NCBI RefSeq assembly: GCF_054482595.1
Contig: NZ_CM137008.1
Reading direction: 5' to 3' (one strand)
DNA: 64,000 nucleotides
Shown here: positions 1-64,000 of the stretch, piece after piece
Layout of the letters: every line of letters starts with the position of its first letter
How positions within the stretch are numbered: position 1 is the first letter of the stretch
Translations under genes and position numbers: made by a program
Notes under the pieces: generated by a model
Database searches by the model: none
What the model was told of the DNA's origin: nothing
What the model saw: the letters and a program-made list of their open reading frames with translations, nothing else

Positions 1-820
1 CTCCATCGCCAATCGCCACGGTCTGCGCCAGCGGGATTTCATACTCCTGCGCGAGGCGAGTCAGAGTTTTCGCTTTGTACTGCGCGTCTACGATGTCGCC
101 GATCACATTGCCGGTAAATTTACCGTCCATGATCTCCAGTTCATTGGCTACCACGGCTGTCAGGCGCAGCTTGTCGCGCAGGTATTCAGCAAAGAAAGTA
201 AAGCCGCCGGAGGCAATCGCCACTTTCCAGCCCAGCGTTTCCAGCTTGAGCACCAGTTGCGTTAAGCCTGGCATCAGCGGCAGATTTTCACGCACCTGTT
301 GCAGAATATTGGCGTCAGCGCCTTTCAGCGTCGCCACGCGGCTGCGCAGGCTGGCGGTAAAATCGAGTTCGCCGCGCATCGCCCGTTCGGTTACTTCCGC
401 CACCATCTCGCCCGTTCCGGCCAGTTTGGCAATTTCATCAATACATTCAATCTGGATGGCGGTGGAATCCATGTCCATCACCAGCAAACCCGGCGTGCGC
501 AGGTGCGGGATTTTTCCCAGCGGCGCGACATCCAGCTGCGCTTCGTGGGCCAGGCGTGTAGCCCGTGCGGTGAGTGAACCTGCCAGACGAATCACCTGAT
601 AATCTTCCACGCACCAGGCGGCAACAATCACCATCGCCGCACCCAGTTTGCTCTGGTATTGGGTCAGACGCTGTTTATCCAGCCCACGACCATACAGCAG
701 CCAGCCGCTACGACCTGCGTGGTAATCCAGTGGCATCACTTCATCACCACTTAATGAAAGAGGCAGACCCGGCCATAAAGAGACATCTTCAGGCAGGTCG
801 CACCAGGTAATGTTAGGCAT
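1..820 (-). CDS. serB: phosphoserine phosphatase SerB, 5' portion (3' end lies beyond window start)
   Basis: Reverse-strand reading from ATG at 820 gives MPNITWCDLPEDVSLWPGLPLSLSGDEVMPLDYHAGRSGW, the SerB N-terminus; not in the ORF track because the stop is outside the window. Confidence 0.85.
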   Translation of the reverse strand, partial: MPNITWCDLPEDVSLWPGLPLSLSGDEVMPLDYHAGRSGWLLYGRGLDKQRLTQYQSKLGAAMVIVAAWCVEDYQVIRLAGSLTARATRLAHEAQLDVAPLGKIPHLRTPGLLVMDMDSTAIQIECIDEIAKLAGTGEMVAEVTERAMRGELDFTASLRSRVATLKGADANILQQVRENLPLMPGLTQLVLKLETLGWKVAIASGGFTFFAEYLRDKLRLTAVVANELEIMDGKFTGNVIGDIVDAQYKAKTLTRLAQEYEIPLAQTVAIGDG

Positions 821-925
821 TAAGGCTCCTGTAAAATCGTTCGAAGCAGGGAAAATAACGCATGAGGCTACCTTGTATCCATTGCTTCTGGCAACATTAA
901 GTCTCAAATTTTCAAAGGGTGGAAG

Positions 926-1570
926 ATGGCTCGCACAAAACTGAAATTCCGGCTACATCGGGCAGTGATTGTCCTGTTCTGTCTTGCCTTGTTAGTGGCA
1001 CTGATGCAGGGGGCGTCATGGTTTAGTCAAAACCACCAGCGACAGCGTAATCCACAGCTGGAAGAACTGGCCCGCACCCTGGCGCGTCAGGTGACGCTGA
1101 ACGTTGCACCGCTGATGCGTACCGACTCACCGGATGAAAAACGCATTCAGGCGATCCTCGATCAGTTAACGGATGAAAGCCGTATCCTCGACGCGGGTGT
1201 GTATGACGAACAAGGCGATCTTATCGCCCGTTCTGGCGAAAGCGTCGAAGTGCGCGACCGGCTGGCGCTCGACGGCAAAAAAGCGGGCGGCTATTTTAAC
1301 CAGCAGATTGTCGAACCCATTGCCGGGAAAAACGGACCGCTCGGCTATCTGCGCCTGACGCTCGACACCCATACGCTCGCCACCGAAGCCCAACAGGTGG
1401 ATAACACCACTAACATTTTACGCCTGATGTTGCTGCTCTCACTGGCAATCGGCGTAGTGCTGACCCGCACGCTGCTACAGGGTAAACGTACCCGCTGGCA
1501 GCAATCGCCCTTCCTGTTAACCGCCAGCAAACCGGTGCCGGAAGAGGAAGAAAGCGAGAAAAAAGAGTGA
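926..1570 (+). CDS. ytjB: membrane protein Smp/YtjB
   Basis: 214-aa ORF with N-terminal TM segment, recognised as Smp; position between serB and lplA. Confidence 0.85.
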   Translation: MARTKLKFRLHRAVIVLFCLALLVALMQGASWFSQNHQRQRNPQLEELARTLARQVTLNVAPLMRTDSPDEKRIQAILDQLTDESRILDAGVYDEQGDLIARSGESVEVRDRLALDGKKAGGYFNQQIVEPIAGKNGPLGYLRLTLDTHTLATEAQQVDNTTNILRLMLLLSLAIGVVLTRTLLQGKRTRWQQSPFLLTASKPVPEEEESEKKE

Positions 1571-1597
1571 CCCATTACTACAAGAAAGGAAATCGTT

Positions 1598-2614
1598 ATG
1601 TCCACATTACGCCTGCTCATCTCTGACTCTTACGACCCGTGGTTTAACCTGGCGGTGGAAGAGTGTATTTTTCGCCAAATGCCCGCCACGCAGCGCGTTC
1701 TGTTTCTCTGGCGCAATGCCGACACGGTAGTAATTGGTCGCGCGCAGAACCCGTGGAAAGAGTGTAATACCCGGCGGATGGAAGAAGATAACGTCCGCCT
1801 GGCGCGGCGCAGTAGCGGTGGCGGCGCGGTGTTCCACGATCTCGGCAATACCTGTTTTACCTTTATGGCTGGCAAGCCGGAGTACGATAAAACCATCTCC
1901 ACGTCGATTGTGCTCAATGCTCTGAACGCGCTCGGCGTCAGCGCCGAAGCGTCCGGACGTAACGATCTGGTGGTGAAAACCGCCGAAGGCGACCGCAAAG
2001 TCTCAGGATCGGCCTATCGCGAAACCAAAGATCGTGGCTTCCACCACGGCACCTTGCTGCTCAATGCCGACCTCAGCCGCCTGGCAAACTATCTCAATCC
2101 GGATAAAAAGAAACTGGCGGCGAAAGGCATTACCTCAGTGCGTTCCCGCGTGACCAACCTCACCGAGCTGTTGCCGGGGATCACCCATGAGCAGGTTTGC
2201 GAGGCCATAACCAAGGCCTTTTTCGCCCATTATGGCGAGCGTGTAGAAGCGGAAATCATCTCCCCAGACAAAACGCCAGACTTGCCAAACTTCGCCGAAA
2301 CCTTTGCCCGTCAGAGTAGCTGGGAATGGAACTTCGGTCAGGCTCCGGCATTCTCGCATCTGCTGGATGAACGCTTTACCTGGGGCGGCGTGGAACTGCA
2401 TTTCGACGTTGAAAAAGGCCATATCACCCGCGCCCAGGTGTTTACCGACAGCCTCAACCCCGCGCCGCTGGAAGCCCTCGCCGGACGACTCCAAGGCTGC
2501 CTGTACCGCGCAGATATGCTGCAACAGGAGTGCGAAGCGCTGTTGGTTGACTTCCCGGAACAGGAAAAAGAGCTACGGGAGTTATCGGCATGGATGGCTG
2601 GGGCGGTAAGGTAA
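1598..2614 (+). CDS. lplA: lipoate-protein ligase A
   Basis: 338-aa [28 protein letters not shown]..., recognised as LplA; SD-like GGAAA upstream. Confidence 0.95.
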
Positions 2615-2645
2615 CTCGCTGATTAAAATATCCAAGGAAGGAAAT

Positions 2646-2909
2646 ATGATCGATCTGGAAAACCAGGAACGGGAGATTATCAATTTAATGTTCAGCCAGC
2701 GTATTTCCTGGCTAGCCGCCGTGCGTATCAGGCATAAATTATCGCTTGCTGAAGTAAGTAAAATGTTAGGTATCTCGATTAATTCTCTAAAACAGATCGA
2801 AAAGACGGAACGGCTTAGCTCAAACATCAAAAGCAAAATGGCAGAAATTTATGGTTGTCCACCAGAGTTGCTGATATGCCCTTCCTGGATGACGGCTGAA
2901 CATAAATGA
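2646..2909 (+). CDS. small XRE-family helix-turn-helix protein (hypothetical)
   Basis: 87-aa ORF with strong SD (AAGGAAGGAA N5 ATG); HTH-like segment LSLAEVSKMLGISINSLKQIEK; AT-rich codon usage. Confidence 0.5.
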   Translation: MIDLENQEREIINLMFSQRISWLAAVRIRHKLSLAEVSKMLGISINSLKQIEKTERLSSNIKSKMAEIYGCPPELLICPSWMTAEHK

Positions 2910-2935
2910 ATAGATTCGTGAATAGATACTAAAAA

Positions 2936-2959
2936 GCCGGAGCAGTCCCCCACTCCGGC
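2936..2959 (-). terminator. rho-independent terminator downstream of deoD (hairpin also closes the convergent + strand ORF)
   Basis: GCCGGAG...CTCCGGC stem; on the minus strand it is followed by TTTTT. Confidence 0.7.
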
Positions 2960-2992
2960 TTAACACGACAATCGCCTTGCAGCGAAACACAA

Positions 2993-3712
2993 TTACTCTT
3001 TATCGCCCAGCAGAACGGATTCCAGTGCGATTTTGATCATGTCGTTGAAGGTGGTCTGACGCTCAGCGGCAGTGGTCTGCTCGTGAGTGCGGATGTGGTC
3101 AGACACGGTGCAGATGGTCAGGGCTTTCGCGCCAAATTCTGCAGCGACGCCGTAGATACCAGCCGCTTCCATTTCCACGCCGAGGATGCCGTATTTTTCC
3201 ATCACGTCGAACATTTCGCCGTCCGGAGAGTAGAACAGGTCAGCGGAGAACAGGTTACCCACGCGAGCATCAATGCCCAGTGCTTTAGCTGCATCTACTG
3301 CGTTACGCACCATGTCGAAGTCAGCGATAGCTGCGAAGTCATGGTCTTTAAAGCGGATACGGTTAACTTTGGAATCGGTGCAGGCACCCATACCAATCAC
3401 CACGTCACGCAGTTTTACGTGCGGCAGAACAGCGCCACAGGAACCAACGCGGATAATTTTCTTCACGCCGAAATCGGTGATCAGTTCTTTGGTGTAGATG
3501 GAGCAGGACGGGATACCCATACCGTGACCCATTACGGAAATTTTGCGGCCTTTGTAAGTACCAGTGAAGCCCAGCATACCGCGTACGTTGTTCACTTCAC
3601 GGGCATCTTCAAGGAAAGTTTCAGCAATATACTTCGCACGCAGCGGGTCGCCTGGCATCAAAACTACGTCAGCGAAATCGCCCATTTCTGCATTAATGTG
3701 TGGGGTAGCCAT
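2993..3712 (-). CDS. deoD: purine nucleoside phosphorylase DeoD
   Basis: [34 protein letters not shown]...; true start is the internal ATG at 3712 (239 aa) with AAGGA SD; track ORF is N-extended. Confidence 0.95.
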
Positions 3713-3768
3713 TGTTTTATCCTTTTTGTGACATAACAAAGGCGGAGTCAACGCTCCGCCCAAATCCA

Positions 3769-5013
<1,245 letters not shown>

Positions 5014-5043
5014 TCAAATTTAAATGATCAGATCAGTATACCG

Positions 5044-6366
5044 TTATTCGCTGATACGGCGATAGACAGTTGGTGTGCTTTCCGGTGCTTTATCGGCAAG
5101 TTTAATTGCCGCTTTCACCGCTTTCGCCGCTTCCTGCCAGCTGTTTTCGTCTTTCGCGTGGATAACCGCCAGCGGACGCTGACCGTCTACCTGGTCGCCC
5201 AGACGTGCCATATCAGTAAAGCCGACGCTGTAATCGATGGTGTCAGATGCCTGACGGCGTCCGCCGCCCATTGCAACCACTGCCATCCCCAGCGCGCGGG
5301 TATCCATTTCACTGACAAAACCTTCGGTATCAGCATAGACTGCTTTCGTCAGCATCGCTGTCGGCAGATACTTCGCGTAGTTCTCAACGAAGTCGGTCGG
5401 GCCTTTTTGTGCCGCTACCATACGACCAAAGACTTCTGCCGCTTTACCGTTGTCCAGCACCGCCTGCAATTTCGCGCGCGCTTCGGCGTCATCTTTCGCC
5501 AGTTTGCCGGAGATCAGCATCTCCACACACAGCGCCATCGTGACATCAAACAGACGCGGGTTACGATATTCACCCGTCAGGAACTGCACCGCTTCACGAA
5601 CTTCAACCGCGTTACCTGCACTGGAGGCCAGTACCTGATTCATGTCGGTGAGCAGCGCGGTGGTGCGCACGCCAGCGCCGTTAGCCACGCCAACAATCGC
5701 TTCGGCAAGGGCTTCAGAGAGTTCGTAGGTCGGCATAAACGCGCCGCTACCCACTTTCACGTCCATCACCAGCGCGTCCAGACCTTCCGCCAGTTTCTTC
5801 GCCAGGATCGAGGCAGTGATCAGCGGGATGGAGTCCACGGTTGCGGTAATATCGCGGGTCGCGTAGAAACGTTTATCTGCCGGAGCCAGTGAGCTGGTCT
5901 GGCCAATAATCGCCACACCGACGTCTTTAATAATTTCGCGGAAACGGTTGTCATCCGGGAAAATGTCGAAGCCAGGGATGGATTCCAGTTTGTCGAGCGT
6001 ACCGCCAGTATGACCGAGGCCACGACCGGAGATCATCGGAATATAGCCGCCGCAGGCTGCGACCATCGGCCCCAACATCAGCGAAGTGACATCGCCGACG
6101 CCACCGGTGGAGTGTTTATCAACAATCGGTCCATTCAGATGCAGGCTTTTCCAGTCGAGAACGGTTCCTGAATCTCGCATCGCCATGGTCAGCGAGACAC
6201 GCTCAGGCATTGTCATATCGTGGAAGAAAATGGTCATCGCGAGGGCGGCAATCTGCCCTTCGGAGATAGTGTTGTCGCGAATACCGTTGATAAAGAAACG
6301 AATTTCTTCATCGCTCAGCGCATGACCATCACGTTTTTTACGAATAATTTCTTGTGCGAGAAACAA
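5044..6366 (-). CDS. deoA: thymidine phosphorylase DeoA
   Basis: 440-aa [34 protein letters not shown]... Confidence 0.95.
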
Positions 6367-6399
6367 GGTAACCTCCCGAGGAAAAGAGTATGAGGCGGC

Positions 6400-6480
6400 T
6401 TTTGCCGGATGCGTCTACGCCTTATCCGGCCTACGGGTAGATACGTCTCGTAGGCCTGATAAGCGCAGCGCATCAGGCGT
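6400..6480. repeat. REP/BIME-type palindromic element between deoA and deoC
   Basis: GCCGGATGCG...CGCCTTATCCGGCCTACG and GTAGGCCTGATAAGCGCAGCGCATCAGGCG motifs. Confidence 0.75.
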
Positions 6481-6492
6481 AAAGCATCTTAC

Positions 6493-7272
6493 TTAGTAGC
6501 TGCTGGCGCTCTTACCGTCGCCGTGGCCCAGCGCTTTCAGCAGGCTTGCCAGCAGGCTGGAAGCGCCAAAGCGGTAGTGACGCGCATCAGCCCAGTCAGC
6601 ACCGAACAGTTCATCTGCGATGGCGAGATATTTCTGCGCATCTTCCGCAGTACGCACGCCGCCCGCCGGTTTGAAACCAACGGTTTTTTCTACGCCCATA
6701 TCACGGATCACTTCCATCATGATGCGCGCGCTTTCCGGCGTCGCGTTCACAGCCACTTTACCGGTAGAGGTTTTGATGAAGTCCGCACCCGCTTTGATGG
6801 AGATTTCAGACGCTTTACGGATCAGCGCTTCGTCTTTCAGTTCGCCGGTTTCGATGATCACTTTCAGCAGTACATTCGCTGCCGCGCAAGCCTCTTTACA
6901 GGCTTTCACCAGGTCAAAACCAACCTGCTCGTTACCCGCCATCAGCGCGCGGTACGGGAACACAACGTCAACTTCATCAGCACCGTAGGCGATTGCCGCA
7001 CGGGTTTCTGCCAGTGCGATGTCGATGTCGTCGTTACCGTGTGGGAAGTTGGTTACCGTAGCAATACGGATTTCCGGGGTGCCCTGCTCTTTCAGTGTTT
7101 TGCGAGCAATCGGGATAAAGCGAGGATAGATACAGATAGCGGCGGTATTGCCGACCGGAGTTTTGGCCTGATGACACAGAGCAATTACTTTCTCGTCGGT
7201 GTCGTCGTCATTCAGGGTGGTCAGGTCCATCAATTTCAGTGCACGCAGGCTGCTTGCTTTCAGATCAGTCAT
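6493..7272 (-). CDS. deoC: deoxyribose-phosphate aldolase DeoC
   Basis: [52 protein letters not shown]...; start taken at the internal Met (259 aa). Confidence 0.95.
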
Positions 7273-7316
7273 TTCATTCTCCTGGCTTGTCGCCAATAAA
7301 ATTCACCTTGCGAGTT

Positions 7317-7332
7317 TGTTAGTATTCTAACA
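7317..7332. promoter_or_regulatory. DeoR operator (near-perfect palindrome) at deoP2, about 45 bp upstream of deoC
   Basis: TGTTAGTATTCTAACA, one mismatch to the TGTTAGAA/TTCTAACA palindrome. Confidence 0.7.
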
Positions 7333-7529
7333 TCTACTCCGCAACACACTTCGATATACATCACAATTAAGGAAATCTACTTACAAGTTTGCATCACTAT
7401 AATGCGATCTGGTTCAAATAATTCACTTTCAAATGAATGCGTCAGTGGTGGCAAACGCATCAGGATCAAAGTGAACATCACGAAACTTCTTACAATGGCG
7501 CATCACCTTCGGCATAAAAGGAAAAGAAG

Positions 7530-9080
7530 ATGCCCACTTCTCATGAAAATGCACTGCAACAACGTTGCCAGCAAATTGTCACCAGCCCAGTGCTTAGCCC
7601 GGAGCAGAAGCGCCATTTTCTGGCACTGGAAGCAGAAAACAATCTGCCTTACCCACAGCTTCCTGCCGAAGCCCGCCGCGCGCTGGATGAAGGTGTAATC
7701 TGCGATATGTTTGAAGGTCATGCGCCGTACAAACCGCGCTATGTCTTACCCGATTACGCCCGTTTTCTGGCGAACGGTTCCGAATGGCTGGAGCTGGAAG
7801 GCGCGAAAGATCTTGATGACGCACTCTCTCTGCTGACCATTCTTTACCACCACGTACCGTCGGTCACATCGATGCCGGTCTACCTGGGGCAACTGGATGC
7901 GTTGTTGCAACCGTATGTTAGAATTCTAACACAAGACGAGATCGATGTTCGAATAAAACGTTTCTGGCGTTACCTCGACAGAACCCTGCCAGACGCCTTT
8001 ATGCACGCCAATATCGGCCCGTCTGATTCGCCCATTACCCGCGCGATCTTACGTGCAGACGCAGAGTTGAAGCAGGTTTCACCGAACCTGACCTTTATCT
8101 ACGATCCTGAAATCACCCCTGATGACCTGCTGCTGGAAGTGGCGAAGAACATCTGTGAATGTAGCAAACCGCACATCGCCAACGGTCCGGTGCATGATAA
8201 AATTTTCACAAAAGGGGGCTACGGGATTGTGAGCTGTTACAACTCACTGCCGCTGGCGGGTGGTGGCAGCACGCTGGTACGCCTTAACCTGAAAGCCATT
8301 GCCGAGCGCAGCGAATCGCTGGATGACTTCTTTACGCGCACTCTACCGCACTACTGCCAGCAGCAGATCGCCATCATCGATGCGCGGTGTGAATTCCTCT
8401 ATCAACAATCACACTTCTTTGAGAATAGCTTCCTGGTGAAAGAAGGGCTGATTAACCCTGAACGTTTTGTGCCAATGTTTGGCATGTATGGGCTGGCGGA
8501 AGCGGTTAACTTGCTGTGTGAGAAAGAAGGGATTGCCGCGCGCTACGGTAAAGAAGCCGCCGCAAATGAAGTGGGTTATCGCATCAGCGCGCAACTGGCG
8601 GAGTTTGTCGCCAATACCCCCGTGAAATATGGCTGGCAAAAACGCGCCATGTTACACGCACAGTCGGGGATCAGTTCCGATATCGGCACCACGCCGGGCG
8701 CGCGTTTGCCGTATGGCGATGAGCCAGATCCGATCACCCATCTGCAAACTGTCGCCCCGCATCATGCTTATTATTATTCCGGCATCAGCGACATTCTGAC
8801 GCTCGACGAAACCATCAAACGTAATCCGCAGGCGCTGGTACAGCTTTGCCTCGGTGCCTTTAAAGCCGGAATGCGTGAATTTACCGCCAATGTCAGCGGT
8901 AACGATCTGGTTCGCGTTACCGGTTATATGGTGCGTTTGTCGGATTTAGAAAAATATCGCGCCGAAGGTTCACGCACCAACACCACCTGGCTGGGCGAAG
9001 AAGCCGCACGCAACACTCGTATTCTGGAACGCCAGCCGCGCGTGATAAGCCATGAACAGCAGATGCGCTTTAGTCAGTAA
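7530..9080 (+). CDS. yjjI: glycine-radical-enzyme family protein YjjI
   Basis: 516-aa ORF divergent from deoC; recognised as YjjI. Confidence 0.85.
7917..7932. promoter_or_regulatory. DeoR operator (perfect 16-bp palindrome), deoP1-type site lying inside the yjjI reading frame
   Basis: TGTTAGAATTCTAACA; centre is 600 bp from the 7317-7332 site. Confidence 0.65.
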
Positions 9081-9915
9081 GATTATCCCCTTCTCCTGCG
9101 TTGACGGGCCAGGCAGTCGTCTGGCTCTGTTTTTGCAGGGCTGCAATCTGCGCTGCAAAAACTGTCACAATCCGTGGACGATGGGACGTTGCAATGACTG
9201 TGGGGAGTGCGTGCCACAGTGTCCGCATCAGGCGTTGCAGATTGTTGACGGCAAAGTGGTGTGGAACGCTGTGGTCTGCGAGCAATGTGATACCTGCCTG
9301 AAGAGGTGTCCGCAACATGCCACACCAATGGCGCAATCCATGAGCGTGGAGGAGGTGCTTAGCCATGTGCGCAAAGCGGTGCTGTTTATTGAAGGGATAA
9401 CGGTAAGCGGCGGCGAAGCCACGACCCAACTGCCGTTTGTAGTGGCGCTGTTTACTGCCATCAAAAACGATCCGCAACTGTGCCATCTCACCTGCCTCGT
9501 GGACAGTAACGGTATGTTGAGCGAAACCGGCTGGGAAAAATTGCTCCCGGTGTGCGACGGCGCAATGCTCGATCTCAAAGCGTGGGGGAGCGAATGTCAT
9601 CAACAATTAACCGGACGCGATAATCAGCAGATTAAGCGCAGCATCTGTTTGCTGGCAGAGCGCGGCAAGCTGGCGGAACTGCGTTTGCTGGTAATCCCTG
9701 GCCAGGTGGATTATTTGCAACACATCGAAGAACTGGCGGTGTTTATCAAGGGACTTGGCGATGTTCCGGTACGCCTGAACGCGTTTCATGCCCACGGCGT
9801 GTATGGCGAGGCGCAAAGCTGGGCGAGCGCCACGCCGGAAGACGTTGAGCCGTTGGCTGATGCGTTACGGGAGCGCGGGGTGAGCCGGTTAATATTTCCG
9901 GCGCTGTATTTGTGA
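9052..9915 (+). CDS. yjjW: glycyl-radical enzyme activating protein (radical SAM) YjjW
   Basis: 287-aa ORF with Cys-rich ferredoxin-like cluster motifs ([32 protein letters not shown]); overlaps yjjI 3' end by 29 nt. Confidence 0.85.
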
Positions 9916-9916
9916 C

Positions 9917-10125
9917 ATGCCGGATACGGCCTACGGTTCGGCACAGACTTGTAGGCCTGATAAGACGCGTCAAGCGTCGCATCAGGCATTGTGCGCCAAC
10001 TGCCGGATGCGGCGTGAACGCCTTATCCGGCCTACGGTTCGGCACAAACCTGTAGGCATGATAAGACGCGTTAAGCGTCGCATCAGGCATTATGCGCCGA
10101 CTGCCGGATGCTGCCTACGAAGGGC
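9917..10125. repeat. cluster of REP/BIME palindromic repeats (two near-identical units)
   Basis: Tandem duplication of ...GCCTGATAAGACGCG(T/TT)AAGCGTCGCATCAGGCATT...GCCGGATGCGGCGTGAACGCCTTATCCGGCCTACG... Confidence 0.8.
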
Positions 10126-10128
10126 AAA

Positions 10129-10911
10129 CTACCCACGAACGTTAAACACCGCATACGTGTTATTAAGCAACACTTCGGCAATCTCATTCACCGGTTCCCG
10201 GCGCAACTCGCAAAGCACGGCAAACACACGGGCAGCCTGTTCCGGGCGGTTAGGCTGCCCCTGAAAACCGTTGAGCGGCATATCCGGCGCATCGGTTTCC
10301 AGCAACAACGATGCCAGCGGTAATTTTGCGATGACATCGCGGGTTTTACTGGCGCGTGGATAGGTGATAGTACCGCCTACGCCGATTTTGTAGCCCAGCT
10401 GTACAAACCGCTCGGCCTGTTGCAGGCTGCCGGAAAAACCGTGAACCACGCCAGTGCGCGATAAATCGTGGCGTTTAAGATGCATCGCCAGTTTGTCGTG
10501 TGTGCGCCGTGAATGCAGGATCACCGGCAGATCGTAGCGTTTCGCCAGTTTCAGTTGTTCGTCGAGTAACCACTGCTGCCTCTCAAATTGCGGATCGTCG
10601 CCAAAGAGATCCAGACCGATCTCCCCCACCGCCACCACCTTCGCCGGACGCCTTTCCAGCGCCTGCTGTAGCTGCTCAAGAGACACATCGCTATGTTTTT
10701 CCAACATACCAGGATGCAAGCCCAATGCGGCATACAGCGGTTGATAATTTTCCGCTAACGCCTGCACGCGGGCAAAATTTGCCGCCTCGGTTGCCGGAAC
10801 AATGATCTTGCCTACGCCCGCTTGTGCCGCGCGTTGCAGGCTAGCCTCTTCATCACCGCTAAACGGCGGAAAATCAAAATGGCAGTGAGTGTCGATAAAA
10901 CGGCAAATCAA
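10129..10911 (-). CDS. yjjV: TatD-family metal-dependent hydrolase YjjV
   Basis: 260-aa ORF MICRFIDTHCHFDFPPF... (TatD HxH motif). Confidence 0.85.
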   Translation of the reverse strand: MICRFIDTHCHFDFPPFSGDEEASLQRAAQAGVGKIIVPATEAANFARVQALAENYQPLYAALGLHPGMLEKHSDVSLEQLQQALERRPAKVVAVGEIGLDLFGDDPQFERQQWLLDEQLKLAKRYDLPVILHSRRTHDKLAMHLKRHDLSRTGVVHGFSGSLQQAERFVQLGYKIGVGGTITYPRASKTRDVIAKLPLASLLLETDAPDMPLNGFQGQPNRPEQAARVFAVLCELRREPVNEIAEVLLNNTYAVFNVRG

Positions 10912-11981
10912 GCCAGATCCTCATTGTTAAATGTCGGGTCGTTCGCCTGCGGAGCGTCGCTCACTTCGGCAACCAGTGTATCGTTGGCGACTGGCGCAGG
11001 CGGAATGACAATCGATTCCGGCGTCACCACTGGCACCAGATGGCGGGTAAGCGGCGCTTTTTCAGTTAATAGCTTGCCAACCGTGGCGAGGAAATAACGA
11101 CCGCATAAACGCCCAAGTTTATAGTCTTCGCGCAGCGCCGGAATCCGACTGCCAAGCGCGATACTATGTAATGGCTTCGGCGGATAAATTTCGAATATCC
11201 GCAGCTTGCCCGGTGGTTTCTCAATAAATTGCTGAATGTCACGATAGCTGGTTTCATGATGCTGTACCAGATTGACCAGCGGTTGCAGGCTACTGTCGCC
11301 CAGCCAGCGTTCCATGCGTTTAAACCACTGCGGCGTATAGTACATTTGCGACGGCACAGTGCGGATGACGACCAACGTTTTAGCGCCCTGCCTTGCCGCC
11401 TCTTTAACCGGAATCGCATCACTGATCCCGCCATCCAGGTAGTTAATGCCTTCCAGCGACACTCCGCTACGATAAAAGCCAGGTATCGCACTGGAGGCGC
11501 GAATCACATCCAGCCAGTTTTGTTTGGTTGGTAAAAAGTAATTCGGCGCGTAGTCATCCTGACGACAGGCGCACATATAAAACGATTTGCCGCTGTCAAA
11601 CAACCGCGCGGCGGTATCCATTTGCAACGGCATCTGGCTTGCAGTGGCCTCCACCAGCCAGTCGAGATCGATAAGATTTCCTCCACGGACAAAGCGCAAT
11701 GGATCGAAAAATTCGCGTTTTGTGGTATAGCGCATGATGACTTTGCGCGCGTAACCGGGCTGATTGCAGATAAACGCCGAGAGGTTCTGCGCCCCGGCAG
11801 ATGTGCCGAGATAAAGATCGAAAGGATTAAACTGCGCGCGCATAAACTCATCCAGCACGCCAGCCGTGAAAATTCCACGCTGCCCGCCGCCTTCGCACAC
11901 CAGAGCTATTCGTCCAGGCTGGAACGGCCTTAGCGACAACGGCGCAATATTACCAAGCGTTACAGGTATTCGCTGCCCCAC
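10908..11981 (-). CDS. yjjU: patatin-like phospholipase YjjU
   Basis: GGGQRG oxyanion motif and GTSAG serine-lipase motif; start placed at GTG 11981 (357 aa), the track ORF begins 12 codons upstream. Confidence 0.85.
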   Translation of the reverse strand: MGQRIPVTLGNIAPLSLRPFQPGRIALVCEGGGQRGIFTAGVLDEFMRAQFNPFDLYLGTSAGAQNLSAFICNQPGYARKVIMRYTTKREFFDPLRFVRGGNLIDLDWLVEATASQMPLQMDTAARLFDSGKSFYMCACRQDDYAPNYFLPTKQNWLDVIRASSAIPGFYRSGVSLEGINYLDGGISDAIPVKEAARQGAKTLVVIRTVPSQMYYTPQWFKRMERWLGDSSLQPLVNLVQHHETSYRDIQQFIEKPPGKLRIFEIYPPKPLHSIALGSRIPALREDYKLGRLCGRYFLATVGKLLTEKAPLTRHLVPVVTPESIVIPPAPVANDTLVAEVSDAPQANDPTFNNEDLA

Positions 11982-12102
11982 TTCTGCCTTCCTGTTTTTG
12001 TTGTGAAAGAAAGACAAAGTAACGCAATTTATTATTCGCTAAAACCGCAAAAGCCAGTCCGCTGGACTGGCTTTGGATAAAATTTTCTTAATGGTCTGAA
12101 AT

Positions 12103-12264
12103 CTAGGGTCGTTTTCGGCCCATGAACAAACTCACCAGGAACAGAATAATCCCGACGACAAAGACAATTTTAGCTGCGCCTGCAGCGGTACCGGCCAGAC
12201 CACCAAACCCAAGTGCGGCGGCGATTAACGCGATAACCAGAAATATGATGCCCCAACGAAACAT
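12103..12264 (-). CDS. ytjA: small membrane protein YtjA (DUF1328)
   Basis: [53 protein letters not shown] (53 aa). Confidence 0.8.
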
Positions 12265-12390
12265 AAGCGTCTCCTTTACCATAGTTAATGTCACCGCTTG
12301 ATATGAGCGTGAAAATCACTCAATGCGATATTTTTAGTGTGGTGCACATCGCGCCTCCCGACAAAGTTCGGGAGGACGAATTACGACGAA

Positions 12391-12996
12391 TTACTTAGTT
12401 TTCAGATCATTTTTAACGCTTTTCACACCATCTACCGCTTTGGCGATACTTTCAGCACGGTCACTTTGTGCCTGAGAATCTACGGTACCGGAGAGCTGAA
12501 CCACGCCATCGGTGGTTTCAACTTTCACATGACGGGAAGGGACGATATCGTCCGCCAGCAGTTTGGCTTTGATTTCACTGGTGGTGGCAGTGTCACCTGC
12601 GTAGCCCTTCACAGAGCCTTCTTTAGCGTCGCGAACGTGCAGTTTGTCACTGACAGAGGTCACGCCTTCAACGCCTTTCGCCACTTTCACTGCCTCTTCG
12701 GCCTGGGCCTGACTTTCAACGAAACCGCTCAGGGTCACGACTTTTTGATCGGTTTTGACAGAGATATCGGTGCTCTTGATGTTGTCATGATCCACCAGCG
12801 CCGCCTTCACTTTCGCGGTGATGGCGCTGTCATCCATGAAATTACCGACTTTATTCATAGAGCTATCGACTTTTTGCCCTGCGCTTTCATTGGTAGTTTG
12901 TGCGTTGTTTTCCGCGTAGGCAGAGCCGGTCGCGACGGCAGAGGTCAACATTACAGCCAGCAGAGTTTTCGAAATCTTCAGTCTTGTCATAGTCAT
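12391..12996 (-). CDS. osmY: osmotically inducible periplasmic protein OsmY (two BON domains)
   Basis: [28 protein letters not shown] signal peptide then BON repeats; start at internal Met. Confidence 0.9.
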
Positions 12997-13388
12997 CGAT
13001 TTATTCCTGTATGTTTGCTCGTAATTTGAGCCTGGCAACACGAGGTTGCATTGCTGAATAGGGAGAGACTTCACCCTCTACAGAAGTCAATGGTCGCCAT
13101 CACAAAAGCGATGAGTGATGAATAACGACCATTACAGCCTCTGAGTCAGTTATTAATATCGGTAGAATGACAATCGACGGCTTTAGATACTGATATCTAC
13201 GCATTGAACGGTATTTAACGCCGTCAGAAATGTCATCACTTTGTTAAATATAGATCACAATTTTGAAACCGCTCGGGATATCAGCGAAAACATAAGCAAA
13301 AGTGAATGTTTTAAGAACATTCCGTAAGCGGCTAATAAGGAAGGGAAATTGACAGGGCGCAGCGGCTACCGCGCCCTGGAGGCAAGAA

Positions 13389-14978
13389 TTAATGCTCGCG
13401 GGTCTGGTGGAACTGAACGTCCGGATAACGTTCCTGTGCCAGGCGCAGGTTGACCATGCTGGTAGCGATGTAAGCGAGGTTATCGCCGCCATCAAGCGCC
13501 AGTTGGCTTTCGTTCTTACGCTTGAACTCTTCGAATTTCTTCGCGTCTGCACATTCTACCCAGCGGGCAGTGGCAACGTTGACTGACTCATACACTGCTT
13601 CAACGTTGTATTCGCTCTTCAGGCGCGCTACCACCACATCAAACTGCAGCACACCAACTGCACCAACGATCAGATCGTTGTTGGAGATTGGACGGAACAC
13701 CTGCACCGCGCCCTCTTCGGAAAGCTGTACCAGCCCTTTGAGCAGCTGTTTTTGCTTCAGCGGATCTTTCAGGCGGATACGACGGAACAGTTCTGGTGCG
13801 AAGTTCGGAATACCGGTGAACTTCATCATCTCACCCTGGGTAAAGGTGTCGCCGATCTGAATGGTGCCGTGGTTGTGCAGGCCGAGGATATCGCCCGGAT
13901 ACGCTTCTTCAACGTGCGAACGGTCACCCGCCATAAAGGTCAGCGCGTCGGAGATCACCACATCTTTCGCAGTGCGCACCTGGCGCAGTTTCATGCCTTT
14001 TTCATATTTACCGGACACCACACGCATAAACGCCACGCGGTCGCGGTGTTTCGGGTCCATGTTGGCCTGAATTTTAAATACGAAGCCGGTAAATTTATCT
14101 TCGCTCGCTTCTACGGTACGGGTATCGGTCTGACGCGGCATCGGCGCAGGCGCCCACTCCACCAGGCCATCCAGCATATGATCAACGCCGAAGTTACCCA
14201 GCGCAGTACCGAAGAATACCGGAGTGATTTCGCCCGCAAGGAACAGCTCTTTGTCGAACTCGTTAGACGCGCCTTTAACCAGTTCCAGTTCGTCACGCAG
14301 CTGCTGTGCCAGATCTTCACCAACCGCAGCATCGAGATCCGGGTTATTCAGCCCTTTAACAATGCGGACTTCCTGAATGGTGTGCCCTTTACCGCTCTGA
14401 TAGAGATAGGTTTCATCTTTATAAAGATGGTAAACGCCTTTAAACAGCTTGCCGCAGCCAATCGGCCAGGTGATCGGCGCACAGCCGATTTTCAGCTCGT
14501 TCTCAACTTCATCGAGCAGCTCCATCGGGTCGCGGATATCACGGTCAAGTTTGTTCATAAAGGTGAGGATCGGCGTGTCGCGCAGACGGGTAACTTCCAT
14601 CAGCTTGCGGGTACGATCTTCAACACCTTTTGCGGCGTCGATAACCATCAGGCAGCAGTCCACCGCCGTCAGGGTACGATAGGTATCTTCCGAGAAGTCT
14701 TCGTGCCCCGGGGTGTCGAGCAGGTTAACCAGGCAATCGTGATACGGAAACTGCATCACAGACGTAGTAATGGAGATCCCACGCTGCTTTTCCATCTCCA
14801 TCCAGTCCGACTTAGCGTGCTGGTTGGAACCACGGCCTTTTACTGTACCGGCGGTCTGAATGGCCTGTCCGAACAGCAGCACCTTCTCGGTGATGGTAGT
14901 CTTACCGGCGTCCGGGTGAGAAATAATGGCAAAAGTGCGGCGCTTCGCCACCTCTTGCAAATAAGGAGACAACGTCAT
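13389..14978 (-). CDS. prfC: peptide chain release factor 3 (GTPase)
   Basis: [28 protein letters not shown]... P-loop; 529 aa from the internal Met. Confidence 0.95.
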
Positions 14979-15068
14979 AATTCTTTCTTCTTGAGTAAGC
15001 GGCATCGCGCCGCGCTTGTTGAAAACGAAAAATTGCGGCTATTTTACCCATCAACGGGGGGGAGGCAA

Positions 15069-15746
15069 TCAGTGTTTACACAGGAGCTGCTCCAGTTCGT
15101 GCAACGAAGAAACGGTCCAGGTGGGCGCGATGCCTTCTGGTTGCTCGCGATGGTGTGCATTCAGCCAGCAGGTCGCAAGCCCGGCGTTGATGCCACCGAG
15201 AATATCGGACTCGGCAGTGTCGCCAACCATCAGCACGCGTGAACGGTCAGGATTGCCCGCCTGTTCCAGCGCATAATCGAAAATTTTCTTATTTGGTTTG
15301 GCAACGCCAACTTCTTCGGAAATCACCAGCAAATCGAAGTAATCACGCAGGCCCGTGCGTTCCAGACGCACCTGTTGCAAGGCACTAAAGCCGTTGGTGA
15401 TGATGCCGATTTTGGCGTTGCCACGAATGGCGTTAAGCAGAGAAACCGCGCCCGGCAGCGGCGTGCAGATTTCCGCCATCGCATTAATAAAGGCTTCGTT
15501 GAGTTTACCCGGCTCGACGTTCAGCCGTTCGGCCCAGCTCTCAAACCGCCCGTGCTGAAGCTGTAATGAAGTGATCGCGCCGTTTTGATAATCCACCCAC
15601 AGTGGCTTGTTAACGGCCTGATAGTCCTGAAAATCTTCAGCGGTAAAGGTGACGCTGTAATCAAGAAACATCCGCTGCAGGCCGGTGAATGAGTCAAAGG
15701 TAAACAGCGTTTCATCGGCATCAAAGAAAATCCAGTCCCACTTCAT
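15069..15746 (-). CDS. yjjG: HAD-family pyrimidine 5'-nucleotidase YjjG
   Basis: 225-aa [18 protein letters not shown]... (HAD motif I DxDxT). Confidence 0.9.
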
Positions 15747-15760
15747 TATTCCACCTTGTC

Positions 15761-16207
15761 TTACATACTGATTGGCAACGCCATGATGATGGCGTCTTCG
15801 CGACCGTCCGTGGTGGGGTAGTAATTGCGGCGAATCGTCGCCTCGTTAAAGCCTAAACTTTCGTACAGGGCAATGGCGGCAGCGTTTGAAGCACGGACTT
15901 CCAGCCATAGTGTCGCCACGCCGCGTTTTTCCAGTTCGTCGATCAGATGTTCCAGCAGCGCCCTTCCCAATCCCTGACGCTGATATTCAGGATCGACCGC
16001 AATATTGAACAATGTAGCTTCATCCAGCACCACTTGCGTAATCGCAAACGCCGCCATTTTGCCGTTTTGCGTTAACTGAAAGTTGAGATAACGCTCGCCC
16101 TGGTTGCTGGCAAAGGTTTTTTCACTCCACGGAAAGGCGTGGGCGCGTTGTTCAATGTGGTAAGCCGCTGGTAAATCAGTCGTTTCGAGGGAAGAAATCG
16201 TGTTCAT
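15761..16207 (-). CDS. rimI: ribosomal protein S18 alanine N-acetyltransferase
   Basis: 148-aa GNAT-fold ORF recognised as RimI. Confidence 0.9.
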
Positions 16208-16589
16208 ATGTGCAAATTTGTTGCCATAACGCGGCGCGTGCCGTTGGGTTTGCCCGTAATTCGGTGAGCGCCGGTGATGCCACCTGAGCGCCTTCCAGTG
16301 ATAGCGGTTCGTCAGTACCCAACCGCCAGCTGTTGCAGCGACTGCCTTGCGGCAGCATCGCGATTTTTTCTGGCGTCAGTTGCAGCACCTGGTCGGGGCT
16401 GACGGTTAATGCACGCAGAACATCGCTCACTAAAGGATCAGTCAGGGCGGGAAGATCGTTTGCCACCATCACCAGACGGACGTGTGCCGGGATCGCAATG
16501 GCAATCTCCCCCTGCAACGCGCCAGGGCGACGCAGCGACCACTGGGTAATGCCCAGTTGCTGTAACTGCCAGTCTCGTCGGGATGTCAT
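16176..16589 (-). CDS. holD: DNA polymerase III psi subunit
   Basis: 137-aa ORF MTSRRDWQLQQLGITQWSLRRP...; 3' end overlaps rimI start. Confidence 0.9.
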   Translation of the reverse strand: MTSRRDWQLQQLGITQWSLRRPGALQGEIAIAIPAHVRLVMVANDLPALTDPLVSDVLRALTVSPDQVLQLTPEKIAMLPQGSRCNSWRLGTDEPLSLEGAQVASPALTELRANPTARAALWQQICTYEHDFFPRND

Positions 16590-16691
16590 AGCGAATCGCT
16601 CCTGTTGTCAGGGGCGCAAATATAGCAAATTCGTCGATACCGCGCCAACATATGGCTATAATCGCCGCCAGTATCAATTGAGGAGCATTCC

Positions 16692-17723
16692 ATGTCTGCA
16701 TTTACCCCGGCAAGTGAAGTCTTGCTGCGTCACAGTGATGATTTCGAACAAAGCCGTATTCTGTTTGCCGGAGACTTACAGGATGACCTGCCCGCGCGTT
16801 TAGATACCGCGACCAGCCGTGCTCATACCCAGCAATTCCATCACTGGCAGGTGTTAAGCCGCCAGATGGGTGATAACGCCCGTTTTAGTCTGGTCGCCAC
16901 GGCGGATGACGTCGCAGATTGCGATACGCTGATTTACTACTGGCCGAAGAACAAACCGGAAGCCCAGTTCCAGTTGATGAATTTACTTTCTCTGCTGCCG
17001 GTGGGCACGGATATTTTTGTCGTTGGCGAGAACCGCAGCGGCGTGCGCAGCGCAGAGCAGATACTGGCAGATTATGCGCCGTTGAATAAAGTCGACAGCG
17101 CCCGTCGCTGTGGCCTCTATTTTGGTCGTCTGGAAAAACAGCCGGTATTTGATGCCGATAAATTCTGGGGCGAATACAGCGTCGATGGCCTGACGGTCAA
17201 AACGCTGCCTGGCGTGTTTAGCCGCGACGGTCTGGATGTCGGTAGCCAGTTGCTGCTCTCGACGTTAACCCCGCACACGAAAGGTAAAGTGCTGGATGTC
17301 GGCTGTGGCGCGGGCGTGCTTTCGGTTGCCTTTGCGCGCCATTCGCCGAAAATTCGTCTCACTCTGTGCGATGTCTCTGCCCCGGCGGTAGAAGCCAGCC
17401 GCGCAACACTTGCGGCCAACGGTGTTGAAGGTGAAGTCTTTGCCAGCAACGTCTTTTCCGAGGTGAAAGGTCGTTTTGATATGATCATCTCCAACCCGCC
17501 GTTCCACGATGGGATGCAAACCAGCCTGGATGCGGCGCAAACGCTGATTCGCGGCGCGGTGCGTCATCTTAATAGCGGCGGCGAGCTGCGAATTGTAGCG
17601 AACGCCTTCCTGCCTTACCCGGACGTGCTGGATGAGACATTTGGCTTCCATGAAGTTATCGCGCAAACCGGGCGCTTCAAGGTGTATCGCGCCATTATGA
17701 CCCGCCAGGCGAAGAAAGGTTAA
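16692..17723 (+). CDS. rsmC: 16S rRNA (guanine1207-N2)-methyltransferase
   Basis: 343-aa ORF with SAM-binding motif [11 protein letters not shown]. Confidence 0.9.
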
Positions 17724-17732
17724 TTATCTCGC

Positions 17733-17900
<168 letters not shown>

Positions 17901-17943
17901 TAGTCTCTGATGGACATTTTTCCAGCAATTACACATCAGGCGA

Positions 17944-17971
17944 TAATTAACTATTGACGAAAAGCTGAAAA
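17944..17971 (+). promoter_or_regulatory. sigma70 promoter of the tRNA-Leu operon (stringent-type)
   Basis: TTGACG -35, 16-bp spacer, TAGAAT -10, then GC-rich discriminator GCGCCTCC; AT-rich upstream. Confidence 0.6.
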
Positions 17972-18022
17972 CCACTAGAATGCGCCTCCGTGGTAGCAAT
18001 TCTTTTTAAGAATTGATGGTAT

Positions 18023-18109
18023 GCGAAGGTGGCGGAATTGGTAGACGCGCTAGCTTCAGGTGTTAGTGTCCTTACGGACGTGGGGGTTCAAGTCCCCCCC
18101 CTCGCACCA
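18023..18109 (+). tRNA. leuQ: tRNA-Leu (CAG), copy 1
   Basis: 87-nt GCGAAGGTGGCGGAATTGGTAGACGCG...CTTCAGG...GGTTCAAGTCCCCCCCCTCGCACCA with encoded CCA and long variable arm. Confidence 0.95.
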
Positions 18110-18137
18110 AAAACCACGTTGATATTGCTCGCACTGG

Positions 18138-18224
18138 GCGAAGGTGGCGGAATTGGTAGACGCGCTAGCTTCAGGTGTTAGTGTTCTTACGGACGTGGGG
18201 GTTCAAGTCCCCCCCCTCGCACCA
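18138..18224 (+). tRNA. leuP: tRNA-Leu (CAG), copy 2 (one substitution in variable arm)
   Basis: Identical to copy 1 except GTGTTCTTAC for GTGTCCTTAC at 18185. Confidence 0.95.
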
Positions 18225-18258
18225 AACGAGGCGATATCAAAAAAAGTAAGATGACTGT

Positions 18259-18345
18259 GCGAAGGTGGCGGAATTGGTAGACGCGCTAGCTTCAGGTGTT
18301 AGTGTCCTTACGGACGTGGGGGTTCAAGTCCCCCCCCTCGCACCA
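18259..18345 (+). tRNA. leuV: tRNA-Leu (CAG), copy 3
   Basis: 87-nt copy identical to copy 1. Confidence 0.95.
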
Positions 18346-18383
18346 ATTATCTTTACTTCCTTTCTTGTTTCTTCCCTGTTATA

Positions 18384-18620
18384 TCATCCCTGATTCAAAT
18401 TCATTATCATCAGCATGATGCCAGCAATAAGCGCCAGGCACGATGGTAGCAAAATGTAATGCCGCAACTGTTTGTGATACAGCATCATCGGCGTCAATAC
18501 TAATCCCATCAGAATGACAATCCGCCACTGATCCGGCGATAAATCCGCATACATCAGCCCTGCAATCAGCAATCCCGGCAGCAACACTCCCCAGCCACTG
18601 CCCAGCGTACGTTGCAACAT
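18384..18620 (-). CDS. yjjZ: small inner-membrane protein YjjZ
   Basis: MLQRTLGSGWGVLLPGLLIAGLMYADLSPDQWRIVILMGLVL... (78 aa from internal Met). Confidence 0.75.
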   Translation of the reverse strand: MLQRTLGSGWGVLLPGLLIAGLMYADLSPDQWRIVILMGLVLTPMMLYHKQLRHYILLPSCLALIAGIMLMIMNLNQG

Positions 18621-18637
18621 GGTTTCATCTCTTTCAT

Positions 18638-18658
18638 TGATAATGATAACCAATATCA
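18638..18658. promoter_or_regulatory. Fur-box-like site upstream of yjjZ
   Basis: TGATAATGATAACCAATATCA resembles GATAATGATAATCATTATC. Confidence 0.55.
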
Positions 18659-18727
18659 TATGATAATTTTTATCATTTGCAAGCCAGAGAAATCCCTTGC
18701 TATCGGGTAAACCTATCGCTAGGATTA

Positions 18728-18746
18728 GCAATCATTATCATTTAGA
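18728..18746. promoter_or_regulatory. Fur box upstream of fhuF
   Basis: GCAATCATTATCATTTAGA, about 15 bp upstream of the fhuF start. Confidence 0.6.
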
Positions 18747-18760
18747 TTACTATCCCGATT

Positions 18761-19549
18761 ATGGCCTATCGTTCCGCACCGCTCTATGAAGATGTCATCT
18801 GGCGAACACATCTCCAGCCGCAGGATGCTGGGCTTGCACAAGCCGTGCGGGCGACGATCGCAAAACATCGTGAACATTTGCTGGAGTTTATCCGCCTGGA
18901 TGAACCTGCCCCACTTAACGCCATGACGCTGGCGCAATGGTCATCACCGAATGTGCTAAGTTCTCTGCTGGCGGTCTATTCCGATCATATCTATCGCAAC
19001 CAACCAACGATGATCCGCGAGAACAAACCGCTGATCTCACTATGGGCACAATGGTATATCGGCCTGATGGTGCCACCATTAATGCTGGCGCTACTGACGC
19101 AGGAAAAAGCATTAGATGTGTCGCCGGAACATTTCCATGCTGAGTTTCACGAAACCGGACGCGTCGCCTGTTTCTGGGTCGATGTGTGTGAAGATAAAAA
19201 CGCAACACCACATTCGCCGCAGCAGCGAATGGAAACGTTAATCAGCCAGGCGCTGGTTCCGGTTGTGCAAGCACTAGAAGCGACCGGAGAGATCAACGGC
19301 AAACTTATCTGGAGTAATACCGGTTATTTGATCAACTGGTATCTCACTGAGATGAAGCAACTGCTCGGCGAGGCTACTGTTGAATCGCTGCGCCATGCCC
19401 TCTTTTTTGAGAAAACGCTCACGAACGGTGAAGATAATCCACTCTGGCGTACCGTGGTACTGCGCGACGGCCTGCTGGTGCGCCGCACTTGCTGCCAGCG
19501 TTATCGCTTACCGGATGTGCAGCAATGTGGCGATTGTACGCTGAAATGA
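18761..19549 (+). CDS. fhuF: ferric-siderophore reductase FhuF (2Fe-2S)
   Basis: 262-aa ORF ending CCQRYRLPDVQQCGDCTLK (C-C-x10-C-x2-C). Confidence 0.9.
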   Translation: MAYRSAPLYEDVIWRTHLQPQDAGLAQAVRATIAKHREHLLEFIRLDEPAPLNAMTLAQWSSPNVLSSLLAVYSDHIYRNQPTMIRENKPLISLWAQWYIGLMVPPLMLALLTQEKALDVSPEHFHAEFHETGRVACFWVDVCEDKNATPHSPQQRMETLISQALVPVVQALEATGEINGKLIWSNTGYLINWYLTEMKQLLGEATVESLRHALFFEKTLTNGEDNPLWRTVVLRDGLLVRRTCCQRYRLPDVQQCGDCTLK

Positions 19550-19586
19550 AAGCACTGCCGGGGAAGTAAACCCGGCATCATGCGGA

Positions 19587-20264
19587 TTAATAGGGATGCA
19601 ACACATTACTTGTTTCGCAATGCCGCATACATAACAGAATATCTGCGGCCTCCAACAACCCTGCGTCAGAACTGACGCCCAGTTTCGACATCACATTAAA
19701 TTTATGTGCACGGATCGTTTTGATATTGCGTTTAAGCTGCTCGGCAATTTGTGTCATTGAGTAGCCACGCGACATAAAGCGCAATATTTCTCTCTCCGTC
19801 GGGCTTAACGTCCGGCTTTGGTTAATGTACCACTGATTGTTCAGTCGGTCGGTCGCCTGACGTACACCATTTAATGACAAAAAGAGTTCCTGATGAAAAA
19901 TCTCCAGCGTTGACGCTTTACTTAATACACCGTCCAGCGGTGATGGCGACAATGAACCAATCAGCCGAGCTTCAATATCATCATCCGCAATAACTAAACG
20001 CCGGGTACGCGGAAACTTAATCGCCAGTTCAGTCAGGCAAGATAATCCCTCTCTGCGCTCACTTCTCATGGCAGAAAAAGAAAAAATGACCGCCGCAAAC
20101 GAGATCCGCGACATGGCATCCTGAAATGACTCCTGACTGGTATAGGTATGGAGCTTATAAGGGTTGCCCGCAAACTTTCTGAATAAACTCTCAATACCGA
20201 TACTACTCATGACGCATTTTTCTATGAGTGCGACATTTCTCTTCTTAATTCGGCTGTGTTCCAT
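19587..20264 (-). CDS. bglJ: LuxR-family transcriptional activator BglJ
   Basis: 225-aa ORF with C-terminal LuxR HTH; overlaps yjjQ. Confidence 0.85.
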
Positions 20265-20947
20265 TCTGCGGCATCTCCATAAACAGAAGGCAAGTTAAGT
20301 TCTCTTGCACCCTGCGCGCTATTTATCCATGCATACATTTCAGCGTTGCTGTGAATTGCCAGTCGACGCATCGCACTGTTTTTTTGGGCGCTGATAGTTT
20401 TATTACTTTTCTTAAGCAATGAAGCTATCTGGTTGATGCCCCATCCTTTACCTAATAGCCGCAGTACCTTGCGCTCTGAAAGAGTGAGAATGACGGAGCG
20501 ATAGCTAAAATCATGAGTTTCAGTCATTGCCGGGGAGGTCAGCATGGCGCTGATACGCTCTGCGTGCGTATTGCCGGAACGTACGGTCTTGACCAGATTC
20601 TCAATGGGTTCAACATCAGACAATAACGTCGCCGTAGGGCACATGAGCAGTTCTACTGCCTGGGAATACCAGGAGCGTGACACCATGAAAACCCAGTGAA
20701 TTTCCCGATATTGTGAGATTAAAGAATAATAATGTTCACAAACAGAACGTGGATCTTCACTTTCACCGGCTAAATCAGCAATGACTAATCCGGAACGACG
20801 TAATTGTAATAAGGTAAGGTCCTCCGCAGAGGCGCTGGATATTATTTCATATTCAGGGAAGTGAGTCCTCATGACCTCTTTTAACCCTGCTTGCATAACA
20901 GGTATTTTACTGATAACAATTCCATTTTTGCAGCATCCTGGCAACAT
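20222..20947 (-). CDS. yjjQ: LuxR-family transcriptional regulator YjjQ
   Basis: 241-aa ORF with C-terminal LuxR HTH ([23 protein letters not shown]). Confidence 0.85.
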
Positions 20948-21565
20948 ATTTCCTCCACATCCACTGTCTAAAAATTATGATGGTTTATTCAGGACATTCA
21001 TTCCTTAAATGTTTCCAGCAAATTAATAGATTAAGCGAATAAATTATCCTTAGCATTCACTTTCATATCAGCATACTCCTGCTGCACAACAACTCCACTG
21101 CATGTGTCAGAAGGTTAGCATCAAATGATAACCTGGTGAAATAGCCTGGAGACATTTAAAATATCTACATTAAGTTGTTAGAAATACTTAATGAAAAACA
21201 GAAATTTTATTTATTTAATTTATAATTAAGTGATATCCCTTCCAGCAGATTGCGGAATCACACAATCAATATTTATTCAATAAAATCTGATAGTTTTAAC
21301 TTGTTAACATTAAAAAACGCGCCCAGTCACCTATTATCCTGATTCGTAAAGGCTAAATAATGAATTCATTATAGTGATAATATTCATGTGATAATTTGTT
21401 TGCGGCGAGAGATAATTCGCTTTTTATCACCGAGCTTCTCCCGATAACCAGGATTAATCAGCGCAATTTTGATCTTAACCTACCGCAAAACAACCGTGCT
21501 TCATGATACAAATGGATTCTCATTATCTGAACAATACGCAGCACGTCTATGACAAAGGGCGAGTT

Positions 21566-22336
21566 ATGCAAACTGAGCAACAGCGAGCCGTAACACGGCT
21601 TTGTATCCAGTGTGGATTATTTCTTTTGCAACATGGTGCGGAAAGCGCGTTGGTTGATGAGCTTTCCTCACGACTGGGTCGGGCGCTGGGAATGGACAGC
21701 GTAGAAAGTTCTATCTCTTCGAACGCCATAGTGCTGACAACTATTAAAGATGGGCAATGCCTGACATCGACACGTAAAAATCACGATCGCGGCATTAATA
21801 TGCATGTGGTGACTGAAGTCCAGCACATTGTGATTCTTGCGGAGCATCATCTGCTGGATTACAAAGGCGTAGAGAAACGATTTAGCCAAATTCAGCCATT
21901 ACGTTACCCAAGATGGCTGGTAGCCTTAATGGTTGGCCTTTCTTGCGCCTGTTTCTGTAAACTCAATAACGGTGGCTGGGATGGTGCCGTCATCACCTTC
22001 TTTGCCAGTACGGCCGCGATGTATATCCGCCAGCTGCTGGCACAACGTCATCTTCATCCACAAATCAACTTTTGCCTCACCGCTTTCGCCGCCACCACCA
22101 TTTCCGGATTGCTTTTGCAACTCCCCACTTTCAGCAATACCCCCACCATTGCGATGGCCGCCAGCGTTCTGCTGCTGGTTCCGGGCTTTCCGTTGATTAA
22201 TGCCGTCGCCGATATGTTTAAAGGCCACATCAATACCGGACTGGCACGCTGGGCGATCGCCAGTCTGCTGACACTGGCTACCTGCGTCGGCGTGGTGATG
22301 GCACTGACGATTTGGGGGCTACGCGGATGGGTGTGA
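21566..22336 (+). CDS. yjjP: inner-membrane protein YjjP (ThrE/DUF1212 family)
   Basis: [30 protein letters not shown]...; 256 aa from internal Met. Confidence 0.8.
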
Positions 22337-22800
22337 TCGAATTTCTGTTTGCATTGGCGCAGGATATGATCCTCGCCGCCATTCCAGCGGTCGGCTTTGC
22401 GATGGTGTTCAACGTTCCCGTGCGGGCGTTACGCTGGTGTGCGCTGCTTGGCTCGATAGGTCATGGTTCCCGAATGATCTTGATGACCAGCGGGTTGAAT
22501 ATTGAGTGGTCAACCTTTATGGCTTCTATGCTGGTCGGCACCATTGGTATTCAATGGTCGCGCTGGTATCTGGCGCATCCGAAAGTGTTTACCGTGGCGG
22601 CCGTTATCCCTATGTTCCCGGGCATATCGGCTTATACCGCAATGATTTCGGCGGTAAAAATCAGCCAGCTAGGTTACAGCGAACCGTTGATGATTACCCT
22701 GTTAACCAACTTTCTTACAGCTTCATCGATTGTTGGTGCGTTATCTATCGGTCTTTCCATTCCTGGATTATGGTTGTACCGCAAGCGCCCTCGCGTATAA
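22327..22800 (+). CDS. yjjB: inner-membrane protein YjjB (DUF3815)
   Basis: [31 protein letters not shown]... (157 aa); overlaps yjjP stop. Confidence 0.8.
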
Positions 22801-22907
22801 AATTGCCTCGCTTAAAGCACGCGGATGAGAGACAGCCTCCTCTCCTCCGTGTGTTACTATAAAAGTTATCTCCCTTCTCGTTCATCGTTCCATATTTGAG
22901 AAACAGT

Positions 22908-23447
22908 ATGTCTTCCAGAGTTTTGACCCCGGACGTCGTTGGTATTGACGCCCTGGTACACGATCACCAAACCGTTCTGGCAAAAGCTGAAGGCGGTGTG
23001 GTTGCCGTATTTGCTAACAATGCCCCGGCGTTTTATGCCGTCACGCCTGCACGCCTGGCTGAACTGCTGGCGCTGGAAGAAAAGCTGGCGCGTCCGGGAA
23101 GCGATGTCGCTCTGGACGATCAACTCTATCAGGAACCGCAAGCCGCTCCCGTTGCTGTACCCATGGGGAAATTCGCCATGTATCCGGACTGGCAACCCGA
23201 TGCCGACTTTATCCGCCTGGCGGCTCTATGGGGCGTGGCACTAAGAGAGCCGGTGACCACCGAAGAACTGGCCTCATTCATTGCCTACTGGCAGGCGGAA
23301 GGTAAAGTCTTTCACCATGTGCAGTGGCAACAAAAACTGGCGCGCAGCCTGCAAATCGGTCGTGCCAGCAACGGCGGACTGCCGAAACGAGATGTGAATA
23401 CGGTCAGTGAACCTGACAGCCAAATTCCACCAGGATTCAGAGGGTAA
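22908..23447 (+). CDS. dnaT: primosomal protein DnaT
   Basis: [30 protein letters not shown]... (179 aa). Confidence 0.9.
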
Positions 23448-23449
23448 CG

Positions 23450-24187
23450 ATGAAAAACGTTGGCGACCTGATGCAACGCCTGCAAAAAATGATGCCTGCC
23501 CATATCAAACCTGCATTCAAAACGGGTGAAGAGCTACTGGCCTGGCAGAAAGAACAAGGGGCGATCCGCTCCGCCGCTCTCGAACGTGAAAATCGGGCGA
23601 TGAAAATGCAGCGCACCTTTAACCGCTCCGGTATTCGTCCACTGCATCAGAACTGTTCCTTTGAGAACTATCGCGTTGAGTGTGAAGGGCAGATGAATGC
23701 GTTAAGCAAAGCGCGCCAGTATGTCGAAGAGTTTGACGGCAACATCGCCAGCTTCATCTTTTCTGGTAAGCCAGGAACCGGCAAAAACCATCTGGCGGCG
23801 GCAATCTGCAACGAGCTGCTGCTACGCGGTAAATCCGTATTGATCATCACCGTGGCCGATATTATGTCGGCGATGAAAGATACCTTCAGGAATAGCGGTA
23901 CCAGCGAAGAACAACTGCTTAACGATCTGAGCAACGTTGATCTGCTGGTGATCGATGAGATCGGCGTGCAGACCGAATCGAAATACGAAAAAGTGATCAT
24001 CAACCAGATCGTCGATCGCCGCTCTTCTTCCAAACGCCCAACCGGGATGCTGACCAACAGTAATATGGAAGAGATGACCAAGTTGCTGGGCGAACGCGTG
24101 ATGGACCGTATGCGCCTGGGTAACAGTTTGTGGGTGATCTTCAACTGGGATAGCTACCGTAGCCGTGTAACAGGTAAAGAGTATTAA
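23450..24187 (+). CDS. dnaC: helicase loader DnaC (AAA+)
   Basis: 245-aa ORF with Walker A GKPGTGKNHLAAAI, immediately after dnaT. Confidence 0.95.
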   Translation: MKNVGDLMQRLQKMMPAHIKPAFKTGEELLAWQKEQGAIRSAALERENRAMKMQRTFNRSGIRPLHQNCSFENYRVECEGQMNALSKARQYVEEFDGNIASFIFSGKPGTGKNHLAAAICNELLLRGKSVLIITVADIMSAMKDTFRNSGTSEEQLLNDLSNVDLLVIDEIGVQTESKYEKVIINQIVDRRSSSKRPTGMLTNSNMEEMTKLLGERVMDRMRLGNSLWVIFNWDSYRSRVTGKEY

Positions 24188-24232
24188 TCCCCGTTTCTGG
24201 CGGTATACTGCGACACAATTCCACCTTGAGTA

Positions 24233-24730
24233 ATGATGATGAAAACTGTTAAACATCTTCTGTGCTGTGCCATTGCCGCCAGCGCATTAATTTCCACCGG
24301 GGTGCATGCTGCGTCCTGGAAAGATGCGCTCTCCAGCGCCGCCAGCGAACTTGGCAACCAAAACAGCACGACACAGGAAGGCGGTTGGTCGCTCGCGTCA
24401 TTAACTAACTTGCTTAGCAGCGGAAACCAGGCCTTAAGCGCAGATAACATGAACAATGCCGCAGGCATTCTGCAATACTGCGCGAAGCAAAAGCTGGCTT
24501 CGGTAACCGATGTCGAAAACATCAAGAACCAGGTGCTGGAAAAGCTGGGCCTGAACAGTGAAGAGCAAAAAGAAGACACCAACTATCTGGACGGCATTCA
24601 GGGTTTGCTGAAAACCAAAGATGGTCAGCAACTCAATCTGGATAACATCGGAACGACTCCGCTGGCAGAAAAGGTGAAAACCAAAGCCTGCGATCTGGTG
24701 TTAAAGCAGGGGCTGAACTTCATTTCCTGA
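24233..24730 (+). CDS. yjjA: DUF2501 periplasmic protein YjjA
   Basis: 165-aa ORF with signal peptide. Confidence 0.8.
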   Translation: MMMKTVKHLLCCAIAASALISTGVHAASWKDALSSAASELGNQNSTTQEGGWSLASLTNLLSSGNQALSADNMNNAAGILQYCAKQKLASVTDVENIKNQVLEKLGLNSEEQKEDTNYLDGIQGLLKTKDGQQLNLDNIGTTPLAEKVKTKACDLVLKQGLNFIS

Positions 24731-24983
24731 ACCGCGAAACGCCGCGTTTTAGCTGTTACCCGGCTGACGCGGCTCTCTCCTGCCCCTTTCCCTGCTCCTG
24801 GACGGTTTTACCCCTGTTACACGGGAAGTGACCGTAATCAAAAAAGTCTGTTTATAAACTAATTCCTAACAACATCGCATTTTTTTGACACTAGAATTGC
24901 AGCAATATGGCGACGCCATTACATTGTGCTTCTCAAAAAGCTTAAACGTTGGCTAAACGGCCCGGTTTAGTGAGGATCGCCCG

Positions 24984-27275
24984 TTGTCAGAACTACTCTC
25001 TTTCGCCCTTTTTCTCGCCTCTGTGCTGATTTACGCATGGAAAGCGGGACGTAACACCTGGTGGTTTGCAGCCACGTTAACGGTGCTGGGGCTATTTGTC
25101 GTTTTAAATATCACCCTGTTTGCCAGCGACTATTTTACTGGCGATGGTATTAACGACGCGGTTCTCTATACCTTAACCAACAGCCTGACCGGTGCTGGTG
25201 TCAGCAAATACATCCTGCCGGGTATTGGCATTGTGCTGGGGCTGACGGCGGTGTTCGGTGCGCTGGGCTGGATCCTGCGCCGTCGTCGTCATCATCCGCA
25301 CCATTTTGGTTACAGCCTGCTGGCGCTCTTACTGGCGCTGGGTTCGGTGGACGCCAGCCCGGCATTTCGTCAGATAACGGAACTGGTGAAATCCCAGTCA
25401 CGCGATGGCGACCCGGACTTTGCGGCTTATTATAAAGAGCCGTCGAAAACTATTCCTGACCCGAAACTCAACCTGGTTTATATCTACGGCGAAAGTCTCG
25501 AGCGGACCTATTTTGATAACGAAGCTTTCCCGGATCTCACGCCTGAACTGGGCGCGTTGAAAAATGAAGGCCTGGATTTCAGCCACACGCAGCAGCTGCC
25601 AGGAACGGATTACACGATTGCGGGCATGGTGGCTTCTCAGTGCGGCATACCGCTGTTTGCCCCCTTTGAAGGCAACGCCTCCGCCTCTGTCTCCAGCTTC
25701 TTCCCGCAGAACATCTGTCTGGGCGATATCCTGAAAAACTCGGGTTATCAGAACTATTTCGTGCAGGGCGCGAATCTGCGTTTTGCCGGTAAAGATGTGT
25801 TCCTGAAGTCGCATGGCTTCGACCACTTATACGGCTCAGAAGAGCTGAAAAGCGTGGTGGCCGACCCGCACTATCGCAACGACTGGGGATTCTACGACGA
25901 TACCGTTCTCGATGAAGCGTGGAAAAAGTTTGAAGAGCTTTCCCGCTCAGGTCAGCGATTCTCACTGTTTACCCTGACAGTCGATACCCATCACCCGGAT
26001 GGTTTTATCTCGCGTACCTGTAACCGCAAAAAATATGATTTTGACGGTAAGCCGAACCAGTCATTCAGCGCGGTAAGTTGCAGCCAGGAGAATATCGCGG
26101 CGTTTATCAACAAAATCAAAGCGTCACCGTGGTTTAAAGATACCGTCATCGTCGTCTCTTCTGACCATTTAGCGATGAACAACACGGCGTGGAAATACCT
26201 TAATAAGCAGGATCGCAATAACCTGTTTTTTGTCATTCGTGGCGACAAGCCGCAGCAAGAGACGCTGGCAGTGAAGCGTAACACGATGGATAACGGCGCG
26301 ACGGTGCTGGACATTCTCGGTGGCGATAACTATCTCGGACTTGGTCGTAGCAGTTTATCCGGGCAGTCGATGTCGGAAATCTTCCTCAATATCAAAGAGA
26401 AAACATTGGCGTGGAAGCCGGATATCATCCGCCTGTGGAAATTCCCTAAAGAGATGAAAGAGTTCACTATCGACCAGCAGAAAAACATGATTGCCTTCTC
26501 GGGTAGCCATTTCCGTTTGCCGCTGCTGTTGCGGGTTTCAGACAAGCGCGTAGAACCGCTGCCGGAAAGTGAATACTCAGCACCGCTGCGTTTCCAGCTG
26601 GCCGATTTCGCTCCACGCGACAATTTCGTCTGGGTTGACCGTTGCTACAAGATGGCACAACTTTGGGCTCCGGAACTGGCACTCTCCACCGACTGGTGTG
26701 TCTCGCAGGGGCAGCTTGGCGGTCAGCAAATTGTCCAGCATGTTGATAAAACAATGTGGAAGGGCAAAACGGCATTTAAAGATACGGTCATCGACATGGC
26801 GCGTTACAAAAGCAATGTCGATACGCTGAAAATTGTTGATAACGATATTCGCTACAAAGCCGACAGTTTCATCTTCAACGTCGCCGGTGCGCCAGAAGAG
26901 GTGAAACAGTTTAGCGGGATTTCCCGTCCGGAGTCGTGGGGCCGCTGGTCCAACGCTCAGCTGGGCGATGAAGTAAAAATCGAGTACAAGCATCCGCTGC
27001 CGAAGAAATTTGACCTGGTGATTACCGCCAAAGCATACGGCAATAACGCCAGCCGTCCTATTCCGGTACGCGTAGGCAATGAAGAACAAACTCTTGTGCT
27101 GGGCAATGAAGTAACCACCACCACACTGCATTTCGATAACCCAACCGATGCCGACACACTGGTAATTGTGCCGCCGGAACCTGTCTCAACCAACGAAGGG
27201 AATATCCTCGGACACTCGCCGCGTAAGCTCGGGATCGGCATGGTGGAAATTAAAGTTGTGGAACGTGAAGGGTAA
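24984..27275 (+). CDS. opgB: phosphoglycerol transferase I (OPG biosynthesis)
   Basis: 763-aa [25 protein letters not shown]... with TTG start; N-terminal TM segments then sulfatase-like domain. Confidence 0.9.
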
Positions 27276-27287
27276 TTCCTGACTGAT

Positions 27288-27345
27288 GTGTAGGTCGCAT
27301 AAGGTGCGACCTACACACCTTCTCCGGCCTACAAAACATCATTGA
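27288..27345. repeat. REP-like palindromic element downstream of opgB
   Basis: GTAGGTCGCATAAGGTGCGACCTACAC palindrome then CCGGCCTACAAAAC. Confidence 0.6.
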
Positions 27346-27413
27346 GAAACAGAAAAAAACAGCGCCCAACACTTCCCCGGACGCTGCATGGCAACTTTAA
27401 TAATCTCGCCTTA

Positions 27414-28436
27414 TCAGAAAGTAATTACACCCTTAATCAACTCACGATTGTTAATCACATCGCGCTCGTAGGTTTCTGCCAGCGTGGCGAACGGATAGCG
27501 ATGGGTTAACATCATGTCGGCAGTGATTTTCCCTTCTGCCATCAGTCGACCGACTTTAGCGAAATCTTCCGGCGTGGCGTTGCGGCTGCCCATCATCGTC
27601 GTTTCTTTTTTATGGAATTCCGGATCGGAAAACTGCAACTCACCTTTAAACAGGCCGACAAATACCACCGTGCCGCCGTGACGAATCAGATTCACGGTGT
27701 TATTCATCGCATGTTGATTACCTGTCGCGTCGATCACTTTCTGCGCCAGCGAACCACCAAACTGCGCCCGTAGCTGCGCGTCAAAATCTTCGGCTGACGG
27801 GTCCAGTACAGGTAATTCCAGACGCGTTGCCACATGTTCACGGCGCGCTGGACTGGTATCCGCCACCACCACCTGTGCGCCATCGGCTTTAGCGATTGCC
27901 GCCGCGCCCAGACCGATTGGCCCCGCCCCGACCACCAGCACCTGCTCGCCGGGAGCAATGGCTGCGCGACGCACCGCATGAGCGCTAATAGCGAAAGGTT
28001 CAATCAATGCTGCCGCCTGCGGGTCAATACCGTCTGCGGGCAAAATGTTCGCCACCGGCACGCTCAAATACTCACTAAAACCGCCATCCTGATGCACGCC
28101 AATGACTGAAATTTTTTCACAGCAATTGGTACGCCCGCTTTTACACGCCGGGCATTGCTGACAGGCAACATAAGGGATCACAGCAACTTGCTGACCATTT
28201 TTAAGATCAGCAATATTTTTACCCAGCCCAACAATCTCCCCACATATTTCATGGCCTAAAACACGTGGATAACTAAAAAATGGTTGATTTCCACCCCAGG
28301 CATGAATATCGGTACCGCAAATCCCGACAGACTTAATTTTTATTAATGCTTCATTGTCACCCGGAATAGGTATCTCGCGTTGTTTCCAGACTAATTCTTT
28401 CGGCTGCTGGCAAATTAAAACATTCATCGTAGACAT
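27414..28436 (-). CDS. lgoD: L-galactonate 5-dehydrogenase (Zn-dependent MDR family)
   Basis: MSTMNVLICQQPKELVWKQREIPIPG... with GHEICGEIV zinc motif; 340 aa from internal Met. Confidence 0.85.
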   Translation of the reverse strand: MSTMNVLICQQPKELVWKQREIPIPGDNEALIKIKSVGICGTDIHAWGGNQPFFSYPRVLGHEICGEIVGLGKNIADLKNGQQVAVIPYVACQQCPACKSGRTNCCEKISVIGVHQDGGFSEYLSVPVANILPADGIDPQAAALIEPFAISAHAVRRAAIAPGEQVLVVGAGPIGLGAAAIAKADGAQVVVADTSPARREHVATRLELPVLDPSAEDFDAQLRAQFGGSLAQKVIDATGNQHAMNNTVNLIRHGGTVVFVGLFKGELQFSDPEFHKKETTMMGSRNATPEDFAKVGRLMAEGKITADMMLTHRYPFATLAETYERDVINNRELIKGVITF

Positions 28437-28574
28437 GATTCGGCTCTCCATTTTTTGTTGCCTTAGATATCAATGAAAATGAAAAATGGCAGCGGAACGG
28501 AAAATCTGTTTTGTGAAAACACACGCATAAAAATGTTTTAAATCGGGTTTTAATGGACTCACAAGGAGGAAAAT

Positions 28575-29489
28575 ATGAGTCGTTCACAAAATTTACGCCA
28601 CAATGTGATTAACCAGGTCATTGATGATATGGCGCGGGGTCATATCCCTTCCCCACTTCCATCGCAAAGTGCGCTGGCGGAAATGTACAACATCAGCCGC
28701 ACAACAGTGCGTCATATTCTCAGCCACTTACGCGAATGCGGCGTCTTAACGCAGGTTGGAAACGACTATGTTATTGCGCGTAAACCTGACCATGATGACG
28801 GTTTCGCCTGTACTACCGCTTCAATGAGTGAACAAAACAAAGTGTTTGAGCAGGCTTTTTTCACGATGATAAACCAGCGTCAGTTACGCCCTGGGGAAAC
28901 TTTTTCTGAACTGCAACTGGCTCGGGCCGCGGGTGTCAGCCCGGTGGTTGTAAGAGAATATCTTTTAAAATTCGGCCGTTATAATCTTATTCAAAGCGAA
29001 AAACGCGGCCAGTGGAGCATGAAGCAATTCGATCAATCCTACGCCGAGCAGCTGTTTGAGCTACGCGAAATGCTCGAAACACATTCACTTCAGCACTTTC
29101 TCAACCTGCCTGATCATGATCCCCGCTGGCTGCAGGCGAAAACCATGCTCGAACGTCATCGGCTACTGCGTGACAACATCGGCAATAGCTTTCGCATGTT
29201 CTCGCAACTTGACAGAGATTTTCACTCCTTACTGCTTTCAGCTGCCGACAATATCTTTTTTGATCAATCGCTTGAGATCATCTCAGTCATCTTTCATTTT
29301 CACTATCAATGGGACGAAAGCGATCTTAAACAGCGCAATATCATTGCCGTCGATGAGCATATGACCATTCTCAGCGCTCTGATTTGCCGCAGTGACCTTG
29401 ATGCCACCCTTGCGCTCCGTAACCATTTGAATTCAGCTAAACAATCAATGATTCGATCCATTAATGAGAACACGCGTTATGCTCATTAA
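28575..29489 (+). CDS. lgoR: GntR-family transcriptional regulator LgoR
   Basis: 304-aa ORF with N-terminal GntR HTH. Confidence 0.8.
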   Translation: MSRSQNLRHNVINQVIDDMARGHIPSPLPSQSALAEMYNISRTTVRHILSHLRECGVLTQVGNDYVIARKPDHDDGFACTTASMSEQNKVFEQAFFTMINQRQLRPGETFSELQLARAAGVSPVVVREYLLKFGRYNLIQSEKRGQWSMKQFDQSYAEQLFELREMLETHSLQHFLNLPDHDPRWLQAKTMLERHRLLRDNIGNSFRMFSQLDRDFHSLLLSAADNIFFDQSLEIISVIFHFHYQWDESDLKQRNIIAVDEHMTILSALICRSDLDATLALRNHLNSAKQSMIRSINENTRYAH

Positions 29490-29703
29490 GTACGGATTAA
29501 AAACAGCAAACTATTAGCGGGTGCACGGTTTTATCAAAAGATAAATACCGGGAAATTCCCGCTTACCTATGCTCACAATCAGTCGACTAAAAATTTTTTT
29601 GTGAGCGGTAGTAAAGTCCTAAAACTTTAACCTGCCGTTAATGTCAACCTTGCGTAATTCACAATTACGTAAACAATTAAAATTATAAATACAGGAGTCC
29701 GGC

Positions 29704-31065
29704 GTGGAAAAAGAAAATATCACCCTCGATCCGCGTTCTTCATTTACTCCATCTTCGTCGGCAGATATTCCCGTGCCACCAGATGGATTAGTTCAACGCA
29801 GTACCCGAATTAAACGCATTCAAACCACCGCCATGTTGTTATTATTTTTTGCGGCGGTAATCAATTATCTCGACCGCAGTTCGCTGTCGGTAGCAAATTT
29901 AACGATTCGTGAAGAATTGGGATTAAGTGCCACCGAAATCGGCGCTTTGCTCTCCGTGTTTTCACTCGCTTACGGGATTGCGCAACTTCCTTGCGGCCCA
30001 CTATTGGATCGTAAAGGCCCACGCCTGATGCTGGGACTGGGGATGTTCTTCTGGTCACTGTTCCAGGCAATGTCTGGCATGGTGCACAACTTTACGCAGT
30101 TCGTGTTGGTGCGTATCGGTATGGGGATTGGTGAAGCGCCGATGAACCCATGCGGTGTAAAAGTCATTAACGACTGGTTCAACATCAAAGAGCGCGGACG
30201 CCCGATGGGCTTCTTCAACGCAGCTTCTACCATTGGCGTTGCCGTAAGCCCACCGATTCTGGCGGCGATGATGCTGGTGATGGGCTGGCGCGGGATGTTT
30301 ATTACCATTGGTGTACTGGGGATTTTTCTCGCCATCGGCTGGTATATGCTCTATCGCAACCGCGAGCACGTAGAACTGACTGCCGTTGAACAAGCTTATC
30401 TCAATGCAGGTAGCGTCAATGCCCGCCGAGATCCGCTCAGTTTTGCCGAATGGCGCAGCCTGTTCCGTAACCGTACAATGTGGGGAATGATGCTCGGATT
30501 CAGTGGCATCAACTACACTGCGTGGCTGTATCTGGCCTGGCTTCCTGGTTACCTGCAAACAGCCTATAACCTGGATTTAAAAAGCACAGGGTTGATGGCG
30601 GCTATCCCTTTCCTGTTTGGGGCTGCCGGGATGCTGGTCAACGGTTACGTTACTGACTGGCTGGTCAAAGGGGGAATGGCTCCGATTAAAAGCCGTAAGA
30701 TCTGCATTATTGCCGGGATGTTCTGTTCTGCCGCCTTTACGCTGGTCGTACCACAAGCGACAACATCCATGACGGCGGTTCTGCTGATTGGCATGGCACT
30801 GTTCTGTATTCACTTTGCCGGAACATCCTGCTGGGGCTTGATCCACGTCGCAGTTGCTTCTCGCATGACTGCGTCGGTGGGCAGTATCCAGAACTTTGCC
30901 AGCTTCATCTGCGCCTCTTTTGCGCCGATCATTACTGGTTTTATTGTTGATACCACCCACTCATTCCGTCTGGCACTAATCATCTGCGGTTGCGTCACCG
31001 CAGCGGGGGCATTGGCGTACATCTTCCTGGTTCGTCAGCCGATCAACGACCCACGGAAAGATTAA
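29704..31065 (+). CDS. lgoT: MFS L-galactonate transporter
   Basis: 453-aa 12-TM ORF with GTG start. Confidence 0.85.
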   Translation: MEKENITLDPRSSFTPSSSADIPVPPDGLVQRSTRIKRIQTTAMLLLFFAAVINYLDRSSLSVANLTIREELGLSATEIGALLSVFSLAYGIAQLPCGPLLDRKGPRLMLGLGMFFWSLFQAMSGMVHNFTQFVLVRIGMGIGEAPMNPCGVKVINDWFNIKERGRPMGFFNAASTIGVAVSPPILAAMMLVMGWRGMFITIGVLGIFLAIGWYMLYRNREHVELTAVEQAYLNAGSVNARRDPLSFAEWRSLFRNRTMWGMMLGFSGINYTAWLYLAWLPGYLQTAYNLDLKSTGLMAAIPFLFGAAGMLVNGYVTDWLVKGGMAPIKSRKICIIAGMFCSAAFTLVVPQATTSMTAVLLIGMALFCIHFAGTSCWGLIHVAVASRMTASVGSIQNFASFICASFAPIITGFIVDTTHSFRLALIICGCVTAAGALAYIFLVRQPINDPRKD

Positions 31066-31072
31066 TCTCCCT

Positions 31073-31108
31073 ATGCCCGATAACATTTTGCTTATCGGGC
31101 ATTTTTAT
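31073..31108. terminator. hairpin terminator between convergent lgoT and tsr
   Basis: ATGCCCGATAA ... TTATCGGGCAT perfect inverted repeat followed by TTTTAT. Confidence 0.65.
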
Positions 31109-31113
31109 GGCGA

Positions 31114-32778
31114 TTAAAACGTTTCCCAGTTCTCCTCGCTATCTGCCACGACCATTTTACGCGGCGCAGCTGGCGTCACGGTTTTTACCACAGCCGATGT
31201 TTCACGCTGCTGTTGCTGCTGTTGCTGAATCCGGAACACTGCCACAGCTTCGGTCAGGCGACTGGCCTGCTCTTCCAGCGCGGCGGCGGCAGCGGCAGAC
31301 TCCTCCACCAGCGCAGCGTTCTGTTGAGTTACCCGGTCCATCTCAGCAACCGCTAAGCCAACCTGATCGATACCACGGCTCTGCTCATCAGAAGCAGAAG
31401 CAATTTCGCCCATAATGTCCGTCACGCGGGTCACGGCGCTGACAATCTCCGCCATTGTTTCCCCGGCGCTTTCGACCAGCGTAGAGCCAACATCCACTTT
31501 CCCCACCGAGTCTTCAATCAGGCTTTTAATTTCACGAGCCGCCTGGGCGCTGCGCTGGGCCAGATTACGCACTTCTCCCGCGACCACCGCAAAACCGCGC
31601 CCTTGCTCACCCGCACGCGCAGCCTCAACCGCCGCGTTCAAAGCCAGAATATTGGTCTGGAAGGCAATGCCGTCAATTACGCTGATAATATCGGCGATTT
31701 TCTGCGAACTGGTGGAGATATCGCGCATAGTCTGCACCACGTTATCTACCACTTTGCCGCCGCGTTGCGCCGTTTCAGAAGCACTTAACGCCAGATGGCT
31801 GGCCTGGCGCGCATTCTCGGCGTTCTGTTTCACCGTTGCGGTCAGTTGCTCCATGCTGGCTGCCGTCTCTTCCAGCGAAGCGGCCTGTTGCTCGGTGCGC
31901 GAAGAGAGATCGTTATTGCCGGTAGCGATTTCGCTGGCACCGCTATAGATGGCATTGGCCCCGTTGCGCACATCACCGACGGTACGCATCAGCTCTCCCT
32001 GCATATGGCGCAAACTCTCTGCCAGTTGCCCCATCTCATTAGAGCCATCCACCTCAATCGGTTTCACCAGATCGCCGCCTGCAATATGACGGATGCTGTC
32101 AATCAGGCGATTCATTGGCGCTACCAGCGAGGCTTTAATACCGAACCAGACGGCGAAGATGACCGCCAGTACGACGATCATCACGCCCACCAGAATCCAC
32201 ATCGCCTGGCTGTAGGAGGCATTGTTATCGCTGACGGCGATATCATAGAGCCGATCGTTTTGCTCCATGTAAGCCACATACTGCTTCTCGAAACCGTCTT
32301 GATATCCCTGGGTCGGCTGATCAAAGAACTCGTTGATTTTGCCTGCACCTAACAGTTGGATCAGCTCCGCCAGCGCATTGTGATAAATATCGTAATTACG
32401 TTTGATCTCTGCCGCTGCGGCGGTGCTCTGACGCGGGTCACGCGGCAACGCTTCGTAATCCGCCCAGTTTTTTTCCGCCTGTTTCAGCGAAATACTGGCA
32501 CTCTGCATCAGCTCAGCAACGGTTGAACCGCTACCAATATTATTCTGATCCATCATGTAGCGGATACCCGCGCGGTTGAGGGTGTTACGCGTCTGCAACA
32601 ACGCGACCCAGCTGCCATTCAGCGTGGATTGCTGCTGGCGAATGGTTTGTAAAACAGTGAAATTTTCTTTGTCATTCTTTAAGGCATTAAAGAACAGACC
32701 GCCTGATGTCAGTTGTAAAAGGCCAAAAACGGCCAAAACCAGCAGTAAGCTGGTCACGATCTTGATACGTTTTAACAT
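31114..32778 (-). CDS. tsr: methyl-accepting chemotaxis protein I (serine receptor)
   Basis: 554-aa [26 protein letters not shown]... ending ...NWETF (CheR-tethering pentapeptide); contains a 7-Gln tract. Confidence 0.95.
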
Positions 32779-33005
32779 GGTTTCTCTTTCCTGTGGACCG
32801 ATGCAAGATTTTCGGCCTGAAATGAGAAAACTTTATAGGTAGCGACTTGAAACTGGTTAATTTTACCTCACTTTTTTAATTTTTGTTCAAAAATACAATA
32901 ACCACTTATTGATACATTTTCTTTTCTTATTTTTTTCACACGAATTGTATCTATTTTGAACGAAATATTTTATAGAGTGTGGAATTTTAAGAAAGGACAT
33001 CTGAA

Positions 33006-33395
33006 ATGTTAAACCGTGACTTCGATCATCTCTCAACGCTATTACATCTCTTTTTTGAACGTGAGGATATTTGCCAAAAGCTTAATATTATTGACCAAAA
33101 CAATATCACCGGTTGGGAAGTGTGGTTCCAGGTAGAGTTTGCTAATATGCTCTGCTCAACAGACCATGAATGGTGGCGTGAACAAGCACTTTCCTGTGAT
33201 ATGCGCAAAAAACCTGAGCGCCCGACACTACGCACAGATTTCTTACTACGTAAAAAAGGCTGGGCACAAGATAGCTATATCACGCTTGAAATAAAACAAA
33301 ACAGAGACGCGACCAGTTGTGTTAAAAATATGATCGCAGACTTAGAAAAAAGCGCAAAAATAAAACGTTCCGAACTCGATTTACGCAGTTTCTGA
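33006..33395 (+). CDS. hypothetical protein (possible small PD-(D/E)xK-like fold)
   Basis: 129-aa ORF with SD AAAGGA 9 nt upstream, in an AT-rich stretch between tsr and btsT; D...LEIK acidic/Lys pattern. Confidence 0.4.
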   Translation: MLNRDFDHLSTLLHLFFEREDICQKLNIIDQNNITGWEVWFQVEFANMLCSTDHEWWREQALSCDMRKKPERPTLRTDFLLRKKGWAQDSYITLEIKQNRDATSCVKNMIADLEKSAKIKRSELDLRSF

Positions 33396-33656
33396 ACCTT
33401 GGGTATCACCCCTATGATAGACAGGGAAAGGCTGGACTCTCTCATCGATTGCTATTTAGATGAGAAATTTTATCTTACTAAATCTCGTAAAAAACACGTT
33501 TTACTTAAAGAAATAAATAACACACCATATTGCTATATTGTTATTTAATATTTATAGCATGAATATAATTTTTAAATGAGTTACACAACCGAGGGCTAAA
33601 AATCGCTTCGGTTGTGATCATCATCACATAAATAACCTTCATAAACCTTGCTCAAA

Positions 33657-33684
33657 ACCGCTCAACCGCAAAACTGACCGCTTA
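33657..33684 (+). promoter_or_regulatory. putative BtsR (LytTR) binding site, direct repeats upstream of btsT
   Basis: ACCGCTCA and ACCGCTTA direct repeats with 12-nt spacer, about 160-180 bp upstream of the btsT start. Confidence 0.45.
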
Positions 33685-33840
33685 CGTCCCTAAAATAACC
33701 ACTCAGTTATTTACCTTACTTTACGCGCGCGTAACTCTGGCAGCATCACTGCAGGATAGCGGTCAATTTACCTCCTCAAACGCAACGCAAACCTAGAACG
33801 GCTTCGGCCAACTATTAATCAATACATGCCAGGTTTTACT

Positions 33841-35991
33841 ATGGATACGAAAAAACTATTCAAGCACATACCCTGGGTGATTCTCGGAATCATCGGTGCA
33901 TTCTGCCTCGCGGTAGTTGCATTACGTCGGGGGGAGCACGTCAGTGCCCTGTGGATCGTGGTCGCCTCTGTGTCGGTGTATCTGGTGGCGTATCGCTACT
34001 ACAGTCTGTACATCGCCCAGAAGGTGATGAAACTCGACCCTACGCGCGCGACGCCTGCGGTTATTAACAACGACGGTCTGAACTACGTTCCGACCAACCG
34101 TTACGTGTTGTTTGGTCACCACTTCGCCGCTATCGCCGGTGCCGGTCCGCTGGTCGGTCCGGTTCTCGCCGCACAGATGGGCTACCTGCCTGGCACGCTG
34201 TGGCTGCTGGCGGGGGTAGTACTGGCCGGTGCGGTTCAGGACTTTATGGTGCTGTTTATCTCCTCTCGCCGTAACGGCGCATCTCTCGGTGAGATGATCA
34301 AAGAAGAGATGGGACCAGTACCGGGGACTATCGCGCTGTTTGGCTGTTTCTTAATCATGATCATCATCCTCGCCGTTCTGGCGCTGATTGTGGTTAAAGC
34401 CCTGGCCGAAAGTCCGTGGGGTGTCTTCACCGTTTGCTCAACCGTACCGATTGCGCTGTTTATGGGTATCTACATGCGCTTTATCCGTCCGGGGCGTGTG
34501 GGTGAAGTCTCTGTTATTGGTATCGTGCTGCTGGTTGCCTCTATCTACTTCGGTGGCGTGATTGCTCACGATCCGTACTGGGGTCCGGCACTGACCTTTA
34601 AAGACACCACCATTACCTTCGCGCTGATTGGCTATGCGTTTGTTTCCGCACTGCTGCCGGTGTGGCTGATCCTCGCACCGCGCGACTATCTGGCAACCTT
34701 CCTGAAAATCGGCGTTATCGTCGGCCTGGCGCTGGGTATCGTGGTGCTGAACCCGGAACTGAAAATGCCAGCGATGACCCAGTACATTGACGGTACTGGC
34801 CCGCTGTGGAAAGGCGCTCTGTTCCCGTTCCTGTTCATCACCATCGCCTGTGGTGCGGTATCTGGCTTCCACGCGCTGATCTCTTCCGGTACGACGCCGA
34901 AACTGCTGGCTAACGAAACCGACGCGCGTTTCATTGGCTACGGCGCAATGCTGATGGAGTCCTTCGTGGCGATTATGGCGCTGGTTGCTGCGTCCATCAT
35001 CGAACCGGGTCTTTACTTCGCGATGAACACCCCACCTGCTGGCCTTGGCATCACCATGCCTAACCTGCATGAAATGGGTGGCGAGAATGCGCCGATCATC
35101 ATGGCGCAGCTGAAAGACGTTACCGCACACGCGGCGGCGACCGTCAGCTCCTGGGGCTTCGTGATTTCGCCAGAGCAGATCCTGCAAACCGCGAAAGACA
35201 TTGGAGAGCCTTCTGTCCTGAACCGTGCAGGTGGTGCGCCGACGCTGGCGGTAGGTATCGCTCATGTGTTCCACAAAGTGCTGCCGATGGCTGACATGGG
35301 CTTCTGGTATCACTTCGGTATTCTGTTCGAAGCCCTGTTCATCCTGACCGCGCTGGATGCTGGTACCCGTTCTGGCCGCTTTATGCTGCAAGACCTGCTG
35401 GGTAACTTCATCCCGTTCCTGAAAAAAACCGACTCTCTGGTTGCCGGTATCATCGGTACTGCGGGCTGTGTGGGTCTGTGGGGCTACCTGCTGTATCAGG
35501 GCGTGGTCGATCCGCTGGGCGGCGTTAAGAGCTTGTGGCCGCTGTTCGGTATCTCCAACCAGATGCTGGCAGCCGTGGCGCTGGTACTGGGCACCGTTGT
35601 GCTGATTAAGATGAAGCGCACCCAATACATCTGGGTAACTGTTGTTCCGGCCGTATGGCTGCTTATCTGCACCACCTGGGCGCTGGGCCTGAAACTGTTC
35701 AGCACCAACCCGCAGATGGAAGGCTTCTTCTACATGGCAAGCCAGTACAAAGAGAAGATTGCTAACGGTACTGACCTGACGGCGCAGCAGATTGCCAACA
35801 TGAACCACATCGTTGTGAACAACTACACCAACGCGGGCCTGAGTATTCTGTTCCTGATTGTGGTGTACAGCATCATCTTCTACGGTTTCAAAACCTGGCT
35901 TGCGGTGCGTAACAGCGACAAACGTACTGACAAAGAAACACCGTACGTTCCAATCCCGGAAGGCGGCGTGAAGATCTCTTCGCACCACTAA
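33841..35991 (+). CDS. btsT: CstA-family pyruvate/H+ symporter BtsT (YjiY)
   Basis: MDTKKLFKHIPWVILGIIGAFCLAVVALRRGEH...; multi-TM; 716 aa from internal Met. Confidence 0.9.
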   Translation: MDTKKLFKHIPWVILGIIGAFCLAVVALRRGEHVSALWIVVASVSVYLVAYRYYSLYIAQKVMKLDPTRATPAVINNDGLNYVPTNRYVLFGHHFAAIAGAGPLVGPVLAAQMGYLPGTLWLLAGVVLAGAVQDFMVLFISSRRNGASLGEMIKEEMGPVPGTIALFGCFLIMIIILAVLALIVVKALAESPWGVFTVCSTVPIALFMGIYMRFIRPGRVGEVSVIGIVLLVASIYFGGVIAHDPYWGPALTFKDTTITFALIGYAFVSALLPVWLILAPRDYLATFLKIGVIVGLALGIVVLNPELKMPAMTQYIDGTGPLWKGALFPFLFITIACGAVSGFHALISSGTTPKLLANETDARFIGYGAMLMESFVAIMALVAASIIEPGLYFAMNTPPAGLGITMPNLHEMGGENAPIIMAQLKDVTAHAAATVSSWGFVISPEQILQTAKDIGEPSVLNRAGGAPTLAVGIAHVFHKVLPMADMGFWYHFGILFEALFILTALDAGTRSGRFMLQDLLGNFIPFLKKTDSLVAGIIGTAGCVGLWGYLLYQGVVDPLGGVKSLWPLFGISNQMLAAVALVLGTVVLIKMKRTQYIWVTVVPAVWLLICTTWALGLKLFSTNPQMEGFFYMASQYKEKIANGTDLTAQQIANMNHIVVNNYTNAGLSILFLIVVYSIIFYGFKTWLAVRNSDKRTDKETPYVPIPEGGVKISSHH

Positions 35992-35999
35992 CCGTGTTT

Positions 36000-64000: not shown

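Follow-up and report, generated by a model that had tools for sequence, protein, structure and literature searches.

What occupies the chromosomal slot of a HipA-family kinase gene in an E. coli strain that does not carry that gene, and were the present and the former occupant ever partners? The question is raised by the gap between lplA and deoD in the stretch of E. coli chromosome analysed here (64,000 nucleotides of contig NZ_CM137008.1, referred to below as the window). K-12 carries at this position yjjJ, also called hipH, whose product HipH (YjjJ) is a HipA-family kinase with an N-terminal helix-turn-helix (HTH) domain of its own (PMC8262856, PMC9948734, PMC11452175); the window carries a small open reading frame (ORF) there. 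A previous, sequence-only reading of the window suggested that this ORF could be an orphan antitoxin-like regulator left after loss of a kinase toxin. Here we ask what kind of protein it encodes, how it came to stand in the place of the kinase gene and whether it is likely to do anything today.

The ORF and its neighbours

Genes in this part of the window follow the order serB (minus strand), ytjB (926-1570, plus strand), lplA, the gap, deoD, deoB and deoA. The lipoate-protein ligase gene lplA (1598..2614, plus strand) forms the left edge of the segment that is swapped between strains, and the purine-nucleoside phosphorylase gene deoD (2993..3712, minus strand) is the right-hand neighbour, both being placed by the ORF list and by RefSeq annotation of the identical region. 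With lplA ending at 2614 and deoD at 2993, the gap measures 378 bp, in agreement with the original estimate of about 380 bp. The sole ORF noted in it opens with an ATG 31 nt past the end of lplA and encodes, at 2646..2909 on the plus strand, an 87-aa protein of the XRE/Cro-C1 HTH type (WP_000566150.1), as indicated by Pfam, RefSeq, an AlphaFold2 model, Foldseek, hhalign and PHROG. RefSeq names this entry "helix-turn-helix domain-containing protein", and PGAP has annotated the identical protein in O157:H7 and in strain XH990; the gene is, in other words, an already annotated but uncharacterised member of a very well known kind. The literature searched yielded nothing relevant on the locus, on its tags in O157, on the accession of the protein or on the repeat motif described below.

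Two features reported for the ORF at the outset hold up well. A strong Shine-Dalgarno sequence, AAGGAAGGA, can be read at 2634..2642 (plus strand), a few bases 5' of the ATG, and it is kept, with small changes, in other strains. The composition is indeed AT-rich, with a GC content of 41.7% as against 57% for lplA and 52.5% for deoD, and shuffled sequence of like composition keeps a frame open over 86 codons in only some 0.3-0.4% of cases. Neither the 31-nt gap between lplA and the ORF nor the 3' end of lplA contains a terminator, and promoter scans of the same two regions gave no convincing sigma-70 promoter for the ORF. Downstream of the ORF lies the intrinsic terminator hairpin of deoD (2934..2961, minus strand). 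The sequence-only reading had this terminator serve both genes; the hairpin is certainly there, but both its detection and its T-run concern the deoD strand only, the plus strand continuing with TTAACACG, which leaves the sharing just plausible. Rfam searches of the O157-type and K-12-type loci at permissive E-values returned zero RNA families.

One slot, two alleles

That K-12-type strains carry the 443-aa yjjJ between lplA and deoD, on the strand opposite to the ORF, proved correct, and alignment with a K-12-type locus places the ORF in the very same slot. Homology between the two loci ends at the lplA stop codon and restarts at a CAT triplet (2901-2903). What lies between, according to the junction alignment, is 286 bp of AT-rich allele-specific DNA (2615..2900, plus strand) that consists of the 31-nt leader and ORF codons 1-85 and stands in for the 1329 bp that K-12-type strains have from codon 2 of yjjJ through its stop codon. 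The CAT triplet, identified by alignment of the upstream regions, is the relic yjjJ/hipH start codon (2901..2903, minus strand) and reads on the plus strand as His86 of the ORF, whose last two codons and TGA stop fall in the former start codon and 5' region of yjjJ. From this relic ATG a 27-codon antisense ORF runs across 2820..2903 (minus strand; register read from the sequence) as part of a listed minus-strand ORF of 56 aa. It is probably meaningless; it faces the 3' end of the HTH gene from the other strand, and in strains that keep the relic hipH promoter it could give rise to antisense transcription.

Although the two occupants share the slot between lplA and the conserved, repeat-bearing upstream region of yjjJ, they have little else in common. 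The ORF runs on the opposite strand, has one fifth of the length of HipH, lacks a kinase domain and is unrelated in sequence, the best BLASTP match between the two proteins having E=0.21 over 6 residues. A search for yjjJ remnants by tblastn and blastn against the whole window came back empty, and no kinase gene or remnant was found anywhere in it.

Both alleles are common. The ORF allele, scored at a coverage of 80% or more, is present in 4039 of 5426 complete E. coli genomes, among them O157:H7, O111:H8, O104:H4 and E. coli B, and yjjJ in 1348 (1346 of these nearly full length), among them K-12 and ST131, with about 40 genomes having neither allele or being unclear. These two totals were obtained separately, and they fit mutual exclusion of the ORF allele and yjjJ; no locus that we looked at had both. 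A side observation concerns the left-hand neighbour, lplA, whose sequence varies unusually widely, and in a mosaic pattern, from one E. coli strain to another (taken by thirds of the gene, identity is 95.6-99%). Its 3' third in the window is 98.5% identical to a K-12-type strain and 96.2% to O157:H7, whereas the window ORF is identical to that of O157:H7. Since the end of lplA is thus nearer to the K-12 type although the adjoining ORF is that of O157:H7, the mosaic points to recombination breakpoints beside the dimorphic slot.

Which occupant is older

To order the two alleles in time we turned to outgroups, whose gene context was taken from YjjJ homologues. The identity of these falls roughly with taxonomy (Citrobacter 62%, Kosakonia 61%, Salmonella 58%, Erwinia 49%). 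In Salmonella enterica, in Citrobacter freundii and in the species represented by contig L028 (YjjJ 69% identical), the order is deoD-yjjJ-lplA, with yjjJ abutting lplA and no HTH gene beside it; in Erwinia, deoD-yjjJ is followed directly by a ytjB homologue and there is no lplA. The L028 contig also shows a deoD-yjjJ spacer enlarged by a run of REP/BIME-like repeats and a 163-aa ORF without a Pfam match (3850-4830). Because deoD-yjjJ(-lplA) synteny is kept in these outgroups, we infer that the kinase gene hipH/yjjJ was the ancestral occupant and the small ORF its replacement. This replacement would not be recent, since the ORF is also found in E. marmotae, Escherichia sp. E1130, Escherichia sp. 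E1V33 and Shigella.

An early scan of genome contigs with the family alignment, for which the peptide patterns were too narrow, recovered two Escherichia loci only. An exhaustive HMMER search of 1.84 billion representative proteins yielded one more-distant copy, P0079, which is likewise 87 aa long, is 44% identical and lies between lplA and deoD on the short contig L006. The lplA of this contig shows 78-80% nucleotide identity to Escherichia, Salmonella and Citrobacter alike, and this equal distance from all three places L006 in another genus. A homologue search seeded with P0079 found only itself, a singleton among 5.8 billion proteins. The ORF and P0079 differ by zero indels; with dS saturated at about 2.3, their dN/dS comes to about 0.22, as against 0.03 for lplA. 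An indel-free frame of 87 codons across genera, a dN/dS of this size and the 0.3-0.4% chance of such an open frame together argue for a real protein. These comparisons make a good case for the ORF having been kept as a gene that codes for protein, if under much weaker constraint than its neighbour lplA, and the junction at the yjjJ ATG appears to be common to Escherichia and L006. As a separate observation, the ORF of this strain differs from those of two cryptic-clade Escherichia (L011, L012) by a dS of 0.06-0.08, which is 3-4 times below the 0.23-0.29 of lplA, the counts being small; the allele may have spread recently, or the nucleotide sequence itself may be constrained.

Relic upstream repeats and a 77-bp deletion

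The yjjJ upstream region, which adjoins both alleles, carries a characteristic set of repeats. On the sense strand of yjjJ, the 9-mer ATCTATTCA occurs in three tandem copies that immediately precede the ATG at a 12-bp period (positions -36/-24/-12 or -35/-23/-11), and a fourth copy lies at -100/-101. This layout is found upstream of yjjJ in five genera, namely in the K-12-type locus (L003), Salmonella (L025), Citrobacter (L026), L028 and Erwinia (L036); the first proximal copy is degenerate in some of them, and the remaining deoD-yjjJ intergenic sequence is not conserved. Most strains with the ORF allele, O157:H7 for example, keep all four repeats together with the yjjJ ATG.

In the window two copies survive, seen on the plus strand as TGAATAGAT at 2907..2927 (2907-2915 and 2919-2927), as relics of the repeat set of the yjjJ promoter and 5' region, and the first of them provides the ORF with its TGA stop. 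Relative to O157:H7 and most strains, the window strain has a 77-bp deletion joined at about 2918/2919 (ambiguous within TGAATAGATACT), which lies between two direct repeat copies and removes the relic hipH promoter region; judging from this position, the loss evidently came about by recombination between repeats. Strain XH990 is identical to the window across the deletion, and the other full-length rows among the matches listed span about 545-558 bp for a query of 481 bp and so appear to be without it.

On contig L006 the repeats have largely decayed and the ORF is kept. Conservation in genera without the ORF and decay in L006, which has it, suggest that the repeats belong to hipH and not to the ORF. 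Promoter scans gave no convincing sigma-70 promoter for yjjJ or for its relic upstream region, and no description of the ATCTATTCA repeats turned up in the literature searched. The hipH promoter is reported to be under c-di-GMP-dependent control (PMC11452175), and the repeats are a candidate operator for the N-terminal HTH of HipH or, equally, a candidate element of that c-di-GMP-dependent control.

Protein family and predicted fold

The XRE-type HTH signature proposed originally is borne out by Pfam, where HTH_3 (PF01381) matches residues 23-76 with E=8.3e-7 and 29.4 bits against a gathering score of 23, in an alignment that takes in the whole model (profile positions 1-55 of 55). The helix-turn-helix proper comprises residues 32-53, LSLAEVSKMLGISINSLKQIEK (2739..2804, plus strand), as placed by the Pfam alignment and by DSSP on the model (helices 34-41 and 45-54). 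The AlphaFold2 model, built from a small alignment, is all-helical (helices 4-18, 22-29, 34-41, 45-54, 59-69, 73-76 and 80-85), with a mean pLDDT of 89 and a pTM of 0.79. Its best Foldseek matches in the PDB, CylR2, C.BclI, P22 c2, SinR, CapH-N and ClgR, are Cro/C1-type HTH domains, so that the model and its top matches alike speak for an HTH fold, the absence of which would have told against the original proposal.

Structural likeness is best to CylR2, to the controller C proteins of restriction-modification systems and to the N-domains of SinR and CapH. Measured against such small stand-alone Cro/C1 regulators, the model reaches TM-scores of 0.54-0.63 normalised to the query and of about 0.7 normalised to the target for the compact HTH matches, which superimpose with an rmsd of about 1.5-2 A over 53-58 residues. 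At 16-30% identity this is a generic likeness of fold only, and the ORF product differs from these regulators by an additional helix at the N-terminus (residues 4-18) and by a short tail at the C-terminus. Family match and model thus identify the ORF product as a Cro/C1 (XRE)-type HTH protein.

Relatives in toxin-antitoxin modules

The ORF family is essentially confined to the lplA-deoD locus. Matches to E. coli records labelled as plasmids were considered as a sign of mobility and set aside, as they are replicons of 0.4-4.9 Mb or chromosome-sized records and have probably been mis-typed. Rejected as well was P0033 (L007 and L008; 72% identity) as a variant of the protein, as its differences (R to W/C, A to V, S to F/L, P to L) are those of a C-to-T-converted sequence, probably a bisulfite-like assembly artefact.

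The nearest relatives outside the locus are 36-43% identical and all longer (95-133 aa). To the long relatives the ORF aligns along their C-terminal part only, which comprises a helix before the HTH, the HTH itself and a helix ending in a conserved YGC motif. In a comparison of the ORF family with the proteins of 124-133 aa, hhalign placed residues 9-77 on positions 61-130 of 132 (99.3%, E=3e-20). The best PHROG is phrog_7241 (E=3.4e-10), a profile of 122 positions on which ORF residues 10-77 occupy 54-121, whereas a relative from a Leclercia plasmid spans the same profile end to end. The concern that the ORF might be the conserved 5' end of a longer gene can be laid to rest on these grounds, as it corresponds, on the contrary, to the 3' (C-terminal) part of longer antitoxin genes elsewhere.

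Six neighbourhoods of such relatives (118-133 aa) were examined: two metagenomic contigs, Leclercia plasmid pZ96-1_2, Serratia plasmid P1, Pasteurella phage Pmp14 and Enterobacteria phage PPyecE_EH1910. Each of the six has the HTH gene immediately 3' of a gene for a RelE/ParE-type toxin of 86-93 aa; Pfam ParE_toxin scored above threshold for four of these toxins, and the others are annotated or matched as RelE/ParE-type. The ORF is therefore homologous, over residues 9-77, to the regulator of toxin-first RelE/ParE-HTH modules (a PHROG 7241 regulator with a PHROG 1213 RelE-like toxin, in HigB/HigA-like order), although, unlike those plasmid- and phage-borne modules, it is chromosomal and fixed at one core-genome site with no mobile element. 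An incidental case is that of a two-domain relative, P0081 (L009, 3794-6079), which adjoins a DUF2357/PDDEXK_7 gene taken as restriction-type and is preceded by a 35-aa ORF only, in place of a complete ParE toxin gene; perhaps this is a further module in partial decay.

In antitoxins of the HigA2 type, the N-terminal part binds and neutralises the toxin. The ORF lacks precisely the N-terminal region (about 40-60 residues) of full-length family members, which is presumed to bind the toxin. Nor is there a cognate toxin gene beside it, with only 31 nt to lplA upstream and the deoD terminator downstream, and neither a full-length version of the antitoxin nor a toxin was found at the lplA-deoD locus in any genome. 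Without a toxin-binding part and without a toxin, the product cannot be a working antitoxin. In evolutionary terms, as judged by these homologies, it is the DNA-binding C-terminal domain of an antitoxin of toxin-first RelE/ParE modules. It would have originated by truncation of a full antitoxin, the nearest full-length relatives being 36-43% identical.

Disruption in present-day strains

Codon 50 of the ORF (2793..2795, plus strand) is CAG in the window, where the frame is intact, and TAG in at least 1686 complete E. coli genomes. This count is a lower bound given by an exact 57-mer with TAG found in 1686 of the 5426 genomes, so that at least 1686 of the 4039 genomes with the ORF allele (about 40-42%) carry the nonsense mutation, here called Q50*. 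The carriers include strains of the O104:H4 HUSEC2011 type, six of the ten contexts returned for an identical DeoD protein have TAG at this codon, and PGAP marks the gene with Q50* as a pseudogene with "internal stop". The stop falls within the helix at residues 45-54, presumably the recognition helix. Elsewhere the gene is disrupted by a 1-bp deletion with frameshift (L018), by internal deletions (L004) or by insertions (L005). As at least 1686 genomes do with the Q50* allele, the gene is dispensable; it is also lineage-restricted, and the window holds an intact copy. Pairs of Escherichia copies give dN/dS values of 0.16 to 0.78, always below 1 but based on very few substitutions, and these values, together with the frequent pseudogenisation, are compatible with a gene that no longer does anything.

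Discussion

The account that we consider probable is that the ORF encodes a stand-alone HTH protein, the DNA-binding domain of an antitoxin without its toxin, which replaced hipH, may act as a small repressor and can be dispensed with. An AT-rich segment of 286 bp would have replaced the hipH coding sequence from the lplA stop to the yjjJ start, leaving the relic upstream repeats alongside. Given the 31-nt gap, the lack of a terminator in it and the lack of a convincing promoter of its own, the ORF is most likely transcribed by read-through as the last gene of the lplA transcript, which would probably end at the deoD hairpin, and would be translated from its strong Shine-Dalgarno sequence. If the product acts at all, it is most likely at most a small, probably dimeric, DNA-binding repressor, for which the operators of related mobile RelE/ParE modules are our best guess as targets. 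The original proposal of an orphan antitoxin-like regulator thus survives in part: the ORF does encode a genuine small XRE HTH protein, its homology marks it as antitoxin-like, a toxin partner is missing and it stands where a kinase gene was replaced. The presumed link to that kinase is what has to be given up, in view of the lack of YjjJ similarity or remnants, the opposite strand, the allele-specific DNA and the pairing of the relatives with RelE/ParE toxins.

The main rival is that the ORF is a decaying relic, a piece of some degraded toxin-antitoxin cassette, without function in the E. coli of today (the window copy included) and subject to neutral decay. The Q50* allele in at least 1686 of 4039 carriers, the frameshift, deletions and insertions seen elsewhere (L018, L004 and L005), the absence of both a partner toxin and the N-terminal region of the relatives, and the near-restriction of the family to a single locus are all what such debris would look like. 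However, debris would hardly be expected to keep an 87-codon frame free of indels in another genus at saturated dS with a dN/dS of about 0.22, to retain its Shine-Dalgarno sequence, or to show a pairwise dN/dS below 1 in every Escherichia comparison, and we therefore regard this explanation as unlikely, though by no means negligible.

A more far-reaching idea, to which we assign a low probability, is that hipH and the 87-aa HTH gene are long-lived alternative alleles of one slot across enterobacterial genera, with the job of the HTH protein trading off against that of HipH. Were this true, the HTH protein could repress incoming RelE/ParE modules of phages and plasmids, in an anti-addiction role, or it could instead act at the ATCTATTCA repeats of the hipH promoter. 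Lower still do we rate the proposal that the ORF product regulates its neighbours, either by binding the TGAATAGAT repeats and the relic hipH promoter or by controlling lplA or the deo genes, and so substitutes for the HTH of HipH. The end of the ORF does lie inside the first repeat, and most strains with the ORF allele do keep four repeats and the yjjJ ATG; yet these are direct repeats with a 12-bp period that are conserved upstream of yjjJ in genera without the ORF, they have decayed in L006 while the ORF was kept, the window strain has lost 77 bp of the repeat region, and the ORF has no sequence similarity to the HipH N-terminus.

The reading from which the present study started, that of a HipB-like antitoxin or regulator orphaned by the loss of its HipA-family kinase partner yjjJ, is largely refuted and very improbable indeed. 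Its appeal is easy to see, as the ORF occupies exactly the K-12 position of yjjJ, a locus that historically held a HipA-family kinase gene, and as HipB is likewise a small XRE HTH protein. Unlike HipB, however, the ORF product has no adjacent kinase and no specific sequence relationship to HipB, the HipB models NF007271 and TIGR03070 being absent from its NCBIfam matches up to E=10. Moreover, yjjJ is monocistronic, in agreement with PMC8262856, and abuts lplA in Salmonella, Citrobacter and the L028 species, so that a partner gene would not fit in between; in Erwinia, yjjJ is not flanked by lplA; the ORF lies on the opposite strand in non-homologous DNA; and its relatives pair with RelE/ParE toxins. 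Finally, that the ORF is mis-called, the real feature being on the other strand or the ORF being the 5' part of a longer gene, is refuted: minus-strand ORFs of 84 and 56 codons do overlap it and some database entries are 89-113 aa long, but it is the plus-strand frame that Pfam, PHROG and hhalign match and in which codons are conserved, whole-query copies of at least 86% identity are 84-89 aa long (mostly 87 aa), the longer entries looked at are variants (P0029, for one, has insertions, L005), and the entries of 92-113 aa match about half to three quarters of the query.

If the preferred account of a stand-alone antitoxin domain is right, the ORF offers a clean example of a chromosomal orphan antitoxin domain, in a replacement whose edges fall neatly at the stop codon of lplA and the start codon of yjjJ. 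With a natural knock-out allele, Q50*, in about 40% of its carriers, its function, if any, should be easy to test. The practical point, however, concerns HipH (YjjJ) rather than the small ORF. HipH has been studied in K-12 and in UPEC as a toxin of persistence and biofilm (PMC9948734, PMC11452175), and the conserved repeat set upstream of its gene provides a concrete candidate operator for hipH regulation. Since only about one in four complete E. coli genomes carries hipH, conclusions about HipH cannot be extended to E. coli as a whole: most other strains, O157:H7 and E. coli B among them, appear to have exchanged the hipH coding sequence for a small HTH gene.

Follow-up and report, generated by a model that had tools for sequence, protein, structure and literature searches.

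Three probable DeoR operators of the deoCABD operon, two of them inside the divergently oriented yjjI ORF

The stretch of DNA analysed here (the window) comprises 64,000 nucleotides of contig NZ_CM137008.1 (assembly GCF_054482595.1). It contains deoC and yjjI, which are divergent and separated by a gap of 257 bp, and yjjW comes after yjjI. The DNA is that of Escherichia coli. The genes of this locus and the sites discussed below are listed in Table 1. The strand of yjjI is opposite to that of deoCABD, and hence the ORF that hosts the sites is outside the regulated operon. Of 5426 complete E. coli genomes, 5423 contain the region between positions 7200 and 8300, which is annotated there as yjjI and deoC. 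Relative to K-12 MG1655, the window carries 3 SNPs over 1101 bases; one of them falls in CRP site 1, and O1, O2 and OE are all identical.

Table 1. Genes, probable operators and putative promoter elements at the deoC-yjjI locus (window positions).
Feature	Position	Strand	Details
deoC	6493..7272	-	deoxyribose-phosphate aldolase; first gene of deoCABD
deo operator O2	7317..7332	-	TGTTAGTATTCTAACA; deoC-sense TGTTAGAATACTAACA; holds the putative deoP2 -10, TAGAAT (7329..7324)
deoP2 CRP site 1	7350..7365	-	deoC-sense TGTGATGTATATCGAA; centre at -40.5 from the putative P2 start
deoP2 CRP site 2 (presumed)	7403..7418	-	deoC-sense TTTGAACCAGATCGCA; centre at -93.5 from the putative P2 start; conserved block
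predicted yjjI promoter	7463..7496	+	invariant GGATCAAA (7463-7470, likely FNR half-site); -10 TACAAT (7491-7496)
yjjI	7530..9080	+	516-aa YjjI-family glycyl radical enzyme; host ORF of O1, deoP1 and OE
deo operator O1	7916..7931	-	perfect palindrome TGTTAGAATTCTAACA, 0 mismatches
deoP1 extended -10 within O1	TG 7931..7930, TAGAAT 7928..7923	-	putative
deoP1 -35/upstream zone	7944..7967	-	putative; UP-like, A+T-rich; deoC-sense CCAGAAACGTTTTATTCGAACATC
deo operator OE	8195..8210	-	TGATAAAATTTTCACA, 4 mismatches; 279 bp past O1

A preliminary description of this DNA had placed two DeoR operator palindromes at 7317-7332 and 7917-7932, 600 bp apart. Both palindromes are real. We take the DeoR operator consensus to be the 16-bp palindrome TGTTAGAA/TTCTAACA, to which the sites starting at 7916, 7317 and 8195 have 0, 1 and 4 mismatches, respectively. 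O1 and O2, the latter being one mismatch away from a perfect palindrome, were the sole matches with 3 mismatches or fewer in the 64 kb (mean of 0.22 in 100 shuffles), and a perfect 16-mer is by arithmetic expected ~1.5 × 10^-5 times per 64 kb. The position proposed for the first site was correct, while the second lies one base lower than proposed. The start-to-start distance (7916 - 7317) is exactly 599 bp and not 600 bp, in agreement with the spacing of about 599 bp to which it had been compared. A relaxed scan returned just two sites with 4 mismatches in the window, one of them being OE, which lies 878 bp from O2 and was absent from the preliminary description. A chance origin of the sites was excluded by the palindrome scan against shuffles together with the geometry of OE.

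O2 starts 44 nt before the deoC start codon (ATG). Read in the deoC sense, every operator has the form TG-T-TAGAAT..., i.e., an extended -10 element, and we infer that P2 starts at about 7317 and P1 at about 7916, which corresponds to position 4,616,679 of K-12. Within yjjI, O1 (nt 387-402) begins 386 nt into the ORF and extends from the third position of codon 129 to codon 134 (TAT GTT AGA ATT CTA ACA); OE extends from the third position of codon 222 to codon 227 (CAT GAT AAA ATT TTC ACA). Judged by its distance to the -10, the zone covering yjjI codons 139-146 (GAT GTT CGA ATA AAA CGT TTC TGG, with the rare codons CGA and ATA) would be the -35/UP element of P1. A consensus promoter scan of positions 7200-8300 called neither P1 nor P2, as expected because their -35 elements are weak, and its one look-alike, on the + strand inside OE, corresponds to a chance frequency. 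The more distant CRP site of P2 is presumably the second one of the published arrangement. CRP site 1 is conserved as a block when 16 sequences are aligned (the window plus 15 loci from other genera), and the same 16-mer, TGTGATGTATATCGAA, was reported from CRP ChIP-seq in ETEC as the motif belonging to yjjI/deoC (PMC4287617). An intragenic CRP ChIP-seq motif at 7853-7868 was rejected as a selected site, since with a synonymous entropy of 0.6-0.9 it is unconstrained.

The deo operators of E. coli K-12 were reportedly characterized by Valentin-Hansen, Dandanell, Hammer and Amouyal between 1982 and 1989. In that work, O1 is reported to be at the -10 of P1, with -10 and operator overlapping, and OE to lie exactly 279 bp upstream. 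The order and spacing of O2, O1 and OE in the window agree with the published deo system, in which DeoR represses deoP1 and deoP2, two promoters 599 bp apart (PMC3334521), and in which single operators O1 and O2 lie ~600 bp apart at the tandem promoters, with OE ~300 bp further upstream (PMC8053113). That the two palindromes are O2 and O1, as first suggested, is borne out by a spacing equal to the published one (PMC3334521; PMC8053113). Looping was measured in vivo (PMC8053113), and the 878 bp between O2 and OE compare with a natural looping range of up to 900 bp (PMC4217526). DeoR binds its sites and loops the DNA, and deoxyribose-5-phosphate releases it (PMC8053113, PMC5326754, PMC4217526). 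The claim that the distal operator and deoP1 are located about 390 bp inside yjjI is also correct, and one deoCABD promoter has been placed 'in an upstream gene, yjjI' (PMC6389913, 2019). The gap between deoC and yjjI is just 257 bp; therefore P1, O1 and OE fall inside the yjjI coding sequence. A search for the operator strings in the loopometer supplement and the searchable literature gave no relevant match. Taken together, the three sites are very probably those at which DeoR controls deoCABD in E. coli, with P1, O1 and OE within a correctly annotated yjjI. Operators, promoters and looping of this kind are textbook knowledge and not a new kind of element.

The conservation of the sites was analysed in yjjI loci with and without deoC. 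One genome scan yielded 80 loci with yjjI, in genera that extend from Escherichia to Proteus, and 5 were added from exact-protein look-ups; 2 loci without upstream sequence are outside the comparison of adjacent with non-adjacent loci. In 76 loci, representing 76 species, deoC is the divergent neighbour of yjjI, and 215-473 bp separate the two genes. The O1 palindrome is at yjjI nt 387-402 in every one of these loci (0, 1 and 2 mismatches in 53, 19 and 4 loci, respectively). OE is also found in 76 of 76, always 279 bp from O1 and identical in sequence in 63, and the intergenic O2 is present at the homologous place in every one of them, with 1-5 mismatches. The intragenic O1 is better conserved than the intergenic O2. 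Some natural E. coli strains, for instance GCA_040748765.1, carry a deletion of 192 bp in yjjI by which OE is lost. The O2-O1 spacing of the adjacent loci differs among genera, between 567 and 675 bp, and 599 bp was accordingly rejected as a conserved looping distance. Seven yjjI loci, including four from Proteus and that of Moellerella, lack deoC in the 3 kb upstream. At the positions homologous to the operators these loci have 6-9 mismatches and choose their codons freely, and no other good DeoR site was found when these 7 loci were scanned. It is likely, from this comparison of sequences, that P1, O1 and OE arose in place once yjjIW adjoined deoC.

In the 76 species, synonymous variation within yjjI is lowest at O1, at OE and in the zone upstream of P1, rare codons included. 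The normalised synonymous entropy in 5-codon windows was 0.013 at OE, 0.041 at O1 and 0.14-0.21 at codons 139-146, versus a gene median of 0.70; OE is the window of lowest synonymous diversity in yjjI, and codons 139-146 are the third-lowest island. In adjacent loci the O1 codons GTT AGA ATT CTA ACA are essentially invariant, although AGA and CTA are rare, and the Leu and Pro codons that flank O1 vary freely. At the O1 codons Proteus has GTG/GTC/GTT, GGT/GGG/GGC, GAG/AAT/TCT/AAC, CTC/TTG/CTT and ACC/ACG. The OE codons are GAT AAA ATT TTC ACA in adjacent loci versus GAT GCx GTx TTT GGx in Proteus. The codons of the P1 upstream zone are invariant among adjacent loci, whereas Proteus differs in both codons and amino acids.

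Changes were also counted by Fitch parsimony on a 75-sequence tree. Third positions changed 15.2 times on average in the gene and 0-3 times inside the operators (per codon, 0, 2, 1, 0, 0 and 0 in O1, and 0, 0, 3, 1, 0 and 0 in OE). Summed over 16-nt windows, the changes numbered 6 at OE, which ranks 2 of 1533, and 19 at O1, which ranks 20, the median being 104; 14 of the 19 changes in O1 were at operator position 6, which is position 2 of codon 131. The lowest 30-nt window was yjjI nt 421-450 (7950-7979 of the stretch analysed), at about -35 to -64 from the putative P1 start. It is encoded by ATC GAT ATT CGA ATA AAA CGT TTC, with the rare codons CGA and ATA, and Proteus has CTT TAC CCT AAG TTA AAA CGC TTC in its place. 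The only other comparably low window is at the 3′ end of yjjI, where it overlaps the start of yjjW. A low-synonymous island at 8415-8438, containing TTTGAGAAT, was considered as a fourth operator and rejected, as its 30-nt Fitch sum of 108 does not stand apart from the other low values of the gene (115, 115 and 123 come next). We found no publication on a codon-level footprint at these sites or on the way in which adjacent loci differ from non-adjacent ones. This footprint is an extra detail on a known system.

The encoded residues differ between lineages as well. Residue 131 is Gly in the outgroups (Proteus, Moellerella and a 57%-identical relative) and also in Hafnia and Edwardsiella, in which O1 reads TGTTGGAATTCTAACA or TGTTGGAATTTTAACA. 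In Enterobacteriaceae it is either Arg, whose codon AGA completes the palindrome, or Lys (AAA). At residue 132, Ile (ATT) contrasts with E, N, S, D or Q in the outgroups. OE encodes D-K-I-F-T, compared with D-A-V-F-G in Proteus, and the P1 upstream zone I-D-I-R-I, compared with L-Y-P-K-L. In the family alignment, O1 and OE are in indel-prone, hypervariable segments beside conserved motifs, with LLxP(F/Y)V preceding and YG(I/V)(A/V)SCYN following. The yjjI ORF can tolerate the two operators because these segments are hypervariable and prone to indels.

The preliminary description had also entertained a mis-set yjjI start. In that case the true gene would begin downstream of 7931, and O1 and P1 would be non-coding, as might be thought from shorter YjjI entries of 402 and 391 aa in the databases. 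The 402-aa versions, however, begin at M115, still upstream of O1 (codon 129), which they retain; the 391-aa entry opens at L125, without a Met, and is read as a fragment; and OE, at codon 222, is intragenic whatever the start. Pfam PF11230 aligns over its full profile (1-485 of 485) with YjjI residues 22-504, and TIGR04040 (1-497 of 497) with residues 11-504. An exhaustive homologue search among 1.84 billion representatives returned full-length relatives. Seventeen diverse full-length homologues (33-56% identity in the alignment) have matches that start at query residues 7-52, mostly at or before 23, and their N-termini are co-linear; a start downstream of 7932, which had been named as a possible finding in yjjI homologues, was not what they showed. 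In the 75-sequence tree, the changes per site in codons 2-128 were 3.3, 1.9 and 15.2 at the first, second and third codon position, and in two later yjjI segments 2.8, 1.1 and 17.2, and 2.8, 2.0 and 16.2. The N-terminal segment of yjjI is under ordinary protein-coding selection. When N-terminal conservation is set against operator constraint, as had been proposed, codons 2-128 are coding-like and the synonymous sites of O1 near-invariant. The profile alignments, the co-linear homologues and the codon-position pattern all contradict a mis-set start, which is thereby refuted. The frozen codons could alternatively be an RNA or translational feature of the yjjI mRNA, such as a hairpin or a rare-codon pause, given that the 16-nt palindrome is able to form a small hairpin and that the constrained islands hold the rare codons AGA, CTA, CGA and ATA. 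But the constraint follows adjacency to deoC and not yjjI itself, being absent in the 7 non-adjacent loci. Furthermore, operator position 6 has ~14 changes and its palindromic partner, position 11, only 1, so that there is no covariation; both islands fit the DeoR motif at the published spacings; and the motif also occurs in non-coding DNA, at O2. An mRNA feature is thus very unlikely.

Upstream of yjjI, GGATCAAA is invariant in the 16-sequence alignment, and the hexamer at 7491-7496 is TACAAT or TACACT. These elements suggest a class II FNR promoter for yjjI, with a predicted start near 7504. FNR binds and activates yjjI, to which an FNR ChIP peak was assigned (PMC3688515), and yjjI was induced 4.3-fold anaerobically in Yersinia intermedia (PMC3792023). 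The putative deoP1 start and the predicted yjjI start are convergent and ~412 bp apart. If both are right: i) the yjjI promoter would be enclosed by the O1-O2 loop, ii) yjjI transcription would have to pass DeoR bound at O1 and OE, and iii) P1 transcripts would be antisense over ~386 nt of yjjI coding sequence and over its promoter. From this geometry, a regulatory overlap with yjjI expression is plausible.

We tentatively raise the possibility, which we consider somewhat doubtful, that yjjIW, coding for an orphan FNR-activated glycyl radical enzyme and its activase, is a hidden member of the DeoR regulon. Transcription of yjjI could then be blocked either by DeoR on O1 and OE or by the loop between O1 and O2, and after DeoR release antisense transcription from P1 could interfere with the 5′ end of yjjI and its promoter. 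Either effect, if true, would make an enzyme of unknown function responsive to the availability of deoxynucleosides. A link to DeoR fits the conserved gene neighbourhood of yjjIW, which comprises deoCABD and the genes of a NupC-family transporter and of a TatD-family nuclease. A stronger version would have O1 and OE mainly regulating yjjIW, through a DeoR roadblock or loop, with the control of deo being secondary. Both operators are downstream of the predicted yjjI promoter, itself inside the O1-O2 loop, and yjjIW is found among nucleoside-catabolism genes in many genera. However, yjjI and its surroundings are free of DeoR-like sites at the loci without deoC (those of Proteus, Moellerella and others), also beside a nucleoside transporter gene; O1 coincides with a promoter directed at deoC; and published genetics credit O1 and OE with the repression of deo. 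We consider this stronger version improbable.

The reading that we strongly favour is that the three sites are operators of deoCABD. O2 would act at P2 in the deoC-yjjI intergenic region, O1 at P1, 599 bp upstream, and OE 279 bp beyond; DeoR multimers would bind them, loop the DNA and repress both tandem promoters until deoxyribose-5-phosphate frees the repressor. The same bases would then have two functions, as yjjI codons and in the binding of DeoR and RNA polymerase. Selection for this binding would have frozen the synonymous positions of codons 129-134, 139-146 and 222-227, including the rare AGA, CTA, CGA and ATA. It would also have swapped some YjjI residues, in hypervariable segments that tolerate change.

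Since the deo operators belong to the founding examples of repression through looped DNA, their presence here is expected. The added value is modest and evolutionary: a complete promoter and two operators would have evolved, and been maintained, in the coding sequence of a neighbour, overriding its codon preference and even its amino-acid identity. The locus provides a clean natural case of dual-use codons with experimentally validated sites, and points, as far as sequence can suggest it, to a possible DeoR link with the orphan enzyme YjjI.

When the sites are compared with O1, O2 and OE of K-12 deo, the system is the same: the sequences, the 599- and 279-bp spacings and the tandem CRP sites of P2 are alike, and the element itself shows no differences. 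In other operons, the lac auxiliary operator O2, inside lacZ, and the gal operator OI, inside galE, form a loop with the promoter-proximal operator. The likeness to deo is that a repressor operator lies in a translated ORF and cooperates by looping. The lac and gal operators, however, lie in a gene of the regulated operon itself, whereas in deo a complete promoter and two operators are in a divergent neighbour, in antisense orientation. With the dual-use codons described for transcription factor sites in coding sequences, the deo sites share the double constraint, the synonymous drop and the lineage-specific amino-acid changes; unlike most intragenic ChIP sites, they have decades of genetic and biochemical support. 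Finally, deoP1 and the predicted yjjI promoter would be face-to-face as in excludon-like convergent units, both starts at this locus being deduced ones.

Two natural yjjI alleles lack the DeoR operator OE. In the first, a 452-aa E. coli allele (locus L087) found in 176 blocks of the collection, an in-frame deletion of 192 bp, bordered by the 7-bp direct repeat ATCGCCA, removes OE and YjjI residues 216-279, among them the family-invariant S235, C236 and N238; both O1 and O2 are retained. In the second, a 476-aa allele observed on 12 contigs, residues 202-241 are missing, and OE is gone too. The strains that carry either allele are natural OE-less strains, and YjjI function has probably been lost in them as well.

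Positions of the features discussed (window positions; for L handles, which denote yjjI loci from other genomes, positions in that locus)
Feature	Position	Locus or location
Predicted yjjI promoter, GGATCAAA + TACAAT	7463-7496	upstream of yjjI
Hairpin and T-run, GCAACGTTGTTGC AGTGCATTTT	7556-7568, - strand	deoP1 leader, just inside the 5' end of yjjI
CRP ChIP-seq motif, CGTACCGTCGGTCACA	7853-7868	about 50 bp from O1, on its downstream side in the deoC sense
192-bp deletion	8175-8366	yjjI
Synonymously invariant run	8415-8438	yjjI codons 296-303
Sigma-54 ChIP-seq motif, CTGGCTCTGTTTTTGCA	9121-9137	inside yjjW
NupC-family gene by yjjW	about 5400-6700	L033, L051, L053, L054, L058-L060, L063
NupC-family gene by yjjW	about 5400-6700	L065, L069, L074, L076, L082, L083
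NupC-family gene	1647-2921	L085

A fourth synonymously invariant run in yjjI reads TTC TTT GAG AAT AGC TTC CTG GVG, the last codon being GTG in the window. It contains TTTGAGAAT, which is similar to the DeoR left half-site TGTTAGAAT. The synonymous constraint of this run is no clear outlier, and Proteus has other codons and other amino acids there.

A CRP ChIP-seq peak within the ETEC yjjI gene has been reported with the motif CGTACCGTCGGTCACA (PMC4287617), and across genera this motif shows no synonymous constraint. The peak could reflect weak binding; a speculative alternative is indirect cross-linking, through the DeoR loop, to the CRP sites of P2. Between 7200 and 8300 the window differs from K-12 MG1655 by three SNPs (7357, 7399 and 8060), the first of which falls within the spacer of CRP site 1 at deoP2: this site is TGTGATGTATATCGAA in both the window and ETEC, and K-12 has G for A at 7357.

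When the region upstream of yjjI was aligned for the window and 15 other genera (16 sequences), GGATCAAA and TACAAT were found to be conserved with near-constant spacing, and are likely to represent the yjjI promoter; the left half that would complete an FNR box was not conserved in this alignment. In the deoP1 leader, a short hairpin is followed by a T-run. Two such sites were found against 1.4 expected, a number within chance.

Downstream, a strong sigma-54 ChIP-seq site has been reported within yjjW, with CTGGCTCTGTTTTTGCA as its motif, and a second site in yjjV (PMC4591121). A gene for a NupC-family nucleoside transporter adjoins yjjW in many genera; in Moellerella, where deoC is absent, such a gene lies directly upstream of yjjI. 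The neighbourhood of yjjIW is one of nucleoside/DNA catabolism, a setting that may hint at the role of the orphan glycyl radical enzyme YjjI. In E. coli, only the TatD-family gene yjjV occupies the corresponding place next to yjjW.

Follow-up and report, generated by a model that had tools for sequence, protein, structure and literature searches.

Our best explanation for the yjjI-yjjW operon, to which we attach a rough probability of 0.55, is that it encodes an oxygen-sensitive glycyl radical enzyme and its activase, that it is activated by FNR, that the enzyme acts on a nucleoside-derived substrate and that the operon is predicted to undergo cross-regulation by DeoR. We also showed that, in E. 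coli and related bacteria, part of the DNA controlling the neighboring deo operon for nucleoside breakdown, namely the distal promoter P1 with its operator O1 and the operator OE, is embedded in the coding sequence of yjjI. To our knowledge, YjjI is the last E. coli glycyl radical enzyme without an assigned reaction, since those of PflD and YbiW have recently been assigned, and the comparative context narrows the candidates for its substrate down to nucleosides, pentoses or nucleobases, so that direct biochemical screening becomes feasible.

The yjjI-yjjW pair and its proposed radical chemistry

The yjjI coding sequence (7530-9080, plus strand) specifies a YjjI-family glycyl radical enzyme of 516 amino acids and is followed by yjjW (9052-9915, plus strand), which specifies its radical-SAM activase of 287 amino acids. 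The genes themselves are not new: the locus is the known E. coli yjjI-yjjW operon, its DNA in the window (the whole stretch of 64,000 nucleotides analysed) matches E. coli chromosomes with 100% identity, and the RefSeq annotation of a 100%-identical chromosome contains the same two coding sequences. In profile searches YjjI scored 732 bits against Pfam PF11230 (cut-off 23) and, over its full length, 787 bits against TIGR04040, above the curated threshold of 498; YjjW scored 397 bits against TIGR04041 (cut-off 250) and thus belongs to the YjjW family. Together with the RVTGY motif described below, these scores bear out the proposal of the initial annotation that the pair consists of a glycyl radical enzyme and its activase. 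The position next to deo was also correct, with deoC divergent from yjjI, starting at window position 7272 and separated from it by a 257-bp intergenic region in the RefSeq annotation. The 29-nt overlap announced between the two genes is exact (9052-9080, plus strand, yjjI stop included) and is probably a region of translational coupling; in the yjjI codons that it covers (507-516) synonymous diversity falls to 0.085 against a mean of 0.413, among the lowest of all windows.

The locus was found in 5422 of the 5426 complete E. coli genomes, with yjjI intact there, and a yjjW homologue stands directly 3' of yjjI in 79 of 80 related genome loci. Distant yjjI homologues likewise have an adjoining radical-SAM activase wherever the contig permits. 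Both genes are under strong purifying selection, with dN/dS values of 0.04-0.07 for yjjI, for which dS is saturated, and of 0.08-0.14 for yjjW (0.04-0.14 for the pair overall, with dS > 1).

A glycyl radical motif at the C-terminal end of YjjI had been proposed beforehand as a check, and the motif is present: RVTGY occupies residues 462-466 (8913-8927, plus strand), with R462 and G465 invariant in 23 YjjI homologues, and the segment VRVTGY aligns to IRVSGY of pyruvate formate-lyase (PFL), whose glycine is G734. The second catalytic element is the loop S235-C236-Y237-N238 (8232-8243, plus strand), in which C236, the predicted site of the thiyl radical, aligns to C419 of PFL and C290 of T4 NrdD; S235, C236 and N238 are invariant in the same 23 homologues. 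In the structure model of YjjI both loops sit between short strands, and the protein has the ten-stranded alpha/beta barrel of glycyl radical enzymes. The comparisons with the PDB that proved informative were the family profile search and the fold search, single-sequence searches with YjjI and with the distant homologue P0130 giving no meaningful match; the nearest fold is that of class III ribonucleotide reductase. Across the family 30 residues are invariant, including in lineages without a deo neighbor; R70, Y71, D123, D150, H159, N186, R251, E305, H376, Q378, D384 and R392 are among the invariant positions. YjjI is thus a compact (516 amino acids) member of the glycyl radical enzyme fold, with the radical-storage glycine G465 and, as the one invariant cysteine of its active site, C236.

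For YjjW, the expectation of extra ferredoxin-like cysteine clusters proved right. Besides the radical-SAM cluster motif C31-X3-C35-X2-C38 (9142-9165, plus strand; Pfam Radical_SAM and Fer4_12), it carries a ferredoxin-like insert (9190-9309, plus strand) with two CX2CX2CX3C motifs, C47/C50/C53/C57 and C76/C79/C82/C86, and the Pfam families Fer4_9, Fer4_7 and Fer4 match residues 44-90. YjjW is therefore a radical-SAM activase that carries a single SAM cluster motif plus two of the ferredoxin type. In the mechanism that we propose, YjjW would reductively cleave SAM and take a hydrogen from G465 of YjjI, the resulting glycyl radical would generate a thiyl radical on C236, and the latter would take a hydrogen atom from the substrate. 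Our literature search found no EPR or glycyl-radical experiment on YjjI, no functional study and no biochemical or genetic link to a substrate, and the earlier statement that no substrate has been assigned to the pair holds for all that this search returned on YjjI and YjjW.

deo control elements inside the yjjI reading frame

The window contains 6 strand-matches to the DeoR operator consensus, where 1.13 would be expected, and none of 100 shuffles reached that number of 6. The operator O2, together with the deoP2 -10 element (7317-7332, minus strand; TGTTAGAATACTAACA, 0 mismatches), is intergenic, precedes the yjjI start codon by 213 bp and is conserved in relatives. Beside it stand the conserved CRP-1 site of deoP2 (7350-7365, minus strand; reverse complement TGTGATGTATATCGAA), which is the CRP ChIP-seq site given for yjjI/deoC (PMC4287617), and a probable CRP-2 site (7403-7418, minus strand; TGCGATCTGGTTCAAA), assigned by its similarity to the CRP consensus, with a core conserved across genera. 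The operator O1, with the deoP1 -10 element TAGAAT (7916-7931, minus strand), is a perfect palindrome located 386 bp inside yjjI, in codons 129-134 (YVRILT), and exactly 599 bp from O2, a spacing that agrees with the published layout (PMC8053113). It is adjoined by the upstream part of deoP1 with the -35 region (7932-7967, minus strand; codons 135-146). Finally, OE (8195-8210, no strand assigned; TGATAAAATTTTCACA) lies 279 bp beyond O1 and 665 bp inside yjjI, in codons 222-227, and is likewise conserved; the literature puts OE about 300 bp from O1 on its upstream side. The placement of DeoR operators in the divergent promoter region by the initial annotation thus stands for the intergenic O2 and fails for O1/deoP1 and OE, which are inside yjjI.

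Synonymous diversity of yjjI was computed in 20 Enterobacteriaceae and showed how these elements mark the coding sequence. Synonymous variation is zero over 4 or more consecutive codons in just two places, codons 129-135 and 222-228; these runs are 7 codons long each, and none of 5000 shuffles gave a run of at least 7. Codons 138-146 have a diversity of 0.08 against a mean of 0.41. Moreover, all loci with deoC as the neighbor have O1, with 0-1 mismatch, and the other loci lack it. Hence O1/P1 and OE occupy yjjI codons 129-146 and 222-228 and constrain the synonymous sites there. An intragenic CRP ChIP-seq site (7854-7869) was dropped as a conserved element, being without synonymous constraint.

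The arrangement has the geometry published for the deo regulatory region, the classical system of P1/O1, P2/O2 and OE in which DeoR forms loops and CytR and CRP act at P2, with 599 bp between O1 and O2 and OE 279 bp past O1. The deo operator literature that we found names no surrounding gene in its descriptions of the operators, and a review describes such E. coli operators generally as outside genes (PMC4217526). With part of the deo looping system in yjjI, the locus is a clear case of coding DNA doubling as promoter and operator, and published deo constructs and yjjI deletions (e.g., the Keio allele) may disturb each other's locus.

Regulation of yjjI and its genomic neighborhoods

Published work shows that FNR activates yjjI-yjjW directly in anaerobic conditions: yjjI is a category 1 gene, having a ChIP peak for FNR and being induced anaerobically in an FNR-dependent manner (PMC3688515), it is listed among FNR-activated genes (PMC2634741), and it is anaerobically induced in Yersinia. 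Phylogenetic footprinting was used to locate the promoter because a consensus promoter/terminator scan gave no useful information: with 2 promoter-like and 4 terminator-like sites it did not exceed the shuffles, and it missed deoP1, deoP2 and the yjjI promoter. The candidate promoter (7456-7496, plus strand) comprises an FNR-like site, cgCATcaggATCAA (7456-7469), centered at about -41.5, as a class II activated promoter would require, and the -10 element TACAAT (7491-7496). In 10 genera GGATCAAA is identical and TACAAT nearly so, and the flanks diverge. The right half-site ATCAA, 21 nt from TACAAT, is conserved; the left half-site is a poor one and lacks such conservation.

The literature search did not find DeoR-dependent expression of yjjI, its published regulator being FNR and not DeoR or CytR. 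From the geometry of the operators we nevertheless infer DeoR cross-regulation. The yjjI promoter would fall within DeoR loops formed between O1 and O2 and between OE and O2, DeoR sitting on O1 and OE would be a potential roadblock for yjjI transcription, and P1 transcripts would run antisense over the yjjI promoter and the first ~386 nt of the gene. On these grounds yjjI expression is predicted to respond to deoxyribose-5-phosphate via DeoR and to oxygen via FNR.

The suggestion that the promoter region hints at a link to nucleosides is strengthened by evidence of another kind: in five lineages, independent of one another, genes for nucleoside uptake or catabolism stand beside yjjI-yjjW. The Enterobacteriaceae, Hafnia and Edwardsiella have deoCABD divergent from yjjI, and a NupC-family permease gene follows yjjW in 8 loci. 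In Gilliamella the order is add-cpdB-cdd-pdp-(ushA)-yjjI-yjjW, all on one strand, and in Actinobacillus yjjI-yjjW-nupC, also on one strand. Locus L090 contains genes for a rihC-like protein, an ADP-ribosylglycohydrolase, a ribokinase-like protein, deoD and a sulfatase, then yjjI and yjjW, then MFS, Bmp and ABC genes, and in loci L088 and L089 a rihA/C-like hydrolase gene and ABC permease genes lie beside the pair. The two units share DNA, which may by itself keep deo next to yjjI-yjjW in enterobacteria, and this adjacency is therefore counted as a single observation.

Because of these neighbors in five lineages, and because the fold of YjjI is nearest that of class III ribonucleotide reductase, we expect the substrate to be nucleoside-derived, that is, a nucleoside, a pentose, a pentose phosphate or a released base. 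The most serious alternative, which we regard as possible without favoring it, is that the pair is real and its substrate unrelated to nucleosides, the deo adjacency having arisen by historical accident and been locked in by the regulatory DNA in common. Nucleoside genes are absent near yjjI-yjjW in Vibrionaceae, Shewanella, Rhodobacteraceae and Morganellaceae, as well as in an actinobacterial, an archaeal and several other lineages, and annotation of the Vibrionaceae, Shewanella and Providencia neighborhoods for hidden nucleoside genes revealed none. The neighbors are instead acetaldehyde dehydrogenase and alcohol dehydrogenase genes in Shewanella, and MFS and glycerophosphodiester phosphodiesterase genes in locus L086. 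The substrate could then be another small anaerobic metabolite, for example one linked to nitrogen oxides or nitrate, as the co-expression with narG would suggest; expression compendia group yjjI with nar and nrf genes, and it has been proposed to act in nitrogen metabolism (PMC3228777; PMC2634741). Such co-expression is, however, expected of any FNR-activated gene, and the deo overlap has no part in four of the nucleoside contexts (Gilliamella, Actinobacillus, L090 and L088). Moreover, nucleoside neighbors in 5 of about 16 lineages would arise by chance about 2 times in 1000, a rough estimate which takes some 6% of randomly chosen genes to have a neighbor of this kind. A nucleoside-derived substrate is therefore the reading that we prefer.

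Comparison with known glycyl radical enzymes

Another reading takes YjjI for a minimal ribonucleotide reductase (RNR) of class III, either as a backup of NrdD or as a nucleoside or pentose-phosphate reductase working with formate and feeding deoxyribose to DeoC. Pfam NRDD matches at E values up to 1 were obtained for 15 of 23 YjjI relatives, the best at 3e-15, and E. coli YjjI itself scored 11.1 bits, below the gathering threshold of 26.2. The residues of a reductase are missing, however. YjjI has 516 amino acids and no ATP-cone; the zinc site of T4 NrdD (CFTC...CSIC) would need four cysteines in the C-terminal ribbon, whereas the last 180 residues of YjjI contain only C440. With hhalign, at low probability (13%, E 0.002), C79 of T4 NrdD, the second catalytic cysteine of that enzyme, aligns to V72 of YjjI, which is V or I in 22 of 23 homologues, and N311 aligns to G246. 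Mutagenesis of T4 NrdD reportedly showed C79 and the zinc site to be important. The activases differ as well, NrdG being small and YjjW, with its 287 amino acids and three cluster motifs, being closer to the PflC/CutD-type activases. A true RNR is thus rejected on the catalytic residues, the minimal-reductase proposal as a whole is improbable, and the chemistry of YjjI is probably not nucleotide reduction since the reductase residues are missing.

Older annotations of Haemophilus HI0521, called a pflB homologue in the literature, would instead make YjjI a pyruvate formate-lyase-type enzyme, i.e. a 2-keto-acid formate-lyase, with PflB and PflA as the known counterparts. Among PDB entries PFL gives the best sequence-profile match (E 0.003), YGIVSCYN in the Cys-loop region of YjjI aligns to YAIACCVS of PFL, and both are FNR-controlled anaerobic enzymes. 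The match is nevertheless limited to the Cys-loop and Gly-loop regions, YjjI is about 240 residues shorter and forms a separate Pfam family (PF11230), and the Cys418-Cys419 pair of PFL is replaced, invariantly, by Ser235-Cys236. On these catalytic residues PFL is rejected, and formate-lyase chemistry of this type is very unlikely. The weakest proposal, that yjjI is decaying or dispensable in E. coli and kept only as a carrier of deoP1, O1 and OE, could invoke the absence of a reported phenotype and the constraint that deo elements impose on parts of its sequence, but is hardly credible for a gene that is intact in 5422 of 5426 genomes, FNR-regulated and of a family conserved, with its 30 invariant residues, in lineages without a deo neighbor, and a pseudogene or relic is rejected on the dN/dS of 0.04-0.07 with dS saturated.

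The last class compared is that of the glycyl radical eliminases (glycerol/propanediol dehydratase, CutC, HypD, IslA and E. coli PflD and YbiW), among which a C-x-E motif is conserved (PMC7077986). YjjI has C236-Y-N238 instead, with N238 invariant, and an eliminase is rejected on these residues. The Cys loop of YjjI therefore matches none of the classes compared (PFL, eliminases and class III RNR), and the enzyme may thus catalyze a new reaction. Tentatively, YjjI could represent a new functional branch of glycyl radical enzymes, distinguished by an RNR-like barrel and an S-C-Y-N loop and carrying out a non-reductive radical conversion of a nucleoside-derived substrate, at its ribose or deoxyribose moiety or its base, in anaerobic nucleoside catabolism. 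In enterobacteria the promoter and operators within its coding sequence would tie it to the deo operon, and its expression would be gated by FNR together with DeoR looping, roadblocking and deoP1 antisense transcription.

The yjjI-yjjW locus and its proteins

[quoted passage not shown] The coordinates, 29-nt overlap and gene names of the initial annotation were right: the yjjI ORF (7530-9080, plus strand, 516 aa) matches PF11230 (YjjI-like, Pfam) at 732 bits and TIGR04040 at 787 bits (cut-off 498), the yjjW ORF (9052-9915, plus strand, 287 aa) matches TIGR04041 at 397 bits (cut-off 250) together with Radical_SAM and several 4Fe-4S families, and RefSeq annotates both genes at the matching locus of an identical E. 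coli chromosome. Several E. coli chromosomes match the DNA at 7300-10130 with 100% identity, and at least 80% of this segment is contained in 5422 of 5426 complete E. coli genomes. In E. coli the pair is flanked on one side by the divergent deoC-deoA-deoB (deoC starts at 7272, leaving an intergenic region of 257 bp before yjjI) and on the opposite side by yjjV-yjjU-ytjA-osmY. Between yjjW and yjjV (9919-10114) lie two direct repeats of ~95 nt of the REP/BIME type, 89% identical and 101 bp apart, and they account for the median of 38 locations per E. coli genome at which the 2.8-kb query matched; Rfam naRNA4 (RF02564) matches at 9954-10032 on both strands. The other Rfam matches at gathering score in the window are a further naRNA4/REP element (17802-17884, minus), three tandem tRNAs (18023-18342, plus) and the SymR antitoxin RNA (39968-40044, minus).

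The C-terminus of YjjI bears a glycyl-radical motif (RVTGY, residues 462-466), and the multiple cysteine clusters initially noticed in YjjW are indeed there: C31-X3-C35-X2-C38, C47/50/53/57 and C76/79/82/86. The YjjI family is small, HMMER finding 541 proteins at E ≤0.001 among 1.84 billion cluster representatives, only about two dozen of them full-length. Aligning 23 full-length homologues (sharing 33-90% identity with the query) left 30 invariant columns, including R462, G465 and the loop S235-C236-x-N238; invariant polar residues also include E62, R70, Y71, D123, D150, H159, N186, T196, R251, E305, H376, Q378, D384 and R392. Strong purifying selection acts on both genes, with dN/dS of 0.04-0.07 for yjjI and 0.08-0.14 for yjjW (dS >1 for each). 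Judged from sequence, the motifs, the invariant residues, a profile match to pyruvate formate-lyase (PFL) and the purifying selection argue that YjjI is a genuine compact GRE and YjjW its activase. A radical relay would then run from YjjW and SAM to G465, on to C236 and finally to the substrate.

The family splits into two deep clades. Pasteurellaceae YjjI (e.g., Actinobacillus equuli, locus L098, 8001-11618) groups with Clostridia and Erysipelotrichaceae, at 55-58% identity to the homologous protein P0141, which itself shares only 36% identity with E. coli YjjI. This pattern suggests horizontal transfer, and the "orthology" of Haemophilus HI0521 with yjjI is therefore loose. The gene after yjjI encodes a short activase (247-262 aa, Fer4_12 being the only ferredoxin match) in archaeal, actinobacterial, Pasteurellaceae, Erysipelotrichaceae and L096 loci (L082, L092, L096, L098, L099), and the long three-cluster form (280-303 aa) occurs in E. 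coli and most Proteobacteria. One protein of 574 aa (P0004, from a 2.9-kb NCBI contig) combines PF11230 (YjjI) with PF01791 (DeoC-type aldolase); since yjjI and deoC are divergent in the window, this fusion is doubted and is probably a mis-assembly or a mis-called ORF.

deo control DNA inside yjjI and anaerobic regulation

The initial annotation had placed DeoR operators in the divergent promoter region, which holds for O2 (7317-7332, minus strand; intergenic, 0 mismatches to consensus) but not for O1 and OE, which lie within yjjI codons. O1 (7916-7931) is a perfect palindrome exactly 599 bp from O2, in codons 129-134 (YVRILT), and OE (8195-8210) is a weaker palindrome, TGATAAAATTTTCACA, 279 bp beyond O1, in codons 222-227; in the whole window the consensus gave 6 strand-matches versus 1.13 expected. 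These spacings reproduce the published layout of the classical deo region, in which ~600 bp separate O1 from O2 at tandem promoters, OE lying another ~300 bp upstream (PMC8053113). The -10 element of deoP1 (TAGAAT) is located within O1 on the minus strand, and P1 transcripts are therefore antisense to yjjI; as predicted from this position, they would cover the first ~386 nt of the gene along with its ribosome-binding site and promoter on the way to deoC.

The occurrence of deo operators within yjjI is more than coincidence, as three observations demonstrate. Firstly, O1 tracks deoC: all loci with a deoC neighbour (Escherichia, Citrobacter, Salmonella, Enterobacter, Lelliottia, Leclercia, Kluyvera, Pluralibacter, Pseudocitrobacter, Hafnia and Edwardsiella) carry it in the same codons with 0-1 mismatch, and it is missing from every yjjI locus examined where deoC is not a neighbour. 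Secondly, synonymous sites are frozen: in 20 orthologues from Enterobacteriaceae, whose synonymous divergence is saturated, synonymous codon diversity averages 0.413 and is lowest (0.07-0.08) at codons 129-146, covering O1 and the P1 upstream region, with codons 507-516 (overlap with the yjjW start, 0.085) and 221-229 (OE, 0.12) also among the lowest windows. Zero diversity over four or more consecutive codons occurs just twice, at 129-135 and 222-228, and both runs span seven codons, a length reached in 0 of 5000 codon-column shuffles. Thirdly, the O1 region is a variable, indel-prone stretch in the 23-homologue alignment; a DNA site there is easily tolerated by the protein.

A loopometer study put looping between O1 and O2 at an estimated ~72% for the natural spacing; the yjjI promoter would lie within such a DeoR loop, DeoR at O1 and OE could act as a roadblock, and P1 could interfere with yjjI, so that DeoR and deoP1 would together cross-regulate the gene. 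Just downstream of deoP1, CGTACCGTCGGTCACA (7854-7869, codons 109-114) corresponds to an intragenic CRP ChIP-seq site within yjjI in ETEC (PMC4287617) and shows no synonymous-site constraint (diversity ~0.6). A milder dip (0-0.18 versus a mean of 0.41) occurs at 8415-8435 (codons 296-302), where TTCTTTGAGAATAGCTTCCTG matches no known site, its left part weakly resembling a DeoR half-site.

Anaerobic control has been documented repeatedly. Myers et al. count yjjI as a direct target of FNR activation, reporting both a ChIP peak and induction under anaerobiosis (PMC3688515), yjjI and yjjW co-vary as FNR-activated genes in an HU regulon study (PMC2634741), both are anaerobically induced in Yersinia intermedia, single-cell data group yjjI with anaerobic respiration genes, and a two-species bicluster groups it with narG (PMC3228777). 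Upstream of yjjI, in otherwise diverged intergenic sequence, we found two conserved islands 21 nt apart: GGATCAAA (7463-7470), identical in 10 of 10 aligned genera, and TACAAT (7491-7496), nearly identical in ten. They fit a candidate class II FNR promoter with the site near -41.5, its left half-site being weak.

Genomic context and the substrate

A YjjW homologue directly follows yjjI in 79 of 80 related loci from species-representative genomes, and among distant homologues a radical-SAM activase is adjacent wherever the contig extends far enough. Nucleoside genes adjoin the pair in five separate settings. In Enterobacteriaceae and Hafniaceae, deoCABD is divergent from yjjI, and a NupC-family permease follows yjjW at 8 of these loci (504 bits, cut-off 442). 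In Gilliamella, genes for adenosine deaminase, CpdB, cytidine deaminase and pyrimidine-nucleoside phosphorylase lie directly upstream on the same strand, joined in some species by UshA, ending 15 bp before yjjI. Actinobacillus equuli has yjjI-yjjW-nupC on one strand, with a yjjW-nupC gap of 33 bp. The metagenomic contig L090, whose YjjI is 36% identical to that of E. coli, carries on the yjjI strand a RihC-like hydrolase, an ADP-ribosylglycohydrolase-family protein and a ribokinase-like kinase, then, next before yjjI, a DeoD-type phosphorylase (278 bits, cut-off 230) and a sulfatase-family protein, and after yjjW an MFS transporter, a Bmp-family binding protein and an ABC ATPase. Finally, in loci L088 and L089 the neighbours are a RihA/C-like hydrolase, ABC permeases and an ADP-ribosylglycohydrolase-family gene. 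Counting the enterobacterial deo adjacency once because it is locked by shared DNA, we roughly estimate that 5 of ~16 lineages would show such a context by chance about 2 times in 1000, if ~6% of random genes are so placed, both figures being our own approximations and not tool-computed. The substrate of YjjI may thus be nucleoside-derived.

The main rival is a substrate unrelated to nucleosides. Many lineages have no nucleoside neighbours at the pair: Vibrionaceae (a LysR regulator, MoeA and FolE instead), Shewanella (acetaldehyde dehydrogenase ExaC and a Zn alcohol dehydrogenase), Providencia, Rhodobacteraceae, an Ilumatobacteraceae-type actinobacterial lineage, an archaeal contig and several others. 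Co-expression of yjjI with nitrate and nitrite genes also speaks for it, but FNR control alone would yield that pattern.

A LysR-family regulator (cluster c16) stands beside the pair in Vibrionaceae, Shewanella and a gammaproteobacterium (loci L042, L045, L046, L048, L050, L051, L053, L054, L056 and L064); it may be a regulator dedicated to the pair, and its effector could point to what YjjI acts on. In the Shewanella locus L050, ExaC (953 bits, cut-off 900) immediately precedes yjjI in the same orientation and adjoins the Zn alcohol dehydrogenase (6277-7797 and 5044-6021). DeoC produces acetaldehyde, and a link between it and the Shewanella ExaC is speculative.

Comparison with known glycyl radical enzymes

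No function is assigned to YjjI in the literature searched, and neither the genes and the family they are assigned to nor the deo operators are new. Added here are the finding that two of three DeoR operators and deoP1 coincide with yjjI codons that are conserved and constrained, the nucleoside context over multiple lineages, and the residue-level exclusion of YjjI from characterised GRE classes, which are leads, not discoveries.

A PDB search with the single YjjI sequence gave no match, and one with the family profile retrieved PFL at E 0.003. In this alignment VRVTGY of YjjI faces IRVSGY of PFL and YGIVSCYN faces YAIACCVS, C236 corresponding to PFL C419 and S235 to C418; PFL was rejected, its Cys-Cys pair being Ser-Cys in YjjI. 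The eliminase reading was likewise rejected, since the C-x-E motif, conserved across GRE eliminases (PMC7077986), is C-Y-N in YjjI. T4 nrdD, taken from the phage record with its intron spliced out, was aligned to the YjjI profile with hhalign (E 0.002 and 378 collinear columns, but a probability of only 13%); at this probability the thiyl cysteine C290 aligns with C236, N311 with G246, and C79 with V72, a position occupied by V or I in 22 of 23 homologues. T4 NrdD requires both C79 and the Zn site, and RNR was rejected as well, given V/I at the C79 position and no counterpart to the four Zn-ribbon cysteines. The YjjI fold is RNR-like; by its residues the enzyme is predicted to be without a defining catalytic feature of each of RNR, PFL and the eliminases and is placed in none, and its chemistry would be non-reductive, unlike that of the known GRE classes.

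Follow-up and report, generated by a model that had tools for sequence, protein, structure and literature searches.

In Escherichia coli K-12, the leuQPV precursor is separated by RNase P, and an unstructured Rho-dependent terminator lies downstream of leuV (PMC2190699). LeuP is already known to differ from LeuQ, LeuV and LeuT by one variable-loop nucleotide (PMC12472396, published in 2025), and a tRNA-seq preprint lists leuP as a read class separate from that of leuQ, leuT and leuV. The window analyzed here, i.e., the whole 64-kb stretch of DNA, holds exactly three tRNA genes according to ARAGORN, all of them tRNA-Leu(CAG) on the + strand: leuQ (18023..18109), with C at base 48; leuP (18138..18224), the U48 variable-arm isodecoder; and leuV (18259..18345), again with C at base 48 and the last gene of the operon. 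Rfam also calls all three genes, and each copy scores 48.5 bits against the Rfam tRNA model (RF00005; gathering score, 29) over the full model (positions 1 to 71). A 28-nt spacer, AAAACCACGTTGATATTGCTCGCACTGG (18110..18137, +), separates leuQ from leuP, and a 34-nt spacer, AACGAGGCGATATCAAAAAAAGTAAGATGACTGT (18225..18258, +), separates leuP from leuV.

The surroundings of the array are those of the described operon. Gene order in the window, with open reading frames taken from the ORF listing, is rsmC (16692-17723, +), a REP-type repeat region, a promoter-like site, the three tRNA genes, yjjZ (from 18384, −), and fhuF (18761-19549, +); in the annotations of K-12 MG1655 and E. coli XH990, the leuQPV array likewise lies between rsmC and yjjZ/fhuF. 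The promoter-like site (TTGACG, 16 nt, TAGAAT; 17954..17981, +) matches the consensus at 10 of 12 positions, the best in the region, and is followed by a G+C-rich stretch, GCGCCTCC, ahead of the first tRNA. Because of its position, 42 nt upstream of leuQ, it is read as the putative promoter of the operon. A scan of the region for intrinsic terminator-like sites gave none on the + strand. A 551-nt query around the array has matches, annotated as three tRNA-Leu genes beside yjjZ, in 5,425 of 5,426 complete E. coli genomes, and the region is 100% identical in XH990. The middle gene is identical at 87 of 87 positions, the T included, to K-12 MG1655 leuP (b4369; NC_000913.3, 4606200-4606286), and the outer copies are 100% identical to K-12 leuQ and leuV. 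The flanks differ from those of K-12 by ∼2%, with an indel in the upstream REP-type repeat region. The locus is therefore the E. coli leuQ-leuP-leuV operon, and copy 2 is leuP, the orthologue of b4369.

The repeat region between rsmC and the leuQ promoter contains a 61-nt direct repeat in two copies (17732-17792 and 17843-17903) that are 98% identical and 111 nt apart. The repeats overlap an Rfam match to naRNA4, a REP-derived nucleoid-associated RNA (17802-17884, −; 73 bits versus a gathering score of 59.5). The K-12 alignment breaks and partly duplicates in this region, and strains seem to vary in how many repeat units they have.

A preliminary description of the window, made from the sequence alone, held that the three 87-nt genes are identical apart from one variable-arm base, T in copy 2 where the others have C, and that this base would turn a G-C pair into G-U. 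The alignment and the predicted structure bear this out. Copies 1 and 3 are identical, 86 of the 87 alignment columns are invariant, and the one exception, column 48, has T in copy 2 against C in the other two. The variant base (U48 in linear count; 18185, +; GTGTTCTTAC versus GTGTCCTTAC) pairs with the G at 18192, within a hairpin at 18183..18194 (+) formed by G46-C57, U47-A56, U48·G55 and C49-G54 around a UUAC loop. The third pair of this 4-bp variable-arm stem, C48-G55 in copies 1 and 3, thus becomes a U48·G55 wobble in leuP. We take base 48 to be position e12, pairing with e22, on our own reading of the Sprinzl scheme.

Pairings were assigned by fitting the sequence to a class II cloverleaf, with the Rfam alignment as a guide; 12 of the 15 nt of the variable region are an insert in that alignment. 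Unconstrained minimum free energy folding of the full 87-nt tRNAs gave no cloverleaf from either variant, and energies were therefore taken for the imposed cloverleaf (predicted at −27.1 kcal/mol with U and −30.0 kcal/mol with C) and for the isolated hairpin (−2.3 versus −5.2 kcal/mol). The 4-bp stem and the UUAC loop are predicted to form in both variants. With its covariance score, its CAG anticodon loop (UUCAGGU, 7 nt; anticodon cag at position 35 by ARAGORN) and its long variable stem-loop, leuP has the features of a class II tRNA-Leu(CAG).

In all three genes, moreover, the fifth pair of the acceptor stem (tRNA bases 5/79) is an A·C mismatch, called noncanonical by cmscan (18027/18101, 18142/18216 and 18263/18337, +). 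The corresponding bases are G and T, a G·U pair, in the copies of Morganellaceae, and further combinations occur in other groups, which suggests that acceptor pair 5/79 is evolutionarily flexible.

For a difference of a single base, reproducibility rather than chance is the relevant test, and independent assemblies by the thousand have the same T. Exact matches to the 87-nt T variant were found in 4,536 of 5,429 E. coli records. The 893 records lacking an exact match overstate the loss of T, as some of those sampled keep it in a gene with a shortened C run or an extra substitution. A 71-nt query placed off the run of eight Cs matched exactly in 4,786 of the 5,429 records, leaving 643 without a match. 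At least 4,845 of 5,426 complete E. coli genomes (∼89%) carry a T-bearing copy, a count obtained with a query that seeds only on such copies (low-complexity filter, 28-nt word), so that its identity bands count leuP and not leuQ; about 125 extra T copies in E. coli were seen with the same query. T at 18185 is the normal, already known sequence of E. coli leuP.

The earlier suspicion of a sequencing or assembly error at 18185 had as its sole ground the C in the other two copies, and we now give it next to no probability. Comparison with a reference leuP, the check that had been proposed, was decisive: the K-12 gene carries T, as do 4,536 to 4,845 independent complete E. coli assemblies and the orthologues in other genera. 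The errors that were seen in this gene family are changes in the length of the 8-C run, not substitutions at 18185. K-12 identity and the population counts led us to reject sequencing error.

The 8-C run contributes to the T stem and to the 3′ strand of the acceptor stem and is equivalent to 18209-18216 in the leuP of the window. Three E. coli assemblies classed as complete (NZ_CP063983.1, NZ_CP100954.1 and NZ_CP062723.1; L124, L125 and L127, respectively) have five to seven Cs instead of eight, and genes with a shortened run are annotated as tRNA-Leu of 84 to 86 nt. These are probably homopolymer assembly errors, although some could be real, because the run is reported to be a strong indel hotspot in mismatch repair-deficient lines (PMC8510543). 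The searches also place tRNA-Leu(CAG) on plasmid records from E. coli assemblies, at eight or nine sites; H30 (NZ_CP170379.1; 294 kb) and H67 (NZ_CP128951.1; 655 kb), both small records with such copies, are putative plasmids.

The exact T-variant 43-mer was used to scan bacteria and archaea with one genome per species, a design that selects T-containing loci, and every Leu(CAG) gene, C or T, was then tabulated within the T-variant loci listed. At least 120 loci were found; among the matches listed, all belong to Enterobacterales or their unclassified relatives. The order C-T-C, read in the direction of transcription, occurs in at least 34 three-gene arrays from at least 13 labelled groups of Enterobacteriaceae. 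Among the matches listed, these groups are one unclassified metagenome genome and 12 named genera: Escherichia, Salmonella, Citrobacter, Klebsiella, Raoultella, Kosakonia, Phytobacter, Pseudocitrobacter, Pseudenterobacter, Intestinirhabdus, Enterobacter and Franconibacter. C-C-T arrays are present, again among the matches listed, in Pluralibacter, Trabulsiella, Lelliottia and relatives, and arrays of two genes, one of each type, are present in Xenorhabdus, Photorhabdus, Proteus and Morganella.

This distribution bears on a second account, that T is a recent mutation private to a strain or lineage which gene conversion has yet to erase. Homogenization of tandem identical genes is possible, and converted arrays are known, if rare, in E. 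coli, but T predominates in the species and is found in the corresponding array gene of Salmonella, Citrobacter, Klebsiella, Raoultella, Kosakonia and others. A recent private origin is thus refuted by the cross-species distribution, and we accord it hardly any likelihood. The preliminary description called the base an unusual polymorphism; its frequency in complete E. coli genomes, the published one-nucleotide difference (PMC12472396) and the C-T-C arrays across Enterobacteriaceae do not support that reading. Its judgement that the difference is of minor importance is one we share.

The spacers indicate how the three genes are related across genera. In a comparison of 15 C-T-C arrays (that of the window and 14 others), identity to the corresponding spacer of the other 14 arrays is 82 to 100% for spacer 1 and 65 to 97% for spacer 2, and the two spacers are unlike each other; the downstream flank in the C-T-C genera is merely 57 to 82% identical to that of E. 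coli. Position-specific spacer conservation across genera implies that the three gene positions are orthologous. The T of the middle gene is accordingly best read as an inherited paralogue difference and not as a polymorphism awaiting homogenization.

Further differences between C-type and T-type copies appear outside the C-T-C arrays. In Morganellaceae, 5G/79T is common to all copies and the C/T split is still present (among the matches listed), and in Proteus and the Lelliottia group the two types carry additional type-specific differences. As a separate observation, the C-type copies of five C-C-T arrays from an Enterobacter metagenome-assembled genome, Lelliottia, Huaxiibacter and relatives (L006, L034, L080, L083 and L116) have T49, which displaces the G·U wobble by one pair; these copies also have 5C, and some have 51A. 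In the T-type copy, 77T and 79T are found. Divergence between the isodecoder types has gone further in these arrays.

A minority of E. coli genomes depart from the standard pattern, and alternative arrays were sampled from these. The order C-T-T was found in Nissle 1917 (L135), and a query joining spacer 2 to a T gene matched exactly in 62 records, including ATCC 25922. T-T-C was read base by base in two examples (L134 and L136), C-C-C occurs with unchanged spacers (L128), and the contracted forms comprise an array of two C genes (L131) and loci with one gene (L122, L127 and L130). C is found at leuP in strain FDN-24; within the sampled genomes, C at leuP reads as a rare derived state. The O157:H7 strain Z1814 (L127) has a single C-type gene at the leuQPV locus. 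Five of the seven sampled T-less records (71-nt query) have fewer than four Leu(CAG) genes, and on this rough estimate from seven records array contraction looks to be the commonest route to leuP loss. In O157:H7 Sakai (L132; NC_002695.2, 4775438-4776908), leuT-proM is duplicated in the argX operon, in the order leuT1-tRNA-Pro-leuT2-proM2, and in Sakai, Z1814 and L122 the Leu(CAG) set appears rearranged rather than merely reduced.

The preliminary description regarded the locus as a concerted-evolution array, a premise that is weak. The C-C-C, T-T-C, C-T-T and contracted arrays are traces of gene conversion and unequal crossing-over, which act at leuQPV in E. coli but rarely. Homogenization of both copies and spacers within a genome was not found among the arrays compared: the spacers differ, each being orthologous across genera, and the C/T state tracks gene position from genus to genus. 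With spacers left unhomogenized and positions orthologous, purifying selection explains the similarity of the copies better than ongoing homogenization does, and leuQPV is most simply interpreted as three old paralogues that form a stable set and owe their likeness mainly to purifying selection.

Several lines of evidence favor an ordinary role for leuP in decoding. We propose that a single promoter drives leuQPV and that the polycistronic precursor would be cut into three mature tRNA-Leu(CAG) species reading CUG. Of these genes, leuP naturally supplies U at base 48 of the variable arm, the U·G55 wobble replacing C-G. The leucine identity elements of leuP are unchanged (A before the encoded CCA at linear 84, AA at 14-15, GG at 18-19 and U at 59), where the correspondence between linear and standard numbering is our own mapping and presumably holds. 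Identity for E. coli leucyl-tRNA synthetase (LeuRS) resides in the discriminator A73 and in the D/T hinge, which comprises the A15-U48 pair, G18G19 and A20a, and neither the sequence nor the fold of the long variable arm correlates with leucylation by this enzyme (reviewed in PMC9976931). Since recognition by this enzyme does not involve the variable arm, leuP is most likely an ordinary CUG decoder: folding, charging and decoding of the U form would match those of the C form, and its variable arm would be slightly weaker. Strains with T-T-C, with C-T-T (Nissle 1917 and ATCC 25922) and with C-C-C or single-gene arrays indicate that E. coli tolerates the alternatives. Purifying selection on a major tRNA would hold the three genes alike, with conversion or crossing-over intervening occasionally, and the U form itself may be close to neutral. 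Our literature search on the function of E. coli tRNA-Leu isodecoders and of the variable arm returned general reviews only. Taken together, we consider it likely that the middle gene is native leuP, an old inherited U48 isodecoder that is neither an error nor a recent mutation and that functions like the C form.

Part of the evidence for this reading comes from leuT, which lies elsewhere in the genome. Base T was found in leuT in at least about 40 argX-hisR-leuT-proM operons, including those of Klebsiella pneumoniae, Enterobacter cloacae, Citrobacter, Raoultella, Morganella, Xenorhabdus and Escherichia whittamii. E. coli leuT has C at base 48 (L123, L126 and L132), in contrast to T in E. whittamii (L071). 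In most other Enterobacterales sampled, leuT has T (among the matches listed). In E. coli, leuT seems to have changed type, from U to C, and leuQ or leuV may have been the donor in a conversion event.

A different explanation is that the C/U difference is itself kept by selection, i.e., that the two tRNA-Leu(CAG) isodecoders are not equivalent and that a cell benefits from both. A weaker arm in the U form could alter stability, precursor processing, modification, fragment production or sensitivity to tRNA-targeting nucleases, and the predicted difference in stability of 2.9 kcal/mol is not trivial. The recurrence of the same C-T-C positions in at least 34 arrays from at least 13 labelled groups, the retention of U in leuP and of C in leuQ and leuV across genera whose downstream flanks have diverged to 57 to 82% identity, and the wide occurrence of T in leuT outside E. 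coli (among the matches listed) all fit selection. So does the C/T split in Morganellaceae, which remains though 5G/79T is common to every copy, and the type-specific differences in Proteus and the Lelliottia group suggest long separate histories. Position-specific retention of C/T/C and the Morganellaceae split may hint at a constraint on the difference itself.

Set against this, T-T-C, C-T-T, C-C-C and leuP loss (in O157:H7 and others) are found in healthy, successful E. coli lineages, and leuT has C in E. coli despite having T in E. whittamii and in many other genera. Evolution is slow throughout the operon, in spacers as well as genes, so that a single unchanging site carries little weight; the survey favored T-containing loci; and E. 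coli LeuRS does not use the variable arm for identity (PMC9976931). Deep conservation of T was rejected as proof of selection, as the spacers are also conserved, the scan selected T and E. coli tolerates alternatives. Selective maintenance of the difference is, in our judgement, unlikely, and we are similarly doubtful of functional specialization of the isodecoders. A more specific version, in which the C48/U48 dimorphism predates the split of Enterobacteriaceae and Morganellaceae and has been held gene by gene through a distinct property of the U form (leuQ as C, leuP as U, leuV as C and leuT as U outside E. coli), would be slightly less probable again.

Since the base is correct, the window needs no resequencing, and the copy that looked odd is leuP as it stands in the K-12 reference. 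Single-base differences between tandem tRNA genes should be compared with the reference paralogues before they are flagged in genome scans. The leuQPV operon also offers a small natural test case for purifying selection versus gene conversion in bacterial tRNA arrays and for whether isodecoders one base apart are truly equivalent. If a selection-held dimorphism were true, bacterial isodecoders differing by one "silent" stem base would be functionally specialized.

The closest known counterpart of the gene is E. coli K-12 leuP, with the same sequence, the same middle position and the same neighbors (rsmC, yjjZ and fhuF); no differences were found in the gene itself. E. coli leuQ, leuV and leuT, the genes of the major tRNA-Leu1(CAG), share with leuP 86 of 87 bases, the length, the anticodon and the acceptor, D, anticodon and T arms, and differ from it in a variable-arm hairpin predicted to be ∼2.9 kcal/mol more stable. 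The leuT gene of other Enterobacterales shares the U48 variable arm of leuP, and in the Enterobacteriaceae listed the 87-nt tRNA is identical, but its operon and genomic location are different. Like tandem tRNA and rRNA families that evolve in concert, leuQPV consists of tandem, near-identical copies with rare conversion-like variants and contractions; unlike them, it has spacers that are not homogenized and a base-48 state that is kept for each position across genera.

Follow-up and report, generated by a model that had tools for sequence, protein, structure and literature searches.

Two unequal Fur operator clusters between the divergent yjjZ and fhuF genes of Escherichia coli

The 140-bp region that separates the divergent genes yjjZ and fhuF of Escherichia coli very probably carries two back-to-back sigma-70 promoters, each of them repressed by the iron-sensing regulator Fur (ferric uptake regulator), in its iron-loaded form, through an operator cluster of its own by blocking of RNA polymerase; we put the probability of this reading at roughly 0.93. 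The scores, positions and conservation of the sites were computed here from a window of 64,000 nucleotides (contig NZ_CM137008.1 of assembly GCF_054482595.1); binding, the order of affinities, the transcription starts and Fur-dependent expression have been published for the identical sites of strain K-12. That RNA polymerase would be occluded sterically is suggested by the position of the sites, and the independence of the two clusters is suggested by synteny. The yjjZ/fhuF region is a published Fur-controlled region and is already known, and the only addition made here is a cross-genus comparison, by which the high-affinity site called “fhuF1” is assigned to yjjZ.

The window runs in reversed orientation relative to E. 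coli K-12 MG1655, and in its local order fhuF is followed by bglJ and yjjQ. YjjZ matches Pfam family PF07256 (E = 1e-36), and FhuF contains the domains PF06276 (FhuF) and PF11575 (FhuF_C, 2Fe-2S). A segment of 421 bases around the yjjZ/fhuF region (18380-18800) is 100% identical to the corresponding segment of several complete genomes, and is present in 5,424 of 5,426 genomes; in the segment search, three of 5,429 matching places were on records labelled as plasmids, and some genomes yielded up to three copies. An Rfam scan found no RNA family within the intergenic region, the only matches nearby being the three tRNA-Leu genes listed with the other features in Table 1. Elsewhere, two matches to naRNA4, the REP-element-derived nucleoid-associated RNA, were obtained, one between rsmC and the tRNA-Leu genes (17802-17884) and the other inside yjjI, matching both strands (9954-10032), and a terminator-like hairpin is present at 18522-18539, inside the yjjZ coding sequence. 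At about 37500-43000, the “immigration control” segment of K-12 (hsdRMS-mrr-mcrBC-yjiT) has been replaced in this strain by a 3′-5′ exonuclease gene, a type I restriction-enzyme remnant, symE with the SymR antisense RNA (39968-40044), a GmrSD-family endonuclease and a DUF262 remnant, and because of this replacement the K-12 Fur site upstream of yjiT is absent here.

Table 1. Features of the yjjZ/fhuF region and its surroundings, in window coordinates.
Feature	Position	Strand	Description	Basis
rsmC	16692-17723	+		
Three tRNA-Leu(CAG) genes	18023-18345	+		Rfam matches
yjjZ coding sequence	18384-18620	-	78 aa, DUF1435, hydrophobic small protein	Open reading frame; RefSeq annotation of a 100% identical genome
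yjjZ/fhuF divergent intergenic region	18621-18760		140 bp between the ATG codons (A of yjjZ at 18620, minus strand; ATG of fhuF at 18761)	
yjjZ 5′ UTR	18621-18647	-	Start at 18647	K-12 4,605,777 (PMC10301672) via base-for-base alignment with MG1655
High-affinity Fur DNase I footprint “fhuF1”	18632-18684		4603763-4603815	Chen et al. 2007, Table 3, mapped (PMC2189734)
Fur site F1a, ATTGATAATGATAACCAAT	18636-18654		Centre 18645 (+3 of yjjZ)	16.7 bits, own matrix
Fur site F1b, AATGATAACCAATATCATA	18642-18660		Centre 18651 (-4 of yjjZ)	22.2 bits, own matrix
yjjZ sigma-70 promoter	18655-18682	-	-35 TTGCAA (18682-18677), 16-nt spacer, -10 TATGAT (18660-18655)	Promoter scan
Fur site F1c, TATGATAATTTTTATCATT	18659-18677		Centre 18668 (-21 of yjjZ), fills the -35/-10 spacer	21.7 bits, own matrix
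Homology junction (site of GGDEF-gene absence in Escherichia)	18680-18695		Homology to the yjjZ side as far as 18679, to the fhuF side from 18696 onward	blastn-short
fhuF promoter	18697-18731	+	-35 TTGCTA (18697-18702), 17-nt spacer, -10 TAGGAT (18720-18725), starts 18730/18731	Hexamers read from the sequence
Low-affinity Fur DNase I footprint “fhuF2”	18714-18767		4603680-4603733	Chen et al. 2007, Table 3, mapped (PMC2189734)
Fur site F2a, ATTAGCAATCATTATCATT	18724-18742		Centre 18733 (+4 of fhuF)	13.2 bits, own matrix
Fur site F2b, AATCATTATCATTTAGATT	18730-18748		Centre 18739 (+10 of fhuF), 6 bp from F2a	6.3 bits, own matrix
fhuF coding sequence	18761-19549	+	262 aa, ferric-siderophore reductase, 2Fe-2S C-terminal motif	Open reading frame; RefSeq; Pfam

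Fur sites were scored with a symmetric 19-bp log-odds matrix trained on 20 K-12 sites or footprinted regions, from which fhuF was left out. The training sites were taken from the K-12 coordinates of Chen et al. 2007 (PMC2189734), most of them having been footprinted or gel-shifted and three only predicted; centred on the published coordinates (9-1-9), the matrix has the consensus AATGATAATCATTATCATT, and the leave-one-out scores of the training sites have a median of 20.8 bits and extremes of 8.7 and 27.6 bits. A second matrix was grown from the classical 19-mer as a seed, and converged 3 bp off the centres published by Chen et al. 2007. In a scan of the entire 64 kb, the four best matches were all located within the 140-bp region, at 22.2, 21.7, 16.7 and 13.2 bits (F1b, F1c, F1a and F2a, respectively), and in the classical 19-mer alignment the best match of the window was GATAATGATAACCAATATC at 18639-18657, with 22.6 bits. 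These four sites score within the range of the validated ones, and the fifth, F2b, scores below it. Although fhuF was left out of training, the bits obtained for the strong cluster (16.7, 22.2 and 21.7) and for the weak one (13.2 and 6.3) reproduce the values of Chen et al. 2007, who predicted 16.1, 20.8 and 22.3 bits for the former, with the strongest site (old coordinate 4603779) mapping to 18668, and 14.6 and 9.3 bits for the latter (PMC2189734).

According to dinucleotide shuffles of the whole window, the numbers of sites expected per 64 kb at or above thresholds of 13, 16 and 20 bits are 0.72, 0.18 and 0.015, respectively, as against 4, 3 and 2 sites observed, every one of them inside the 140 bp. 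When the AT-rich 140 bp (33% G+C) were shuffled on their own, the probability of a maximum of at least 20 bits was 0.001, as was that of two or more sites of at least 13 bits. It follows from the shuffle counts that the strong-cluster site is far beyond chance. The best site of the weak cluster is marginal on score alone, with a local P of 0.03 and 0.72 such sites expected per 64 kb, and the support for it comes from its near-invariance across four genera and from the published footprint.

Several lesser matches were recorded outside the intergenic region. The fifth-best match of the window to the Fur matrix, ATTCAAATTCATTATCATC at 18393-18411 (12.6 bits), is situated in the last codons of yjjZ and is probably a by-product of Met, Ile and Asn codons; a weaker match occurs at a similar place in Klebsiella grimontii. 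Another sequence, CAAATGGATTCTCATTATC at 21509-21527, scores 14.1 bits in the classical alignment, a value expected by chance about once per window, versus 6.9 bits with the 9-1-9 matrix; it is situated about 48 bp upstream of yjjP in the AT-rich divergent region between yjjQ and yjjP, a region that is H-NS-bound according to a published table. A matrix match at 52552 was dismissed, as it is inside a pentapeptide-repeat gene.

The preliminary description of this DNA, made from the letters alone, had proposed a pair of Fur-box-like sites flanking the short divergent intergenic region. Its two strings are indeed both inside the 140 bp, one near each start codon: TGATAATGATAACCAATATCA at 18638-18658 begins 18 bp from the yjjZ start codon and is contained within the combined span of F1a and F1b (18636-18660), and GCAATCATTATCATTTAGA at 18728-18746 ends 14 bp before the fhuF start codon and spans F2a and F2b. 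Scoring against a Fur matrix, which it had named as a check, gave 22.2 and 13.2 bits, to be compared with the 8.7-27.6 bits of validated sites, and from the matrix scores and the shuffles it follows that neither place falls below a Fur threshold. Comparison with published operator footprints, its other suggestion, likewise came out in its favour, both strings being covered by the DNase I footprints obtained on K-12 by Chen et al. 2007 (PMC2189734). The proposed control of both fhuF and yjjZ by Fur agrees with the identity of the sites to the footprinted K-12 sites and with the fact that both genes belong to the core Fur regulon. The picture of two paired sites stood as far as the two places are concerned, and gave way to one of five overlapping sites in two unequal clusters, strong at yjjZ and weak at fhuF; F1c, one of the two strongest sites, had been overlooked. 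As a calibration point, a true operator was recognized here from sequence alone and without tools, which carries little weight as a discovery.

On the yjjZ side, the promoter hexamers found by our scan are identical to those given in two published sources (PMC3946193 and PMC10301672). The three strong sites together (18636-18677) extend over the spacer and the -10 hexamer and past the start site as far as +12; with the footprint added, the yjjZ promoter is covered from the -35 hexamer to about +16. The centres of F1a and F1b are 6 bp apart (18645 and 18651), as are those of F2a and F2b in the other cluster (18733 and 18739). Overlapping Fur sites were described as obeying a rule of 3- and 6-bp spacing (Chen et al. 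2007; PMC2189734), and overlap at 6-bp spacing, as would be expected if two Fur dimers bind opposite faces of the double helix, was found in both clusters. Of 5,426 E. coli genomes, 3,738 carry exactly the 53-bp sequence of the high-affinity footprint, and another 1,646 carry it with one or two bases changed.

On the fhuF side, the start sites are those in the legend of Figure 5 of Chen et al. 2007 (4603717/4603716, mapped; PMC2189734), and the hexamers, which we read from the sequence, were predicted differently by one genome-wide survey (PMC3946193). The weak sites (18724-18748) span -6 to +19 of fhuF, and the footprint extends from about -16 to +38, so that at both genes, with the published K-12 starts mapped by alignment, the site centres overlap core promoter elements or the start. 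The -10 hexamer carries a single-nucleotide difference at 18722, being TAGGAT here versus TATGAT (T for G) in K-12 MG1655; this position is inside both the low-affinity footprint and a stretch resembling an OxyR site, and the difference could alter the strength of the fhuF promoter. Both alleles are common in E. coli: the 66 bp of fhuF promoter and leader (18695-18760) are identical in 2,843 genomes, and 2,178 genomes, including K-12, differ by one to three bases. In other genera, the hexamer reads TAGGAT, TAGTAT or TATTAT.

Overall, the region differs from that of MG1655 by three single bases (18622, 18689 and 18722), all of which are outside the Fur sites, and all five sites are base-for-base identical to their K-12 counterparts, with identical scores. 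Published coordinates were transferred by subtracting the old K-12 coordinate from 18761 + 4603686, and the mapping was checked against both start codons. In K-12, purified Fur gave a gel shift and DNase I footprints over one high-affinity and one low-affinity region (PMC2189734); the two footprints are discrete, and the unprotected gap between them maps to 18685-18713. A Fur ChIP-exo peak of MG1655 under iron-replete conditions, assigned to yjjZ (4603779-4603794), maps to 18653-18668, and in nine strains deleted for fur the log2 fold change ranged over 5.5-11.3 for yjjZ and over 2.0-8.5 for fhuF (Gao et al. 2023, supplement). Both genes are included in the 36-gene core Fur pan-regulon of these nine strains, with yjjZ listed first (Gao et al. 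2023). The yjjZ promoter is active in vitro and in Δfur cells, and yields no start-site reads in the wild type (PMC10301672); yjjZ also belongs to the Fur regulon of strain CFT073, and in Salmonella iron represses a yjjZ promoter reporter and the gene has been assigned to the Fur regulon. Control of fhuF by Fur has served as the read-out of the Fur titration assay since the 1990s (PMC2189734).

It should be mentioned that in the MG1655 sheet of Gao et al. 2023 the label b4367 fhuF is given to a peak at 4593337-4593349, some 10 kb distant from that gene, and the true intergenic peak is labelled yjjZ only; in the W3110 sheet, one peak is assigned to both yjjZ and fhuF. The fhuF row at 4593337 looks like a labelling inconsistency or table error, or else an unrelated peak, and was left out of account here.

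A scan of species-representative genomes for FhuF returned 12 loci from Escherichia, Citrobacter, Salmonella and Klebsiella, 11 of which carry yjjZ. In five Escherichia species, including E. coli, E. albertii and E. whittamii, yjjZ and fhuF adjoin each other divergently, with 140 bp between them; the yjjZ start codon is about 1.4 kb away from fhuF in four Citrobacter genomes, Salmonella enterica subsp. arizonae and K. grimontii. A gene for a 354-aa membrane GGDEF diguanylate cyclase is found between the two in Citrobacter, Salmonella and Klebsiella, and it is absent from all five Escherichia sampled. In S. arizonae (locus L023, positions 1316-2380) the GGDEF gene has the same orientation as fhuF, and equivalents are present in loci L020, L021, L022, L025 and L027; its S. 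Typhimurium counterpart is presumably STM4551. Its start codon is about 200 bp from the strong yjjZ-side Fur cluster, and for this reason the gene might be influenced by Fur; a literature search on Fur control of the Salmonella GGDEF gene found nothing relevant.

Each cluster keeps its distance from the gene that it adjoins. Strong sites are present at -25 and -31 from the yjjZ ATG in 11 of 11 yjjZ loci, and a -48 site in 9 of 11, the two in which it does not reach 8 bits being C. koseri and one Citrobacter genome; outside Escherichia, the -48 site is weaker (10-15 bits versus 21.7 bits). On the fhuF side, each of the 12 loci has a site of at least 9.9 bits between -28 and -37, counted from the fhuF ATG. 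Along the yjjZ-side alignment, the Fur sites contribute 31 invariant columns out of 42, and the stretch beyond the -35 hexamer none out of 18. In the fhuF-side alignment (nine taxa from four genera), 18 of the 19 columns of 18730-18748 are invariant; the promoter spacer has no such column among its 17, and the remainder of the leader has 3 among 12. CTTGC in the -35 region and four of the six -10 positions are likewise the same in all nine taxa.

Thus, the strong cluster stays with yjjZ and the weak cluster with fhuF across genera, which argues for two independent operators, although this argument is one from synteny. Among the genera sampled, the clusters are neighbours only in Escherichia, because the GGDEF gene is missing there. 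The parsimonious reading is that this gene would have been lost in the Escherichia lineage, since Klebsiella, the most distant genus sampled, possesses it.

The proximity of the two clusters, which are only 65-88 bp apart from centre to centre, brings up the possibility that they form one cooperative unit, with Fur on the strong cluster helping to load the weak fhuF operator by polymerization or looping, and with repression of fhuF in Escherichia needing both; Fur footprints were reported to extend at higher concentration, and both regions were named as fhuF sites by Chen et al. 2007 (PMC2189734). We find this arrangement unlikely. In Citrobacter, Salmonella and Klebsiella the fhuF operator keeps its position at a distance of about 1.4 kb from the strong cluster, and it follows from this separation that it can do without that cluster; moreover, the footprints are discrete, with their unprotected gap at 18685-18713, and the gap sequence is not conserved, as judged from the lack of any invariant column in the spacer (0 of 17). 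A different suggestion comes from oxidative-stress regulation: fhuF is listed in reviews as repressed by oxidized OxyR, and the 37 bp at 18702-18738, which span the fhuF -10 hexamer and the start site, agree with 13 of the 20 specified positions of the four-element consensus for the OxyR tetramer and are among the 11 best of 64,000 positions, by what is a crude consensus count and a weak match. A conserved CTATCG...CTATCG repeat at 18700-18718 would also be in keeping with control of fhuF mainly by OxyR acting over the -10 hexamer and start, the weak Fur-like site being secondary. Nevertheless, OxyR would add to Fur control rather than replace it, fhuF is derepressed in Δfur cells of nine out of nine strains and its site is footprinted by Fur, and the repeat, which is kept in Escherichia, Citrobacter and Salmonella, is absent in Klebsiella, where the Fur site is conserved, so that a leading role for OxyR appears very improbable.

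Least credible is the view that the motifs are no functional Fur operators at all, being instead AT-rich sequence that resembles a promoter by chance, or places where a nucleoid protein, for instance H-NS, binds. The low G+C content of the region, the overlap of Fur-like -10 and -35 hexamers with the sites, and a weak-site score for which chance would give about 0.7 matches per 64 kb could be cited on its behalf, but it would have to accommodate two sites of about 22 bits where 0.015 are expected, footprinting of the identical K-12 sequences with Fur (PMC2189734), a ChIP-exo peak together with Δfur derepression in nine strains (Gao et al. 2023), and sites that are near-invariant across four genera with diverging flanks. 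In addition, the table of Shimada (PMC3946193) marks no H-NS here, unlike in the neighbouring yjjP/yjjQ region.

Under the preferred reading of two promoters with an operator cluster each, iron-loaded Fur bound to the three overlapping strong sites would block the yjjZ promoter and repress it tightly; from the cover of this promoter by strong sites, yjjZ would be expected to be silent in iron-replete cells and strongly derepressed without Fur. Fur bound to the two weak sites at the fhuF start would repress that gene with lower affinity and in a manner more easily relieved. The published expression data, in which yjjZ is derepressed more than fhuF, are consistent with tight occlusion of the former promoter and looser occlusion of the latter. 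On the evidence of the start site and of synteny, the high-affinity “fhuF1” site is most fittingly called the yjjZ operator, an assignment that agrees with the place of yjjZ at the head of the core Fur-regulon table and the lesser derepression of fhuF, which would have the weak operator only. It is conceivable, if rather doubtful, that loss of the GGDEF gene, by putting the strong yjjZ operator 62-85 bp from the fhuF start (-62 to -85), created a coupling specific to Escherichia that changes the occupancy of the weak operator and the iron threshold of fhuF; if true, a deletion would here have rewired regulation on a small scale. From the same position, the strong cluster might contribute to repression of fhuF in Escherichia, which we likewise consider unlikely.

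Among known systems, the closest is the same locus of E. coli K-12, with its fhuF1 and fhuF2 regions and the identical five sites (Chen, Lewis, Schneider, Storz et al. 2007, Nucleic Acids Res 35:6762; PMC2189734); that paper names both regions after fhuF, whereas here the high-affinity one is assigned to yjjZ. The operators of Citrobacter, Salmonella and Klebsiella match those of Escherichia in their distances from each start codon, but in these genera the GGDEF gene separates yjjZ from fhuF. In the fepA-fes and fepD-entS regions of E. coli, the two promoters are controlled simultaneously by Fur sites that overlap them or are located in the space between them. These are likewise short divergent iron-regulated regions with overlapping Fur sites at 6-bp spacing, and both are among the footprinted regions (PMC2189734). 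A shared bidirectional operator of the fepA-fes type was considered for yjjZ/fhuF and ruled out by the two discrete clusters and footprints, by the non-conserved gap at 18685-18713 and by the separation of the clusters by a gene in other genera. Unlike fepA-fes and fepD-entS, the yjjZ and fhuF promoters have a cluster each, of unequal strength, and the two clusters are physically separable, being about 1.4 kb apart in related genera.

Follow-up and report, generated by a model that had tools for sequence, protein, structure and literature searches.

The tsr gene and its glutamine tract

The window, a stretch of 64,000 nucleotides from contig NZ_CM137008.1 (RefSeq assembly GCF_054482595.1), carries on its minus strand (31114..32778) an open reading frame of 554 codons plus stop that, judged by its sequence, encodes the serine chemoreceptor Tsr (methyl-accepting chemotaxis protein I). 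Pfam recognizes in it, in order, TarH (PF02203; residues 1-176, 9e-55), HAMP (PF00672; residues 217-263), and MCPsignal (PF00015; residues 327-484, 2e-62). The gene is 100% identical to the annotated tsr of many RefSeq E. coli genomes and is orthologous to K-12 tsr by both sequence and synteny, with lgoT downstream and btsT-yjiX-yjiA upstream. A sequence-only reading of the window had named the gene tsr, and the domain order and the identity to annotated genes bear this out. The protein terminates in the pentapeptide NWETF (31117..31131, minus strand), which sits on a nonconserved linker and to which the adaptation enzymes CheR and CheB dock (PMC7390727, PMC4692393). Among the Tsr proteins of Enterobacteriaceae, the linker varies between genera and NWETF is retained.

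Within the linker, ahead of the NWETF tail as the translation confirms, lies an in-frame run of seven glutamines, Q518-Q524, encoded on the minus strand by CAG CAA CAG CAG CAA CAG CAG (31207..31227). What remains of the nonconserved, flexible C-terminal linker, R525-E549, occupies 31132..31206 (minus strand). The 21-nt tract, cagcaacagcagcaacagcag (= CAGCAACAGCAGCAACAGCAG), occurs only once in the window, at minus strand 31207-31227. It had earlier been placed at 31206-31226; the tract, its strand, and its frame were correctly described, with the coordinates shifted by one base.

The tract was also described at first as a CAG/CAA trinucleotide repeat, and this description does not hold. The real unit is 9 bp, CAGCAACAG, and the tract is composed of two such units followed by CAG. 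Unit 1 (31219..31227, minus strand; Q518-Q520) is delimited by pairwise alignment with K-12, and unit 2 (31210..31218, minus strand; Q521-Q523) by Tandem Repeats Finder, which gives 2.4 copies of period 9 with 100% matches, and by the positions of a repeated 12-mer. This 12-mer, CAGCAACAGCAG, occurs twice, at 31207-31218 and 31216-31227, the two copies overlapping at an offset of 9 nt. The partial third unit, the CAG of Q524 (31207..31209, minus strand), completes the overlapping 12-bp direct repeat and with it a possible site of misalignment. The tract is not a chance feature: a (CAR)7 run appeared in none of 100 dinucleotide-preserving shuffles. Nor is it a pure CAG polyglutamine expansion tract, since CAA recurs every third codon, its alleles step by three codons (4, 7, and 10 glutamines), and the fold is no better than that of shuffled sequences (z = +1.38).

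A second coding repeat lies elsewhere in tsr at 31280-31298 (minus strand), with the unit GCGGCA as read on the plus strand, a period of 6, and 3.2 copies. It encodes an alanine run just ahead of the final helix segment. In contrast to the glutamine tract, it is constant in length in all E. coli alleles that were fetched and in other Enterobacteriaceae.

The genomic neighbourhood

The downstream neighbour of tsr in the window is lgoT, encoding an MFS galactonate transporter (29704-31065, plus strand), as it is in K-12, O157:H7, and HS. In IHE3034, F11, LF82, ET734, and S87, the corresponding neighbour is a pair of TRAP transporter permease genes. Alleles with 4, 7, and 10 glutamines are found in both contexts over the eight loci compared. 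In ECCWS199 (frameshift) and LR-58-1 (internal stop), the lgoT gene beside tsr bears a pseudogene annotation.

On the other side, the gap between tsr and btsT contains a 129-aa open reading frame (MLNRDFDHL...; 33006-33548, plus strand). In the identical genome XH990, RefSeq treats the same stretch as the pseudogene of a hypothetical protein, interrupted by an internal stop, and in K-12 the gap holds no annotated gene. In KSC207, one of the strains with an identical tsr, a whole hpa (4-hydroxyphenylacetate) operon lies between tsr and btsT. Beyond yjiA, at the position of the K-12 mrr/hsd "immigration control" region, the window carries (at about 37535-41590) a gene for a 3'-5' exonuclease, part of a gene for a type I restriction endonuclease, symE, and a gene of the GmrSD family (type IV restriction). 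Of the 5,426 complete E. coli genomes, only some 100 share 80% or more of the 8.2 kb upstream of tsr.

Comparison with K-12

The tsr gene of MG1655 (NC_000913.3, b4355) encodes 551 aa, the length that the sequence-only reading had given for K-12, and its tract is CAGCAACAGCAG, encoding four glutamines. Apart from a 9-nt indel the two genes are 99% identical in nucleotide sequence, with 15 nucleotide substitutions and three amino acid changes (Q92E, Y178H, and V543A). The indel, the only one, lies inside the tract: K-12 is without one 9-bp unit, and which of the two copies is missing is indistinguishable. The earlier suggestion of a three-codon difference fitting slippage is in keeping with this alignment, and the objection that K-12 might have the same tract length falls away, given four glutamines in K-12 against seven in the window.

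Length alleles among complete E. coli genomes

Of the 5,426 complete genomes, 5,382 were matched by a 97-nt query that covered the tract, with alignment spans of 97, 88, and 106 nt defining three length classes. The corresponding tracts are 21, 12, and 30 nt, encoding 7, 4, and 10 glutamines (hereafter 7Q, 4Q, and 10Q), and so the alleles differ by whole units. By exact matches to short queries, 7Q is carried by approximately 4,050 genomes (about 75%) and 4Q by 1,208 (22%). Since the collection is redundant, rich in derivatives of K-12 and BL21 and in clinical clones, these percentages are counts of genomes rather than population frequencies. A further 75 genomes match the 7Q query only partially, which points to a longer tract. 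The 10Q class was counted from such partial-coverage matches together with the alignment span of a 90-nt query, which at least 60 genomes match over its full length, including HS, LF82, NRG 857C, and O104:H21. The 10Q alleles that were fetched encode 557 aa and have three CAGCAACAG units followed by CAG. When a 13Q query was used, 7Q alleles aligned to it as two perfect pieces and tied at the top rank.

A fourth class, found by a more sensitive search in about 40 genomes (e.g., LR-58-1 and ETEC O6:H16 strains), has an interrupted tract, CAG CAA GAG CAG CAA CGC CAG, encoding QQEQQRQ in a protein of 554 aa. No allele differing by a single codon step was seen among the typed genomes; about nine genomes that carry tsr fall outside the four classes. 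No association with host or pathotype is evident in the lists of matches, 4Q, 7Q, and 10Q each occurring in commensal, pathogenic, and environmental isolates.

The 3' region of tsr was unmatched in 44 of the 5,426 genomes, and the best whole-gene matches in these are only 60-80% identical, presumably paralogues. About 0.8% of the genomes may thus have lost tsr or carry it in disrupted form.

The ancestral length

The nearest outgroup among the genomes listed, SCPM-O-B-8794, is labelled E. coli and serves as the representative of a separate GTDB species. Its tsr is 10.6% divergent, encodes 554 aa, reads QQAQQRQHEA at the tract, and aligns to 7Q without a gap. No allele resembling that of the outgroup was found among the E. 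coli genomes when they were searched with the outgroup sequence. Farther away, the orthologues of Leclercia, Enterobacter, Citrobacter, Kluyvera, and others have tracts similar to QQ[D/E/S]QQ[K/R] in proteins of 553-557 aa. Within E. coli, the deepest tsr branch is the interrupted allele of LR-58-1; at 10 sites along the gene it agrees with the outgroup where the 17 other alleles all differ. Its tract is 3 nt away from that of 7Q, through the changes GAG to CAG and CGC to CAG.

Since the deepest E. coli allele and the outgroup both encode 554 aa and the other genera 553-557 aa, the ancestral length appears to have been 554 aa. And since 7Q is the majority allele and is colinear with both the outgroup and QQEQQRQ, the 4Q tract of K-12 is best read as a 9-bp contraction and not the tract of the window as an expansion, as the sequence-only reading had proposed. 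This polarity rests on one near outgroup, the sample being without Salmonella, E. albertii, E. fergusonii, and E. marmotae, and one of the patterns in the scan of contigs for outgroups, IQQQQQQQ, favoured long tracts. It could also be, in principle, that the perfect repeat of 7Q came from a 4Q-like intermediate by duplication and not through point changes.

Probable recurrent gain and loss of the 9-bp unit

The distribution of tract lengths was compared with a tree of 18 fetched E. coli tsr alleles, made with the tract removed, and with haplotypes defined by flanking SNPs. The 7Q allele is found in every sampled clade. Four or more backgrounds carry 4Q (the K-12 group, IHE3034, S87, and ET734) and three or more carry 10Q (HS, LF82, and NY1601/O104:H21). 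Outside the tract, IHE3034 (4Q) and SW4848 (7Q) are only 2 nt apart along the entire gene, and IHE3034 retains a SNP specific to its clade 7 nt downstream of the tract. Flanking haplotypes are also shared between lengths: one near the tract is common to NY1601 and O104:H21 (10Q) and to FDAARGOS_401 (7Q), and one downstream is common to S87 (4Q) and LF82 (10Q). Judged from these flanking haplotypes, the change in copy number is homoplasious, and the 9-bp unit appears to have been lost or gained repeatedly.

SW4848 also carries, directly upstream of the tract, a change of codon 516 from CGG to CTG (R516L). Residue 516 is the one treated as the tethering point of Tsr in PMC10561060.

The pattern of alleles points to slippage as the mechanism, and misalignment of the overlapping direct repeats is a likely route by which units are gained and lost. 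Slippage promoted by a hairpin was considered and rejected, as the tract folds as single-stranded DNA no better than its shuffles (z = +1.38).

The tether and the possible effect of its length

Conservation in the Tsr kinase-control domain ends at residue 517, and in K-12 34 more residues follow, ending in NWETF (PMC4692393). Solved or modelled structures of Tsr in the PDB end at residues 516-520. The unstructured tether, which in the high-abundance receptors Tar and Tsr holds CheR and CheB by a linker of about 30-35 residues (PMC4692393, PMC7390727, PMC10561060), therefore begins with these glutamines. In Tar, with flexible chains of 22, 29, 34, and 46 residues, the position fitted for tethered CheR shifts linearly by 0.128 +/- 0.048 nm per residue, and the number of flexible residues is given as 30 for K-12 Tsr and 34 for Tar (PMC10561060). 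By this measure, one repeat unit would shift the reach by about 0.4 nm, and 7Q would give a chain of 33 residues, near the 34 of Tar. The effect of three residues more or less on the reach of methylation and demethylation would be small by the same reasoning. Variation in the length of the tract is thus probably near neutral, with a modest chance that it has a measurable effect on kinetics.

Published figures for the tether follow K-12 numbering (34 residues after residue 517; a "30-aa flexible chain"), and the common natural allele is longer by three. K-12 Tsr (b4355, NP_418775.1; PDB 6S1K, 1QU7, and 8C5V) has the same TarH-HAMP-MCPsignal architecture, the same NWETF tail, and the same downstream neighbour lgoT, but with one 9-bp unit fewer and a tether shorter by three residues it represents a minority form, that of about 22% of complete genomes. 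The structure 6S1K carries this 4Q form. In contrast, the Tsr part of the Af1503 HAMP-Tsr chimera (PDB 3ZX6) shares QQQQQQQ with the window, and structural work has thus already made use of the 7Q allele; 3ZX6 is an engineered fusion, and its tail, which has ATPRKMAVADSGENWETF, differs from that of the window.

Discussion

The most parsimonious history would begin with an interrupted tract, QQ(E/A)QQRQ, of seven codons, the same length as the tract in the window. Two replacements, E to Q (GAG to CAG) and R to Q (CGC to CAG), would then have produced a perfect 9-bp repeat, still within a protein of 554 aa. Thereafter, slipped replication or mispairing of the overlapping 12-bp direct repeats would have altered the number of units many times independently. 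Loss of one unit would have given 4Q and 551 aa, as in K-12, BL21, and IHE3034, and gain of one unit 10Q and 557 aa, as in HS and LF82. The tract in the window, (CAGCAACAG)n + CAG with n=2, is the predominant natural E. coli allele. Every allele retains the reading frame and the NWETF tail, and the sole consequence would be a tether three residues shorter or longer. Taken as a whole, we consider it very probable that the tract is an in-frame 9-bp repeat at the start of the Tsr tether, with 7Q predominant, descended from an interrupted ancestor of 554 aa, subject to recurrent slippage, and probably nearly neutral in effect.

Other readings must be weighed against this history. The perfect 9-bp tandem duplicate in 7Q is just what one would expect from duplication of CAGCAACAG in a 4Q tract, and a gapped alignment of 4Q with the outgroup also looks reasonable on inspection, so that 7Q might be a three-codon expansion from an ancestor like K-12. 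That is highly improbable: 7Q is the majority allele and is represented in all sampled clades, the 4Q alleles are nested beside 7Q alleles nearly identical to them, 7Q aligns colinearly with the outgroup and with the basal E. coli allele, whose tracts differ from it by substitutions and not by a gap, and Tsr in the other genera examined keeps to the length range given above. Alternatively, 4Q and 10Q might each have arisen once and been spread by homologous recombination, with no recurrent slippage. The haplotypes of tsr are indeed mosaic, which favours spread by recombination, and one near-flank haplotype is common to K-12, str73, and str504838 (as another is to the 10Q alleles of NY1601 and O104:H21). 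Against this, four immediate flanking haplotypes accompany 4Q and three accompany 10Q, distinguished by SNPs as near to the tract as +7, -5, and -19 nt. Together with the pair IHE3034 and SW4848, these mean that recombination acting by itself would require conversion tracts shorter than about 30 bp, and a single origin for each length seems to us quite unlikely. Repeated gain and loss of 9 bp is the more economical reading, though since tsr is mosaic, tract alleles may in part be shared by recombination.

A simple repeat within a gene might also call to mind a phase-variable contingency locus or an error of sequencing or assembly. Almost certainly it is neither. With a unit of 9 bp, a change in copy number shifts no frame, and all 18 E. 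coli alleles that were fetched are intact open reading frames of 551, 554, or 557 aa ending in NWETF, hence there is no on/off switching; the identical 7Q sequence in about 4,050 independently finished genomes rules out an artefact of assembly. Selection on the length of the tether, compatible with slippage as the source of variation, is a different matter. Here the gain and loss of units would tune the reach of CheR and CheB and the kinetics of adaptation to lifestyle. The linear movement of CheR with chain length in Tar (PMC10561060), the confinement of Tsr to 553-557 aa across genera, and the recurrence of changes at the tract may all be read in its favour, but the lists of matches show no association with host or pathotype and a change of three residues is small next to a tether of about 30-37 residues. 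Selection of this kind strikes us as rather doubtful. A more specific form of the idea, in which the repeat acts as a "length dial", with chains of about 30, 33, and 36 residues shifting the site of action of CheR and CheB and with it the speed and precision of adaptation to serine, is unlikely.

The preferred history, recurrent slippage in an in-frame repeat, has much in common with that of in-frame coding VNTRs subject to slipped-strand mispairing: a perfect repeat, alleles differing by whole units (1.3, 2.3, and 3.3 copies), and recurrence across haplotypes. Compared with typical coding VNTRs, the tsr repeat has very few copies and few alleles, and it entails no frameshift or on/off switching. 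Among the papers searched, including those on E. coli MLVA and VNTRs, none was found that describes a repeat, a VNTR, or a 9-bp length polymorphism in tsr (two MLVA matches to "TSR" proved to be the name of a reagent and unrelated primers). The 7Q allele itself is already known, being the protein that RefSeq gives for thousands of genomes, and the length polymorphism is variation of an ordinary kind.

The finding has little bearing on the annotation of the genome, since the tsr allele of the window is the standard one and many sequenced strains have it unchanged. The locus does provide a small, clean illustration of the way in which a stable, interrupted sequence can become, by two point mutations, a perfect repeat of unstable length. 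For the study of chemotaxis, it calls for some caution: nearly all quantitative studies have used K-12 Tsr, whose tether is three residues shorter than that of about three-quarters of sequenced E. coli. It has been argued that the Tsr tether (30 aa) is shorter than the Tar tether (34 aa) so as to match the geometry of the methylation sites (PMC10561060). That argument rests on the minority 4Q allele, and the common allele has 33 aa. If the repeat were after all to act as a length dial, then the K-12 reference behind quantitative models of chemotaxis would have an atypically short tether.
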